Source: a virus
Taxonomy: Duplodnaviria > Heunggongvirae > Uroviricota > Caudoviricetes
Direction: 5' to 3' (one strand)
Virus record (IMG/VR): IMGVR_UViG_2721755721_000003
Coordinates: 1 to 46,307 of that record
Length of the DNA stretch: 46,307 nucleotides
This document shows positions 1-46,307 of the stretch, one piece after another. The position numbers and the translations under genes are program-made. How positions within the stretch are numbered: the stretch's first letter is position 1; each line of letters begins with the position of its first letter. Under the pieces are notes generated by a model. The model was not told where the DNA came from and did not search any database. It was given only the letters and a program-made list of their open reading frames with translations.

Positions 1-1314
1 CTAACCCACTGATTTTAATAAGTCTCTTGTGTCACTTTGGTGATCATGGGACATCATTGGGACATAATCTGCCAGCTTCTGATTCAGCATTGCGATCTGT
101 TCTGCATTACTGTCAGTCATCCATGCTCCGTATACATTGAACACCATCTGGGCACTTGCATGGCCCATCTGGCTGGCAATGAAGCTTGGGTTTGCTCCGG
201 CAGATAATGACCAGCACGCATAAGTGTGTCGTGACTGATATGCTTTCCGGTGCCTGATGCCCGCACGCTTAATGGCTGTTTCCCATGAGTCGCCAATAGA
301 ATCTACCTTGTAGATAAAACCGACCTGTTTGCTTTTTCTAACCACCTGGGGGTTAAATACGAAAGTACATTCATGATTCACTGAACGCCCATATTCACGT
401 AGTTGAACCTTGATGTGGTGCTGCTTACCCAGTCTTGTCATTTCAGCCTGATTTTTCAGGACACTGATAGCGGGCTGGATAAGATGCACAACCCTGTTTG
501 TACTTGCTTCAGTTTTAGGTAGAGTGAACTCACCGAGTTTCGTATAATTGCGCCTGATAGTAATAGTTCCTGCTTTCAGATCGATATCTTCCCAGGCCAG
601 GGAGACCAGTTCACCGTGACGCATTCCTGTGTACACAGCCAATGACCACAGGTTTTTCGTCTGCTGATGTCGGCAAGCATCTATCAGGCGAATAAATTCG
701 TCACGAGTTAGCGGATCTGGCTCTGCCCTGGCTCTTTTAAGAGGCTTAATTCCCTGGAAAGGATTTGCTTCTAAGTAACCGTGATCTGCAGCAAACTGAA
801 ACATTCCAGCGATTGTCGTCATGTAATAATTTACAGTAACGACGCTCCGTCCTTTTGCTGCTGCTTTGTTTTTCGTTGAATTCTGATATCCGGTCAGCAA
901 ATCTTTCCTGATATACAGCAATTCCTCTTTAGTTACCGATGACACCAGTCTGCTGCCTCCAATTTTCGGAACCATCGTTCTTGCAACGGATTCATAGCGA
1001 TTGAATGCATTTGCAGAGATTTCCATTCGTTTCAGATCCAGCCACTTTTCTTCAAGTTCCTTCACCGTAATTTCTTTTTTACTTACCCCAAAAGCCTTGA
1101 GGTTAGGAGAGTCAGGGAACTGCGCAGCGTAATCAAAGTTTCCTGTACGAATAGCAAAACATACAGATGTCCGCAGCTCTCCGGCGATCTTCCTGTTCTT
1201 GGCAGTGTCAGGGACACCAAGATTTTCCCTGACACGTTTACCTTTAAAATTAAACCAGATGCGTAATGTGCCACCGTGGTTTTCGACGCCTGTTGGATAT
1301 TTGACTTTATCCAT
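1..1314 (-). CDS. int: Tyrosine recombinase / phage integrase
   Basis: 437-aa ORF; C-terminal catalytic region with R...HxxR...Y pattern (GIRHRKAYQSRHTYACW... YGAW); position at prophage left end next to an excisionase-like gene. Confidence 0.9.
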   Translation of the reverse strand: MDKVKYPTGVENHGGTLRIWFNFKGKRVRENLGVPDTAKNRKIAGELRTSVCFAIRTGNFDYAAQFPDSPNLKAFGVSKKEITVKELEEKWLDLKRMEISANAFNRYESVARTMVPKIGGSRLVSSVTKEELLYIRKDLLTGYQNSTKNKAAAKGRSVVTVNYYMTTIAGMFQFAADHGYLEANPFQGIKPLKRARAEPDPLTRDEFIRLIDACRHQQTKNLWSLAVYTGMRHGELVSLAWEDIDLKAGTITIRRNYTKLGEFTLPKTEASTNRVVHLIQPAISVLKNQAEMTRLGKQHHIKVQLREYGRSVNHECTFVFNPQVVRKSKQVGFIYKVDSIGDSWETAIKRAGIRHRKAYQSRHTYACWSLSAGANPSFIASQMGHASAQMVFNVYGAWMTDSNAEQIAMLNQKLADYVPMMSHDHQSDTRDLLKSVG

Positions 1315-1369
1315 TGATACCTCCAGACGCCCAAGAGCGATACGAGCTTACATACTTCATGGCATTAAA

Positions 1370-1606
1370 TCACCCAGGTTGTTTGTTTTTCATTGAAGCG
1401 ACCCAGGCATCTATTGCTTTTCTGTTATACATACATTCACTGGAAGGCTTTGGATTACCGTCTGGTGATACGTGAATATACTCTCTTCCAACCATCCAGC
1501 ATTCTTTCCGGGCCCGAAGAATTGTGCCTGGTTTGAGCCCGGTAATTGCGATTAGAACGCTTTCACAAACCCATTCATTGGGAGCCAGTTGAATCACATT
1601 GCCCAT
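1370..1606 (-). CDS. Excisionase-like small DNA-binding protein
   Basis: 78-aa ORF immediately upstream of int on the same strand; size and position typical of Xis; family not verified. Confidence 0.5.
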   Translation of the reverse strand: MGNVIQLAPNEWVCESVLIAITGLKPGTILRARKECWMVGREYIHVSPDGNPKPSSECMYNRKAIDAWVASMKNKQPG

Positions 1607-1614
1607 GCATTACC

Positions 1615-1761
1615 TCACACAACACTCAGCCCACGGCAGTGGCACCACACTTCAAACATTCGTTTCACAATTTCACGACAGTAGAAACCGTCAACATCTC
1701 GTGTCAGGTCATAGCGATTGCCGTAACGCTGGTGGACCCATCGTTCAAATGCTTTATTCAT
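1615..1761 (-). CDS. Small hypothetical protein (48 aa, MNKAFERWVHQRYGNRYDL...)
   Basis: ATG at 1761 right after the stop of the upstream gene; tightly packed in the minus-strand operon; below the ORF-track size cutoff. Confidence 0.3.
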   Translation of the reverse strand: MNKAFERWVHQRYGNRYDLTRDVDGFYCREIVKRMFEVWCHCRGLSVV

Positions 1762-1764
1762 TCT

Positions 1765-2007
1765 TTACTTCCTTTTCATGGCTCGTAATTTTTTCAGATG
1801 AGCTTCCTGCTCTGTTTCTGCCAGAATTTGTCGGTATTCCTGGTGATCGATCCGTTCAAACAGTTCATTAAAATCGTTTATTTTTACCGACTGTGTTCGC
1901 CCATCCATTCTTCTGTACAACACGATATTATTTATGCAGCGAATAATTTTTACCGGGTAACCGGCACTGTCGGTATACAGTTGCCCTTGATTAATCAAAA
2001 CGAACAT
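1765..2007 (-). CDS. Hypothetical protein (80 aa)
   Basis: ATG at 2007 preceded on the minus strand by an AGGAG ribosome-binding site; part of the minus-strand early-left operon. Confidence 0.5.
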   Translation of the reverse strand: MFVLINQGQLYTDSAGYPVKIIRCINNIVLYRRMDGRTQSVKINDFNELFERIDHQEYRQILAETEQEAHLKKLRAMKRK

Positions 2008-2038
2008 TTTTTCTCCTGTTCCCTGAGTTGTGAGAACT

Positions 2039-2398
2039 TCAGAGCCGTATGTTTGTAGCGGGTTCAATACTGATAATTTCTGCTGAGATAAGCATTCCGG
2101 CAAGCCATAGCTCTCCGATCAAGTTTTCATCCTTGCATTTCACGCCGCCGATATTAATGGTGGCGATGATATCGCGCTCATCCTCGACTTCTTCATAAGG
2201 CAGCGTTTCGTACAGGCTTTCAATAGCGCAACTGATAACATCGAGTCCGGTCAGGTTGCCACCGACAGTGACTTCGAATGTTTCGCGGTATTCCCTTAGC
2301 CCGAAAGTTAATCGAACGGTTTGTTTTGCCATGCGTCCGCATAACGTCAGATTTGGGTCATAGTTCATTATTTGCGGTTGAGTATTATGAGTGTTCAT
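2039..2398 (-). CDS. Hypothetical protein (about 119 aa)
   Basis: ORF with ATG at 2398 (alternative upstream start at 2470 would overlap the preceding gene). Confidence 0.45.
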   Translation of the reverse strand: MNTHNTQPQIMNYDPNLTLCGRMAKQTVRLTFGLREYRETFEVTVGGNLTGLDVISCAIESLYETLPYEEVEDERDIIATINIGGVKCKDENLIGELWLAGMLISAEIISIEPATNIRL

Positions 2399-2438
2399 CT
2401 GCTTTTCCCTTAGCCCGGCGGCCTGCCGGGCATATAAG

Positions 2439-3266
2439 TTATTTAACCTGGATAAAGGGTGTATTGGCACTGCTGGTCATGTATTGCGGCAGTGTGCCGT
2501 TCCATTTATTGATGGCTTCCAGCTCCATAACTCCGGGGTTCTGGCGCAGAGCTTCACCGCGTAAACGAATAGCATCGGCTTCGGCCTGGGCTTTTGTGCG
2601 AATTGCATCTGCCTGTCCGGCAGCCTCCGCACGCAACATGTTGGCTTCCGCTTCGCGCTGTTTTACTTCCTGCTCGCGTTGCAGGGTTTTCTGGTTTGCC
2701 GTGACTTTGGCGTTAATGCTGTCGATAACGGTTGGCGGGTACTCCGGTTTACCTACATAAGACAGGCTCATTACCTGAATACCGATGGGCGTCATTTCTG
2801 CCTGAATATCTTTTAGAGCTGCATCCAGTAGTTCAGATTTGCCACCGTCGATAAATTTATCAGTGGTCATTTTGCTGGCCAGCCGATTTAGTGCATCTGC
2901 TATCTTCTGGCGCAGGTCGGTGTCGGTAATGTCATCCACACCTTTGCGGTAGGTTTGAAACACCGTGGTAACTTTGGATGGATCAACCTTGTAGGCTACT
3001 CCGATGTGGTAACCAATGGTTGTTCCATCGCTCATCTGGAAACTGAATGGATCATCGTAGGTCTTCATCTGCTTAAAGGTCGGGAAGATATAAACTTCAG
3101 TGTTCCAGCCTGTCCAGTAGCGACCAACACCGACCACTTCACCGACGCCTTTGTCGTCGCCAAGTTTGTTGACTTTGATGCCCACATTACCAGGCTCAAC
3201 ACGATCACAACCGACAAGGCCAATGGCAGGCAGAACAATGGCTAAAGAAAAAATAATTTTTTTCAT
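2439..3266 (-). CDS. SPFH/band-7 (prohibitin/HflKC-like) domain lipoprotein
   Basis: N-terminal signal peptide with lipobox (AIGLVGC); SPFH-like core; C-terminal Ala/Glu/Gln-rich coiled coil (QREQEVKQREAEANMLRAEAAGQADAIRTKAQAEADAIRLRGEALRQ). Start overlaps the stop of the upstream gene. Confidence 0.75.
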   Translation of the reverse strand: MKKIIFSLAIVLPAIGLVGCDRVEPGNVGIKVNKLGDDKGVGEVVGVGRYWTGWNTEVYIFPTFKQMKTYDDPFSFQMSDGTTIGYHIGVAYKVDPSKVTTVFQTYRKGVDDITDTDLRQKIADALNRLASKMTTDKFIDGGKSELLDAALKDIQAEMTPIGIQVMSLSYVGKPEYPPTVIDSINAKVTANQKTLQREQEVKQREAEANMLRAEAAGQADAIRTKAQAEADAIRLRGEALRQNPGVMELEAINKWNGTLPQYMTSSANTPFIQVK

Positions 3267-3451
3267 CTTTTATCCTTAGTGAAAGAAAGCCCCTTATAAA
3301 TGGCATAAATGCATGGCGGGGTCAGAAACGCCAGTGCAAAGCCAGAAATTACCGCTACCGTATCCTTCATTGATATCAGAAACGGGACGAGTAATCCGTA
3401 AATGCATGCGATAATTGCCAGTGATATGACTATTCTGAAATAAATATTCAT
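3263..3451 (-). CDS. Small membrane protein (62 aa, two predicted TM helices)
   Basis: Hydrophobic segments IVISLAIIACIYGLLVPFLI and VAVISGFALAFLTPPCIYAIY; strong AGGAGG RBS; stop overlaps the SPFH gene start and its start overlaps the upstream gene stop. Confidence 0.6.
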   Translation of the reverse strand: MNIYFRIVISLAIIACIYGLLVPFLISMKDTVAVISGFALAFLTPPCIYAIYKGLSFTKDKR

Positions 3452-3726
3452 GCTCCTCCTGATATCTTTCTGATTGCCTTTTTCAACTTTTTACTGTTAT
3501 TCACGCTACAGTAAATTTCGGCAATCTCACGTGATAACATTATTTCTCCACTGTTTTTATCTATAGCAACGAGACCGGGATTGTCTCGTATGAGTTTCTT
3601 TATCATTGGCATTGCCATAAAGTCTTCTGGCGTATAGATGCGTGTATGGCGGCGAACGTGTTTTATCACAGGTGTTTTATGTTTTGACTCAACCTGAAAT
3701 ACATTAATTTTATTCTGATTTGACAT
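3448..3726 (-). CDS. Hypothetical protein (92 aa)
   Basis: ORF translationally coupled (ATGA overlap) to the small membrane protein gene; no recognisable motif. Confidence 0.5.
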   Translation of the reverse strand: MSNQNKINVFQVESKHKTPVIKHVRRHTRIYTPEDFMAMPMIKKLIRDNPGLVAIDKNSGEIMLSREIAEIYCSVNNSKKLKKAIRKISGGA

Positions 3727-3728
3727 AT

Positions 3729-4310
3729 TTAATGTGCCACTGGTGTTTCTGGCATACCATGAGTATTCAGATCGTGAATCATTTCATCCAGAAGAAGTTC
3801 AAGCCCTTCTCGTCCCATAGCAGAGACAATGAAGCCATTATCAGGATCTGCGATGAGCATTTTTTGATAGAGAAACAGAACTCGCCCCATGCCTTCAGCT
3901 TCGCCATATTTTTCAATGAATCCCCATTCGACATGGTTTTGCAGGGCAATGCGAATTGGTTCAGGGTATATACTCATGCAACCATATTTCCCCTTATAAA
4001 TAACTGCACGATATGTAGTCCCATTATCGTTAGGGATATCAACGGTGCCGTTCCTGACTTCCTCTTCATTTATAAACGTCGTAACATACAGCCAGCGCCA
4101 TTGAGCAACTTTCATATCGACGGATAATTTTCCCAGCAATCCGGCATCATCCGCTTCAGCAAGGCACTGAAGAATTCTTAAACCGCGTGAATTTGGATAA
4201 TCATATTCACCATCATTAAGTCGCTGTACGGCCTCGGCATAATCTATGGTTGTATTGCCAATTTTTATACCGTATGGCGTAACTTCTGGTCGGAACTCTG
4301 AATGATTCAT
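3729..4310 (-). CDS. Hypothetical protein (193 aa)
   Basis: ATG at 4310 with AAAGGAG RBS; stop of upstream 62-aa ORF overlaps its start; no recognisable family. Confidence 0.6.
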   Translation of the reverse strand: MNHSEFRPEVTPYGIKIGNTTIDYAEAVQRLNDGEYDYPNSRGLRILQCLAEADDAGLLGKLSVDMKVAQWRWLYVTTFINEEEVRNGTVDIPNDNGTTYRAVIYKGKYGCMSIYPEPIRIALQNHVEWGFIEKYGEAEGMGRVLFLYQKMLIADPDNGFIVSAMGREGLELLLDEMIHDLNTHGMPETPVAH

Positions 4311-4495
4311 AATGTTTGCTCCTTTGCTGGTGGAATAATAGTGTAACCCGCTCTTTTTACCATCCACAAAAATGTATCCGTGCAGCCAACAAATTCATTA
4401 TCCAACAGATGTTTTGAGTGAATTACCTTCCCATTTTCAATGGTCAACAACACTCTGACTTTTTCATGTGTTATGTTCTGTTCTTTTTCTTCCAT
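4307..4495 (-). CDS. Hypothetical small protein (about 62 aa)
   Basis: ATG at 4495 preceded by GGGAG RBS; translationally coupled to the downstream 193-aa gene. Confidence 0.5.
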   Translation of the reverse strand: MEEKEQNITHEKVRVLLTIENGKVIHSKHLLDNEFVGCTDTFLWMVKRAGYTIIPPAKEQTL

Positions 4496-4701
4496 TGATT
4501 TATCTCCCATATGCTTTGCGCAAATACAGGTTGGCTATATGAAGATAAGAGTCTCCATGTTGTGCAATGAGGCAGGCTGTTTTATACGATGCCTTATTTT
4601 TCAGGAAAGTCATAACTGAGTTCCATCTGTGAATAAAGGTTGTAACAATCCCCGGCGATAAAACCGTAATAAACGTTCAGGGCATATTTGTTGTTATTGT
4701 G

Positions 4702-5058
4702 CTAATTATTTTCGGCAGCAGCTTTTGCATACTCACATGCAAAATTCAGAATTTCGCTGCCGAGTGTTTTCGTTTCGTGATTACTGGAAATATGTAATAC
4801 CTGTGTTGCATGCAATAAATGATAAACATTTACCGCAAATGAATCAGGCTCCAGACAAATGCCTTCATAATCATCTTGTTGTGAGGTTGTTTCTGTCATT
4901 GCTCCTGAAGTGCATGCGAGCCTGCTTTTGACAATTCTCTTTCCTCTAATCACTATATCGGCAACATCTATTGCCTTTACAACCTCCGGGAGAAGTTCCT
5001 GGTTTGTATAATCAAAGTTATCAACATGGAGAACAGTTATGTTTTCGAACTTTTTCAT
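4702..5058 (-). CDS. Hypothetical protein (118 aa)
   Basis: ATG at 5058 with GAGGAAG RBS; AT-rich context. Confidence 0.55.
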   Translation of the reverse strand: MKKFENITVLHVDNFDYTNQELLPEVVKAIDVADIVIRGKRIVKSRLACTSGAMTETTSQQDDYEGICLEPDSFAVNVYHLLHATQVLHISSNHETKTLGSEILNFACEYAKAAAENN

Positions 5059-5186
5059 GGCTTCCTCAGCTGACTTATATGTTCTGCTATATAGCGAGTC
5101 TCAGAAGTGTTTTCATATTGAGACTGTTTCCGCAATGATTGATAAAAATGTTCGCATGTACCTTGAGGGGCGAAGCGGCGATTATG

Positions 5187-5690
5187 TCACCATTGGTATT
5201 GGTTCTTCCGTAGAAGAGCTTCGCGAGATAAGGAGCAAACTTGTTGAGATGCGTCATGGTGTTGCTGCTCCTCACTTTTTGGTTGCTCCGGAGGAGTAAC
5301 CTCACCAGTTAACAGCCACATCGGATCGCAGCCAAGAATATTTGCCAGTGGGATAAGCATACTGATAGTTGGTTCATACTCTCCGCTCTCCCACTGGATG
5401 ATAATTTCTTCATCGAGATCGAGCAGCCTGGCGAGTTCGGCGGTTGTTAAGCCGCAGGCTTCGCGTTGGGTGCGAAGACGGTTGTTGATTGCAGAATTTT
5501 TGTTCTGTAAAAGCATTGCTGACGATAGCTTTCTGGATATGCTATTTGTCATATCCCATGCCAGTCCTGCGCATGACTCTATATCGCTAGAGAGCGTAGC
5601 ATCAGGTGTTGCTTTTGCTATTAGTGTAATGAGGCTGCCGAGGTTTTTCAGTTCTTCGAGACAGTCAAGAGTTGTAGCTTTATTGATCAT
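5187..5690 (-). CDS. XRE-family HTH protein with about 70-aa N-terminal extension; first gene leftward of the OL-like operator
   Basis: Classic XRE helix-turn-helix (LRTQREACGLTTAELARLLDLDEEIIIQWESGEYEPTISMLIPLANILGCDPMWLLTG); GAGGT RBS before ATG at 5690; sits immediately left of operator-like repeats. Confidence 0.6.
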   Translation of the reverse strand: MINKATTLDCLEELKNLGSLITLIAKATPDATLSSDIESCAGLAWDMTNSISRKLSSAMLLQNKNSAINNRLRTQREACGLTTAELARLLDLDEEIIIQWESGEYEPTISMLIPLANILGCDPMWLLTGEVTPPEQPKSEEQQHHDASQQVCSLSREALLRKNQYQW

Positions 5691-5730
5691 GAGATGATAC
5701 CTCAGTTACGAACTTTGTTTTATGGTAACT

Positions 5731-5769
5731 AAGGTATCAAGGTGTGGCAAGTGATTTTTGATACTTTGG
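5731..5769. promoter_or_regulatory. OL-like operator region (TTGATAC repeats)
   Basis: TTGATACTTTGG at 5758-5769 and an inverted TTGATACC copy at about 5732-5743; the same 12-mer recurs right of cI. Confidence 0.45.
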
Positions 5770-5793
5770 TTTCTTTTTGTGTTTTGTGTCTGG

Positions 5794-6450
5794 TCAGAAA
5801 ATATCCCACCTGGCATCAACCACAACACCTACTATTTCGCAATCATTGTCCATTTCTATGATTGGATATTGTGGATTAAGGGGCTTTAGAAACGCCTTTC
5901 CCATGTCAGAAATATATTTTTTGAATGTTGCTTCATTGGTGGATTTTTTTCTGGCGATGACGTAACACCCTGAAAAAACTTCTTTATCTGGGTTGACAAG
6001 GATCGACATTCCTTCAGGAAATGTTATTCCTACGGGCGAAGTCATTGAGTCTCCGTGCACTTCCAGCCAGAACCCCCTCTCACCAGCGTATTTTACAGAA
6101 TGCCTCCAATTATCCTGATCATACATGTTGTAGTCATCACCAGAAGTTGCGAATAATCCTGCCTGAACCCAGTTAATTACAGGGTAAGAGTGTGCTGTGT
6201 CTCTCTGTGGGCAGCTCTTAACATTATTTTCCCAATGCTTATCTTTTTCATCTCCGTTCTGAAGCCACTGCGGTGAACACCGCAGTGCAGCTGCAACTTT
6301 AAAAAGGGTGTCACCGTTGAAACTTTTTGTAAGGCCTTGCTCGGCTTTACTGATTGCAACTCTGGTGATCCCAGCTTTTTTAGCCAACGCATCTTGTGTT
6401 AACCCAGCTTTTTGCCGTGCGTTGATGAGACGTTCACCTAAAGACTTCAT
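5794..6450 (-). CDS. cI: CI-type prophage repressor (HTH + LexA-like S24 autopeptidase domain)
   Basis: N-terminal XRE HTH (LTQDALAKKAGITRVAISKAEQG) and C-terminal S24-like region (HGDSMTSP ... KK); flanked by operator repeats; start at internal ATG 6450. Confidence 0.85.
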   Translation of the reverse strand: MKSLGERLINARQKAGLTQDALAKKAGITRVAISKAEQGLTKSFNGDTLFKVAAALRCSPQWLQNGDEKDKHWENNVKSCPQRDTAHSYPVINWVQAGLFATSGDDYNMYDQDNWRHSVKYAGERGFWLEVHGDSMTSPVGITFPEGMSILVNPDKEVFSGCYVIARKKSTNEATFKKYISDMGKAFLKPLNPQYPIIEMDNDCEIVGVVVDARWDIF

Positions 6451-6472
6451 TTTTCTTCTCCTCTCATGGCTG

Positions 6473-6547
6473 TTGATACTAAAGTAACAGAATTTCTTGA
6501 TACTTTGGATTCCTGTGGTTAACATCGTTGGATAACAAAGTATCTGG
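6473..6547. promoter_or_regulatory. OR-like operator/promoter region (three TTGATAC-type sites)
   Basis: TTGATACTAAAG 6473-6484, TTGATACTTTGG 6497-6508, inverted GATACTTTGTTATC within 6531-6547; lies between divergent cI and the cro-position gene. Confidence 0.5.
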
Positions 6548-6561
6548 TGTGAGACTAAAGA

Positions 6562-6789
6562 ATGACCCTTTATGAAATATTAAAAATTCAATTTAAAACC
6601 AATGCCGCTATTGGTCGCAGGTTCCCAAAGAAAGGAAGGCCTCGTGGCAGTCAAGGTGTTGGAAAGTGGAAAACGCGAGGTGTTCCGGAGGATGTTGCCA
6701 TTCTTTGTCATCTGGATCCGAGCATTCCATATACACACCCAAGTCTAGCGAATACAGAAGATGACAAGCCCACAGGAGACCAACAATGA
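6562..6789 (+). CDS. Cro-position small basic protein (75 aa), non-canonical
   Basis: First rightward ORF after the OR-like sites; Arg/Lys-rich (GRRFPKKGRPRGSQG); no clear HTH; function inferred from position only. Confidence 0.4.
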   Translation: MTLYEILKIQFKTNAAIGRRFPKKGRPRGSQGVGKWKTRGVPEDVAILCHLDPSIPYTHPSLANTEDDKPTGDQQ

Positions 6790-7493
6790 ACACCGCAATT
6801 TTTAACGGCAAAGCATCCATGACCAGCGTTGAGATCGCAGAGCTGGTGGGTAAACGTCATGACAATGTGAAACGCACTATTGAAACATTAGCCAAAGGTG
6901 GCGTTGTCCGGTCTCCTCAAATTGAGGTTTCCGAAAGAATCAATAACTTAGGTTTTAAAGTTCAATATGAGCATTACCTGTTTGAAGGAGAACAAGGTAA
7001 GCGCGACAGCATCATTGTCGTCGCACAGCTCTGTCCTGAATTCACTGCTCGCCTGGTAGATCGCTGGCGCGAACTGGAAGAACAGATCCGTAAGCCAATG
7101 AGCGAAATCGAAATGGTTGCCGCGATGGCTCTTGAAGCCGTTCGCCAACAGAAACGGATCACTCAGGTGGAAGAAAAAGTCAGCCACGTTGCTGAAACAG
7201 TCGAGCAAATTAAAAAGGGCACTATTCGTGAGGGCTATGCCGGATATCGCCAACTGAAAGCAAAAACCGGTTTGTCAGATGATAAATGCCGCAATATGGT
7301 GAACGCCTATCAGATTCCTACAGACACCCATGAGTTCATGACGCCGGACGGATTGTTGTCACGTCGCGCAATTGTTGCTGTGGAACCGTTTATGGCTGCT
7401 TTTTATCGGGTTATGGAGGAAGCAGAACCGCGAGGGACTCGCTGGTATCACCCGAAAATGGGGTTATTTCAGGTTATTGGTTGGCAGCGGTGA
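6786..7493 (+). CDS. Phage regulatory protein Rha-family (antirepressor-like)
   Basis: N-terminal Rha-type motif (SVEIAELVGKRHDNVKRTIETL); 235 aa. Confidence 0.7.
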   Translation: MNTAIFNGKASMTSVEIAELVGKRHDNVKRTIETLAKGGVVRSPQIEVSERINNLGFKVQYEHYLFEGEQGKRDSIIVVAQLCPEFTARLVDRWRELEEQIRKPMSEIEMVAAMALEAVRQQKRITQVEEKVSHVAETVEQIKKGTIREGYAGYRQLKAKTGLSDDKCRNMVNAYQIPTDTHEFMTPDGLLSRRAIVAVEPFMAAFYRVMEEAEPRGTRWYHPKMGLFQVIGWQR

Positions 7494-7517
7494 AAAAAAA
7501 GCCGGGAGTAACCCGGC
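7493..7517 (-). terminator. Intrinsic terminator on the minus strand (GCCGGG-AGTAA-CCCGGC hairpin followed by a T-run when read on the minus strand)
   Basis: A-run 7493-7500 then hairpin 7501-7517 on the plus strand; read on the minus strand this is hairpin plus U-tract. Confidence 0.45.
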
Positions 7518-7905
7518 TCACTCAACATCAATAACGGGGAGCTGTTTCGCATAAAACGGCTCTGAAACATCCAAGAACAGTTCTAAAGATATCAGCAGCT
7601 ATATGATCATTTCAAGACCAAATATTGATTCTGCAATTTCGGGACGTTACACTGTCTCTGCACCTTATAAAGCGGGTGCCGGGCGTGGAAACCCGAAATT
7701 CAATATAGAGCACAACCGCGCTCATGCGGTTTTTTCGTGTCATGAGCATCGTTACGCCCAAATTATGGTGGGGCGTGCAGGGCCAACTTCGGTTGGGCCG
7801 GGTTCTATGTTGACCGGTATTTCCACCCCTGTACGTCTCACCACCTATATGGTCGTGGAAAGCCTTGGTGGTGAGTTCATTGAATTCAACATAGGGGCTG
7901 TCACC

Positions 7906-8457
7906 ATGACTACTCTCCCAACCCAATCTCGCCCTGAAATCACGATTATCAATGGTCGCGTTGTCACCACATCTCTTGCAGTAGCTAATTACTTTACTAA
8001 ACGGCATGAGCGGGTTTTAGATAGAATTAGAAACCTCGAATGTTCCGCTGAATTTACTGAACACAATTTTGTGTTAAGTGAATACACCGACGCATCAGGC
8101 CGCAAACTCCCTTGTTACCAAATCACCCGCGACGGTTTTGCGTTTCTTGCCATGGGCTTCACTGGTAAACGTGCTGCCCAGTTCAAAGAGGCATACATCA
8201 ACGCCTTTAACCAGATGGAGAAGAATTTATCTGGTGCTGACGCGGTTGATATGTCAGCTGTCGCACGAAACGCCAGAGGCGTATACCTGCATTTGCGTGA
8301 AATCCATCAAATCTGGACAAGCCAGCTTTATCCAATGCTTAAGGCCGTTGAATCTCCGCTGGCTAGCAAACTGTACGACCGTGTTGGTGATGCTGTTTTT
8401 GGCGCTGCACTTGTTGATTCCAGGCTGAATGGTTCTGACAAGGAGGTTCGCCCATGA
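7906..8457 (+). CDS. Second Rha-family-like regulatory protein (183 aa)
   Basis: Motif VTTSLAVANYFTKRHERVLDRIRNL resembles the Rha N-terminal domain; ATG at 7906 with RBS; the upstream part of the 284-aa track ORF is judged non-coding. Confidence 0.55.
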   Translation: MTTLPTQSRPEITIINGRVVTTSLAVANYFTKRHERVLDRIRNLECSAEFTEHNFVLSEYTDASGRKLPCYQITRDGFAFLAMGFTGKRAAQFKEAYINAFNQMEKNLSGADAVDMSAVARNARGVYLHLREIHQIWTSQLYPMLKAVESPLASKLYDRVGDAVFGAALVDSRLNGSDKEVRP

Positions 8458-8648
8458 TTAGTTACGAAATCATCATCTCCACTACGGAATACAGAAACGA
8501 TGTATCAGTTCGCACGGATGTATCTGTCTGGCACCGTCGCTATAAATCCAGAAAAACAGCGGAACTGAAAGCGGCAGAGATGTGTGAAACCATCTCAATG
8601 AAAGGTAGCCCGGTTAAATACGTAACTACGGCGGAGGTGCGTCCATGA
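8454..8648 (+). CDS. Hypothetical protein (64 aa)
   Basis: Overlapping-stop/start chain of small ORFs upstream of the replication genes. Confidence 0.4.
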   Translation: MISYEIIISTTEYRNDVSVRTDVSVWHRRYKSRKTAELKAAEMCETISMKGSPVKYVTTAEVRP

Positions 8649-8869
8649 TCCGCCACATCGTTAATTCCCTGTATCACCGATACAACCGTTGCCCCCGTGT
8701 GGGGCAGTGGTTCGCCACCAGCAACGGTCACGTTCTGCGGGTTTGCCTAGTCAACGCTGAAAGCCAGAAAGTCGTGTGCGAACTACAGGGGCGTAGCTAC
8801 ACCATCAGTTACCCTCTGGCGGTATTTCTGTCTGGAAAAATGTTTAAGCGTCTGGGAGGTGTGGCGTGA
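8645..8869 (+). CDS. Hypothetical protein (74 aa)
   Basis: Translationally coupled small ORF. Confidence 0.4.
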   Translation: MIRHIVNSLYHRYNRCPRVGQWFATSNGHVLRVCLVNAESQKVVCELQGRSYTISYPLAVFLSGKMFKRLGGVA

Positions 8870-9165
8870 ACTGTTTTCAGTTTGTGTGCGGATGTGCTTT
8901 CGATAACCCGATTCAGCGCCTGATTATGTTGCGTGTTTTGATGTCGGGTTCTTCAGACGGTGAAGGCGAGAGAGTTATTGATCATCAGGTGCTTGCTGAT
9001 TTCTGCTGTTGTTCTAAGCAAGCGATATTCAGGGAAACCCTGGCACTGGAAAGAGCTGGTTATCTTCATATCCGAAAAATTGCAACGCTTACTATTGATG
9101 CAAAAGCCAGACTACAACCTGCGCGTGGCTACACAATTCTCATGCCGCGGAAGGAGGTTGTATGA
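8866..9165 (+). CDS. Hypothetical small protein, possible winged-helix DNA-binding (99 aa)
   Basis: Segment QAIFRETLALERAGYLHIRK looks like a winged-helix recognition region; overlaps the O-like gene start. Confidence 0.4.
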   Translation: MNCFQFVCGCAFDNPIQRLIMLRVLMSGSSDGEGERVIDHQVLADFCCCSKQAIFRETLALERAGYLHIRKIATLTIDAKARLQPARGYTILMPRKEVV

Positions 9166-10154
9166 GCCGTTACGCCCCCACACCGGAAGTTATGGCTATT
9201 GGTCAAATTAATATTTCCGGCAATGTTACACCTGCGAACTGGTGGAAATATATTCGACTACCCAGTGGGCGTCCGGATGCGACGGCTATCGCTCTGCTTT
9301 CAGAGATCGTTTACTGGTACCGCCCGACAGAGGTCAGGGATGAGCACACCGGAGCGTTGCTGGGATATCGCAAGCGTTTTCAGGGCGACAAACTGCAAAG
9401 AAGCTACCAGGCGTTTGCTGAGCAGTTTGGTTTCGGGAAAAGGGAAACCGCAGATGCGCTGAAGCGTCTGCGCGATGCAGGGTTTATTACTCTGGATTTA
9501 CGCACGGTGGAAATGCTCGATGGGGTGAAATGCAGCAATATTTTGTTTGTCGGGATCAACCCACAGGCAATTGCGGCCATCACCACACCTTCTTCTGTTT
9601 CGCCAGAAAGTAACAGCAATAATGCAATCAGCGATACAGCTATTACGTTAAAACGGAACACCCCCCGACGTCATAACGGAACAGGGGATACGCCGAATGT
9701 TGATACAAATACAGAGATTACTACAGAGATTACAACGGAGACTAAAAACACTATTGATGCATCCGCTGACGCGTCTGCGCCAGCGCGTTCTGCCCGACAG
9801 GAATATTCACCGGAATTTGAACAGGCCTGGCAGGAATATCCCAAACGTGCTGGTGGCAATTCCAAGTCAGCAGCCTTCAAAGCCTGGAAAGCCCGTATCA
9901 GGGAGGGAATAAAACCGGAGACCATGCTTGATGGCGTGAAGCGGTATGCCGCCTGGGTACGTGCTACAGGAAATACCGGCACACAGTTCGTGAAGCAGGC
10001 TGCGACGTTCTTTGGACCCGATCGTCACTTCGAAGATTACTGGCAACAGCCAGCCGCTCACGGAGGTGGGCGACAGCGACAGGTCGATGTCCTGGCTGGC
10101 CTGGGAGCCATGTCTGACAAATTCGGTAAATCCAGTAACAAATTGACATTCTGA
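9162..10154 (+). CDS. Replication initiation / replisome organizer protein (lambda O-like)
   Basis: Position upstream of the DnaC-like and DnaB-like genes; internal tandem repeats in the middle of the gene (candidate iterons). Confidence 0.7.
   Translation: MSRYAPTPEVMAIGQINISGNVTPANWWKYIRLPSGRPDATAIALLSEIVYWYRPTEVRDEHTGALLGYRKRFQGDKLQRSYQAFAEQFGFGKRETADALKRLRDAGFITLDLRTVEMLDGVKCSNILFVGINPQAIAAITTPSSVSPESNSNNAISDTAITLKRNTPRRHNGTGDTPNVDTNTEITTEITTETKNTIDASADASAPARSARQEYSPEFEQAWQEYPKRAGGNSKSAAFKAWKARIREGIKPETMLDGVKRYAAWVRATGNTGTQFVKQAATFFGPDRHFEDYWQQPAAHGGGRQRQVDVLAGLGAMSDKFGKSSNKLTF
9711..9746. repeat. Three tandem about 12-bp repeats (ACAGAGATTAC[T/A], third copy degenerate) inside the O-like gene; candidate ori iterons
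   Basis: acagagattact / acagagattaca / acggagactaaa, encoding TEITTEITTETK. Confidence 0.35.
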
Positions 10155-10164
10155 GGTGACAGCG

Positions 10165-11064
10165 ATGATGACGATTGACCAACGTGAGAAACAAACAAGA
10201 CTACAGGCGCGAATGGATGAGTTACGGGCAGAAATGGATGAGTTACGGGCAGAGATTGCATTTGCTCAGAAGGGCGAAAAGCCATGGCCTTATCGTTCCT
10301 GCCTGATGCGTGAAGGTCGCGGATATTGCGAAAAACACGGTAAATATCGTACGCATATACTGGTGTGGATCGATCGTAATGGCGAGGACAGAGAAAAAAT
10401 TTCATGCTGCCCTGACTGCTTGATCGCTGAGGCCAGTGATTTGACCATGGAACTGTCGTCCCTCAAGGCGGAAGAACTGACTGATAACGCCGGAATTGCT
10501 CTGCGTTTTCGGGACTGCGAGTTTGATAATTATCTGGAGGTTAATCCTGACGCAGCCAGAAATCTTGCGGCCTGTCGCCGCTATGCGGAGAACTGGCCAG
10601 ATATGCTGGAGAACGGTACCAGTCTTGTTATGACCGGCAGTTGCGGTACCGGGAAAAATCATCTGGCGGTATCAATGGCAAAACACATCATCCGTAACTA
10701 TCTGGCCAGTGTGGAGATCACCGACGTGATGCGCCTTACCCGGGCTGTGAAAAACTGCTGGCGGAATGACAGTGAAAAAACAGCGGATGACGTCATTGAG
10801 CATTATGCGTCACTGGATTTGCTGATTGTCGACGAAGTCGGCGTTCAGTTTGGCAGTGCGGCTGAAATGGCCATTTTGCAGGAAATTATCAATGCCCGGT
10901 ATGAGGGTATTTTGCCAACTATCCTGATCAGCAACCTTTCACCGGAAGAATTGTGGGCGTTCATCAGTCCCCGGATTGCCGACAGGATCACCGATGGCGG
11001 GCGCAACTGGTTGTCGTTTAACTGGCCCAGCTACCGTTCTCGTATCGGAGGTGTTGCCGCATGA
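10165..11064 (+). CDS. DnaC/IstB-like AAA+ helicase loader
   Basis: Walker A (GSCGTGKNHLA) and Walker B (LLIVDEVG); N-terminal Cys cluster; start codon choice (10156 GTG vs 10165 ATG) uncertain. Confidence 0.8.
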   Translation: MMTIDQREKQTRLQARMDELRAEMDELRAEIAFAQKGEKPWPYRSCLMREGRGYCEKHGKYRTHILVWIDRNGEDREKISCCPDCLIAEASDLTMELSSLKAEELTDNAGIALRFRDCEFDNYLEVNPDAARNLAACRRYAENWPDMLENGTSLVMTGSCGTGKNHLAVSMAKHIIRNYLASVEITDVMRLTRAVKNCWRNDSEKTADDVIEHYASLDLLIVDEVGVQFGSAAEMAILQEIINARYEGILPTILISNLSPEELWAFISPRIADRITDGGRNWLSFNWPSYRSRIGGVAA

Positions 11065-12461
11065 CCAGCCAGAACACCCCGGCATGGCGTAACGATGACC
11101 TGGAAGGCGCTGTCATCGGTGCGTTTTTTCTGCGTGGGGCCGATCCGGAAGTGATGGATATTCTGGCCACACTTCCGGCGGATGTATTTTTTGTGCGTCA
11201 GTACCGGGATATTTACGCGGGGATTTGCAGACAGGCTCGCATATCCGGCGTCATTGACCCCGTACTGCTGTGCAATGAGATGCCGGAACTTGCCCCGGTG
11301 ATTACCGACACCGGACGCAAAACCTGGGTGAAGTCTTCACTGGAGCACTATGTCGCAGCGTTGCGGCGCAATGCCGCACTGCGCGATGCAGAAAAAACAC
11401 TGACTGAAGCATTACAGAATTTACGTGATGCGTATACCTGTGAAGCAGCCGAGGATGCCCTGAAGGATGCGCAGAACATGATGGCCTCACTGTCGACCGG
11501 AAAGGGCGTCATTCAGCCGGTTCACATTGATGATGTCCTTCCGGAAGTGGTCGACCGTGTTGAATGCCGCAATCAGGGACTGGAGAAATCCAGGGCGCTG
11601 ATGACCGGTATTGATGAACTGGACGCAAAAACGGGCGGTATGGAGCCCGGAGACCTGGTATTCATTGCCGCCCGTCCTTCGATGGGGAAAACCGAACTTG
11701 CGCTGGACATCATCGACAAGGTGACTGAGCAGGGGCATGGCGTGCTTCTGTTCACCATGGAGATGGCGAACATCCAGATTGGTGAACGTATGGTGTCTGC
11801 TGCCGGTGGAATGCCGGTATCCCGTCTTAAGTCTGTTGCCCGTTTTGAAGATGAAGACTGGGCGCGTTTCTCGCAGGGCGTGGGACGAATGACGGGGCGT
11901 AATATCTGGATGGTGGACCAGGCAAACCTGACCATTGATGAGATATGTGCAACCACGAAGCACCACCGGATGAAACACCCGGAAACGGCGCTGGTGGTGG
12001 TCGATTACCTCGGCCTGATTAAAACCCGCAGCACGGGGCGTCACGACCTTGCGGTGGGGGAAATCTCAAAGGGACTTAAAAGCCTGGCAAAATCCGGCGG
12101 TTTTCCGCTGATTGCTCTGAGCCAGCTCTCCCGCGGCGTGGAATCCAGACCCAATAAACGCCCAATGAACTCGGACCTGAAAAACTCCGGGGAAATCGAG
12201 GCGGATGCCGACATCATTCTGATGCTTTACAGGGATGAGGTATACAACCCGGAAACTCAGGCCAGAGGCATAGCAGAAATCAACATCACGAAACAGCGTA
12301 ATGGCACGCTCGGGACCATTTACCGGCGTTTTCATAACGGACATTTTCTGCCTGTGGACCAGGAGAGTGCCCGGGTTCTTTCCACACCCATGACGCCGGG
12401 CAATCCGCGCAGATACAGCAATAACCGCATGTCGGGCAGTAAAACGGAGCGTTTATTTTGA
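11061..12461 (+). CDS. DnaB-family replicative DNA helicase
   Basis: 466 aa; Walker A (ARPSMGKTELALD), DnaB-like C-terminal RecA-fold motifs (VVDYLGLIK, SQLSRGVESRPNKRP). Confidence 0.9.
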   Translation: MTSQNTPAWRNDDLEGAVIGAFFLRGADPEVMDILATLPADVFFVRQYRDIYAGICRQARISGVIDPVLLCNEMPELAPVITDTGRKTWVKSSLEHYVAALRRNAALRDAEKTLTEALQNLRDAYTCEAAEDALKDAQNMMASLSTGKGVIQPVHIDDVLPEVVDRVECRNQGLEKSRALMTGIDELDAKTGGMEPGDLVFIAARPSMGKTELALDIIDKVTEQGHGVLLFTMEMANIQIGERMVSAAGGMPVSRLKSVARFEDEDWARFSQGVGRMTGRNIWMVDQANLTIDEICATTKHHRMKHPETALVVVDYLGLIKTRSTGRHDLAVGEISKGLKSLAKSGGFPLIALSQLSRGVESRPNKRPMNSDLKNSGEIEADADIILMLYRDEVYNPETQARGIAEINITKQRNGTLGTIYRRFHNGHFLPVDQESARVLSTPMTPGNPRRYSNNRMSGSKTERLF

Positions 12462-12715
12462 ACAACAGAACAATCACTGTTTCACCGGAACAACTTCGTC
12501 GGCAGGCGCAGGAGATGCTTCGTTGTGCTGAACAGATGGAAAAAACGAGCGTGAAAAAAGATACGCTCCGCAAGCAGCTTACTCCGGCGCTTCGTGATCT
12601 GCTGCAGGCAAAACACCGCACACAAAAGGCGGTGGATGAGCTGGTGGATTGCGTGGCGGAACTGGAAGGACTGGTAAGCCAGTTTGAAATACTGGTGAAG
12701 GAGTTTACTGCGTGA
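12458..12715 (+). CDS. Hypothetical protein (85 aa), uncertain start
   Basis: ORF with apparent TTG start overlapping the helicase stop; low support. Confidence 0.3.
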   Translation: MNNRTITVSPEQLRRQAQEMLRCAEQMEKTSVKKDTLRKQLTPALRDLLQAKHRTQKAVDELVDCVAELEGLVSQFEILVKEFTA

Positions 12716-12736
12716 TGACTGAGTTTTTTTCTCTGT

Positions 12737-13756
12737 ATGCATTCAATATCGTTTGCTGAGGTGACCGTGAGAGCACTGCTGACCCCTGAAATTGCCCCGC
12801 GTATGGGGATTGTATTGTTCAGGCCCGGTTCAGAGCTGATGCCCCTGTTTATGCAGGGGCGTGTCCTGCTGGAGCCTGAGCCGGAACGTTATTCATCTTT
12901 CGCCAGCGGTGCCGTTCCGGCAGCATCACAACCGCTGGCGGATGATCCTGCCGTTCGGGCCGTGTTCCGCAATGAGGCAGTTATTCGTTGTACTGGTGGG
13001 GTGGAATGTCTTGAAAGCTGGTTACTTCGTGAAAAGGGCTGTCAGTGGCCTCATTCCGGATGGCACAGCGAGAACATAACCACAATGCGGCACGCGCCGG
13101 GTGCAATCCGTCTGTGCTGGCACTGTGACAATCTTCTCCGTGACCAGTTCACGGAACGGCTGGAAGCAATGGCAACGGATAACTGTGCCCGCTGGGTGTT
13201 ATCTGTTGTGCGCCGTGATCTTGGTTTTGATGACAGTCACGTTGTGACAATGCCGGAACTGTGCTGGTGGCTGATTCGTAATGACCTGGCGGATGCCTTA
13301 CCGGAAAGTGCAGCCCGTAAGGCACTGAGATTACCGAAGCCTGTTGTGCCGTCTGTCACCCGGGAAAGTGACCTTGTGCCTTCGGTTACTGCCACCAGCA
13401 TCATCCAGGATAAGGCGAAAAAGGTGCTGGCGCTGAAAGTGGATCCGGAGTCGCCGGAGTCTTTTATGTTACGCCCAAAACGTCGTCGCTGGGTTAATGA
13501 AAAGTACACGCGCTGGGTTAAGACGCAGCCGTGTGCATGTTGTGGTAAGCCAGCCGACGATCCTCATCACCTGATTGGTCATGGTCAGGGTGGAATGGGT
13601 ACAAAAGCGCATGACCTTTTTGTGTTGCCTTTGTGCAGAAAACACCATGACGAACTGCATGCGGATACCGTGGCATTTGAAGAGAAGTATGGTTCCCAAC
13701 TGGAGCTGATATTTCGTTTTATCGATCGCGCGCTGGCGATAGGTGTGCTGTCCTGA
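12737..13756 (+). CDS. DUF968-like prophage protein with C-terminal HNH-like zinc-finger motif
   Basis: C-terminal CACCGK...[10 protein letters not shown]...CRKHHDELH pattern; occupies the nin-region position upstream of Q. Confidence 0.65.
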
Positions 13757-13773
13757 TTTTGTGGAGAAAGTTG

Positions 13774-14166
13774 ATGCGTGATATTCAGATGGTTCTCGAA
13801 CGCTGGGGAGCATGGGCGGCAAATAATCATGAGAATGTTAGTTGGTCGCCAATTGCTGCGGGGTTTAAAGGCCTCATCCCCTCAAAAGTAAAATTTCGAC
13901 CGCAATGTTGCGATGATGATGGTCTTATCATTAGTTCAGTTATGGCAGTTCTCAAGAAAAAGGAACCATATCAATACCAATTACTGGAAATGTATTATGT
14001 ATATGGGATCACATTACGAGCGTTAGGGGTGAAAATGGGGATATCGCTTAATCAAGTTGTTATTAGATTGCAGAAAGCTGAAGGGTTTGTTGAAGGGTGT
14101 CTGGCAATGCTCGAGGTATCTTTAGAAATGGATTGCTATATGAATCACGAAAATGATTCAAGATAA
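13774..14166 (+). CDS. Q: Late-gene antiterminator Q (phage 82 / QuuD-like family)
   Basis: Begins [20 protein letters not shown]..., which I recognise as the N-terminus of the small Q family of E. coli lambdoid prophages; internal Cys pairs; RBS GGAGAAAG before ATG 13774. Confidence 0.75.
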
Positions 14167-14232
14167 ATGAACAGTTACTAGTTATATTTTACAGTAATCT
14201 CCTGATGATACACGTTCAGCAGGAGGTTATTT

Positions 14233-14850
14233 ATGAATCAAAATGTAAGACACATATTGCTGGATGCAATTGAAAATAAGAAATCTTTAACGGTAATTTA
14301 CTTAGGAGGTAGTCAGCCAGGAACATTGAGAGATATATCTCCGATAAGCATATCAGAAGATAAACTTAGGGCAAGATGCCATAGTACTAATGCTGTAAAG
14401 TTTTTTAATATTGGGAAAATACAACTACCTAGTGACTCGTCCATGATAACTGTGCCATATGGAAGCTTAGAGCTTAAAGTTTATGAGACGATGCAGAGTG
14501 TGTATGAGGACTTTCATAGCCTGTATCCGGAAGGTCGATGGGGAGTTGAATTTAATGATCATGAATTTGCTCTATTTGATTTTTTCAAAAATGGAAAAAG
14601 AAAAAAAACAGCATTTATGGCAATTCAGTTTATGGAAAGACATGAGGATGAAACAAGAACGGAGATAACAATTGATGTCAGTCTATCAGGTGTTGTGATT
14701 TCGGAGGGAGCCAGAACACCTAAAAGACGTCCGTGGGTTGTGACTGGTCCCGGGCGTGGAGAGCTAAGAACTTATTCAACGTTAGACAAAGCTGCTACAG
14801 AGTTTTTTAAGCGACTTTCATTGATGGTATCTATGGCGATTGAAACATAA
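14233..14850 (+). CDS. Uncharacterized 205-aa protein with possible N-terminal WYL-like domain
   Basis: Residues about 15-65 (LTVIYLGGSQPGTLRDISPISISEDKLRARCHSTNAVKFFNIGKI) resemble the WYL-domain pattern; C-terminal half unassigned; AT-rich gene immediately after Q. Confidence 0.55.
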   Translation: MNQNVRHILLDAIENKKSLTVIYLGGSQPGTLRDISPISISEDKLRARCHSTNAVKFFNIGKIQLPSDSSMITVPYGSLELKVYETMQSVYEDFHSLYPEGRWGVEFNDHEFALFDFFKNGKRKKTAFMAIQFMERHEDETRTEITIDVSLSGVVISEGARTPKRRPWVVTGPGRGELRTYSTLDKAATEFFKRLSLMVSMAIET

Positions 14851-14943
14851 GGGATATAAAGATACCGAGGAAATGATTTGTGTTATAACAAAAACCATCT
14901 TAATCTGTTAAGATTGGTCACTCCGTCATACAGCTTAAACCTG

Positions 14944-14961
14944 CCGCCTGGCGGGTTTTTT
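14944..14961 (+). terminator. Weak intrinsic-terminator-like hairpin plus T-run downstream of the 205-aa gene
   Basis: CCGCC-TG-GCGGG followed by TTTTTT at 14956-14961; short stem, low confidence. Confidence 0.3.
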
Positions 14962-15083
14962 ATGACTGAAATCGCGTCAGTACAGTAAACGCGCTGGTGG
15001 CGGTGAATACCTGTCTTTCAGCTTGCTGGCTTTTTCGACAAGAGTTATTGGTGTGTCACGTTAACCGGAAAAGGGAAAAAGAC

Positions 15084-15281
15084 ATGCTAAAACAGCAGGA
15101 TATGACAGAAACCGCCAGAGTGGTGTTTAATGAATTAAGCGTTACCGAACCGGCGACAGTCGGGGAGATTGCGCAGAATACTTACCTTTCACGCGAACGC
15201 TGCCAGTTAATACTGACCCAGCTGGTTATGGCGGGTCTGGCAGACTATCAGTTCGGTTGTTACAGACGCCTTCCGCAGTGA
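15084..15281 (+). CDS. Small putative winged-helix DNA-binding protein (65 aa)
   Basis: ATG 15084 with AAGGGAAAAAG RBS; segment TVGEIAQNTYLSRERCQLILTQLVMAGLA resembles a winged-helix recognition helix. Confidence 0.45.
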   Translation: MLKQQDMTETARVVFNELSVTEPATVGEIAQNTYLSRERCQLILTQLVMAGLADYQFGCYRRLPQ

Positions 15282-15308
15282 AGGCTTTTTTATTTGTGGT
15301 AAATGGGC

Positions 15309-15339
15309 GGCTGGTGGGTGTTAGGGGCACCCACCAGCC
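15309..15339. promoter_or_regulatory. Perfect 12-bp inverted repeat hairpin (GGCTGGTGGGTG / CACCCACCAGCC, 7-nt loop)
   Basis: Seen directly at 15309-15339 between the small HTH gene and the methyltransferase gene; no T-run follows. Confidence 0.4.
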
Positions 15340-15432
15340 ATCTGCTCATGCGTTGGGGTCACAAGCAAACCTCAGGCCCATCTGCTTTGCGCAAAAGCGG
15401 TATGAGCCTATCAGAGAAGTGCTTATTGATCT

Positions 15433-16482
15433 ATGGCTAATACTGTAAAAATATCCAGTTGTGAGTTAATCAACGCCGACTGCCTGGAATTTATCCGGTC
15501 GTTACCCGAAAATTCTGTTGACCTGATAGTCACGGACCCGCCGTACTTTAAAGTGAAGCCTGAGGGCTGGGATAACCAGTGGAAGGGCGACGATGATTAC
15601 CTGAAGTGGCTGGACCAGTGTCTGGCGCAGTTCTGGCGGGTGCTGAAACCTGCCGGAAGTCTTTACCTGTTCTGTGGTCATCGCCTGGCATCTGATATCG
15701 AAATCATGATGCGTGAACGCTTCAGTGTGCTGAACCATATTATCTGGGCGAAGCCGTCCGGACGCTGGAACGGATGCAACAAGGAAAGCCTGCGGGCGTA
15801 TTTCCCCGCCACAGAGCGCATTCTGTTCGCGGAACATTATCAGGGGCCGTATCGTCCGAAAGATGCCGGGTATGAGGCGAAGGGCAGGGCACTGAAACAG
15901 CATGTGATGGCCCCGCTGATTGCTTACTTTCGTGATGCGCGCGCTGCCCTGGGGATAACGGCAAAACAGATTGCAGATGCCACAGGAAAGAAAAACATGG
16001 TGCCGCACTGGTTCAGTGCCAGTCAGTGGCAGCTACCGAACGAAAGCGATTATCTGAAATTACAGTCGCTGTTTGCCCGGGTGGCAGAAGAGAAACATCA
16101 GCGCGGGGAACTGGAAAAGCCACACCACCAGCTGGTCAGCACATACAGTGAGCTGAACCGGCAGTATATGGAACTGCTGAGTGAATATAAAAATTTGCGG
16201 CGGTATTTCGGTGTGACGGTGCAGGTGCCGTACACCGATGTGTGGACGTATAAACCGGTGCAGTACTATCCAGGGAAACATCCGTGCGAAAAACCGGCAG
16301 AAATGCTGCAGCAGATAATCAGCGCAAGTAGTCGTCCTAGTGATCTGGTTGCGGATTTTTTCATGGGGTCGGGTTCAACGGTAAAAGCGGCGATGGCACT
16401 GGGGCGTCGTGCGATTGGTGTTGAGCTGGAGACCGGACGTTTTGAGCAGACAGTCAGGGAAGTTCAGGATTTAATCGTTTGA
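15433..16482 (+). CDS. DNA N6-adenine (or N4-cytosine) methyltransferase, DPPY-motif family
   Basis: Motif IVTDPPY near the N-terminus; 349 aa; no adjacent restriction endonuclease candidate. Confidence 0.85.
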   Translation: MANTVKISSCELINADCLEFIRSLPENSVDLIVTDPPYFKVKPEGWDNQWKGDDDYLKWLDQCLAQFWRVLKPAGSLYLFCGHRLASDIEIMMRERFSVLNHIIWAKPSGRWNGCNKESLRAYFPATERILFAEHYQGPYRPKDAGYEAKGRALKQHVMAPLIAYFRDARAALGITAKQIADATGKKNMVPHWFSASQWQLPNESDYLKLQSLFARVAEEKHQRGELEKPHHQLVSTYSELNRQYMELLSEYKNLRRYFGVTVQVPYTDVWTYKPVQYYPGKHPCEKPAEMLQQIISASSRPSDLVADFFMGSGSTVKAAMALGRRAIGVELETGRFEQTVREVQDLIV

Positions 16483-16531
16483 AACGGATGAGATTGCAGT
16501 ATTAATTCCGTAACGTTATTATTCTGCGCGC

Positions 16532-16603
16532 GGCCCTTTAGCTCAGTGGTGAGAGCGACTCATAATCGCCAGGTCGCTGGTTCAAATCCAGCAAGGGCCA
16601 CCA
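16532..16603 (+). tRNA. tRNA with CAU anticodon (Ile2/Met type, ileZ-like), atypically short
   Basis: Acceptor stem GGCCCTT/AAGGGCC, T-arm GCTGG-TTCAAAT-CCAGC, CCA end, anticodon loop CTCATAA; about 4 nt shorter at the D-arm/anticodon-stem junction than the E. coli tRNA-Ile2 I recall. Confidence 0.6.
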
Positions 16604-16610
16604 TCACAAA

Positions 16611-16690
16611 CCGCCATTAGCTTATCAGGAAGAGCAGACGACACGATAACAGGGTTGTTGGTGCGGGGGCGGGTCCCCGATGGCGGTCCA
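16611..16690 (+). pseudogene. Degenerate tRNA-like element (possible decayed arg tRNA)
   Basis: Perfect 7-bp acceptor-type pairing CCGCCAT/ATGGCGG followed by T-CCA; D-arm-like GCTT...GAGC; no canonical anticodon or T loop found by hand. Confidence 0.3.
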
Positions 16691-16703
16691 TTATCGGTAT
16701 TCA

Positions 16704-16780
16704 GCGTTGTTAGCTCAGCCGGACAGAGCAATTGCCTTCTAAGCAATCGGTCACTGGTTCGAATCCAGTACAGCGCGCCA
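16704..16780 (+). tRNA. tRNA-Arg (anticodon UCU)
   Basis: Canonical cloverleaf: acceptor GCGTTGT/ACAGCGC, D-arm GCTC...GAGC, anticodon stem ATTGC/GCAAT with loop CTTCTAA, T-arm ACTGG-TTCGAAT-CCAGT, encoded CCA. Confidence 0.85.
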
Positions 16781-16914
16781 TATTCATTCTTCCAGATTCC
16801 TTTCGGCAGAGCCTTATACTGAAATATACCTGGCTCAGGATATTGTTGAAAATATTATATGTTTGTCAAAAATAAAAGTTCTGTTAAGTGTTGATTGAGT
16901 GTTTGTTATACGGT

Positions 16915-17244
16915 CTAATGGTTTTTTCAGCATTAAATATTTATCATTCATATGGTGTGGGTAGAGTGAATATTGATGAGGCGTCGGGGTGTTTCATCCT
17001 TAGGCAGCGTATTGATATAGTCAATGCAGAACGAGCAAAGGCCTTCAGCCGTTTGACAGTTTTGTTCTGTACTCCTGATCGTCTTTCGGGAAGAGACGTT
17101 ATTATTCTGAATAGTGATGCTATACAGAGGGTTTGCGATGAGTTCATGGTGGCTAATTCAGAATTATTTGCTCTTGTTCAGGAGTACAACAGAATAGCCA
17201 GGACCTGTGGTATGGATGAACTTCGGATTACTCATCTGGGGTAG
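16915..17244 (+). CDS. Hypothetical ORF in the stx-equivalent slot (about 109 aa), weak
   Basis: Open frame in AT-rich DNA after the tRNAs; no convincing RBS; start uncertain. Confidence 0.25.
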   Translation, partial: LMVFSALNIYHSYGVGRVNIDEASGCFILRQRIDIVNAERAKAFSRLTVLFCTPDRLSGRDVIILNSDAIQRVCDEFMVANSELFALVQEYNRIARTCGMDELRITHLG

Positions 17245-17636
17245 ATACATATCTGGATTATCACCGGTTACGGTAAAAAGTGATTGCTTACTGTTTTTGT
17301 GAATGGCATTGCAGCAGCCGGATAATGTCAGTGCTGGCTGACGGTGTGCTGGTGGCGGGTGTGGTGGTTGCTGCTTTCCCGTTGCTGAAAAAGAAAACGC
17401 CAGACTGTTAGCCGGGTATCAGTTAGCGGGAGAAATTTTTAAATACTTCACAATTCAGGCGGTTGACTGTTGTCTGGTTTGCGGGGAGTTTGTTAAAAGA
17501 AACTGGCATGGTGAATCCCCCTGTGCGGAGGGGCAATCAGCGAGTAGGTATATGGGATAATCGCGGATTCAGGTGCTGGTACTGAATTCACCGGGAGGCA
17601 CCCGGCACCATGCAATGGCACATAGCGCCACTCTCC

Positions 17637-17668
17637 AGCCCCTCTCCGGAGGGGCTGTTTATATTGAT
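17637..17668 (+). terminator. Rho-independent terminator (AGCCCCTC-TCCG-GAGGGGCT followed by T-rich tract)
   Basis: Perfect 8-bp stem with tetraloop at 17637-17656, followed by GTTTATATTGATTTT. Confidence 0.5.
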
Positions 17669-17691
17669 TTTGTCAGATGTGAGTAAACTCC

Positions 17692-18027
17692 TTATGGACT
17701 TTGTTGTTTTAGCCCATAAGGACATATTTGCAGAGTGCAACGGTTATTAAAGCATTCATTCAATACGTTATCTGTATTTGTAGGGCATTCCTGGCTGTTT
17801 TTGATTAAATTCCAGAATGTTTTATTGAATGGTACTACGTTGTAAATGGTTACAGGCAGCACTTTGTTATTGAGCATGATGCCTGTGTGAGTCAGTGTAA
17901 ATATACTTTCAGGAGGTAAGAAAGCATCCGATTGATACCAGATTATTAATTTTATTTTACTCCATATGACTGAAAAAGATATTCCGCATGATGGCTGGAT
18001 AACTGTATCAATCACAATCCACTTCAT
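17692..18027 (-). CDS. Hypothetical ORF (111 aa), Cys-rich C-terminus, weak
   Basis: Minus-strand ORF in the AT-rich slot between the tRNAs and nanS-p; no family recognised. Confidence 0.3.
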
Positions 18028-18287
18028 TTAGTTTCCTTGTTTATGCCTTGCTGGTGATGTTCTGAAAAGTATAAATGATATTTTTGATTGTAAACCATAG
18101 AGCAGAATTATTTTTCTGATGTTGTTTATTGTTTATTTAAATGCAGGGTGGTTTATATCTCGTCTTGTAGTTTATCCATGCATATCTGCTTGATGATGAG
18201 GTTTTTAATTAAGGTATGGTTTTGTGTTTTTTCTGTATTACATGTCAGGTATTTTAAAGAATCATTTTTCAGATGGTGGAAAGAACC

Positions 18288-20141
18288 ATGGCATTTAAAC
18301 ACTATGATGTTGTCAGGGCGTCGTCGCCGTCAGATCTTGCGGAAAAGCTGACACATAAACTGAAAGAGGGCTGGCAGCCGTTTGGTAGTCCGGTGGCCAT
18401 AACCCCTTATACCCTGATGCAGGCGATTGCAGCAGAAGGTGATGTGGTCGTCAGTGGTGCAACTGAGCCGGAGTGGTACTACGTCATCGTACTGGCCGGG
18501 CAATCCAATGCCATGGCTTACGGTGAAGGGCTTCCGCTTCCGGATTCATACGATGCGCCCCATCCGCGCATTAAGCAACTGGCCCGTCGTAACACAGTGA
18601 CTCCCGGTGGTGAAGTATGCGTATTTAACGACATCATTCCTGCTGACCATTGTCTGCATGATGTTCAGGATATGAGTACGATTAATCATCCCCGGGCTGA
18701 CCTGAGCAAAGGGCAGTACGGCTGTGTCGGACAGGGCTTACATATTGCCAAAAAACTGCTTCCGTATATCCCTAATAACGCGGGGATCCTGCTGGTACCA
18801 TGCTGTCGTGGTGGTTCGGCATTCACCCAGGGCACGGAGGGGACATTCAGCGAGTCCACGGGGGCCAGTCAGGATTCGGCTCGCTGGGGAGTGGGTAAGC
18901 CGTTATATCAGGATCTGCTTTTCCGCACGAAGGCAGCATTGCAGAAAAACCCGAAAAACGTTTTGCTGGCGATATGCTGGATGCAGGGGGAATTCGATAT
19001 GACGAATGCCAGTTACGCCCAGCAGCCAGCAGCATTTCTTGCAATGGTACAGCAGTTCCGTGCTGACCTTGCCGGGCTGGCGGCGCAGTGTCACGGTGGA
19101 AGTCCGGCATCAGTCCCCTGGATTTGTGGCGACACGACATACGCGTGGAAACAAGAACACGGTACGCAATATGAAGTGGTATATGGTGCATATAAAGGTA
19201 AAGAATCCCAGCAGATTTATTTTGTTCCCTTTATGACCGATGGTAGCGGAGTTAATACACCGACAAACAACCCGTCAGAAGATCCTGATATTGCCGGGTC
19301 TGGTTATTACGGTTCGGCATCCCGAACGAACAAAAACTGGGTATCATCAAATCGCCCGACGCATTTCAGCTCATGGGCGCGTCGTGGCATTATTCCCGAT
19401 CGTATGGCAACTGCTATTCTGAACGTAGCCGGTCGCACCTTAGCCTTCATTAGTGGTAAGGCACCGGAAATCAAACCCTCGCCCGGCGGCGACACGCCAT
19501 TGGGGCCGTCTGAAGATGCATCCATACGCACAATCTCCCTGTTGCCGACAGCCGGAGAGGCTGCTGCGCAGGGCTGGACCATTAAGGACGGCGGAATTCA
19601 GTTGTCGGGTGGTGTATTTAAGATCACCAAGCAGAGCAATAAAACCTGGTCCCTGATGCATCCGGTGGATGACGCAGTCTCCCTGCTGACACGGGGTGGC
19701 AGACTGAGCTGTAAGTTTCGACTGTCAGGCGCACTGACCAACAACCAGTTCGGTCTGGGAATTTATCTGTATACCGATGTAGCGTTACCTGACGTCGTGG
19801 CGATGACCGGGACTGGTAACCCGTTCCTGATGTCGTTCTTCACCCAGACCACAGACGGCAAACTGAATCTGATGCATCACAAGAAAGCCGGAAACACAAA
19901 GTTGGGCGAGTTCGGGAATTACAGTAACGACTGGCAGACGCTGGAGCTGGTGTTCACCGCCGGCAGTGCCACGGTTACTCCGAAACTGAATGGAGTGGCT
20001 GGCCCGGCATTCCAGGTCATAAAAGACAGTCTGACAGTGGGACTAAATGCACTGACGCTGACGGATATTACCAAAAATGCAGCGTATGGCGTTGAGATAG
20101 AAAGTCTGGTGCTGGAGATAAATGCACCGGCATCATCATAA
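18288..20141 (+). CDS. nanS: Prophage-encoded sialate O-acetylesterase NanS-p-like protein (N-terminal DUF1737-like region + SGNH/esterase + C-terminal domain)
   Basis: N-terminus MAFKHYDVVRASSPSDLAEKLTHKLKEGWQPFG, which I recognise from NanS-p proteins; position between the tRNA cluster and the holin, as in Stx-type phages; ATG 18288 with RBS. Confidence 0.75.
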   Translation: MAFKHYDVVRASSPSDLAEKLTHKLKEGWQPFGSPVAITPYTLMQAIAAEGDVVVSGATEPEWYYVIVLAGQSNAMAYGEGLPLPDSYDAPHPRIKQLARRNTVTPGGEVCVFNDIIPADHCLHDVQDMSTINHPRADLSKGQYGCVGQGLHIAKKLLPYIPNNAGILLVPCCRGGSAFTQGTEGTFSESTGASQDSARWGVGKPLYQDLLFRTKAALQKNPKNVLLAICWMQGEFDMTNASYAQQPAAFLAMVQQFRADLAGLAAQCHGGSPASVPWICGDTTYAWKQEHGTQYEVVYGAYKGKESQQIYFVPFMTDGSGVNTPTNNPSEDPDIAGSGYYGSASRTNKNWVSSNRPTHFSSWARRGIIPDRMATAILNVAGRTLAFISGKAPEIKPSPGGDTPLGPSEDASIRTISLLPTAGEAAAQGWTIKDGGIQLSGGVFKITKQSNKTWSLMHPVDDAVSLLTRGGRLSCKFRLSGALTNNQFGLGIYLYTDVALPDVVAMTGTGNPFLMSFFTQTTDGKLNLMHHKKAGNTKLGEFGNYSNDWQTLELVFTAGSATVTPKLNGVAGPAFQVIKDSLTVGLNALTLTDITKNAAYGVEIESLVLEINAPASS

Positions 20142-20291
20142 AAAGTGAGCCAGCCAAATGGAAGGTATCGTTAAACTCACCGGTAGTGTCAGTGGGTCGT
20201 CTGAGATGCCTGCATGAGTTATCAGAGCCATCAGTACTTAACTGGTGGCTTTTTTTATTGCTGTCAGCTTCCGGATAACGGGAGACGGGGT

Positions 20292-20507
20292 ATGTACCAG
20301 ATGGAAAAAATCACAACAGGTGTGTCATACACCACGTCAGCGGTGGGAACGGGCTACTGGTTCCTGCAGTTGCTGGACAGGGTTTCCCCGTCTCAGTGGG
20401 CGGCAATAGGCGTGCTGGGGAGTCTGCTGTTTGGGCTGCTGACATATCTGACTAACCTGTATTTCAAAATCAGAGAGGACCGTCGTAAGGCGGCACGGGG
20501 AGAGTAA
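20292..20507 (+). CDS. S: Class II holin, phage-21 S (pinholin) type with dual-start motif
   Basis: MYQMEK... with Met1/Met4 dual starts; two TM segments; near-identical by eye to S21-family holins (…[10 protein letters not shown]…[20 protein letters not shown]). Confidence 0.85.
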
Positions 20508-20511
20508 TTCA

Positions 20512-20862
20512 ATGACTCAAAACTATGAACTGATTGTGAAAGGGATCCGCAATTTTGAGAATAAAGTTACGGTAACTTTAGCGTTACGGGACAAAAAACG
20601 CTTTGACGGTGAAATTTTTGACCTGGATATCTCGCTGGACCGTGTTGAAGGTGCCGCGCTGGAGTTTTATGAGGCAGCAGCCAGAAGGAGCATCAGACAG
20701 GTCTTCATGGATGTTGCTGCCGGGTTATGTGAAGGGGATGAGCAGTCGCCGGAAAAGCGCCCCGTAATTTTAGAGGCGCAGAATGTATGGATAACCTACA
20801 AAGGAAAGCTACCGGGAAGAATTACTGGTTCTCTGAAGACTCCTCCGGAATCACAACCTTAA
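20512..20862 (+). CDS. Hypothetical protein (116 aa) between holin and endolysin
   Basis: ORF with ATG 20512; no family recognised with confidence. Confidence 0.5.
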   Translation: MTQNYELIVKGIRNFENKVTVTLALRDKKRFDGEIFDLDISLDRVEGAALEFYEAAARRSIRQVFMDVAAGLCEGDEQSPEKRPVILEAQNVWITYKGKLPGRITGSLKTPPESQP

Positions 20863-20925
20863 GTCACTGACCGGAACAGATAAACCTGTCCGTGGGCAGA
20901 AACCGATAAATCCTGATAAATATCC

Positions 20926-21459
20926 ATGAACACCAAAATCAAATACGGCCTGTCGGCTGCCGTTCTGGCGCTGATTGCCGCTGGTGCGCCTGCGCCTGAC
21001 ATTCTCGACCAGTTTCTGGATGAAAAGGAAGGTAACCACACCACGGCATACCGTGATGGCGCGGGTATCTGGACCATCTGCCGCGGTGCCATCCTGGTGG
21101 ATGGCAAACCTGTCGTTCCGGGCATGAAGTTGTCGAAGGAAAAATGCGACCAGGTTAACGCCATTGAGCGTGATAAAGCGCTGGCGTGGGTGGAGAAAAA
21201 CATCAGAGTGCCACTGACCGAACCCCAGAAAGCGGGGATCGCGTCATTCTGTCCGTACAACATTGGTCCCGGTAAGTGTTTCCCGTCGACGTTTTATAAA
21301 CGAATTAATGCAGGTGATCGCAGGGGAGCGTGTGAGGCGATTCGCTGGTGGATTAAGGACGGTGGCAGAGACTGCCGTATTCGTTCAAACAACTGCTACG
21401 GTCAGGTATCCCGTCGTGACCAGGAGAGCGCGCTGGCGTGCTGGGGTATCGACAGATAA
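20926..21459 (+). CDS. R: Endolysin, T4-lysozyme-like with N-terminal signal-anchor-release (SAR) segment
   Basis: Gly/Ala-rich hydrophobic N-terminus (YGLSAAVLALIAAGAPAP) then E-x8-D-x5-T catalytic pattern (EGNHTTAYRDGAGIWT); pairs with a pinholin. Confidence 0.85.
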   Translation: MNTKIKYGLSAAVLALIAAGAPAPDILDQFLDEKEGNHTTAYRDGAGIWTICRGAILVDGKPVVPGMKLSKEKCDQVNAIERDKALAWVEKNIRVPLTEPQKAGIASFCPYNIGPGKCFPSTFYKRINAGDRRGACEAIRWWIKDGGRDCRIRSNNCYGQVSRRDQESALACWGIDR

Positions 21460-21549
21460 GCAGAATATTTTGCTGAAAAATGCGGTTTGCTTACACGGAC
21501 GGATAACACGAAATCCTGCGAACTGACAAAAACTAAGTGAATAAAAGTA

Positions 21550-21590
21550 AAAACCCCGTTTGTTGGCTGCAAGCGGGGTTTTGTGTTTCC
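21550..21590 (+). terminator. Rho-independent terminator after the endolysin gene
   Basis: A-tract, CCCCG...CGGGG stem, then TTTTGTGTTT. Confidence 0.45.
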
Positions 21591-21618
21591 TGACTCTGGA
21601 AAAGTCAAAGGAGAAAGT

Positions 21619-21756
21619 GTGTTTGATTTTAGCAAACTGATTCGGGAGATTCGAGTGATGGCTGAAAAATTATCCACCTGGAAGTTCATTCTTATCTGGC
21701 TGGTGTTTGTGATTATGGCCTCCGGTTATTTCATCGGTCAGATACGCTGGTGGTGA
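21619..21756 (+). CDS. Small single-TM membrane protein (32-45 aa) immediately upstream of Rz
   Basis: GGAG RBS then GTG 21619 (or ATG 21658); hydrophobic core WKFILIWLVFVIMASGYFIG; stop at 21754-21756 abuts the Rz ATG at 21758. Confidence 0.4.
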   Translation: MFDFSKLIREIRVMAEKLSTWKFILIWLVFVIMASGYFIGQIRWW

Positions 21757-21757
21757 A

Positions 21758-22225
21758 ATGAACCGCGTACTGTGCGTGGTCATCATTGCCCTGCTGGTGG
21801 CCTGTGGTGCGCTTAGTCTGGGGCTGAATCATTACCGTGATAACGCCATAACCTACAAAGAGCAGCGCGATAAAAAAGTCAGTGAGCTGGAGCAGGCAAA
21901 TGCAACCATTACTGATATGCAGCAGCGCCAGCGTGATGTTGCTGCACTTGATGCCAGATACTCGAGGGAATTAGCCGATGCGAGAGCTGAAAATGAAACT
22001 CTGCGTGCTGATGTTGCCGCTGGTCGTAAGCGCCTGCGGATCAACGCCACCTGCCCCGGTACCGTGCGTGAAGCCCCCACCACCTCCGGCGTGGATAATG
22101 CAACCGGCCCCCGACTGGCAGACACCGCTGAACGGGATTATTTCACTCTCAGAGAGCGGTTGATGCTGATGCAGAAGCAGCTGGAAGTGGCGCAGGAATA
22201 TATCCGCACTCAGTGCCTGAAATAA
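21758..22225 (+). CDS. Rz: Rz i-spanin
   Basis: N-terminal TM anchor, coiled-coil periplasmic domain; embedded +1-frame Rz1. Confidence 0.8.
   Translation: MNRVLCVVIIALLVACGALSLGLNHYRDNAITYKEQRDKKVSELEQANATITDMQQRQRDVAALDARYSRELADARAENETLRADVAAGRKRLRINATCPGTVREAPTTSGVDNATGPRLADTAERDYFTLRERLMLMQKQLEVAQEYIRTQCLK
21993..22163 (+). CDS. Rz1: Rz1 o-spanin lipoprotein (embedded in Rz, +1 frame)
   Basis: Signal peptide with lipobox (LVVSAC) followed by Pro-rich mature region (PPAPVPCVKPPPPPAW). Confidence 0.7.
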   Translation: MKLCVLMLPLVVSACGSTPPAPVPCVKPPPPPAWIMQPAPDWQTPLNGIISLSESG

Positions 22226-22478
22226 GTTTTGCTGATGCGCGGTATTGTCGCCGTATCCCCGCATTAACAGAGACCGCAGCCCGACCGGGAGACTCCTCTG
22301 CGCGAGTGTGCGGGGATAATCAAAAACGATACACACCGGGGTTTACCGCGTTAACGGAGCGCGGCGTTGTCCCCTCATAGTCGCCTGTCCGGTGCGATGG
22401 TGGAAGAAACCGGACTACATTGAAAATGATAACCATTATCATTTTTGCGGGTCCTTTCCGGCGATCCGGGCCGTTACG

Positions 22479-22490
22479 GGGCGGCGACCT
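22479..22490. other. cosN cohesive-end site (GGGCGGCGACCT)
   Basis: 12-nt sequence matching the lambda cohesive end as I remember it, within a lambda cos-like context (…GTTACGGGGCGGCGACCTCGCGG…TATTTATGAAAATTTT), about 175 bp upstream of Nu1. Confidence 0.85.
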
Positions 22491-22585
22491 CGCGGTTTTT
22501 CACTATTTATGAAAATTTTTCAGGGAAAATCGTGTCGGTACTTCTCGAATATAACTTTTTGTTTTTTTTAATATTGCATTCATAA

Positions 22586-22640
22586 ATGTCCGACATGAAA
22601 GTGTCCGAAAATGCCTTTTTCTGGCGTTTTCATGTCGGGC
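22586..22640. promoter_or_regulatory. cosB-like terminase-binding repeats (GTCCGACATGAAA-type, two direct plus one inverted)
   Basis: atgtccgacatgaaa, gtgtccgaaaatgcc and inverted ttttcatgtcgggc between cosN and the Nu1 start. Confidence 0.45.
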
Positions 22641-22665
22641 CTTGTATTTGATAATGGGTTGTTCT

Positions 22666-23214
22666 ATGAAGGTTAATAAAAAGAGGCTTGCCGAAATTTT
22701 TAACGTGGACCCGCGGACGATTGAACGCTGGCAGTCTCAGGGGCTCCCTTGCGTCTCCAAAGGCAGTAAGGGCATTGAATCTGTATTTGATACTGCCATG
22801 GCAATTCAGTGGTATGCGCAGAGGGAAACTGATATCGAAAACGAAAAGCTCCGCAAAGAACTGGCCGATTTGCGTGCGGCAGCGGAGTCAGATTTACAAC
22901 CCGGCACCATTGACTATGAACGCTACCGGCTCACAAAAGCGCAGGCAGATGCGCAGGAACTGAAAAATGCCCGTGAAGACGGAGTGGTGCTGGAAACTGA
23001 ACTGTTTACCTTCATTCTGCAACGTGTGGCACAGGAGATTTCGGGGATACTTGTGCGTGTGCCGTTGACATTACAGCGTAAATATCCGGACATTTCACCA
23101 TCACACCTTGATGTGGTGAAAACTGAAATCGCGAAAGCCTCCAATGTTGCAGCTAAGGCCGGTGAAAACGTGGGCGGGTGGATCGATGATTTCAGACGCA
23201 CAGAAGGCAGCTAA
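22666..23214 (+). CDS. Nu1: Terminase small subunit
   Basis: Close match by eye to lambda Nu1 ([12 protein letters not shown]...ENEKLRKE...[29 protein letters not shown]). Confidence 0.9.
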
Positions 23215-25114
23215 TGCAGCCGGTGCGATAGCTACAGGGCTTTTATCTCTCATTATTCCTGTTCCACTGACGACAGTTCAGTGGGCCAATAAACATTATT
23301 ACCTTCCTAAAGAGTCGTCTTATACCCCGGGGCGGTGGGAAACACTGCCGTTTCAGGTTGGCATCATGAACTGTATGGGCAACGATTTGATTCGCACTGT
23401 TAACCTGATTAAATCTGCCCGTGTTGGTTATACAAAGATGTTGCTGGGAGTGGAGGCTTATTTTATTGAGCATAAATCACGCAACAGCCTTCTTTTTCAG
23501 CCCACGGACTCAGCTGCTGAAGATTTTATGAAATCTCATGTTGAGCCAACGATAAGGGATGTTCCTGCATTGCTGGAGCTGGCTCCATGGTTCGGAAGAA
23601 AACACCGCGATAATACGCTCACCCTGAAGCGTTTTTCCTCCGGTGTGGGTTTCTGGTGTCTGGGGGGAGCGGCAGCAAAAAACTACCGTGAAAAATCCGT
23701 GGATGTGGTTTGTTATGACGAGCTTTCCTCGTTCGAACCGGATGTTGAAAAAGAGGGTTCGCCAACCCTGCTGGGGGATAAACGTATTGAGGGCTCTGTA
23801 TGGCCAAAATCCATTCGCGGCTCGACGCCTAAAATCAAAGGCTCCTGCCAGATCGAAAAAGCCGCTAACGAGTCGGCACATTTCATGCGTTTTTATGTGC
23901 CCTGTCCGCACTGTGGGGAGGAGCAGTATCTGAAATTTGGCGATGATGCCTCGCCTTTCGGTCTTAAGTGGGAGAAGAATAAGCCAGAAAGTGTTTTCTA
24001 CCTTTGTGAGCATCATGGCTGTGTGATCCATCAGTCTGAGCTTGACCAGAGTAACGGGCGGTGGATCTGTGAAAACACGGGCATGTGGACTCGTGACGGT
24101 CTGACATTTTTCAGCTCCGCGGATAATGAAATTCCGCCGCCGCGCTCCATCACATTCCATATCTGGACGGCGTACAGTCCGTTCACCACCTGGGTACAGA
24201 TTGTCTATGACTGGCTGGATGCACTGAAAGATCCCAACGGCCTGAAAACCTTTGTGAACACCACGCTGGGCGAGACCTGGGAAGAGGCCGTGGGCGAAAA
24301 ACTCGATCACCAGGTGCTGATGGATAAGGTTGTGCGTTACACGGCTGCGGTGCCTTCCCGGGTGGTTTATCTGACGGCGGGCATTGACTCGCAGCGAAAC
24401 CGTTTTGAGATGTATGTCTGGGGATGGGCTCCGGGAGAGGAAGCCTTTCTGGTGGATAAAATCATCATTATGGGGCGTCCCGATGAGGAAGAGACGCTGT
24501 TACGTGTGGATGTGGCGATCAACAAAAAATACCGCCATGCAGACGGAACCGAAATGACCATTTCCCGTGTCTGCTGGGACACCGGGGGGATCGATGGCGA
24601 AATTGTCTATCAGAGGTCAAAAAAACACGGTGTTTTCCGGGTGCTGCCGGTAAAAGGTGCATCTGTTTATGGCAAGCCGGTGATCACCATGCCAAAAACC
24701 CGCAATCAGCGGGGCGTGTATCTGTGCGAAGTGGGGACGGACACCGCAAAAGAAATTCTCTATGCCCGTATGAAAGCCGATCCCACGCCTGCGGATGAAG
24801 CCACGTCGTATGCCATCCGTTTTCCTGATGATCCGGAGATTTTTTCGCAGACAGAGGCGCAGCAACTGGTGGCGGAAGAGCTTGTGGAGAAGTGGGAAAA
24901 AGGAAAGATGCGTCTGCTGTGGGATAACAAAAAGCGGCGTAACGAAGCGCTGGACTGCCTGGTGTATGCCTACGCGGCATTACGTGTGTCCGTGCAACGC
25001 TGGCAGCTTGATCTGGCTGTACTGGCAAAATCCCGGGAAGAAGAGACGACCCGGCCAACCCTTAAAGAACTGGCAGCGAAGCTGTCCGGAGGAGTGAATG
25101 GTTACAGTCGCTGA
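23186..25114 (+). CDS. A: Terminase large subunit
   Basis: Very high similarity to lambda gpA along its length (YYLPKES..., [40 protein letters not shown]). Confidence 0.95.
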
Positions 25115-25304
25115 ACTGCAGGCGCTGCGTCAGGCGCGCCTTGATTTATTAACCGGTAAACGGGTGGTGTCTGTCCAGAAAGATGGTCGCAGAATTGAAT
25201 ATACGGCAGCTTCTCTGGATGAGCTTAACCGGGCGATCAATGATGCGGAGTCGGTACTGGGGACAACCCGCCGTCGCCGTCGTCCGCTGGGAGTGAGGTT
25301 ATGA
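25098..25304 (+). CDS. W: Head-tail joining protein W
   Basis: 68 aa, lambda W-like (LTGKRVVSVQKDGRRIEYTAASL). Confidence 0.9.
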   Translation: MVTVAELQALRQARLDLLTGKRVVSVQKDGRRIEYTAASLDELNRAINDAESVLGTTRRRRRPLGVRL

Positions 25305-26893
25305 AACGAACGCCTGTCCTGATTGATGTGAACGGCGTTCCGCTTCGGGAGAGCCTCAGCTACAACGGTGGCGGTGCAGGATTTGGCGGGCAAATGGCAG
25401 AGTGGTTGCCACCCTCGCAGAGTGCCGATGCGGCCCTGCTGCCCGCGTTGCGTCTGGGGAATGCCCGTGCAGATGATCTGGTGCGCAATAACGGAATAGC
25501 GGCCAATGCGGTGGCCCTGCATAAGGATCACATTGTCGGGCATATGTTTCTGATTAGCTACCGTCCGAACTGGCGCTGGCTGGGGATGCGGGAGACCGCG
25601 GCAAAAAGTTTTGTCGATGAGGTGGAGGCGGCCTGGTCAGAATACGCAGAAGGGATGTTTGGTGAGATCGACGTGGAAGGGAAACGCACGTTTACGGAAT
25701 TTATCCGTGAAGGTGTGGGCGTTCATGCGTTTAACGGCGAAATCTTTGTGCAGCCGGTCTGGGATACGGAGAGTACGCAACTGTTTCGTACGCGTTTTAA
25801 AGCCGTGAGTCCGAAACGGGTGGACACGCCAGGACACGGTATCGGGAACCGTTTTCTGCGGGCCGGTGTGGAGGTTGATCGATATGGCCGTGCCGTTGCG
25901 TACCATATCTGTGAGGATGATTTTCCTCGCTCCGGGAGTGGACGATGGGAACGGATCCCGCGTGAACTACCCACCGGGCGTCCGGCCATGCTGCATATTT
26001 TCGAGCCGGTGGAGGACGGGCAGACCCGTGGAGCCAATCAGTTTTACAGCGTTATGGAACGGCTGAAGATGCTCGATTCCCTGCAGGCAACACAGCTTCA
26101 GTCGGCCATAGTGAAGGCGATGTATGCAGCGACGATTGAAAGTGACCTTGATACCGAAAAGGCCTTTGAATATATCGCCGGTGCGCCGCAGGGGCAGAAG
26201 GATAATCCGCTTATTAATATTCTGGATAAGTTCTCCACCTGGTATGACACGAATAGCGTGACGCTGGGCGGTGTCAAAATTCCGCACCTTTTCCCCGGTG
26301 ATGATCTGAAACTTCAGACCGCGCAGGATTCAGACAATGGATTTTCGGCGCTTGAACAGGCGCTGCTGCGGTATATCGCCGCCGGTCTTGGCGTTTCCTA
26401 CGAACAGTTGTCCCGTGATTACTCGAAGGTCAGTTACTCAAGTGCCCGCGCATCCGCCAATGAGTCGTGGCGCTATTTTATGGGGCGGCGAAAATTTATT
26501 GCGTCCCGGCTGGCCACGCAGATGTTTTCCTGCTGGCTGGAAGAGGCACTTCTTCGGGGGATTATTCGTCCGCCACGGGCACGGTTTGATTTTTATCAGG
26601 CGCGATCAGCCTGGTCACGGGCTGAGTGGATTGGAGCCGGAAGAATGGCCATTGACGGGCTCAAGGAGGTTCAGGAATCAGTGATGCGCATTGAGGCCGG
26701 ACTGAGCACGTATGAGAAAGAGCTGGCGCTGATGGGCGAGGATTATCAGGACATTTTCCGCCAGCAGGTCAGGGAATCTGCAGAGCGGGAAAAAGCCGGA
26801 CTCTCACGTCCGGTGTGGATAGCGCAGGCGTATCAGCAGCAGATAGCGGAGAGTCGCAGGCCGGAAGAGGAGACAACACCACGTGAGACGTAA
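25301..26893 (+). CDS. B: Portal protein
   Basis: 530 aa, lambda gpB-like. Confidence 0.95.
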   Translation: MKRTPVLIDVNGVPLRESLSYNGGGAGFGGQMAEWLPPSQSADAALLPALRLGNARADDLVRNNGIAANAVALHKDHIVGHMFLISYRPNWRWLGMRETAAKSFVDEVEAAWSEYAEGMFGEIDVEGKRTFTEFIREGVGVHAFNGEIFVQPVWDTESTQLFRTRFKAVSPKRVDTPGHGIGNRFLRAGVEVDRYGRAVAYHICEDDFPRSGSGRWERIPRELPTGRPAMLHIFEPVEDGQTRGANQFYSVMERLKMLDSLQATQLQSAIVKAMYAATIESDLDTEKAFEYIAGAPQGQKDNPLINILDKFSTWYDTNSVTLGGVKIPHLFPGDDLKLQTAQDSDNGFSALEQALLRYIAAGLGVSYEQLSRDYSKVSYSSARASANESWRYFMGRRKFIASRLATQMFSCWLEEALLRGIIRPPRARFDFYQARSAWSRAEWIGAGRMAIDGLKEVQESVMRIEAGLSTYEKELALMGEDYQDIFRQQVRESAEREKAGLSRPVWIAQAYQQQIAESRRPEEETTPRET

Positions 26894-28388
26894 TCTTTCA
26901 CACATTATTGCAGCAGCATTCAATGAACCGCTGCTTCTGGAGCCCGCCTATGCGCGGGTTTTCTTTTGCGCGCTGGGGCGCGAGATGGGGGCAGCAAGTC
27001 TTTCGGTACCGCAACAGCAGGTACAGCTTGATGCTCCCGGGATGCTGGCTGAAACGGACGAGTACATGGCCGGAGGTAAACGACCGGCCCGTGTTTACCG
27101 GGTGGTGAACGGTATTGCGGTACTGCCGGTGACCGGCACGCTGGTGCACCGGCTGGGGGGGATGCGGCCATTTTCCGGAATGACTGGCTATGACGGCATT
27201 GTCGCCTGTCTTCAGCAGGCAATGGCAGATAGCCAGGTGCGGGGCATACTGCTGGACATTGACAGTCCGGGCGGGCAGGCCGCCGGCGCGTTTGACTGCG
27301 CTGACATGATTTACCGCCTCCGGCAGCAGAAGCCGGTCTGGGCACTGTGTAATGACACGGCCTGTTCTGCGGCCATGCTGCTGGCGTCGGCCTGCTCCCG
27401 ACGGCTGGTTACCCAGACATCCCGTATCGGTTCCATTGGCGTGATGATGAGCCATGTCAGCTATGCCGGTCATCTGGCGCAGGCCGGTGTGGATATCACG
27501 CTGATTTACTCAGGGGCGCACAAGGTGGATGGCAATCAGTTTGAAGCGTTGCCGGCAGAGGTTCGCCAGGACATGCAGCAGCGGATTGATGCGGCGCGCC
27601 GGATGTTTGCCGAAAAAGTGGCGATGTTTACCGGTCTGTCTGTTGATGCAGTCACGGGAACAGAGGCCGCTGTTTTTGAAGGTCAGTCCGGCATTGAGGC
27701 CGGGCTGGCGGATGAATTAATCAATGCGTCGGATGCCATCAGTGTGATGGCCACGGCGCTGAACAGTAATGTCAGAGGAGGCACTATGCCGCAATTAACT
27801 GCAACGGAAGCCGCCGTGCAGGAGAACCAGCGAGTGATGGGGATCCTGACATGCCAGGAAGCGAAAGGACGTGAACAGCTTGCCACGATGCTGGCAGGGC
27901 AACAGGGCATGAGCGTTGAACAGGCCCGGGCGATTCTGGCCGCGGCGGCACGGCAGCAGCCGGTGGCATCCGCGCAGAGTGAAGCCGATCGCATTATGGC
28001 GTGTGAAGAAGCGAACGGTCGTGAACAACTGGCGGCAACGCTGGCGGCGATGCCGGAGATGACGGTGGAAAAAGCCCGCCCGATCCTGGCGGCTGCACCA
28101 CTGGCGGATGCCGGGCCCTCGCTTCGTGATCAGATCATGGCCCTGGATGAGGCAAAAGGGGCAGAAGCGCAGGCTGAAAAACTGGCGGCCTGCCCGGGAA
28201 TGACCGTGGAGAACGCCCGGGCTGTGCTGGCTGCGGGATCAGGTAAGGCCGAACCGGTCTCTGCATCCACAACCGCCCTGTTTGAACATTTCATGGCGAA
28301 TCATTCACCGGCAGCGGTGCGGGGTGGCGTGTCACAGACGTCAGCAGACGGTGATGCGGACGTGAAAATGCTCATGGCCATGCCATGA
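26883..28388 (+). CDS. C: Head maturation protease / scaffold (C with in-frame Nu3-like C-terminal region)
   Basis: S49-type peptidase N-terminal half similar to lambda C; C-terminal region contains three tandem about 49-aa repeats. Confidence 0.9.
   Translation: MRRNLSHIIAAAFNEPLLLEPAYARVFFCALGREMGAASLSVPQQQVQLDAPGMLAETDEYMAGGKRPARVYRVVNGIAVLPVTGTLVHRLGGMRPFSGMTGYDGIVACLQQAMADSQVRGILLDIDSPGGQAAGAFDCADMIYRLRQQKPVWALCNDTACSAAMLLASACSRRLVTQTSRIGSIGVMMSHVSYAGHLAQAGVDITLIYSGAHKVDGNQFEALPAEVRQDMQQRIDAARRMFAEKVAMFTGLSVDAVTGTEAAVFEGQSGIEAGLADELINASDAISVMATALNSNVRGGTMPQLTATEAAVQENQRVMGILTCQEAKGREQLATMLAGQQGMSVEQARAILAAAARQQPVASAQSEADRIMACEEANGREQLAATLAAMPEMTVEKARPILAAAPLADAGPSLRDQIMALDEAKGAEAQAEKLAACPGMTVENARAVLAAGSGKAEPVSASTTALFEHFMANHSPAAVRGGVSQTSADGDADVKMLMAMP
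27840..28240. repeat. Three tandem about 147-150-bp coding repeats within the C/Nu3 region
   Basis: Protein units CQEAKGREQLATMLAGQQGMSVEQARAILAAA / CEEANGREQLAATLAAMPEMTVEKARPILAAA / LDEAKGAEAQAEKLAACPGMTVENARAVLAAG. Confidence 0.6.
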
Positions 28389-28424
28389 AGTCAGTGCTGA
28401 CCATCAATATGAGGTTTTAACAAA

Positions 28425-28772
28425 ATGGTGACGAAAACCATCACTGAACAGCGTGCGGAAGTACGTATTTTTGCCGGTAATGATCCGGCTCATACCGCCA
28501 CAGGCAGCAGCGGGATTTCTTCTGCAACACCGGCTCTGACGCCCCTGATGCTGGATGAAGCCACCGGGAAACTGGTGGTCTGGGATGGACAGAAAGCCGG
28601 TAGTGCGGTTGGCATACTGGTACTGCCGCTTGAAGGCACAGAGACGGTGCTGACCTATTACAAGTCGGGGACCTTTGCGACGGAGGCAATCCGCTGGCCT
28701 GACAGTGTGGATGAACACAAAAAGGCAAATGCCTTTGCCGGCACAGCCCTGAGTCACGCGGCTCTGCCATAA
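28425..28772 (+). CDS. D: Head decoration protein
   Basis: 115 aa, lambda gpD-like, immediately upstream of the major capsid gene. Confidence 0.85.
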   Translation: MVTKTITEQRAEVRIFAGNDPAHTATGSSGISSATPALTPLMLDEATGKLVVWDGQKAGSAVGILVLPLEGTETVLTYYKSGTFATEAIRWPDSVDEHKKANAFAGTALSHAALP

Positions 28773-28829
28773 CACGTTATCAGGCCACCATGGTGGCCTG
28801 ACTGATTTCTGAATGAAAGGAACTGATTT

Positions 28830-29858
28830 ATGGGATTGTTTACGACCCGCCAGTTACTCGGTTATACCGAACAAAAAGTGAAATTCCGTGCGCTGTTTCT
28901 GGAGCTGTTTTTCCGCCGTACGGTGAATTTCCACACCGAAGAGGTGATGCTGGACAAAATTACCGGAAAAACGCCGGTGGCGGCCTATGTCTCCCCGATC
29001 GTTGAAGGAAAAGTGCTTCGCCATCGCGGTGGTGAAACCCGCGTGTTACGTCCGGGCTACGTCAAGCCGAAACACGAATTTAATTACCAGCAGGCGGTTG
29101 AGCGCCTTCCTGGTGAAGATCCGGCTCAGCTGAACGACCCGGCCTACCGTCGTCTGCGTATCATTACCGATAACCTCAAACAGGAAGAGCACGCCATTGT
29201 CCAGGTGGAAGAAATGCAGGCGGTGAATGCCGTGCTGTATGGCAAATACACCATGGAAGGGGATCAGTTTGATACTGTCGAGGTGGATTTCGGGCGCTCT
29301 GAAGGAAATAACATTGAGCAGGCTGACGGTAAAAAATGGTCTGAGCAGGACCGTGATACGTTTGATCCGACGCATGATATTGACCTTTACTGCGATCAGG
29401 CCAGCGGCCTTGTGAATATCGCCATTATGGACGGTACGGTCTGGCGTCTGCTGAATGGCTTTAAGCTGTTCCGCGAAAAACTGGATACCCGTCGCGGCTC
29501 AAATTCACAACTCGAAACGGCAGTGAAAGATCTGGGCGCAGTGGTGTCCTTCAAGGGGTATTACGGCGATCTGGCCATTGTGGTGGCGAAAACGTCTTAT
29601 GTGGCAGAGGACGGTACCGAAAAACGTTATCTGCCGGAGGGCATGCTGGTGTTGGGGAATACGGCGGCAGAGGGGATTCGTTGCTATGGTGCCATTAAGG
29701 ATGCACAGGCGTTGTCTGAAGGAGTGGTGGCTTCTTCCCGTTACCCGAAACACTGGCTGACCGTGGGCGATCCGTCCTGTGAATTCACCATGACGCAGTC
29801 CGCTCCGCTGATGGTGCTGCCGGATCCGGATGAGTTTGTGGTGGTACAGGTGAAATAA
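28830..29858 (+). CDS. E: Major capsid protein
   Basis: 342 aa; strong similarity to lambda gpE (…TRRGSNSQLETAVKDLG…MTQSAPLMVLPDPDEFVVVQV). Confidence 0.95.
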   Translation: MGLFTTRQLLGYTEQKVKFRALFLELFFRRTVNFHTEEVMLDKITGKTPVAAYVSPIVEGKVLRHRGGETRVLRPGYVKPKHEFNYQQAVERLPGEDPAQLNDPAYRRLRIITDNLKQEEHAIVQVEEMQAVNAVLYGKYTMEGDQFDTVEVDFGRSEGNNIEQADGKKWSEQDRDTFDPTHDIDLYCDQASGLVNIAIMDGTVWRLLNGFKLFREKLDTRRGSNSQLETAVKDLGAVVSFKGYYGDLAIVVAKTSYVAEDGTEKRYLPEGMLVLGNTAAEGIRCYGAIKDAQALSEGVVASSRYPKHWLTVGDPSCEFTMTQSAPLMVLPDPDEFVVVQVK

Positions 29859-29909
29859 TCCGTGAGCGGGGGCGAAATGCCCCCGTGTCTTTTTTCACAG
29901 GAGGCTGAG

Positions 29910-30293
29910 ATGGCAACAAAAGAAGAAAATCTGAATCGTCTTCGTCAACTGGCTGACCTGCTGGGGCGCGAGGCGGATATGTCGGGGAGTGCTGCGGATA
30001 TTGCTCAACGTGTGTCTGAGTGGGAAGAGGAGCTTGCTGTTTCCCCGGAGGGCATTATGCACTCTGATGAGAGCGGGGCTGATCAAAATCACACAGACGA
30101 TGGTGAGCAGTTGAACAACACGGATGCTCCGGATGATGTTAAAGCCGTCCGGGTACGGAAGTGCCTGCAAGTAATGGGGTATTGCCCGGAGACAGGTCGT
30201 CCCGTTGAGCTGGCGTTACGGGGTATGCGTGTTCTGGTGCCATCATCACTGGCAACGGCCATGATACAGCACGGAACGGCTGAATATGCGTGA
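29910..30293 (+). CDS. FI: DNA packaging protein FI-like
   Basis: Position and size; start taken at MATKEENLNRLRQL. Confidence 0.65.
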   Translation: MATKEENLNRLRQLADLLGREADMSGSAADIAQRVSEWEEELAVSPEGIMHSDESGADQNHTDDGEQLNNTDAPDDVKAVRVRKCLQVMGYCPETGRPVELALRGMRVLVPSSLATAMIQHGTAEYA

Positions 30294-30639
30294 TTTTCAG
30301 AATGCCTTTGATGCTGCCCTCGCCGGGGTAGACAGTACGATCGTTGAAGTGATGGGGCTCTGTGCGCAGTTCACCTCGGGGGCACAGTGTGGCAGCGAAG
30401 TTCAGGGGGTTTTTGATGATCCGGAGTCGCTGGGGTTTGCCGGTGGCGGGGTCCGTATTGAAGGAAGCAGCCCGTCATTATTTGTGCGGACGGATACGGT
30501 TCGTGCCGTGCGGCGTGGTGACACGCTGACCATTAATGGTGAGATATTCTGGGTGGATCGTGTTTCTCCGGATGACGGGGGCAGCTGTTATCTCTGGCTC
30601 AACCGTGGTCAACCACCCGCAGTTAACCGGCGACGATAA
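30286..30639 (+). CDS. FII: Head-tail connector FII
   Basis: 117 aa, lambda position and size. Confidence 0.8.
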   Translation: MRDFQNAFDAALAGVDSTIVEVMGLCAQFTSGAQCGSEVQGVFDDPESLGFAGGGVRIEGSSPSLFVRTDTVRAVRRGDTLTINGEIFWVDRVSPDDGGSCYLWLNRGQPPAVNRRR

Positions 30640-30654
30640 ACGCAGGGTGAAATT

Positions 30655-31188
30655 ATGGCGATAAAAGGGCTTGATCAGGCGATTGACAATCTGAGCCGGG
30701 TTCGTAAAAACGCCATTCCGGCGGCTTCAGCAATGGCCATTAACCGCGTGGCCACAACGGCGATTAATCAGTCTTCATCACAGGTTGCCCGGGAGACAAA
30801 GGTTCGCCGGAAACTGGTTAAGGAACGGTCCAGACTGAAACGGGCGACGGTCAGAAATCCGAATGCCAGAATTATCGTTAACCGCGGTGATCTCCCTGTG
30901 ATTAAGCTGGGGATCAGGATGCTGGGGCGTCGCCCGAACAGCATACTTAAAGCCGGTCAGCATCGGTATCAGCGGGCATTTATTCAGCGATTAAAAAATG
31001 GTCGCTGGCATGTCATGCAGCGTGTGGCCGGGAAAAACCGTTACCCCATTGATGTGGTGAAAATCCCGATGGCGGCCCCACTGAAACAGGCATTTGATGA
31101 GAATGTTGACCGTATCCGGCGTGAACGCCTGCCTAAAGAACTGGCATACGCGCTGAAACAACAACTGAGGATTGCAATAAAACGATGA
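30655..31188 (+). CDS. Z: Tail completion protein Z
   Basis: Position and similarity to lambda Z. Confidence 0.8.
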   Translation: MAIKGLDQAIDNLSRVRKNAIPAASAMAINRVATTAINQSSSQVARETKVRRKLVKERSRLKRATVRNPNARIIVNRGDLPVIKLGIRMLGRRPNSILKAGQHRYQRAFIQRLKNGRWHVMQRVAGKNRYPIDVVKIPMAAPLKQAFDENVDRIRRERLPKELAYALKQQLRIAIKR

Positions 31189-31580
31189 AACACACTGACA
31201 TTCGTGCCGCAGTGCTGGATGCACTCGAGCAGCATGAACACGGGGCGACGCTGTTTGATGGTCGCCCCGTTGTTTTTGACGAAGAGGATTTTCCTGCGAT
31301 CGCGGTTTATCTGACGGATGCAGAGTATACCGGTGAAGAGCTGGATGCAGATACCTGGCGGGCCACGCTGCATATTGAGGTGTTTTTACCGGCACAGGTA
31401 CCGGATTCAGAGCTTGATCAGTGGATGGAAAGCCGGATTTACCCGGCGATGACCGCGATCCCGGCACTGGCAGGACTGATTACCACGATGGTTACGCAGG
31501 GCTATGAGTATCGTCGTGATGACGATATGGCGTTATGGAGTTCTGCAGATCTGACTTATTCCATTACATACGAGATGTGA
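31185..31580 (+). CDS. U: Tail terminator protein U
   Basis: 131 aa, lambda gpU-like. Confidence 0.85.
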
Positions 31581-31587
31581 GGACGAT

Positions 31588-32340
31588 ATGGCAACACCAA
31601 ATCCCCTTGAGCCGGTAAAAGGTGCCGGTACCACTCTGTGGGTTTACAACGGCAAGGGTGATGCTTATGCAAACCCGTTGTCAGACGATGACTGGCAGCG
31701 ACTGGCTAAGGTGAAGGATCTGACGCCGGGCGAGATGACGGCAGAATCCTACGATGATAACTACCTGGATGATGAAGACGCGGACTGGACCGCGACCGGG
31801 CAGGGGCAGAAATCTGCAGGTGATACCAGTTTTACGCTGGCCTGGAAACCGGGAGAGGAAGGCCAGAAAGGGCTTATAGGCTGGTTTGAAAGCGGCGATG
31901 TCCGGGCCTATAAAATCCGTTTTCCGAATGGCACGGTGGATGTGTTTCGTGGCTGGGTCAGCAGTATCGGTAAGGCCGTGACGGCGAAAGAAGTGATCAC
32001 CCGCACGGTGAAAGTCACTAACGTGGGTAAACCTTCTGTAGCGGAAGAACGCAGCAAAATTACGCCGGTCAGTGCGATTAAGGTGACGCCGACATCCGGT
32101 ACGGTGGCAAAAGGGAAAACAACCACCCTGACGGTTTCTTTTGAGCCGGAAAGTGCAACCGACAAGACGTTCAGAGCGGTTTCCGCCGATCCGTCGAAAG
32201 CCACCATTAGTGTGAAAGATATGACAATTACGGTAAACGGCGTGGCGACAGGTAAGGTGCAGATCCCTGTGGTGAGCGGAAATGGTCAGTTCGCCGCAGT
32301 GGCTGAAGTCACCGTTACTGAAGCGGGCGCTGCAGGGTAA
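31588..32340 (+). CDS. V: Major tail protein V with C-terminal Ig-like (Big_2-type) domain
   Basis: Lambda gpV-like N-terminal domain; C-terminal Ig-like segment ([45 protein letters not shown]). Confidence 0.9.
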
Positions 32341-32353
32341 ACGGAGGTAATAC

Positions 32354-32785
32354 ATGTTTCTGAAAACAGAACAATTTGAATATAACGGTGTGTCTGTCAC
32401 GCTTTCCGAATTGTCTGCGCTGCAGCGTATCGAGCATCTTGCCCTCCTGAAACGGCGTGCAGAACAGGCAGAATCCTGCGGCAACCTGCAGGTAAGCGTG
32501 GAAGATCTCGTCAGAACCGGCGCGTTTCTGGTGGCGATGTCCCTGTGGCATAACCATCCACAGAAAACGCAGTCACCGTCAATGAATGAGGCCGTGATGA
32601 AGATAGAGCAGGAAGTGCTCACCACCTGGCCTGCCGATGCCATTGCCCGGGCGGAAGACGTGGTGTTGTGCCTGTCCGGGATGATCGAAGCTGTTCGTCC
32701 GGATACTGATATTACTGAAGTGGCGAAAAATAACACGCTGACTGATGATGATTTTTCTGCGGGAAAGTCTTCGACGGCGAGCTGA
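32354..32785 (+). CDS. G: Tail assembly chaperone G
   Basis: 143 aa, lambda gpG-like; ends just after the slippery heptamer. Confidence 0.85.
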   Translation: MFLKTEQFEYNGVSVTLSELSALQRIEHLALLKRRAEQAESCGNLQVSVEDLVRTGAFLVAMSLWHNHPQKTQSPSMNEAVMKIEQEVLTTWPADAIARAEDVVLCLSGMIEAVRPDTDITEVAKNNTLTDDDFSAGKSSTAS

Positions 32786-33225
32786 ACTTTGCCCTCAGAC
32801 TGGCGCGTGAGATGGGGAGACCCGACTGGCGCGCCATGCTTGCCGGGATGACATCCACCGAATATGCCGACTGGCACCGTTTTTACCGCACGCATTATTT
32901 TCAGGATACCCAGCTGGATATGCATTTTTCCGGGCTGACGTACGCTGTACTCAGCCTGTTTTTTTGCGATCCGGATATGCATCCCTCTGATTTCAGTCTG
33001 CTTGTCCCCCGGCATGAGGAAGAGCAGGTGGAGAGGCCGGATGAGGACAAAATGCTGATGCAGAAAGCGGCAGGACTTGCCGGAGGCGTCCGGTTCGGTG
33101 GGGACGGAGGGCGCGATATTTTATCGTCTGCGGATGTGGCGGATGTCATGGTGGATGATGCCGCATTAATGATGGCTTCAGCGGGGATTCCGGGAGGTGT
33201 GAGATATGTCCCAGCCGGTTGGTGA
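32354..33225 (+). CDS. Tail assembly chaperone G-T fusion via programmed -1 frameshift
   Basis: In-frame slippery heptamer G GGA AAG at 32761-32767 (same as lambda); the -1 frame continues open into the T-like ORF ending at 33225. Confidence 0.7.
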
Positions 33226-35767
33226 TCTTGTTATTGACCTGAGTCTGGATGCTGTCCGTTTCGATGAGCAGATGAGCCGGGTAAGGCGTCATTTTTCAGG
33301 TCTGGATACCGACGCCAGAAAAACCGCCAGTGCTGTTGAACAGGGCCTGAGCCGCCAGGCGCTGGCTGCACAAAAAGCCGGGATTTCCGTCGGGCAGTAT
33401 AAAGCGGCCATGCGAACCCTGCCCGCACAGTTTACGGATATCGCCACGCAGCTTGCCGGTGGTCAGAATCCCTGGTTGATCCTGCTGCAACAGGGGGGTC
33501 AGGTTAAGGACTCCTTCGGCGGGATGATCCCCATGTTCAGGGGGCTTGCCGGCGCGATCACCCTGCCGATGGTGGGGGCCACCTCGCTGGCGGTGGCGAC
33601 CGGTGCGCTGGCGTATGCCTGGTATCAGGGCAACTCAACCCTGTCCGATTTCAACAAAACGCTGGTCCTTTCCGGCAATCAGGCGGGACTGACGGCAGAT
33701 CGTATGCTGGTCCTGTCCAGAGCCGGGCAGGCGGCAGGGCTGACGTTTAACCAGACCAGCGAGTCACTCAGCGCACTGGTTAAGGCGGGGGTAAGCGGTG
33801 AGGCTCAGATTGCGTCCATCAGCCAGAGTGTGGCGCGTTTCTCCTCTGCATCCGGCGTGGAGGTGGACAAGGTCGCTGAAGCCTTCGGGAAGCTGACCAC
33901 AGACCCGACGTCGGGGTTGACGGCGATGGCACGCCAGTTCCATAACGTGACGGCGGAACAGATTGCGTATGTTGCTCAGTTGCAGCGTTCCGGCGATGAA
34001 GCCGGGGCATTGCAGGCGGCGAACGAGGCCGCAACGAAAGGGTTTGATGACCAGACCCGACGCCTGAAAGAGAACATGGGCACGCTGGAAACTTGGGCAG
34101 ACAGGACAGCACGAGCATTCAAATCCATGTGGGATGCGGTGCTGGATATTGGTCGTCCTGATACCGCTCAGGAGATGCTGATTAAGGCAGAGGCTGCGTT
34201 TAAGAAAGCGGACGACATCTGGAATCTACGCAAGGATGATTATTTTGTTAACGATGAAGCGCGGGCGCGTTACTGGGATGATCGTGAAAAGGCCCGTCTT
34301 GCGCTTGAAGCCGCCCGAAAGAAGGCTGAACAGCAGAGTCAACAGGACAAAAATGCGCAGCAGCAGAGCGATACCGAAGCGTCACGGCTGAAATATACCG
34401 AAGAGGCGCAGAAGGCTTACGAACGGCTGCAGACGCCGCTGGAGAAATATACCGCCCGTCAGGAAGAACTGAACAAGGCACTGAAGGACGGGAAAATTCT
34501 GCAGGCAGATTACAACACGCTGATGGCGGCGGCGAAAAAGGACTATGAAGCGACGCTGAAAAAGCCGAAACAGTCCGGCGTGAAGGTGTCTGCGGGCGAT
34601 CATCAGGAAGACAGTGCTCATGCGGCCCTGCTGACGCTTCAGGCAGAACTCCGGACGCTGGAGAAGCATGCCGGAGCGAATGAGAAAATCAGCCAGCAGC
34701 GCCGGGATTTGTGGAAGGCAGAAAGTCAGTTCGCGGTACTGGAGGAGGCGGCACAACGTCGCCAGCTGTCCGCACAGGAGAAATCCCTGCTGGCGCATAA
34801 AGACGAGACGCTGGAGTACAAACGCCAGCTGGCTGCACTTGGTGACAAGGTTACGTATCAGGAGCACCTGAATGCGCTGGTGCAGCAGGCGGATAAATTC
34901 GCACAGCAGCAACGGGCAAAACGGGCAGCCATTGATGCGAAAAACCGGGGGCTGACTGACCGGCAGGCAGCGCGGGAAGCCACGGAACAGCGCCTGAAGG
35001 AACAGTATGGCGATAATCCTCTGGCGCTGAATAACGTCATGTCAGAGCAGAAAAAGACCTGGGCGGCTGAAGACCAGCTTCGCGGGAGCTGGATGGCAGG
35101 CCTGAAGTCCGGCTGGGGAGAGTGGGCGGAAAGTGCGACGGACAGTTTTTCGCAGGTTAAAAGTGTGGCCACGCAGACCTTTGACGGTATTGCACAGAAT
35201 ATGGCGGCGATGCTGACCGGCAGCGAACAGAACTGGCGGGGATTCACCCGTTCCGTGCTGTCCATGATGACAGAAATTCTGCTTAAGCAGGCAATGGTGG
35301 GGATTGTCGGGAGTATCGGCAGCGCCATTGGCGGGGCTGTTGGTGGCGGCGCATCCGCGTCAGGCGGTACAGCCATTCAGGCCGCTGCGGCGAAATTCCA
35401 TTTTGCAACCGGAGGATTTACGGGAACCGGCGGCAAATATGAGCCAGCGGGGATTGTTCACCGTGGTGAATTTGTCTTCACAAAGGAGGCAACCAGCCGG
35501 ATTGGCGTGGGGAATCTCTACCGGCTGATGCGCGGCTATGCCACCGGTGGTTATGTCGGTACACCGGGCAGTCTGGCTGACAGCCGGTCGCAGGCGTCCG
35601 GGACGTTTGAGCAGAATAACCATGTGGTGATTAACAACGACGGCACGAACGGGCAGATAGGTCCGGCTGCTCTGAAGGCGGTGTATGACATGGCCCGCAA
35701 GGGTGCCCGTGATGAAATTCAGACACAGATGCGTGATGGTGGACTGTTCTCCGGAGGTGGACGATGA
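33206..35767 (+). CDS. H: Tail tape measure protein
   Basis: 853 aa, lambda gpH-like, Ala/Gln-rich coiled-coil centre. Confidence 0.9.
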   Translation: MSQPVGDLVIDLSLDAVRFDEQMSRVRRHFSGLDTDARKTASAVEQGLSRQALAAQKAGISVGQYKAAMRTLPAQFTDIATQLAGGQNPWLILLQQGGQVKDSFGGMIPMFRGLAGAITLPMVGATSLAVATGALAYAWYQGNSTLSDFNKTLVLSGNQAGLTADRMLVLSRAGQAAGLTFNQTSESLSALVKAGVSGEAQIASISQSVARFSSASGVEVDKVAEAFGKLTTDPTSGLTAMARQFHNVTAEQIAYVAQLQRSGDEAGALQAANEAATKGFDDQTRRLKENMGTLETWADRTARAFKSMWDAVLDIGRPDTAQEMLIKAEAAFKKADDIWNLRKDDYFVNDEARARYWDDREKARLALEAARKKAEQQSQQDKNAQQQSDTEASRLKYTEEAQKAYERLQTPLEKYTARQEELNKALKDGKILQADYNTLMAAAKKDYEATLKKPKQSGVKVSAGDHQEDSAHAALLTLQAELRTLEKHAGANEKISQQRRDLWKAESQFAVLEEAAQRRQLSAQEKSLLAHKDETLEYKRQLAALGDKVTYQEHLNALVQQADKFAQQQRAKRAAIDAKNRGLTDRQAAREATEQRLKEQYGDNPLALNNVMSEQKKTWAAEDQLRGSWMAGLKSGWGEWAESATDSFSQVKSVATQTFDGIAQNMAAMLTGSEQNWRGFTRSVLSMMTEILLKQAMVGIVGSIGSAIGGAVGGGASASGGTAIQAAAAKFHFATGGFTGTGGKYEPAGIVHRGEFVFTKEATSRIGVGNLYRLMRGYATGGYVGTPGSLADSRSQASGTFEQNNHVVINNDGTNGQIGPAALKAVYDMARKGARDEIQTQMRDGGLFSGGGR

Positions 35768-36093
35768 AAACCTTCCGCTGGAAAGTGAAACCCGGGATGG
35801 ATGTGACATCGGCTCCTTCCGTCAGGGAGGTGCGCTTTGGTGATGGCTATTCCCAGCGTGCGCCTGCCGGGCTGAACGCTGACCTGAAAACGTACAGCGT
35901 GACGCTGTCTGTCTCCCGTGAGGAGGCCACGGCGCTGGAGTCGTTTCTGGCTGAGCACGGGGGCTGGAAGGCCTTTCTGTGGACGCCGCCTTATGGTTAC
36001 AGGCAGATAAAGGTGACCTGCGCAAAATGGTCGTCGCAGGTCAGTATGTTGCGTGTTGGGTTCAGCGCAGAGTTTAAACAGGTGGTGAACTGA
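35764..36093 (+). CDS. M: Tail tip protein M
   Basis: 109 aa, lambda gpM-like. Confidence 0.9.
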   Translation: MKTFRWKVKPGMDVTSAPSVREVRFGDGYSQRAPAGLNADLKTYSVTLSVSREEATALESFLAEHGGWKAFLWTPPYGYRQIKVTCAKWSSQVSMLRVGFSAEFKQVVN

Positions 36094-46058: not shown

Positions 46059-46307
46059 TTAGTGAACAAACCACTCGTCAGCAGACTCCCAGGTATCTTT
46101 CAGAGTCTCCTGAACAAATGTTTTTGCAGAATCCTTATCTGCTGTGCGTGTAACAGAAAGCCCATCATTGCTGGTGGCTTTTACGATCACCTCTACATCG
46201 TCATAACGTTTACTGATGCGTCGGGTTAATTCTTCCTTTAACGCATCCACAGCACCGTTTGGCATTTTAGTCATTTTTTCTTTGGCTATGCAGATTTCAA
46301 TACGCAT
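46059..46307 (-). CDS. dinI: DinI-family protein (DNA-damage-inducible protein I-like)
   Basis: 82 aa: [11 protein letters not shown]…[11 protein letters not shown] resembles E. coli DinI; the start codon is the last three bases of the window, so the promoter is not visible. Confidence 0.8.

Follow-up and report, generated by a model that had tools for sequence, protein, structure and literature searches.

The window analysed here, a phage sequence of 46,307 nucleotides, carries on its minus strand three genes that overlap stop to start and encode proteins of 92, 62 and 275 amino acids (Table 1). Both ATGA junctions of this previously noted arrangement were confirmed: the ATG of the 62-aa gene (3451-3449) overlaps the TGA of the 92-aa ORF (3450-3448), and the ATG of the 275-aa gene (3266-3264) overlaps the TGA of the 62-aa gene (3265-3263), an overlap which suggests that translation of the 275-aa protein is coupled to that of its neighbour. 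The AGGAGG ribosome-binding site reported for the 62-aa two-TM gene was found at 3460-3455, three nucleotides 5′ of the start codon. Two further small genes had also been described and are present, encoding DUF5406 and DUF4222 proteins, the latter beyond the range 2039-3726 that was first considered. However, the operon does not end in the 275-aa gene, as the first-pass annotation had it, but runs on through DUF5406, DUF4222 and a 48-aa ORF to xis and int. Because each of the five ORFs first described, except the 92-aa ORF, matches a curated family at E<1e-15, these are real genes rather than chance ORFs. A GC-rich stem-loop follows the 275-aa gene (fold energy -17.1 kcal/mol, z=-1.8; no U tract), and at the equivalent position phages N4 and KpCHEMY26 have canonical terminators. 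A consensus scan around the genes revealed no convincing promoter or terminator of their own in the style of a classic moron.

Table 1. Features of the locus, with positions in the window.
Feature	Position	Strand	Basis and remarks
92-aa ORF	3448-3726	minus	ORF confirmed
62-aa two-TM hairpin ORF	3263-3451	minus	ORF and RBS; PHROG 1130, E=4.8e-24
275-aa SPFH lipoprotein gene	2439-3266	minus	Band_7, E=1.1e-30; PHROG 200, E=3.2e-114
Lipoprotein signal peptide, residues 1-20, lipobox L-V-G-C	3207-3266	minus	Cys20 codon at 3207-3209
SPFH/Band_7 domain, residues 22-208	2643-3203	minus	Pfam envelope and AF2 secondary structure
Long Ala/Glu/Gln-rich helix, residues 178-242	2541-2735	minus	AF2; equivalent to the coiled-coil wall segment of SPFH cages
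Conserved C-terminal tail, residues 243-275, NPxxxxLxxIxKW-N/D-GxLP...P	2442-2540	minus	Alignment of 30 diverse members
GC-rich stem-loop GCCCGGC-AGGCC-GCCGGGC	2413-2431	minus	8 nt 3′ of the SPFH stop codon; inside the cassette indel
DUF5406 gene	2039-2398	minus	Domain match; same operon, 3′ of the SPFH gene
DUF4222 gene	1765-2007	minus	Domain match; same operon, 3′ of DUF5406
Cassette extent as indel relative to phage ASU11	2369-3444		1,076 bp; ASU11 has 32 bp

The 275-aa protein had been called an SPFH lipoprotein, and both an HMM search and the fold matches of its predicted structure identify it as a genuine, full-length member of that group. Its Pfam Band_7 (PF01145) match scored 107.5 bits against a cut-off of 23.6 and spans profile positions 2-176 of 176. 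An AF2 model of the monomer, of moderate confidence (pLDDT 73.9), shows strands over residues 20-94, helices over 96-161, a strand at 163-175 and then a single helix of 65 residues, which Foldseek aligned with the coiled-coil helices of HflK/C, prohibitin and erlin and which corresponds to the coiled-coil tail noted earlier. Over its full length the model matched HflC/HflK (7vhq, E=3e-13), erlin, prohibitin, stomatin, flotillin and QmcA; matches to the cage-forming SPFH proteins extended over 240-299 aligned columns, with a probability of 1.00 for HflK/C, erlin, prohibitin, stomatin and flotillin. Beyond the SPFH fold and the long helix lies a C-terminal tail that is disordered in the monomer model (pLDDT <50 over residues 254-275) and in which Trp255 and Gly257 are invariant across the 30 diverse family members aligned.

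The protein starts with MKKIIFSLAIVLPAIGLVGC, a hydrophobic signal peptide whose previously noted lipobox, LVGC, fits the pattern [LVI][ASTVI][GAS]C and ends in Cys20, followed by Asp21 at position +2. The lipobox cysteine is kept in at least 90% of a diverse family alignment, and aspartate occupies +2 in 100 of 105 lipobox-bearing close homologues. In E. coli and other Enterobacterales, Asp at +2 is a signal for retention in the inner membrane (Lol avoidance), and it predicts here that the lipoprotein stays on that membrane with its SPFH domain in the periplasm. In some homologues the lipobox is replaced by an N-terminal TM segment that stays uncleaved; such an anchor can sit only in the inner membrane and therefore supports this location.

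The 62-aa protein is made up of two hydrophobic segments on either side of the turn SMKDT, with short tails and a basic C-terminus, and its predicted topology is a hairpin with both termini inside. Conservation among its relatives is concentrated at the predicted periplasmic turn, P23-x-L-I-S27-x-x-D30-x3-V34-x2-G37 (Pro 94%, Ser 94%, Gly 85%), the sole part of the hairpin that could touch a periplasmic lipoprotein. Its family, PHROG 1130, is also matched by N4 gp19, KpCHEMY26 gp28 and PVP-SE1 gp115. An NfeD-like partner had been envisaged, but neither the 62-aa nor the 92-aa protein gave any Pfam match at E<=0.1, and 62 residues are too few for the OB-fold of NfeD.

Related SPFH loci were gathered by four single-protein scans, and the partner was detected within them using a purpose-built HMM. 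A PHROG 1130-type partner lay upstream of the SPFH gene and on the same strand at 195 of 199 loci (0 matches on the opposite strand) and in 21 of 23 SPFH lineages defined at 80% identity, usually with a 4-nt overlap at the junction. The partner is thus adjacent, co-directional and conserved, as in SPFH-NfeD-type pairs. No third neighbouring gene was common to more than 3 of 26 representative loci. Furthermore, the partner domain is part of the same polypeptide in 19 of 270 retrieved family proteins. Among 150 listed representatives of 50%-identity clusters, 17 are N-terminal partner-SPFH fusions and one (P0134) has the partner domain at its C-terminus; these are predicted proteins, many of them metagenomic. 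One fusion, P0002 from a P1-like phage, was checked at the DNA level and is present in two independent assemblies. The N-terminal fusions run in the order partner, linker, lipobox TM and SPFH, for which a self-consistent topology with three TM segments and the SPFH domain outside is predicted. An AF2 model of P0002 showed no confident contact between partner and SPFH domain, the partner region having a pLDDT <60. Linkage and natural fusions together bear out the earlier view that the small membrane protein is dedicated to the SPFH protein.

The cassette had been described as a unit of three genes; the conserved unit comprises two. Of 83 close loci only 6 have the 92-aa ORF beside the pair; among 50,697 phage records it accompanies the pair in 1, and it is retained in phage ASU11, which lacks the pair; a three-gene unit was rejected on these grounds. 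Both module proteins are direct members of catalogued families, PHROG 200 ("lipoprotein") and PHROG 1130 ("membrane protein"), and do not differ from them at the family level; the pairing of the two was not described in the literature searched. We regard the architecture and linkage of the two-gene module, taken alone, as very probably correct.

Comparison with ASU11 delimits the module as a mobile cassette. By blastn, positions 1612-2368 and 3445-4600 of the window align with ASU11 at 89% and nothing between them aligns, such that ASU11 is missing exactly the cassette and represents a natural empty site. Within the indel fall both genes of the pair, the stem-loop that follows them and the 5′ end of DUF5406 (its first 10 codons). 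In P1-type phages the pair and tciABC are alternatives in one slot with identical flanks, and a P2-like early operon contains the pair as well. The proposal that the pair is accessory, not part of the lambdoid core, is thus upheld by the ASU11 empty site and the P1-type slot. Its framing as specific to prophages is not, since the same pair is present in virulent phages, where the contexts examined were early or middle lytic operons, and no promoter of its own was detected here. The module was found in 385 phage records, including N4, rV5-like, crAss-like and P1/P2-like phages; its virulent carriers include N4, N4-like, rV5-like, Bruynoghevirus, phiCbK-like and crAss-like phages, and conservation of the family starts with E. 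coli prophages and stretches as far as N4 and the crAss-like and Lak phages. Some part of a 2.7-kb query region was present in 909 of 5,426 complete E. coli genomes. Between lambdoid, P2-like and P1-like phages the mature SPFH protein shows 92-98% identity, and identities to N4 gp20/gp19, phiP27 L05, P88 gp12/gp11 and PVP-SE1 gp117/gp115 range from 62 to 98%.

The position of the pair is similar in all contexts examined: it lies in the pL-side operon here, in the middle region of N4 and in the early regions of N4-like, rV5-like and Bruynoghevirus phages, always in an early or middle operon and never adjoining the endolysin gene. Immediately upstream of the pair in N4 is a gene matching Pfam GP17, "superinfection exclusion gp17", and in rV5-like phages other small membrane proteins surround it. 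A known defence system was rejected, as no PADLOC match at E<=0.1 was found among 8 proteins of the region.

Among known systems, HflK/HflC (PDB 7vhp, 7vhq, 7wi3) provide the best PDB match to the phage SPFH protein in both sequence and fold. They share with it the order of SPFH domain, long helix and C-terminal tail and, as predicted for the phage protein, an N-terminal inner-membrane anchor, most of the protein lying in the periplasm. In contrast, the phage protein is only ~17% identical to them and has a cleavable lipoprotein signal and a lipid anchor rather than a TM helix, and whereas HflK and HflC form a heteropair, the phage has a single SPFH gene and a separate 62-aa hairpin for the TM segments. 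The HflK and HflC equivalog models scored 22.7 bits (TIGR01933; cut-off 159.4) and 24.6 bits (TIGR01932; cut-off 134.4), respectively, so the protein is not an orthologue of either. SPFH-NfeD operons (E. coli QmcA-YbbJ, PDB 8z5g; YqiK-YqiJ; the archaeal stomatin operon PH1511-PH1510) likewise have a co-directional, overlapping gene for a small membrane protein, and QmcA matched the phage model at rank 35 in Foldseek. However, the phage partner has no NfeD domain, and the phage SPFH protein is predicted to be periplasmic and lipid-anchored, whereas QmcA faces the cytoplasm. The highest TM-scores (0.55-0.59) were obtained with the erlin1/2 and prohibitin 1/2 cages (PDB 9vvj, 9o9u, 8rrh), closed assemblies of N-terminally anchored proteins of similar length on a non-cytoplasmic face. 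They differ in being eukaryotic (ER or mitochondrial), 15-18% identical, built as hetero-oligomers of two paralogues, and without a hairpin partner in trans. P22 SieA and T4 Imm and Sp resemble the module as small phage-encoded proteins of the inner membrane or periplasm, and T4 imm and sp are early lytic genes. None of them shows sequence or domain similarity to the module or has an SPFH domain, and SieA, which keeps DNA from crossing the inner membrane (PMC10883804), is a prophage-expressed protein.

We propose that the two genes form a mobile module making a two-piece, periplasm-facing SPFH cage with a membrane role in the lytic phase. According to this model, the 62-aa hairpin would insert into the inner membrane, its two ends cytoplasmic and only its short conserved turn periplasmic, while the 275-aa protein would be exported and acquire a lipid at Cys20, Asp at +2 then holding it on the periplasmic face of the same membrane. 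To our knowledge, all full-length SPFH proteins with solved structures (HflK/C, prohibitin, erlin, stomatin, flotillin, QmcA) assemble by way of the long helix and the C-terminal tail into closed rings or cages. By analogy with these relatives, the phage lipoprotein is expected to oligomerize in the same way and would fence a patch of inner membrane, with the hairpin contributing in trans a transmembrane fence that is built into HflK/C or erlin in cis. After induction the module would be read as part of the leftward early operon; in virulent phages it would be expressed together with early or middle genes. It would therefore act during lytic development. Its most likely role would be to insulate the inner membrane of the infected cell, either by excluding superinfecting genomes or by protecting membrane integrity. 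We place the probability of this entire chain, including a role left unspecified, at roughly 45%.

The main candidates for that role are superinfection exclusion and control of FtsH. Like the envelope-stress role suggested alongside it at first, superinfection exclusion is a tentative assignment, and exclusion specifically will in our view probably not hold: no exclusion-related Pfam family matched either module protein, and the 92-98% identity of the mature SPFH protein suggests a conserved host target, not a fast-evolving phage target. Such conservation appears to fit FtsH or membrane homeostasis better than exclusion.

Control of FtsH would be exerted if the phage cage mimicked HflKC and captured, or competed for, the host FtsH, thereby stabilizing FtsH substrates of phage or host such as CII-like regulators, sigma-32, LpxC or membrane proteins of the phage that are small, in the manner of lambda CIII, whose gene has the same position in its operon. 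HflK is the closest solved relative by sequence (E=1.4e-3), HflC/HflK head the structural matches and share the predicted topology, and FtsH is the established client of HflK/C, the periplasm-facing cage of E. coli. A CII-like regulator (PHROG 4836, E=1e-40) is encoded at 5187-5690, upstream of the pair within the leftward gene block, and the very high conservation of the mature protein is consistent with a conserved host target. Nevertheless, the distance from the HflK and HflC families and the single SPFH gene in place of a K/C pair speak against mimicry, as do the many virulent carriers, which make no lysogeny decision. We consider it unlikely, though less so than the explanations that follow.

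The partner could instead belong to a device that times lysis, the cage sequestering either a holin- or antiholin-like two-TM protein or the real holin and so delaying lysis, as in the lysis inhibition of N4. By hydropathy and charge the 62-aa protein does have the form of a class II holin or pinholin: it is small, crosses the membrane twice by prediction (N-in, C-in) and is charged at the C-terminus. The sole holin match in Pfam was insignificant (E=0.044). N4 itself carries the pair, and its lysis inhibition is unexplained, with an uncharacterized trigger system (PMC12642591). However, rapid-lysis mutants of N4 mapped to gp61, gp63, gp50 and the terminal repeat, not to gp19 or gp20, which are absent from that paper (PMC12642591). 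The location is also not that of a class II holin: the prophage has a separate late lysis cassette (class II holin, lysozyme, lysis protein) ~25 kb from the pair, which lies in the early-left operon, and in the other phages examined the pair likewise lies outside the lysis cassette. A lysis-timing function is thus improbable.

We judge it just as improbable that the lipoprotein is a lysogenic-conversion factor, made in the lysogen and aiding the bacterium through envelope robustness or as a TLR2-active vesicle lipoprotein. A possible precedent is PM0222 of Pasteurella multocida, an HflK/C-like protein from a lambda-like prophage island that is reported to occur in outer-membrane vesicles, to be required for virulence and to be TLR2-active (PMC9872710). 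The indel of the cassette among related prophages and the frequency of the region in complete E. coli genomes are consistent with conversion. Against it, no promoter was detected 5′ of the pair, which lies inside a repressed leftward early operon; virulent phages carry the pair; and Asp at +2 predicts an inner-membrane rather than a surface location.

GenBank records label members of the family as serine protease (phiP27 and Stx2 phage records) and, for some homologues, as transposase or peptidyl-tRNA hydrolase; the first name presumably derives from "membrane protease subunit", an old term for HflK/C and stomatin-family proteins. A serine protease, for which these product names are the only argument, was rejected as next to impossible, for signal peptide, SPFH domain, coiled-coil helix and tail account for the whole protein, and no protease, transposase or hydrolase domain appeared in Pfam or NCBIfam, nor any such fold in the model.

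SPFH proteins are universal organizers of membranes whose functions in bacteria are still poorly defined, and the viral version has a minimal, non-NfeD partner. The literature searched held no functional study of phage SPFH proteins, only remarks in genome papers that their role is unclear. The present analysis corrects recurrent misannotations of the family as serine protease, as transposase and, in genome records of therapeutic phages, as a "lysogeny marker". In its boldest and rather doubtful form, the two-piece cage would be the first recognized viral SPFH nanocage, with a lipoprotein wall and a hairpin fence in trans, made early by virulent and temperate phages of diderms to seal or re-purpose a patch of the inner membrane; it would either block superinfection, possibly as the trigger of both exclusion and lysis inhibition in N4, or hijack FtsH. 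So wide a distribution of the family argues for a general and uncharacterized inner-membrane step of phage infection. With two genes in ~1 kb, E. coli phages as hosts of the module, natural fusions and a natural empty-site relative, this is a small and tractable system that could reveal what an SPFH cage does and might point to N4's missing factor for superinfection exclusion or lysis inhibition.

The sequence holds the overlapping minus-strand operon that the first-pass annotation had described, and every gene feature named there was found: the three ORFs, the ATGA overlaps, the AGGAGG, the two transmembrane (TM) segments and the lipobox (see table). In the 62-aa protein two hydrophobic segments precede a basic C-terminus; the 275-aa protein has a lipoprotein signal (LVGC followed by D) at its N-terminus. 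The surrounding DNA is a phiP27-like lambdoid prophage with host flank; E. coli MS8345, 99.7% identical to the window over a 2.7-kb query, carries its copy of the prophage inserted in yecE, adjoining yecN. The minus-strand order is repressor, HTH/CII-like gene, several small ORFs, the three ORFs, DUF5406, DUF4222, a 48-aa ORF, xis and int, which places the pair (the 62-aa partner gene and the 275-aa SPFH lipoprotein gene) within the leftward early gene block. Around the three ORFs, a consensus scan gave no convincing bracketing promoter or terminator. The HTH gene comes directly after the cI-like repressor gene, in the same orientation, and heads this block. Elsewhere in the prophage, a cluster of four tRNA genes lies in the position that stx would occupy in Stx phages, and no stx gene is annotated in the window prophage.

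Positions of features in the window and in related records (L-numbers are collected loci encoding family members)
Feature	Record and position	Strand	Details
int	window 1-1314	minus	last gene of leftward block
SPFH lipoprotein gene, 275 aa	window 2439-3266	minus	Pfam Band_7 E=1.1e-30; PHROG 200 E=3e-114
Two-TM partner gene, 62 aa	window 3263-3451	minus	PHROG 1130 E=5e-24; ATGA overlaps at both ends
92-aa ORF	window 3448-3726	minus	overlaps 62-aa gene by ATGA
AGGAGG	window 3460-3455	minus	ahead of 62-aa gene
HTH/CII-like gene, 167 aa	window 5187-5690	minus	PHROG 4836 ('CII-like regulator') E=1e-40
cI-like LexA-family repressor	window 5794-6525	minus	
tRNA genes (Ile, Lys, Thr, Gly)	window ~14,200-14,600		between antitermination protein gene and class II holin
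Same tRNA cluster	MS8345 record 1993969-1994278		
Same tRNA cluster	L199 32470-32779		
Partner homologue, 78-aa two-TM ORF	RCS47 (L003) 4775-5011	minus	unannotated in RefSeq; overlaps SPFH start by 20 nt
Pfam PF17420 (GP17, 'superinfection exclusion gene product 17')	N4 isolate PMBT57 (L005) 2407-2721		E=2e-56; just upstream of gp19-gp20
Partner-SPFH fusion P0002	P1-like contig (L201) 2501-3544		
Tad2-like (anti-Thoeris) Pfam match	P1-like contig (L201) 4229-4804		~700 bp downstream of fused gene

Loci with family members were assembled from annotated phages and four scans of viral contigs (199 in all), the SPFH ORF was placed in each by HMM, and the region upstream was inspected. In almost every lineage a 55-84-aa two-TM ORF lies directly upstream of the SPFH gene. 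A partner HMM built from 18 upstream two-TM ORFs detected a co-directional homologue in 195 of the 199 loci, representing 21 of 23 SPFH clusters (80% identity), and gave no opposite-strand match among the 199. PHROG 1130 independently matches N4 gp19, KpCHEMY26 gp28 and PVP-SE1 gp115. The most frequent partner/SPFH junction is a 4-nt overlap, and in rV5-like and DL54-like phages one small ORF separates the two genes. Linkage of the SPFH gene to the hairpin gene is obligate. At one locus (L091) the partner gene lies downstream of the SPFH gene.

The 92-aa ORF, proposed earlier as part of a three-gene unit, does not belong to it. No third gene family near the pair was common to more than 3 of 26 representative loci, and of 83 close relatives only 6 have the 92-aa ORF alongside the pair. 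Its single occurrence among 50,697 phage records is in ASU11, a related phage without the pair, where it is unannotated (87% identity). In ASU11 the site is naturally empty: its sequence aligns at 89% with window 1612-2368 and 3445-4600 and has 32 bp in place of window 2369-3444, which holds the partner, the SPFH gene, a stem-loop and the opening 10 codons of DUF5406. This empty site defines the unit as two genes of ~1.07 kb and assigns the 92-aa gene to the backbone. The basic 92-aa product matched no Pfam, PHROG, NCBIfam or PADLOC family. An NfeD-like partner does not hold up either: the 62-aa protein contains no NfeD domain, which sets the pair apart from SPFH-NfeD pairs.

The 275-aa protein belongs to the SPFH superfamily and PHROG 200, and structure prediction bore out the SPFH fold already indicated by its Band_7 match. 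An AF2 model built on a 32-sequence alignment (mean pLDDT 73.9) comprises a signal helix, an SPFH domain rich in beta structure, further helices, a 65-residue helix (178-242) and a disordered tail, in which the family conserves the motif KW[ND]GxLP with invariant Trp and Gly. Foldseek against the PDB returned full-length matches to cage-forming SPFH proteins, led by HflC/HflK (7vhq, E=3e-13) and including erlin1/2, prohibitin, stomatin, flotillin, QmcA-YbbJ and major vault protein; the best PDB match by sequence is HflK (E=1.4e-3). Orthology to HflK (22.7 bits, cut-off 159) or HflC (24.6 bits, cut-off 134) was rejected. GenBank labels homologues serine protease, transposase, peptidyl-tRNA hydrolase or HflK (e.g. 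MK268344.1, OM835951.1, KU682439.2, AJ298298.1), and the gene figures in one paper as a potential marker of lysogeny among therapeutic Pseudomonas phages; domain content supports none of these designations.

Two features of the N-terminus speak for a position on the inner membrane's periplasmic side, the topology of HflK/C. Asp follows the lipidated Cys (position +2) both in the window protein and in 100 of the 105 close homologues that have a lipobox, and Asp at +2 is the classical inner-membrane retention signal in Enterobacterales. Homologues without a lipobox (L099, L106, L107, L136 and Cys-to-Trp/Tyr/Phe variants) keep an uncleaved hydrophobic N-terminus, with which anchoring is possible only in the inner membrane. 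The replacements (LVGW/Y/F-DR, IIGY-DR) occur in several Klebsiella and P1-like plasmid lineages (family proteins P0045, P0046, P0052, P0053 and P0114-P0120), each one nucleotide from a Cys codon. The lipobox Cys appears to have been lost repeatedly; such variants cannot be lipidated, and their signal peptide probably stays on to anchor them as a TM segment.

The partner domain is present in the same polypeptide in 19 of 270 retrieved family proteins: 17 N-terminal fusions among 150 listed 50%-identity cluster representatives (P0124, P0131, P0133, P0138, P0142, P0144, P0146, P0147, P0162, P0169, P0171, P0172, P0178, P0186, P0200, P0208, P0240), one further representative, P0134, with the domain at its C-terminus, and the P1-like P0002, whose in-frame fusion was seen in two independent assemblies. 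The N-terminal fusions (322-392 aa) consist of the partner hairpin, a 15-45-aa linker, a hydrophobic segment usually keeping the lipobox Cys, and the SPFH domain. Their predicted topology (N-in, TM1 out, TM2 in, TM3 out) is free of internal contradiction and would place the SPFH domain in the periplasm. Where the fusions keep the lipobox Cys internally, behind the third hydrophobic segment, a polytopic precursor may conceivably undergo lipidation and internal cleavage. Across 49 partners below 60% identity, the only conserved stretch runs from the last residues of TM1 through a brief turn into the first residues of TM2 (Pro 94%, Leu/Met 92%, Ser 94%, Asp/Ser 82%, Gly 85%) and is predicted to be the only periplasm-exposed part. 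The rest diverges fast, with 25-27% identity between the window prophage and P88 or RCS47, against 92-93% for the SPFH protein. An AF2 model of a natural fusion had low confidence across the partner region. The fusions and the conserved turn suggest that the two proteins work together, through a putative partner-SPFH contact.

The lipoprotein was found in 385 phage records (tblastn, E<=1e-10), and an exhaustive search of 50%-identity cluster representatives gave 216 clusters at E<1e-30 and 932 at E<1e-10. Carriers include phiP27, Stx2 phages, P2-like P88 and P1-like RCS47; virulent N4 itself (PMBT57, classified Enquatrovirus N4); N4-like Klebsiella, Erwinia and Enterobacter phages; rV5-like and Ea21-4-like phages; and Pseudomonas Bruynoghevirus, Burkholderia phiE125, Caulobacter phiCbK-like phages, crAss-like phages and Lak megaphages. 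In P88 the pair precedes the replication gene within the early operon, and in N4-like phages it lies between RNA polymerase II genes and replication genes, with a canonical terminator at its end. In P1-type phages, flanks 98% identical (ban, tRNAs, upl/plp) enclose either tciA/B/C (TerB-like tellurite/colicin resistance) or the pair, which is thus exchangeable cargo. The Tad2-like match near P0002 suggests that the P1-like slot gathers counter-defence or accessory cargo. The initial reading of an SPFH protein with a dedicated small partner, carried as accessory cargo, holds in view of the linkage, the empty site and the P1-type swap, whereas its framing as prophage-specific gives way before virulent carriers such as N4.

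Genome papers have repeatedly noted a phage SPFH lipoprotein and called its role unclear (PMC13239085; PMC8540360; PMC4936722; PMC10892097), and an N4 lysis preprint describes the N4 superinfection-exclusion system as uncharacterised (PMC12642591). A Pasteurella prophage HflK/C-like protein was reported as a vesicle-borne virulence factor (PMC9872710). The literature searched contained no functional study of the family, and neither the conserved pairing nor the fusions were described there. Topology and architecture resemble those of HflK/C, erlin and prohibitin; unlike these, the phage module has a lipid anchor, a single SPFH gene and a trans-acting hairpin.

The lipoprotein would oligomerise through its long helix and conserved C-terminal tail into a ring or cage on the inner membrane's periplasmic face, as expected because every solved full-length SPFH protein forms one, and the hairpin may be a transmembrane fence supplied in trans. 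We rank first, with a probability of about 0.3, the tentative reading that the pair insulates the infected cell's inner membrane, either excluding superinfecting genomes or protecting membrane integrity. It is consistent with the early expression predicted from gene placement, with a predicted location shared with T4 Imm/Sp and P22 SieA, with the interchange in P1 with a colicin-resistance-type cassette, and with the N4 gene adjoining the pair, which is Pfam GP17 ('superinfection exclusion gp17'), the family of P22 gp17. Against it, Pfam and PADLOC gave no similarity to catalogued exclusion or defence families, and the mature SPFH protein is extremely conserved across unrelated phages. Such conservation suggests a conserved host target and favours the second-ranked, rather unlikely candidate, capture or modulation of FtsH in the HflK/C manner, on which the CII-like HTH protein of the prophage also bears. 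Control of lysis timing is improbable, given the prophage's own late holin-lysozyme cassette and N4 rapid-lysis mutants that map outside gp19 and gp20, the N4 partner and lipoprotein; a conversion factor expressed by the lysogen is just as doubtful. The feature is an SPFH scaffold with its operon partner, from a widespread and already catalogued family, carried by virulent and temperate phages and, wherever its context was examined, grouped with early or middle genes of the lytic programme.

What the first reader, a model, noticed from the sequence alone, without database searches (positions are those of the whole stretch)
3729..5058. Early-left arm carries only uncharacterized AT-rich genes; no exo/bet/gam/kil/cIII recognisable
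Between the SPFH operon and the immunity region lie a translationally coupled pair (about 62 aa then 193 aa) and a 118-aa gene, each with a good RBS, none matching a family I recognise. In lambda this interval holds the recombination and host-takeover genes, so this is accessory or replacement content.
Basis: partly seen in the sequence, partly recalled or inferred. Interest (0 to 1): 0.55.

Follow-up and report, generated by a model that had tools for sequence, protein, structure and literature searches.

The report
Satellite-type Cnr-like gene in prophage
The unnamed genes left of this E. coli prophage's repressor are real, and the largest is a distant relative of Cnr, the protein by which the phage satellite P4 controls its own DNA copy number, which is odd because this phage has no primase of the kind that sits next to Cnr in satellites.

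Summary
Window 3729-5058 (minus strand) carries three conserved, AT-rich genes with good ribosome-binding sites: 118 aa, then 62 aa overlapping (ATGA) 193 aa. None matches Pfam, NCBIfam or PADLOC. No lambda exo/bet/gam/kil/cIII/ral/N homolog exists anywhere in the window.

The window is a phiP27-like prophage, and the genes are phiP27 L08, L07 and L06.

The genes are not orphans:
- **193-aa protein.** It belongs to a ~200-aa family that, in most genomes sampled, lies immediately upstream of the primase of Gram-negative PICI satellites. This family is a remote homolog of DUF5375 / P4 ORF106, which I identify as Cnr (hhalign 96%, E 3e-9; same synteny; both families end in a C-terminal His).
- **62-aa protein.** It is a free-standing copy of the C-terminal domain of a larger PICI protein.
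- **118-aa gene.** It travels with the cI-adjacent HTH gene, not with the pair.

The toxin-antitoxin idea is not supported, because the pair is separable.

Best reading: accessory early genes drawn from a pool shared with satellites. The 193-aa protein is most likely a protein-binding modulator of a replication initiator, possibly acting in trans on resident satellites. That function is inferred, not shown.

The parts
3729..4310 (-). gpB, 193 aa (phiP27 L06, phrog_1515): long-form homolog of DUF5375 / P4 ORF106 (identified here as Cnr). It adds an N-terminal beta-hairpin plus two helices and an inserted three-stranded sheet (residues 88-114), and keeps a conserved flexible tail G-x-P-x-x-P-x-x-H-COOH.
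   Evidence: ORF and SD. Codon-position bias 74/58/185. AF2 pLDDT 87.6, with the tail 189-193 below 50. Family and conserved residues. hhalign to DUF5375 96.1%, E 3.3e-9. PICI homologs hit both phrog_1515 and phrog_5991.
4307..4495 (-). gpA, 62 aa (phiP27 L07, phrog_340). Its stop overlaps the gpB start (ATGA). It is a free-standing copy of a domain that forms the C-terminus of a 213-aa PICI protein.
   Evidence: BLASTP 44% identity over 43 aa, E 1e-12, to L005:5134-5775 residues 169-211. That protein also hits phrog_340 at E 6e-15. Weak hit to phrog_4792 anti-repressor, E 0.004.
4506..4613 (-). Conserved small ORF, 36 aa (MTFLKNKASYKTACLIAQHGDSYLHIANLYLRKAYGR). Its stop lies within the gpA ribosome-binding region. 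Unannotated in the RefSeq relatives, annotated in phage PhiR49_2.
   Evidence: Substitutions 12/5/26 by codon position; 22 synonymous against 14 non-synonymous codon changes; bias lost in other frames. PhiR49_2 annotation. A variant with the same C-terminal LFLRKAYGR sits in L040 ahead of a different gene.
4702..5058 (-). gpC, 118 aa (phiP27 L08, phrog_5451): small alpha/beta N-domain, disordered linker, C-terminal helical hairpin. Always found directly after the cI-HTH gene pair.
5187..5690 (-). HTH167 (phiP27 L10-like, phrog_4739): Xre/DicA-type HTH protein between cI and gpC. Probably the first gene of the leftward operon and the constant partner of gpC.
   Evidence: Pfam HTH_3 E 4e-11. PHROG and NCBIfam hits. 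Synteny. N-terminus resembles the phrog_10110 75-aa family of P4-like satellites.
5722..5750 (-). Promoter-like site TTGCCA-17-TACCAT upstream of HTH167: candidate leftward early promoter.
   Evidence: It is a consensus match only; the number of such sites in the region is not above shuffles.
3448..3726 (-). 92-aa gene starting 2 nt after the gpB stop. It links the pair to the downstream membrane-protein/SPFH genes in one operon. A 59%-identical homolog follows the gpB homolog in a Rahnella prophage.
   Evidence: L016 6565-6834.
5057..5299 (+). Opposite-strand 80-aa ORF (phrog_6104) in a cassette between gpC and HTH167. It is antisense to the last 37 codons of HTH167. Coding status unresolved.
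   Evidence: E 1e-49. Cassette limits 5146-5303. Too few substitutions for a coding test.

Best explanation
The interval is the promoter-proximal part of one leftward early operon of a phiP27-like prophage. In place of lambda's Red/Gam/Kil/CIII block it carries small accessory genes from a gene pool shared with phage satellites (Gram-negative PICIs and P4-like elements).

**gpB (193 aa).** It is a long-form member of the Cnr superfamily (P4 ORF106/cnr, DUF5375). It keeps the helical Cnr core and the invariant C-terminal ...P-x-x-H tail, and adds an N-terminal extension and a beta-sheet insertion. By analogy with P4 Cnr, which controls P4 copy number and (from my own knowledge) acts through the primase-helicase alpha, gpB most likely works by protein-protein contact with a replication initiator. 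The conserved, flexible His-terminated tail would serve as a docking peptide. Because this phage has no alpha/DUF927-type primase, the likeliest target is the primase-helicase of a co-resident satellite, acted on in trans early after induction.

**gpA (62 aa).** It is a stand-alone copy of a C-terminal domain of a PICI protein from the regulatory zone upstream of the primase (the 'Bro zone'). It is probably a protein-interaction module.

**gpC (118 aa).** It is a partner of the cI-adjacent HTH protein rather than of the pair.

**Shown:** gene reality, operon layout, homology, synteny, the shared terminal His, and the absence of an alpha-type primase from this window. **Inferred:** the binding partner, the direction of the effect, and everything about gpA and gpC function.
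For: gpB family and structure:
- gpB is in phrog_1515 (E 7e-89).
- An HMM search of 1.84 billion representatives finds 116 clusters of ~200-aa single-domain proteins.
- The AF2 model is confident (pLDDT 87.6, pTM 0.82). Residues 189-193 score below 50, so the conserved tail is flexible.

Context of gpB homologs:
- In 21 species-representative genomes, 16 homologs lie in int-alpA-(AntA/ASH/DUF4222)-[homolog]-primase-SSB-PerC islands; a DUF927-type primase lies directly downstream in 15 of the 16. Five lie in prophage early-left operons.
- P4 ORF106 (DUF5375) sits 14 nt upstream of the primase gene alpha. P4-like loci show the same order.
- PMC8628076 states that cnr controls P4 plasmid copy number, and that the cnr family lies between epsilon and alpha in 90% of P4-like elements.

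Homology to DUF5375:
- hhalign of the gpB family against DUF5375: 81.5% with one sequence, 88.8% with four, 96.1% (E 3.3e-9, 93 columns) with about 55.
- Controls score 0.4% or less (reversed alignment, gpA alignment, gpC alignment).
- PICI homologs hit both phrog_1515 (E 3e-43) and the P4 ORF106 PHROG, phrog_5991 (E 9e-6).
- The last residue is His in 54 of 62 full-length gpB representatives and in 52 of 55 DUF5375 proteins.

Other points:
- P4 alpha and the PICI primase share the primase domain (34% identity, E 5e-45).
- No alpha/DUF927-type primase is present in the window.
- PICIs with this gene arrangement occur in E. coli: 76 genomes hold the full query.
- gpA matches the C-terminus of the PICI 213-aa protein at E 1e-12.
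- gpC follows cI-HTH in every locus examined.
Against: - No experiment or interaction prediction supports any binding partner.
- The window protein itself gets no DUF5375 hit in Pfam. The two family members that do hit score only E 0.16. The link therefore rests on profile-profile comparison, synteny and the terminal His.
- That Cnr acts through alpha is from my memory of Terzano 1994 and Ziegelin 1997, which I could not open.
- The PICI primases differ from P4 alpha outside the primase domain, so the Cnr-alpha contact may not carry over.
- Phage-borne copies form their own cluster, which fits retargeting to a phage or host partner equally well.
- The family's conserved partner could be a host protein.
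Confidence: 0.4

Rival explanations
1. gpB keeps the Cnr-like fold but acts in cis on this phage's own replication, or on host replication proteins (the O-like initiator, the DnaC/DnaB-like pair at 9162-12461, or host DnaB/DnaG/SSB). It would time or limit early replication. The satellites and the phage would then simply share a general replication modulator.
For: - The gene is under purifying selection in a phage without an alpha-type primase.
- Phage-borne copies cluster apart from the main PICI clade, as expected if they were adapted to a different partner.
- Core residues and the tail are conserved across both contexts, which would also fit a common host partner.
Against: - The gene lies in the early-left operon, about 5 kb and one divergent promoter region away from the replication genes. 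In satellites it is glued to the primase gene.
- Nothing links Cnr to O/DnaB-type systems.
Confidence: 0.2
2. The block is lysogen-expressed or early-expressed defence / superinfection-exclusion cargo, analogous to lambda rexAB/sieB. In particular, the HTH167-gpC pair next to cI would form a regulator-effector module, and gpA/gpB would have functions unrelated to replication.
For: - Position immediately beside cI, where lambda carries rexAB and sieB.
- Low GC typical of morons.
- Constant HTH-gpC pairing, with overlapping stop/start in L041.
- The HTH domain resembles HTH components of defence systems and antitoxins.
- Mosaic replacement of neighbouring cargo between relatives.
Against: - No PADLOC model matches gpA, gpB or gpC.
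- The PADLOC hits of HTH167 cover only the generic HTH domain.
- gpC has no recognisable effector domain.
- gpB's homology and synteny point to satellite replication control.
Confidence: 0.15
3. The block is a functional replacement of lambda's recombination / anti-RecBCD genes. gpB would be a divergent single-strand annealing protein or a Gam-like inhibitor, and gpA a small host-takeover protein like Kil or CIII.
For: - Same map position as exo-bet-gam-kil-cIII.
- gpB has a beta-beta-beta-alpha element (residues 89-135).
Against: - No PHROG, Pfam or tblastn similarity to Red-beta, RecT, Erf, Sak, Gam, Abc2, Kil or CIII.
- No partner exonuclease is present.
- The beta-sheet is an insertion into a Cnr-like helical core.
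Confidence: 0.07
4. gpA-gpB is a type II toxin-antitoxin pair, as the first reader suggested testing.
For: - Translational coupling through an ATGA overlap, and a small-then-larger gene order.
- One distant locus has a 74-aa gene with a recorded ParE_like Pfam hit upstream of the gpB homolog.
Against: - The upstream small ORF is unrelated from locus to locus: DUF4222, 87-aa, 77-aa, 74-aa proteins.
- gpA-like and gpB-like genes are separated by several genes, including the SPFH gene, in L040.
- Most PICI loci have gpB homologs without any gpA domain.
- No toxin or antitoxin family matches.
- gpB's stop is equally tightly coupled to the next gene, so coupling here reflects operon compaction.
Confidence: 0.03

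Closest known systems
Cnr (copy number regulation protein) of satellite phage P4 = ORF106, Pfam DUF5375 (PF17345), phrog_5991
   Same: - Profile-profile homology over the whole Cnr length: gpB 64-179 aligns with Cnr 7-101 (96.1%, E 3.3e-9).
- Shared motifs: WRW/YRR-hydrophobic-VA, E-x-G-F/Y-x-x-x-x-G, and L-S-x-x-G.
- Both end in P-x-(L/V/M/A)-H-COOH.
- The PICI members of the gpB family sit immediately upstream of a Zn-ribbon/Toprim primase-helicase gene, exactly like cnr and alpha.
   Different: - gpB is almost twice as long. It has a 63-residue N-terminal beta-hairpin/helix extension and a 25-residue three-stranded sheet inserted after the first core helix.
- It does not reach Pfam's threshold for DUF5375.
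- In this window it is in a temperate phage's early-left operon with no alpha-type primase anywhere.
- Its activity is untested.
Unnamed ~200-aa gene family directly upstream of the primase gene in Gram-negative PICIs (at the border of the Bro and Replication zones of PMC10111431)
   Same: - Same family, phrog_1515; 26-35% identity to gpB over the full length.
- Same conserved residues: G34, D37, R72, W73, R120, E128, Y148, G166 and the terminal H193.
   Different: - The PICI copies are next to a DUF927-type primase and usually lack a gpA-like neighbour.
- The phage copies are next to xis/int-proximal cargo and mostly cluster separately.
- No function has been published for either: the PHROG is 'unknown function', and the papers read do not name the gene.
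Lambda early-left genes exo, bet, gam, kil, cIII, ea10, ral
   Same: Map position: between the immunity region and xis/int, transcribed leftward, made of small tightly packed genes.
   Different: No sequence similarity to any of them anywhere in the window. No PHROG of recombination or host-takeover function matches.
Bro-network / anti-repressor proteins of phages and satellites (relevant to gpA)
   Same: - gpA residues 14-56 match the C-terminal 43 residues of a 213-aa PICI protein that lies upstream of the primase in the PICI regulatory ('Bro') zone (E 1e-12).
- gpA weakly matches the C-terminal part of anti-repressor phrog_4792 (E 0.004).
   Different: - gpA is only that domain, without any N-terminal Bro/KilA/ANT module.
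- No Pfam model covers it.

Membership tests
P4 Cnr / DUF5375 (PF17345, phrog_5991) | Detectable sequence homology to DUF5375 members | tested here: met
   hhalign 96.1%, E 3.3e-9, with controls at 0.4% or less. Earlier runs gave 81.5% and 88.8%. PICI members of gpB's PHROG hit phrog_5991 at E 9e-6 and 2e-3.
P4 Cnr / DUF5375 (PF17345, phrog_5991) | Passes the curated Pfam threshold for PF17345 | tested here: not met
   No hit for the window protein at E<=1. Only 2 of 53 family members give E 0.16. gpB is therefore a superfamily relative, not a DUF5375 member in Pfam's sense.
P4 Cnr / DUF5375 (PF17345, phrog_5991) | About 106-aa single helical domain | tested here: not met
   gpB is 193 aa, with an N-terminal extension (1-63) and a beta-sheet insertion (88-114).
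P4 Cnr / DUF5375 (PF17345, phrog_5991) | C-terminus ...P-x-x-H with His as the last residue | tested here: met
   gpB ends PETPVAH. 54 of 62 family representatives end in His, as do 52 of 55 DUF5375 proteins.
P4 Cnr / DUF5375 (PF17345, phrog_5991) | Gene immediately upstream of a Zn-ribbon/Toprim primase-helicase gene | tested here: not met
   Met for 15 of the 16 PICI-borne homologs. The window has no such primase; gpB is followed by a 92-aa gene and the SPFH genes.
P4 Cnr / DUF5375 (PF17345, phrog_5991) | Negative control of element replication through the initiator alpha | not testable with these tools
   Needs genetics or biochemistry. The property itself is from PMC8628076 (copy-number control) and from my own knowledge of Terzano 1994 and Ziegelin 1997.
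Lambda Red/Gam/Kil/CIII early-left functions | Sequence homology to Exo, Bet, Gam, Kil, CIII (or to PHROGs with those functions) | tested here: not met
   tblastn of the lambda proteins against the whole window gave nothing better than E 0.3 for these genes. The PHROG hits are all 'unknown function'.
Type II toxin-antitoxin pair | Two genes conserved as an adjacent pair across relatives | tested here: not met
   Upstream partners differ from locus to locus. gpA-like and gpB-like genes are separated in L040. The gpA domain is absent from most PICI loci.
Type II toxin-antitoxin pair | Match to a known toxin or antitoxin family | tested here: not met
   No Pfam, NCBIfam or PADLOC hit for gpA or gpB.
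Rad52-like single-strand annealing proteins (Sak/Red-beta/Erf) | Structural match to the Rad52-like core | tested here: not met
Bro-network / anti-repressor C-terminal domain (gpA) | Homology to a domain found at the C-terminus of larger Bro-zone proteins | tested here: met
   BLASTP E 1e-12 to residues 169-211 of the 213-aa PICI protein. That protein hits gpA's phrog_340. The link to proteins named anti-repressor is weak (phrog_4792, E 0.004).

The most novel reading that the evidence does not exclude
The phage-borne long Cnr-like protein is an anti-satellite weapon. Made early from the leftward operon, it docks through its His-terminated tail onto the primase-helicase of resident PICI or P4-like satellites and blocks their replication. 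This would protect the helper phage from satellite interference. It would be a phage counter-measure built from the satellite's own copy-number regulator.
Probability: 0.15. Interest if true: 0.8.

Novelty: new variant of a known kind. Interest (0 to 1): 0.5.

Why it matters
Three families currently labelled 'unknown function' turn out to be linked: phrog_1515, phrog_5991/DUF5375, and the gene in front of the primase in Gram-negative PICIs. One of them includes a gene with published genetics, P4 cnr.

This gives a concrete, testable function for a gene present in at least 76 complete E. coli genomes that carry these satellites and in about 6% of complete E. coli genomes through phiP27-like prophages, a group that includes Shiga-toxin-converting phages.

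If the phage copy acts on satellites, it would be, to my knowledge, the first enterobacterial helper-phage factor aimed at satellite replication. If it acts on the phage or the host, it would define a wider class of replication modulators. Their invariant C-terminal His is an obvious handle for mutagenesis.

Tried and rejected
**Uninformative for gpA, gpB and gpC**
- Pfam, NCBIfam and PADLOC scans.
- PDB sequence-profile searches for all three families and for DUF5375.
- The afdb50 library was unavailable.

**Ideas tested and dropped**
- gpC C-terminus related to the HTH167 N-terminus: BLASTP negative.
- P4 ORF151 as a relative of gpB: hhalign 0.1%.
- gpA related to the small ORFs upstream of other gpB homologs: negative.
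- Structured RNA or a terminator in the 4496-4701 and 5059-5186 gaps: z-scores +0.5 and 0.0, and no minus-strand terminator in 3200-5800.

- Alignment-based genome scans with wide alignments failed for lack of a conserved stretch.
- Three contig look-ups returned only short contigs.
- The first viral scan with P4 ORF106 returned only near-identical copies.
- I could not open the primary Cnr papers. Literature searches for DUF5375 or the Cnr mechanism found only PMC8628076.

**Unresolved**
- A coding test of the plus-strand ORF 5057-5299 was inconclusive because its cassette is 97-99% conserved.
Full report
**1. What the window is**

The region matches phage phiP27 at 92-97% identity over genes L06-L11. 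It matches a prophage beside yecE/yecN/cmoA in E. coli MS8345 at 99.6%. The left arm reads, on the minus strand from right to left:
- cI-like LexA-family repressor (5794-6525)
- HTH protein of 167 aa (5187-5690)
- gpC (4702-5058)
- a 36-aa ORF (4506-4613)
- gpA (4307-4495)
- gpB (3729-4310)
- a 92-aa gene, a 62-aa membrane protein, an SPFH lipoprotein, DUF5406, DUF4222, xis and int

**2. Check of the observation**

Reading the sequence:
- gpC has GAGGAAGCC before its ATG.
- gpA has GGGAG 8 nt before its ATG.
- gpB has AAGGAG 8 nt before an ATG that overlaps gpA's stop as ATGA.

The interval is 40.2% GC against 51.2% for the window, the 4th percentile of equal-sized windows.

The genes are not chance ORFs:
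- The block occurs in 326 of 5426 complete E. coli genomes.
- Against four relatives, substitutions concentrate at third codon positions: gpB 74/58/185, gpA 40/28/55, gpC C-terminal half 5/2/23. Shifted frames lose the signal.
- The N-terminal half of gpC is nearly invariant at DNA level and cannot be judged that way. It is retained in homologs only 45-65% identical. I therefore take the full 118-aa ORF as the gene, although PGAP annotates only its last 65 codons in MS8345.

Pfam, NCBIfam and PADLOC give nothing for the three proteins. PHROGs places them in phrog_5451, phrog_340 and phrog_1515, all of unknown function.

Lambda's interval does hold exo, bet, gam, kil, cIII, ea10 and ral. tblastn of the lambda early-left proteins against the entire window finds only CI (E 1e-38) and a weak Int match.

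- gpB's stop is 2 nt from the next gene's ATG, and that gene overlaps the following ones down to the SPFH gene. The 'pair' and the 'SPFH operon' are therefore one operon.
- An HTH gene separates gpC from cI.
- There is an extra conserved 36-aa ORF whose stop lies in gpA's ribosome-binding region.

No minus-strand terminator-like site was found between 3200 and 5800. The only promoter-like site upstream of the block is at 5750-5722, ahead of the HTH gene. The intergenic gaps show no unusual RNA folding.

**3. gpB, the 193-aa protein**

*Family and structure*
- Close relatives are confined to Escherichia prophages.
- A profile search of 1.84 billion representatives finds 116 clusters, nearly all single-domain proteins of about 200 aa.
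- Few positions are conserved: G34, D37, R72, W73, R120, E128, Y148, M151, G166 and the very last residue, H193.
- 54 of 62 full-length representatives end in His, preceded by G-x-P-x-x-P.
- AlphaFold2 gives a confident model (pLDDT 87.6, pTM 0.82). Its order is beta-hairpin, two helices, a long helix, a three-stranded sheet, two helices, a hairpin and a final helix. The last five residues are of low confidence, so the conserved tail is flexible.

*Genomic context*

I examined 21 species-representative genomes of Enterobacterales and a few metagenomic assemblies (MAGs).
- 16 homologs lie in islands of the form int - alpA - AntA/ASH/DUF4222 - [homolog] - primase (Zn ribbon, Toprim, DUF927) - SSB - PerC. 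That is the Gram-negative PICI layout, and a DUF927-type primase gene lies directly downstream in 15 of the 16, 5 to about 700 nt from the homolog.
- The other five, plus the phiP27 group, lie in prophage early-left operons downstream of a cI-like gene or next to xis/int.
- Phage-borne copies mostly cluster together (50% mean identity). They are 36% identical to the PICI copies.

*Link to P4*

In P4 itself, the gene 14 nt upstream of the primase gene alpha is ORF106, annotated DUF5375.
- One PICI homolog had a 'faint' DUF5375 record.
- hhalign of the gpB family against ORF106 alone gives 81.5%. Against four DUF5375 sequences it gives 88.8%. Against about 55 non-identical DUF5375 proteins collected from IMG/VR it gives 96.1%, E 3.3e-9, over 93 columns.
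- The reversed alignment and the unrelated gpA and gpC alignments score 0.4% or less.
- The alignment covers all of Cnr (7-101) and gpB 64-179. It treats the sheet 88-114 as an insertion.
- Independently, plain hmmscan places PICI homologs in both phrog_1515 (E 3e-43) and phrog_5991, the PHROG of P4 ORF106 (E 9e-6).
- DUF5375 proteins also end in His (52 of 55, mostly ...P-V-L-H). This is a rare shared feature.

*Is ORF106 the cnr gene?*

[quoted passage not shown] It also says the cnr family lies between epsilon and alpha in 90% of P4-like elements. In P4 that interval holds only ORF151 and ORF106. In three P4-like loci it holds DUF5375 but no ORF151 homolog. This agrees with my recollection of the P4 map (epsilon, orf151, cnr, alpha). 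That Cnr inhibits P4 replication through the alpha protein and stimulates alpha's DNA binding is from my memory of Terzano et al. 1994 and Ziegelin et al. 1997, which I could not open.

**4. gpA and gpC**

*gpA.* Residues 14-56 are 44% identical (E 1e-12) to the last 43 residues of a 213-aa protein. That protein lies two genes upstream of the gpB homolog in a PICI, and it hits gpA's PHROG. gpA also has a weak match to the C-terminal part of an anti-repressor PHROG. gpA-like ORFs occur 0.4-1.7 kb upstream of gpB homologs in three of the five prophage loci (L016, L018, L019). They are absent from the 16 PICI loci of the genome scan.

*The pair is not obligate.* The ORF immediately upstream of gpB homologs is a different protein in each lineage. 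In L040 the gpA-like and gpB-like genes are separated by several genes, including the SPFH gene. The ATGA coupling therefore reflects operon compaction, not an obligate pair.

*gpC.* It always follows the cI-HTH pair, and it overlaps the HTH stop in L041. Its model is a small alpha/beta domain, a disordered linker and a helical hairpin (pLDDT 66). Fold search was uninformative.

**5. How it most likely works**

*Shown:*
- one compact leftward operon;
- three real genes;
- gpB as a long-form relative of Cnr;
- the satellite members of its family fixed in front of the primase gene;
- a conserved flexible tail ending in His;
- no alpha- or DUF927-type primase in this window;
- PICIs with this arrangement living in the same host species.

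*Inferred:* gpB acts, like Cnr, by binding a replication initiator. Lacking a cis partner, it acts in trans on satellite primase-helicases, or else has been retargeted to phage or host replication proteins. I put the homology at about 0.85. I put 'modulator of a replication initiator' at about 0.45 and the trans-satellite target at about 0.15-0.25.

For the other two genes the reading rests on position and pairing only. gpA is probably a protein-interaction domain. gpC with HTH167 is probably a regulator pair or an exclusion module beside cI.

**6. Comparison with what is known, and novelty**

The block is not a member of any lambda early-left family. It is not a toxin-antitoxin pair by any tested criterion.

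gpB fails Pfam's threshold and the size criterion for DUF5375. It meets homology, tail and, in its satellite relatives, synteny. It is best called a new long variant of the Cnr kind, found here in an unexpected host element.

I found no paper that names the PICI gene or links phiP27 L06 to Cnr.

**7. Verdict**

The toxin-antitoxin idea is not supported.

The useful result is the link between gpB, the pre-primase gene of the PICIs, and P4 Cnr. It turns an anonymous gene into a testable one. Interest is moderate, 0.5. It would be higher if the anti-satellite reading proved true.

Noticed in passing
window 7660-7848 (+), within ORF 7603-8457: Rfam matches above gathering score to isrK (7660-7736, 61.6 bits) and C4 antisense RNA (7761-7848, 82.4 bits), plus a weak c4 target site (7647-7699). 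They lie inside or ahead of an ash-like ORF to the right of cro. This is a P1/P7/P4-type RNA immunity module, the same kind reported in PICI Bro zones (PMC10111431).
   Followed up: partly
window 4506-4613 (-): Conserved 36-aa ORF (MTFLKNKASYKTACLIAQHGDSYLHIANLYLRKAYGR) between gpC and gpA, with third-position-biased substitutions (12/5/26). It is annotated only in phage PhiR49_2. A variant with the same C-terminal LFLRKAYGR precedes a different gene in L040.
   Followed up: partly
window 5057-5299 (+) and 5146-5303: An 80-aa plus-strand ORF (phrog_6104, E 1e-49) runs antisense to the last 37 codons of the HTH gene. It lies in a cassette that phiP27 replaces with an unrelated ~520-bp segment carrying L09. 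The cassette is 97-99% conserved, so a coding test was inconclusive.
   Followed up: partly
window 5187-5690 (-), residues 5-36 of the HTH protein: The N-terminus of the cI-adjacent HTH protein resembles the 75-aa family (phrog_10110) that sits just upstream of cnr in P4-like satellites (BLASTP 31% over 32 aa, E 4e-5; phmmer E 2.5e-4 in a set of 18). This is a third link between this left arm and satellite pre-primase regions.
   Followed up: partly
window 4702-5058 (-): RefSeq/PGAP annotates only the last 65 codons of gpC in strain MS8345, and phrog_4587 covers only that half. The full 118-123-aa ORF, with a nearly invariant N-terminal 47 residues, is kept in homologs down to 45% identity.
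   Followed up: yes
window 1765-2103 (-) and PICI loci L005, L008, L020-L033: DUF4222 genes occur both in this prophage's left arm and in the PICI Bro zone, in L005 directly upstream of the gpB homolog. This is another family shared between the two kinds of element.
   Followed up: no
L033 5432-5980 and 6001-6582: An Enterobacter adelaidei PICI carries two tandem gpB-like paralogs ahead of its primase.
   Followed up: no
window 2439-3451 (-): An SPFH/Band-7 lipoprotein (Pfam E 1e-30), with a translationally coupled 62-aa membrane protein (phrog_1130), is conserved cargo of this left arm. It reappears in L040 and L041 in varying order relative to gpB. Its role is unknown.
   Followed up: no
window 16532-16603 and 16704-16780 (+): Two phage-borne tRNA genes, tRNA-Met (cat) and tRNA-Arg (tct), downstream of the DUF968/antiterminator region.
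   Followed up: no

Follow-up and report, generated by a model that had tools for sequence, protein, structure and literature searches.

The stx-equivalent slot of an stx-negative lambdoid Escherichia coli prophage holds iraL, an STnc100-family sRNA and other small modules

What does a lambdoid prophage carry at the position of the Shiga toxin genes when the toxin genes themselves are absent? The question is raised by the 46,307-nucleotide stretch of DNA analysed here (the window), a lambdoid, stx-negative E. coli prophage in which a slot at 16781-18287 is bordered by a cluster of phage tRNA genes and by a sialate esterase gene of the nanS-p type, itself followed on its 3' side by holin and lysozyme genes. 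A preliminary description, made from the sequence, had regarded this interval as an AT-rich, late-expressed cargo slot at the stx-equivalent position, lacking stx and holding two unassigned ORFs, a GC-rich hairpin and a terminator. In the present analysis, the slot very probably resolves into a mosaic of four small modules located in the cargo region, namely, iraL, an sRNA of the STnc100 family, a 92-codon gene (ORF92), and a DUF3927/tciB remnant.

The absence of Shiga toxin genes was confirmed by tblastn, using the Stx1A/B sequences of Shigella phage 75/02 and the Stx2A/B sequences of 933W as queries against the six frames of the whole window: the best E value was 0.5, and none of the hits fell within the slot. 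No RIP or SLT_beta Pfam match is present among the slot ORFs, and no toxin domain was found when the three main ORFs were searched against Pfam, NCBIfam, and PHROGs, and two small minus-strand frames against Pfam. The equivalence of position also stands. In 933W, the order is tRNAs, stxAB, STnc100, AsxR, and nanS-p, while in the window it is tRNAs, ORF92 with the tciB remnant, STnc100, iraL, and nanS-p (Table 1). Both loci thus share the tRNA cluster as their left flank, STnc100 and nanS-p as their right flank, and their orientation, but StxA/StxB homology is nil in the window, where ORF92 and the tciB remnant are found instead. From the two maps, these occupy the stx position, and iraL that of AsxR, which also lies on the minus strand; the interval is, as had been proposed, a cargo site. 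The slot is AT-rich as well (GC content of 0.398 versus 0.512 for the whole window), though not uniformly so: the GC content is 0.328 in the iraL module (17667-18272) and 0.386 at 16781-17311, whereas it reaches 0.515 in the DUF3927 ORF and 0.553 in the sRNA. With regard to the left context, alignment revealed that the ileZ-like tRNA carries a 4-nt deletion in comparison with the copies in 933W, O104:H4, and mEp460_ev081, and its Rfam score is 58.2 bits compared with 72.5 bits in these relatives.

Table 1. Features of the slot and its borders in the window, with the corresponding elements of phage 933W (L012 coordinates).
Feature	Position in window	Strand	Evidence	Remarks	Counterpart in 933W
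ileZ-like phage tRNA, anticodon CAT	16532-16603	+	ARAGORN; Rfam tRNA	Left context of the slot	
tRNA-Arg(TCT), argO-like	16704-16780	+	ARAGORN; Rfam, 68 bits	Left slot boundary	End of tRNA cluster, 1872
ORF92, 92-aa gene	16966-17244	+	phrog_2873	GTG start; cargo position 1, with the tciB remnant	stxAB, 1963-3203
DUF3927/TciB-like ORF, 43 aa	17280-17411	+	Pfam PF13064; phrog_1470; PGAP	5'-truncated tciB remnant; cargo position 1, with ORF92	stxAB, 1963-3203
STnc100-family sRNA (Rfam RF02076)	17477-17666	+	cmscan	Holds the hairpin described earlier; ends in an intrinsic terminator	STnc100, 3278-3483
Rho-independent terminator	17636-17668	+	RNAfold, -20.3 kcal/mol	9-bp GC-rich stem (17636-17657), T-rich tail; 3' end of the sRNA	
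iraL, RssB anti-adaptor of the IraM/IraL/RssC family, 111 aa	17692-18027	-	NCBIfam NF007393; identity to CFT073; PDB 8TWD	Cargo position 2	AsxR, 3485-3537
iraL 5' UTR and sigma70-type promoter	18028-18096	-		TSS at 18060; -10 TATACT, 18073-18068; -35-like TTTACA, 18094-18089	
nanS-p-type sialate O-acetylesterase (DUF1737 + SASA + DUF6645)	18273-20141	+	Pfam; PGAP 'SASA family carbohydrate esterase'	Right slot boundary	nanS-p, start 3690

The slot is widespread. Many complete E. coli genomes, those of O104:H4 outbreak strains among them, carry all of its 1507 bases at 100% identity; at least 80% of it is present in 863 of the 5426 complete genomes, and 853 records reach an identity of at least 99%. 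Its mosaic nature is apparent from its similarities to other phages: mEp460_ev081 matches at 98.7% identity over 16781-17614, JLK-2012 at 92.6% over 17312-17622, and vB_EcoS-640R1 at about 96.5% over 17448-18300. The window as a whole is a mosaic too, and among the complete genomes of the collection, none spans 13000-21500 with an identity of at least 99%. A locus of the same layout is found in the phi-potB prophage of CFT073, which presents the succession tRNA-Ile/Arg/Arg, DUF3927, pseudo-CDS/STnc100, iraL, DUF1737/esterase, holin, and lysozyme, and whose slot and flanks are about 97% identical overall to those of the window. It differs by a truncated downstream esterase, an IS200 upstream of the tRNAs, another prophage backbone, and a distinct Q region. 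All the major parts of the slot are known or catalogued, in a layout already studied in CFT073, and no discovery is claimed here; the sole uncharacterised part is the small conserved phrog_2873 protein encoded by ORF92. The RefSeq/PGAP annotation of the slot comprises three items: on the plus strand, a DUF3927 family protein (17280-17411), and on the minus strand, a partial 'hypothetical protein' pseudo-CDS (17496-17621) and an 'anti-adapter protein IraM' (17692-18027).

ORF92, which PGAP leaves unannotated in both O104:H4 and CFT073, corresponds to the plus-strand frame previously delimited at 16915-17244. The frame does exist, but its start had been misplaced: an ATG at 16918 had been chosen, the longest form extends over 16888-17244, and the conserved core begins at the GTG at 16966. 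The position of this start codon is conserved in relatives, behind a Shine-Dalgarno-like element, which is weak in the window. Nor is the frame unassigned, as its product falls within phrog_2873 (E = 2.5e-58, profile positions 17-108 of 108), a phage family already catalogued, to which no function has been attributed. Homologues were retrieved down to 32% identity, all of about 91 to 95 residues. The homologue from a divergent locus (L008) shares about 57% amino acid and 68% nucleotide identity with ORF92, with zero indels over 279 nt; 42 changes fall at third codon positions, compared with 25 at first and 22 at second ones, and dN/dS, which is 1.2 and 0.87 when the frame is shifted, amounts to 0.28 in frame. 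As judged from this codon-level pattern, ORF92 is a genuine gene on which purifying selection acts, and the selection on the family appears to extend as far as Citrobacter prophages.

AlphaFold2 models the ORF92 product with confidence (pLDDT 89.8) as a hairpin of two helices that bears a small beta tip. Foldseek searches of this model against PDB and BFVD returned generic helical hairpins only, such as prefoldin, BAR domains, and designed bundles, none of them significant (best E value of 0.12). Likewise, a HMMER scan of 1.84 billion representatives retrieved only small proteins of the same family and a few repeat proteins, and a scan of genetic contexts yielded three loci in a collection holding one genome per species. 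One could imagine that the predicted helical hairpin is a binder acting on a host target, produced by the prophage or, in large amounts, upon induction, but we consider such a host-directed cargo role rather improbable.

The second plus-strand ORF, not mentioned in the preliminary description, matches PF13064 (DUF3927) with 92.7 bits for a cutoff of 25, over profile positions 7-53 of 53, and the TciB-like family phrog_1470 with an E value of 1.5e-11. Homology to tciB begins only at 17312, so that only the last 32 residues of TciB remain, behind 11 unrelated residues that follow a GTG codon. A full-length TciB, a small membrane protein, has about 54 residues, with an N-terminal hydrophobic segment, and lies behind tciA; here, some 22 N-terminal residues and tciA are missing. 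The intact arrangement is seen in JLK-2012, whose slot contains tciA, encoding a TerB-like protein, then a gene for a 54-aa TciB. The window shares with it the TciB C-terminal 32 residues and the downstream sRNA (92.6% nucleotide identity over 17312-17622), but lacks tciA and the first 22 or so codons of tciB. Two other loci, a relative of 63% identity (L015) and a Citrobacter prophage (L016), have a terminator after ORF92 and tciA-tciB behind it. According to these alignments, the DUF3927 ORF is the leftover of a deletion that took tciA and the 5' third of tciB, and it is probably not functional.

Downstream, cmscan identified an STnc100-family sRNA with 132.4 bits for a gathering score of 47, over model positions 1-206 of 206 (E = 5e-29). 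The GC-rich hairpin and the terminator reported earlier are both present, but had been taken as separate features, and this account was incomplete in that both are parts of this one known sRNA. The hairpin at 17591-17605 (CCGGG-AGGCA-CCCGG) contributes -8.8 kcal/mol for the segment, and the terminator, which lies 24 nt beyond the stop codon of the convergent iraL gene, has as its tail an imperfect T-tract, TTTATATTGA (TGTTTATATT). A simple terminator scan alone would not have distinguished these elements from chance (four found versus 3.1 expected), whereas the covariance-model match that contains them lies far above it. The structure combines a long-range helix (GCAUGGUG with CACCAUGC), a CCCCC/GGGGG hairpin, the CCGGG hairpin, and the terminator. 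RNAalifold analysis of 10 STnc100 copies indicated that the core helices are kept, with 33 pairs, six of which display compensatory changes. Published STnc100 qPCR primers have exact matches at 17507-17526 and 17580-17599. The partial pseudo-CDS annotated antisense inside the sRNA is probably an annotation artefact.

Further copies of STnc100 are located 75 nt after stx2B in 933W (207.7 bits), 79 nt after stx1B in Shigella phage 75/02, and after tciB in JLK-2012; CFT073 and O104:H4 possess it in the same layout as the window. STnc100 downstream of stx2B has been equated with, or found to overlap, the Hfq-binding sRNA EcOnc27/sRNA103 (PMC12370729, PMC12711010, PMC7873438), a discrete Hfq-binding RNA in Sakai and EDL933 (PMC7873438, PMC12711010). 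A 2026 preprint relates STnc100 to the PasD sRNAs of EPEC, directly upstream of the sialate esterase. Compared with the 933W copy, that of the window likewise matches the full-length model, keeps the core helices, lies between cargo and nanS-p, and ends in an intrinsic terminator. However, the two share only about 71% nucleotide identity, the internal variable region is shorter in the window, and the 3' tail and terminator are of another sequence type, with a mosaic breakpoint at 17614, being followed by iraL and not by AsxR.

An alternative reading concerns how the plus-strand modules are transcribed. As no convincing sigma70 promoter was found just upstream of 17477, the sRNA may be processed from a longer transcript. 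In its extended form, this idea makes ORF92, the tciB remnant, and the sRNA a single late transcript comparable to stxAB-EcOnc27, with ORF92 as the true payload, produced in bulk only upon induction, and the sRNA derived from the 3' UTR. Besides the missing promoter, position and orientation agree with those of stxAB followed by STnc100 in 933W, and ORF92 precedes STnc100 in the divergent L008 locus as well. On the other hand, ORF92 is missing from JLK-2012, which does possess tciAB and the sRNA, a promoter-like site lies at 16846-16873, from which ORF92 could be transcribed separately, and in L015 and L016, a terminator stands right after ORF92, before tciA, which marks ORF92 and the downstream genes as separable units. 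We hold the single late transcript to be less likely than not, and treat these parts as distinct modules.

Late expression had been ascribed earlier to the slot. The late promoter pR' was not located in the window: a StxS-like leader was sought 3' of the Q-like ORF (13759-14166), and neither a match to the pR'-qut-tR' region of 933W nor a convincing promoter was found. In addition, the closest annotated relatives have a different Q region. For these two reasons, late expression of the plus-strand parts is deduced from gene order only. For iraL, the claim fails, since this gene is on the strand opposite to the late operon and has its own sigma70 promoter, with a start mapped in log-phase lysogens; it is not late-expressed cargo.

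The Cys-rich minus-strand ORF noticed earlier is indeed present, with 111 residues and five Cys, but it cannot be called unassigned: its product, which bears the same accession (WP_000871291.1), is 100% identical to CFT073 IraL, a protein characterised by experiment (PMC4045071), and direct translation confirmed this identity. It matches NCBIfam NF007393 with 162 bits for a cutoff of 121, over residues 1-110, and PDB 8TWD, the IraM N-terminal domain, with an E value of 9e-32. Pfam recognised no family in this ORF, which was identified through NCBIfam and PHROGs only. In the uropathogenic strain CFT073, where iraL is c1429, on the potB island/phi-potB prophage (PMC4045071), IraL raises the level and half-life of RpoS in log phase (Hryckowian et al. 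2014, PMC4045071). Its mRNA was detected in this strain and is more abundant at 37 °C (PMC12890032), and it is also increased in a fur mutant (PMC7157518). With regard to the mechanism, IraL contacts only RssB's N-terminal domain, whereas IraM contacts both RssB domains (PMC4045071). The IraL of the window should likewise bind RssB and prolong the half-life of RpoS, as was shown for the identical CFT073 protein.

The upstream region is conserved along with the protein. The CFT073 iraL 5'-RACE end ACATCACCAGCAAGGCATAAACAAGGAAACCA (PMC4045071) matches the minus strand of the window (18060-18029) at 31 of 32 positions, and the -100 to +33 fragment that complemented an iraL deletion is identical at 130 of 133 positions; the -10 and -35 hexamers given in Table 1 were assigned by eye from the sequence. 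The gene thus falls into the iraL sequence group, for which an identity of at least 95% to CFT073 iraL is required, and is equipped with the iraL promoter and 5' UTR. The module also has the attributes of a moron, namely, a GC content of 0.328 against 0.512, its own promoter, and an inserted position between STnc100 and nanS-p, an interval that in 933W measures only 206 nt and carries AsxR. On the minus strand, no terminator with a U-tract that would be dedicated to iraL could be identified. The sRNA hairpin was considered as a shared terminator for this gene, which is unsupported, its minus-strand version having no U-tract.

In K-12, iraM responds to PhoP and Mg2+. Given that RefSeq names the gene of the window 'anti-adapter protein IraM', and that its product shares 62% identity over 107 aa with K-12 IraM (66 identical residues, with conserved Cys positions), it might be asked whether it behaves like IraM, PhoP-dependent and induced by Mg2+ starvation, and not as the constitutive log-phase IraL. 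This is very unlikely, as the protein is fully identical to IraL and not to IraM, the promoter and 5' UTR are of the iraL type, and the genetic context is unlike that of the iraM locus (b1160) at the e14 border, a different locus for a member of the same NF007393 family. Moreover, the iraL and iraM sequence groups do not overlap (PMC4045071).

Returning to iraL as such, we propose that it represents an AT-rich, self-contained lysogenic-conversion gene, which would be transcribed in the prophage from its own sigma70 promoter, against the late operon. By binding the N-terminal receiver domain of RssB, IraL would prevent RssB from passing RpoS to ClpXP, and RpoS would rise in growing cells. In the lysogen, the STnc100 terminator would halt tRNA/cargo transcripts that would otherwise traverse iraL in antisense and continue to nanS-p and the lysis genes. 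During lytic growth, a Q-modified polymerase would read through this terminator, a step that we infer, pR' not having been located and the Q region being divergent.

The view that the slot is a decayed, non-coding spacer left by the loss of stx or other cargo, with chance ORFs and hairpins serving as a mere transcription stop, could appeal to the AT-rich stretches, to one clear deletion scar (the truncated tciB without tciA), to the lack of PGAP annotation at 16781-17279, and to simple terminator and promoter scans that do not exceed the shuffled expectation, but it is extremely unlikely and already largely refuted by an IraL identical to a functionally tested protein and accompanied by its promoter, by the Rfam STnc100 match, by the codon-level purifying selection on ORF92 with its constant-length homologues down to 32% identity, and by the conservation of the slot, which about 850 complete genomes carry with an identity of at least 99%.

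For the annotation of such prophages, the slot is instructive in three respects: RefSeq applies the label 'IraM' to a gene identical to iraL, a pseudo-CDS is placed antisense to the sRNA, and ORF92 is omitted. If ORF92 did prove to be host-directed cargo, it would constitute a second conversion factor in the slot beside IraL. In any case, the seemingly 'empty' stx position is not empty: it belongs to a common E. coli prophage type that carries there IraL, a proven stabiliser of RpoS, together with the sRNA normally found 3' of stxB.

With regard to the late-control region of the prophage, the ORF of 135 aa listed in the table is similar to the Q antiterminator of phage 933W, with a stretch of 150 nt being 81% identical to 933W Q, whereas the O104:H4 relative carries at the same place a different Q of 273 aa. 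Directly after this Q-like ORF lies an AT-rich gene of 205 aa (phrog_8498), whose match to the WYL domain is sub-threshold (E 0.01); its counterpart in related genomes is labelled WYL in RefSeq. No pR'/qut/tR' was recognisable in this region. Further downstream, a terminator-like hairpin (GCCTTCCGCAGTGAAGGC then TTTTTTATTT) overlaps the end of a small winged-helix-like ORF that lies upstream of the DNA methyltransferase gene.

Two positions of the tRNA cluster bordering the slot diverge from 933W. Compared with its counterparts in 933W, O104:H4 and mEp460_ev081, the ileZ-like tRNA(CAT) is missing 4 nt, GAGC, from its D-arm/anticodon-stem region, and its Rfam tRNA score is 58.2 bits versus 72.5 for these copies; either damage to the tRNA or an error in the sequence may account for this. 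The middle tRNA position, occupied by argN in 933W, holds a divergent tRNA-like sequence of about 80 nt, which retains the acceptor and T-arm ends, was not called as a tRNA by ARAGORN or Rfam, and is shared as the same variant by mEp460_ev081.

Coordinates of the features discussed, in the window unless another genome is named
Feature	Genome	Coordinates	Strand
284-aa ORF		7603-8457	
isrK Hfq-binding RNA		7660-7736	
C4 antisense RNA		7761-7848	
Q-like ORF		13759-14166	
205-aa gene		14233-14850	
Winged-helix-like ORF		14997-15281	
Terminator-like hairpin		15268-15285	
ileZ-like tRNA(CAT)		16532-16603	
tRNA-like sequence		16611-16690	
RefSeq pseudo-CDS		17496-17621	minus
nanS-p/holin gap		20142-20291	
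12-bp hairpin		about 20224-20252	
IS009 sRNA		45702-45900	
STnc100 copies	L002	4561-4754 and 5030-5218	
STnc100 copies	L008	2344-2556 and 5650-5839	

The isrK and C4 RNAs are placed in tandem, within or upstream of the 284-aa ORF, an arrangement similar to an ImmI/antirepressor-type control region. Rfam identified a full-length IS009 sRNA (214.5 bits, gathering score 117). PasA/PasC sRNAs are reported from the place that corresponds to the 150 nt separating nanS-p from the holin gene; nothing in this gap was matched by the Rfam 15 search, and folding revealed a strong 12-bp hairpin followed by a T-run.

Within the slot, RefSeq places a pseudo-CDS ('hypothetical protein, incomplete') on the strand opposite to the STnc100 sRNA and inside its span; this call is probably an artefact of annotation. 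Some related prophages, such as L002 and L008 (the latter a relative with an ORF92 homologue), harbour two STnc100 copies in one cargo region, at distances ranging from a few hundred bases up to 3 kb. In the Stx-phage-like genome of PPwrbA_EH2201 (L005, 3192-3750), STnc100 directly follows the tRNAs; neither stx nor cargo is found between them, and this arrangement therefore represents the minimal form of the slot.
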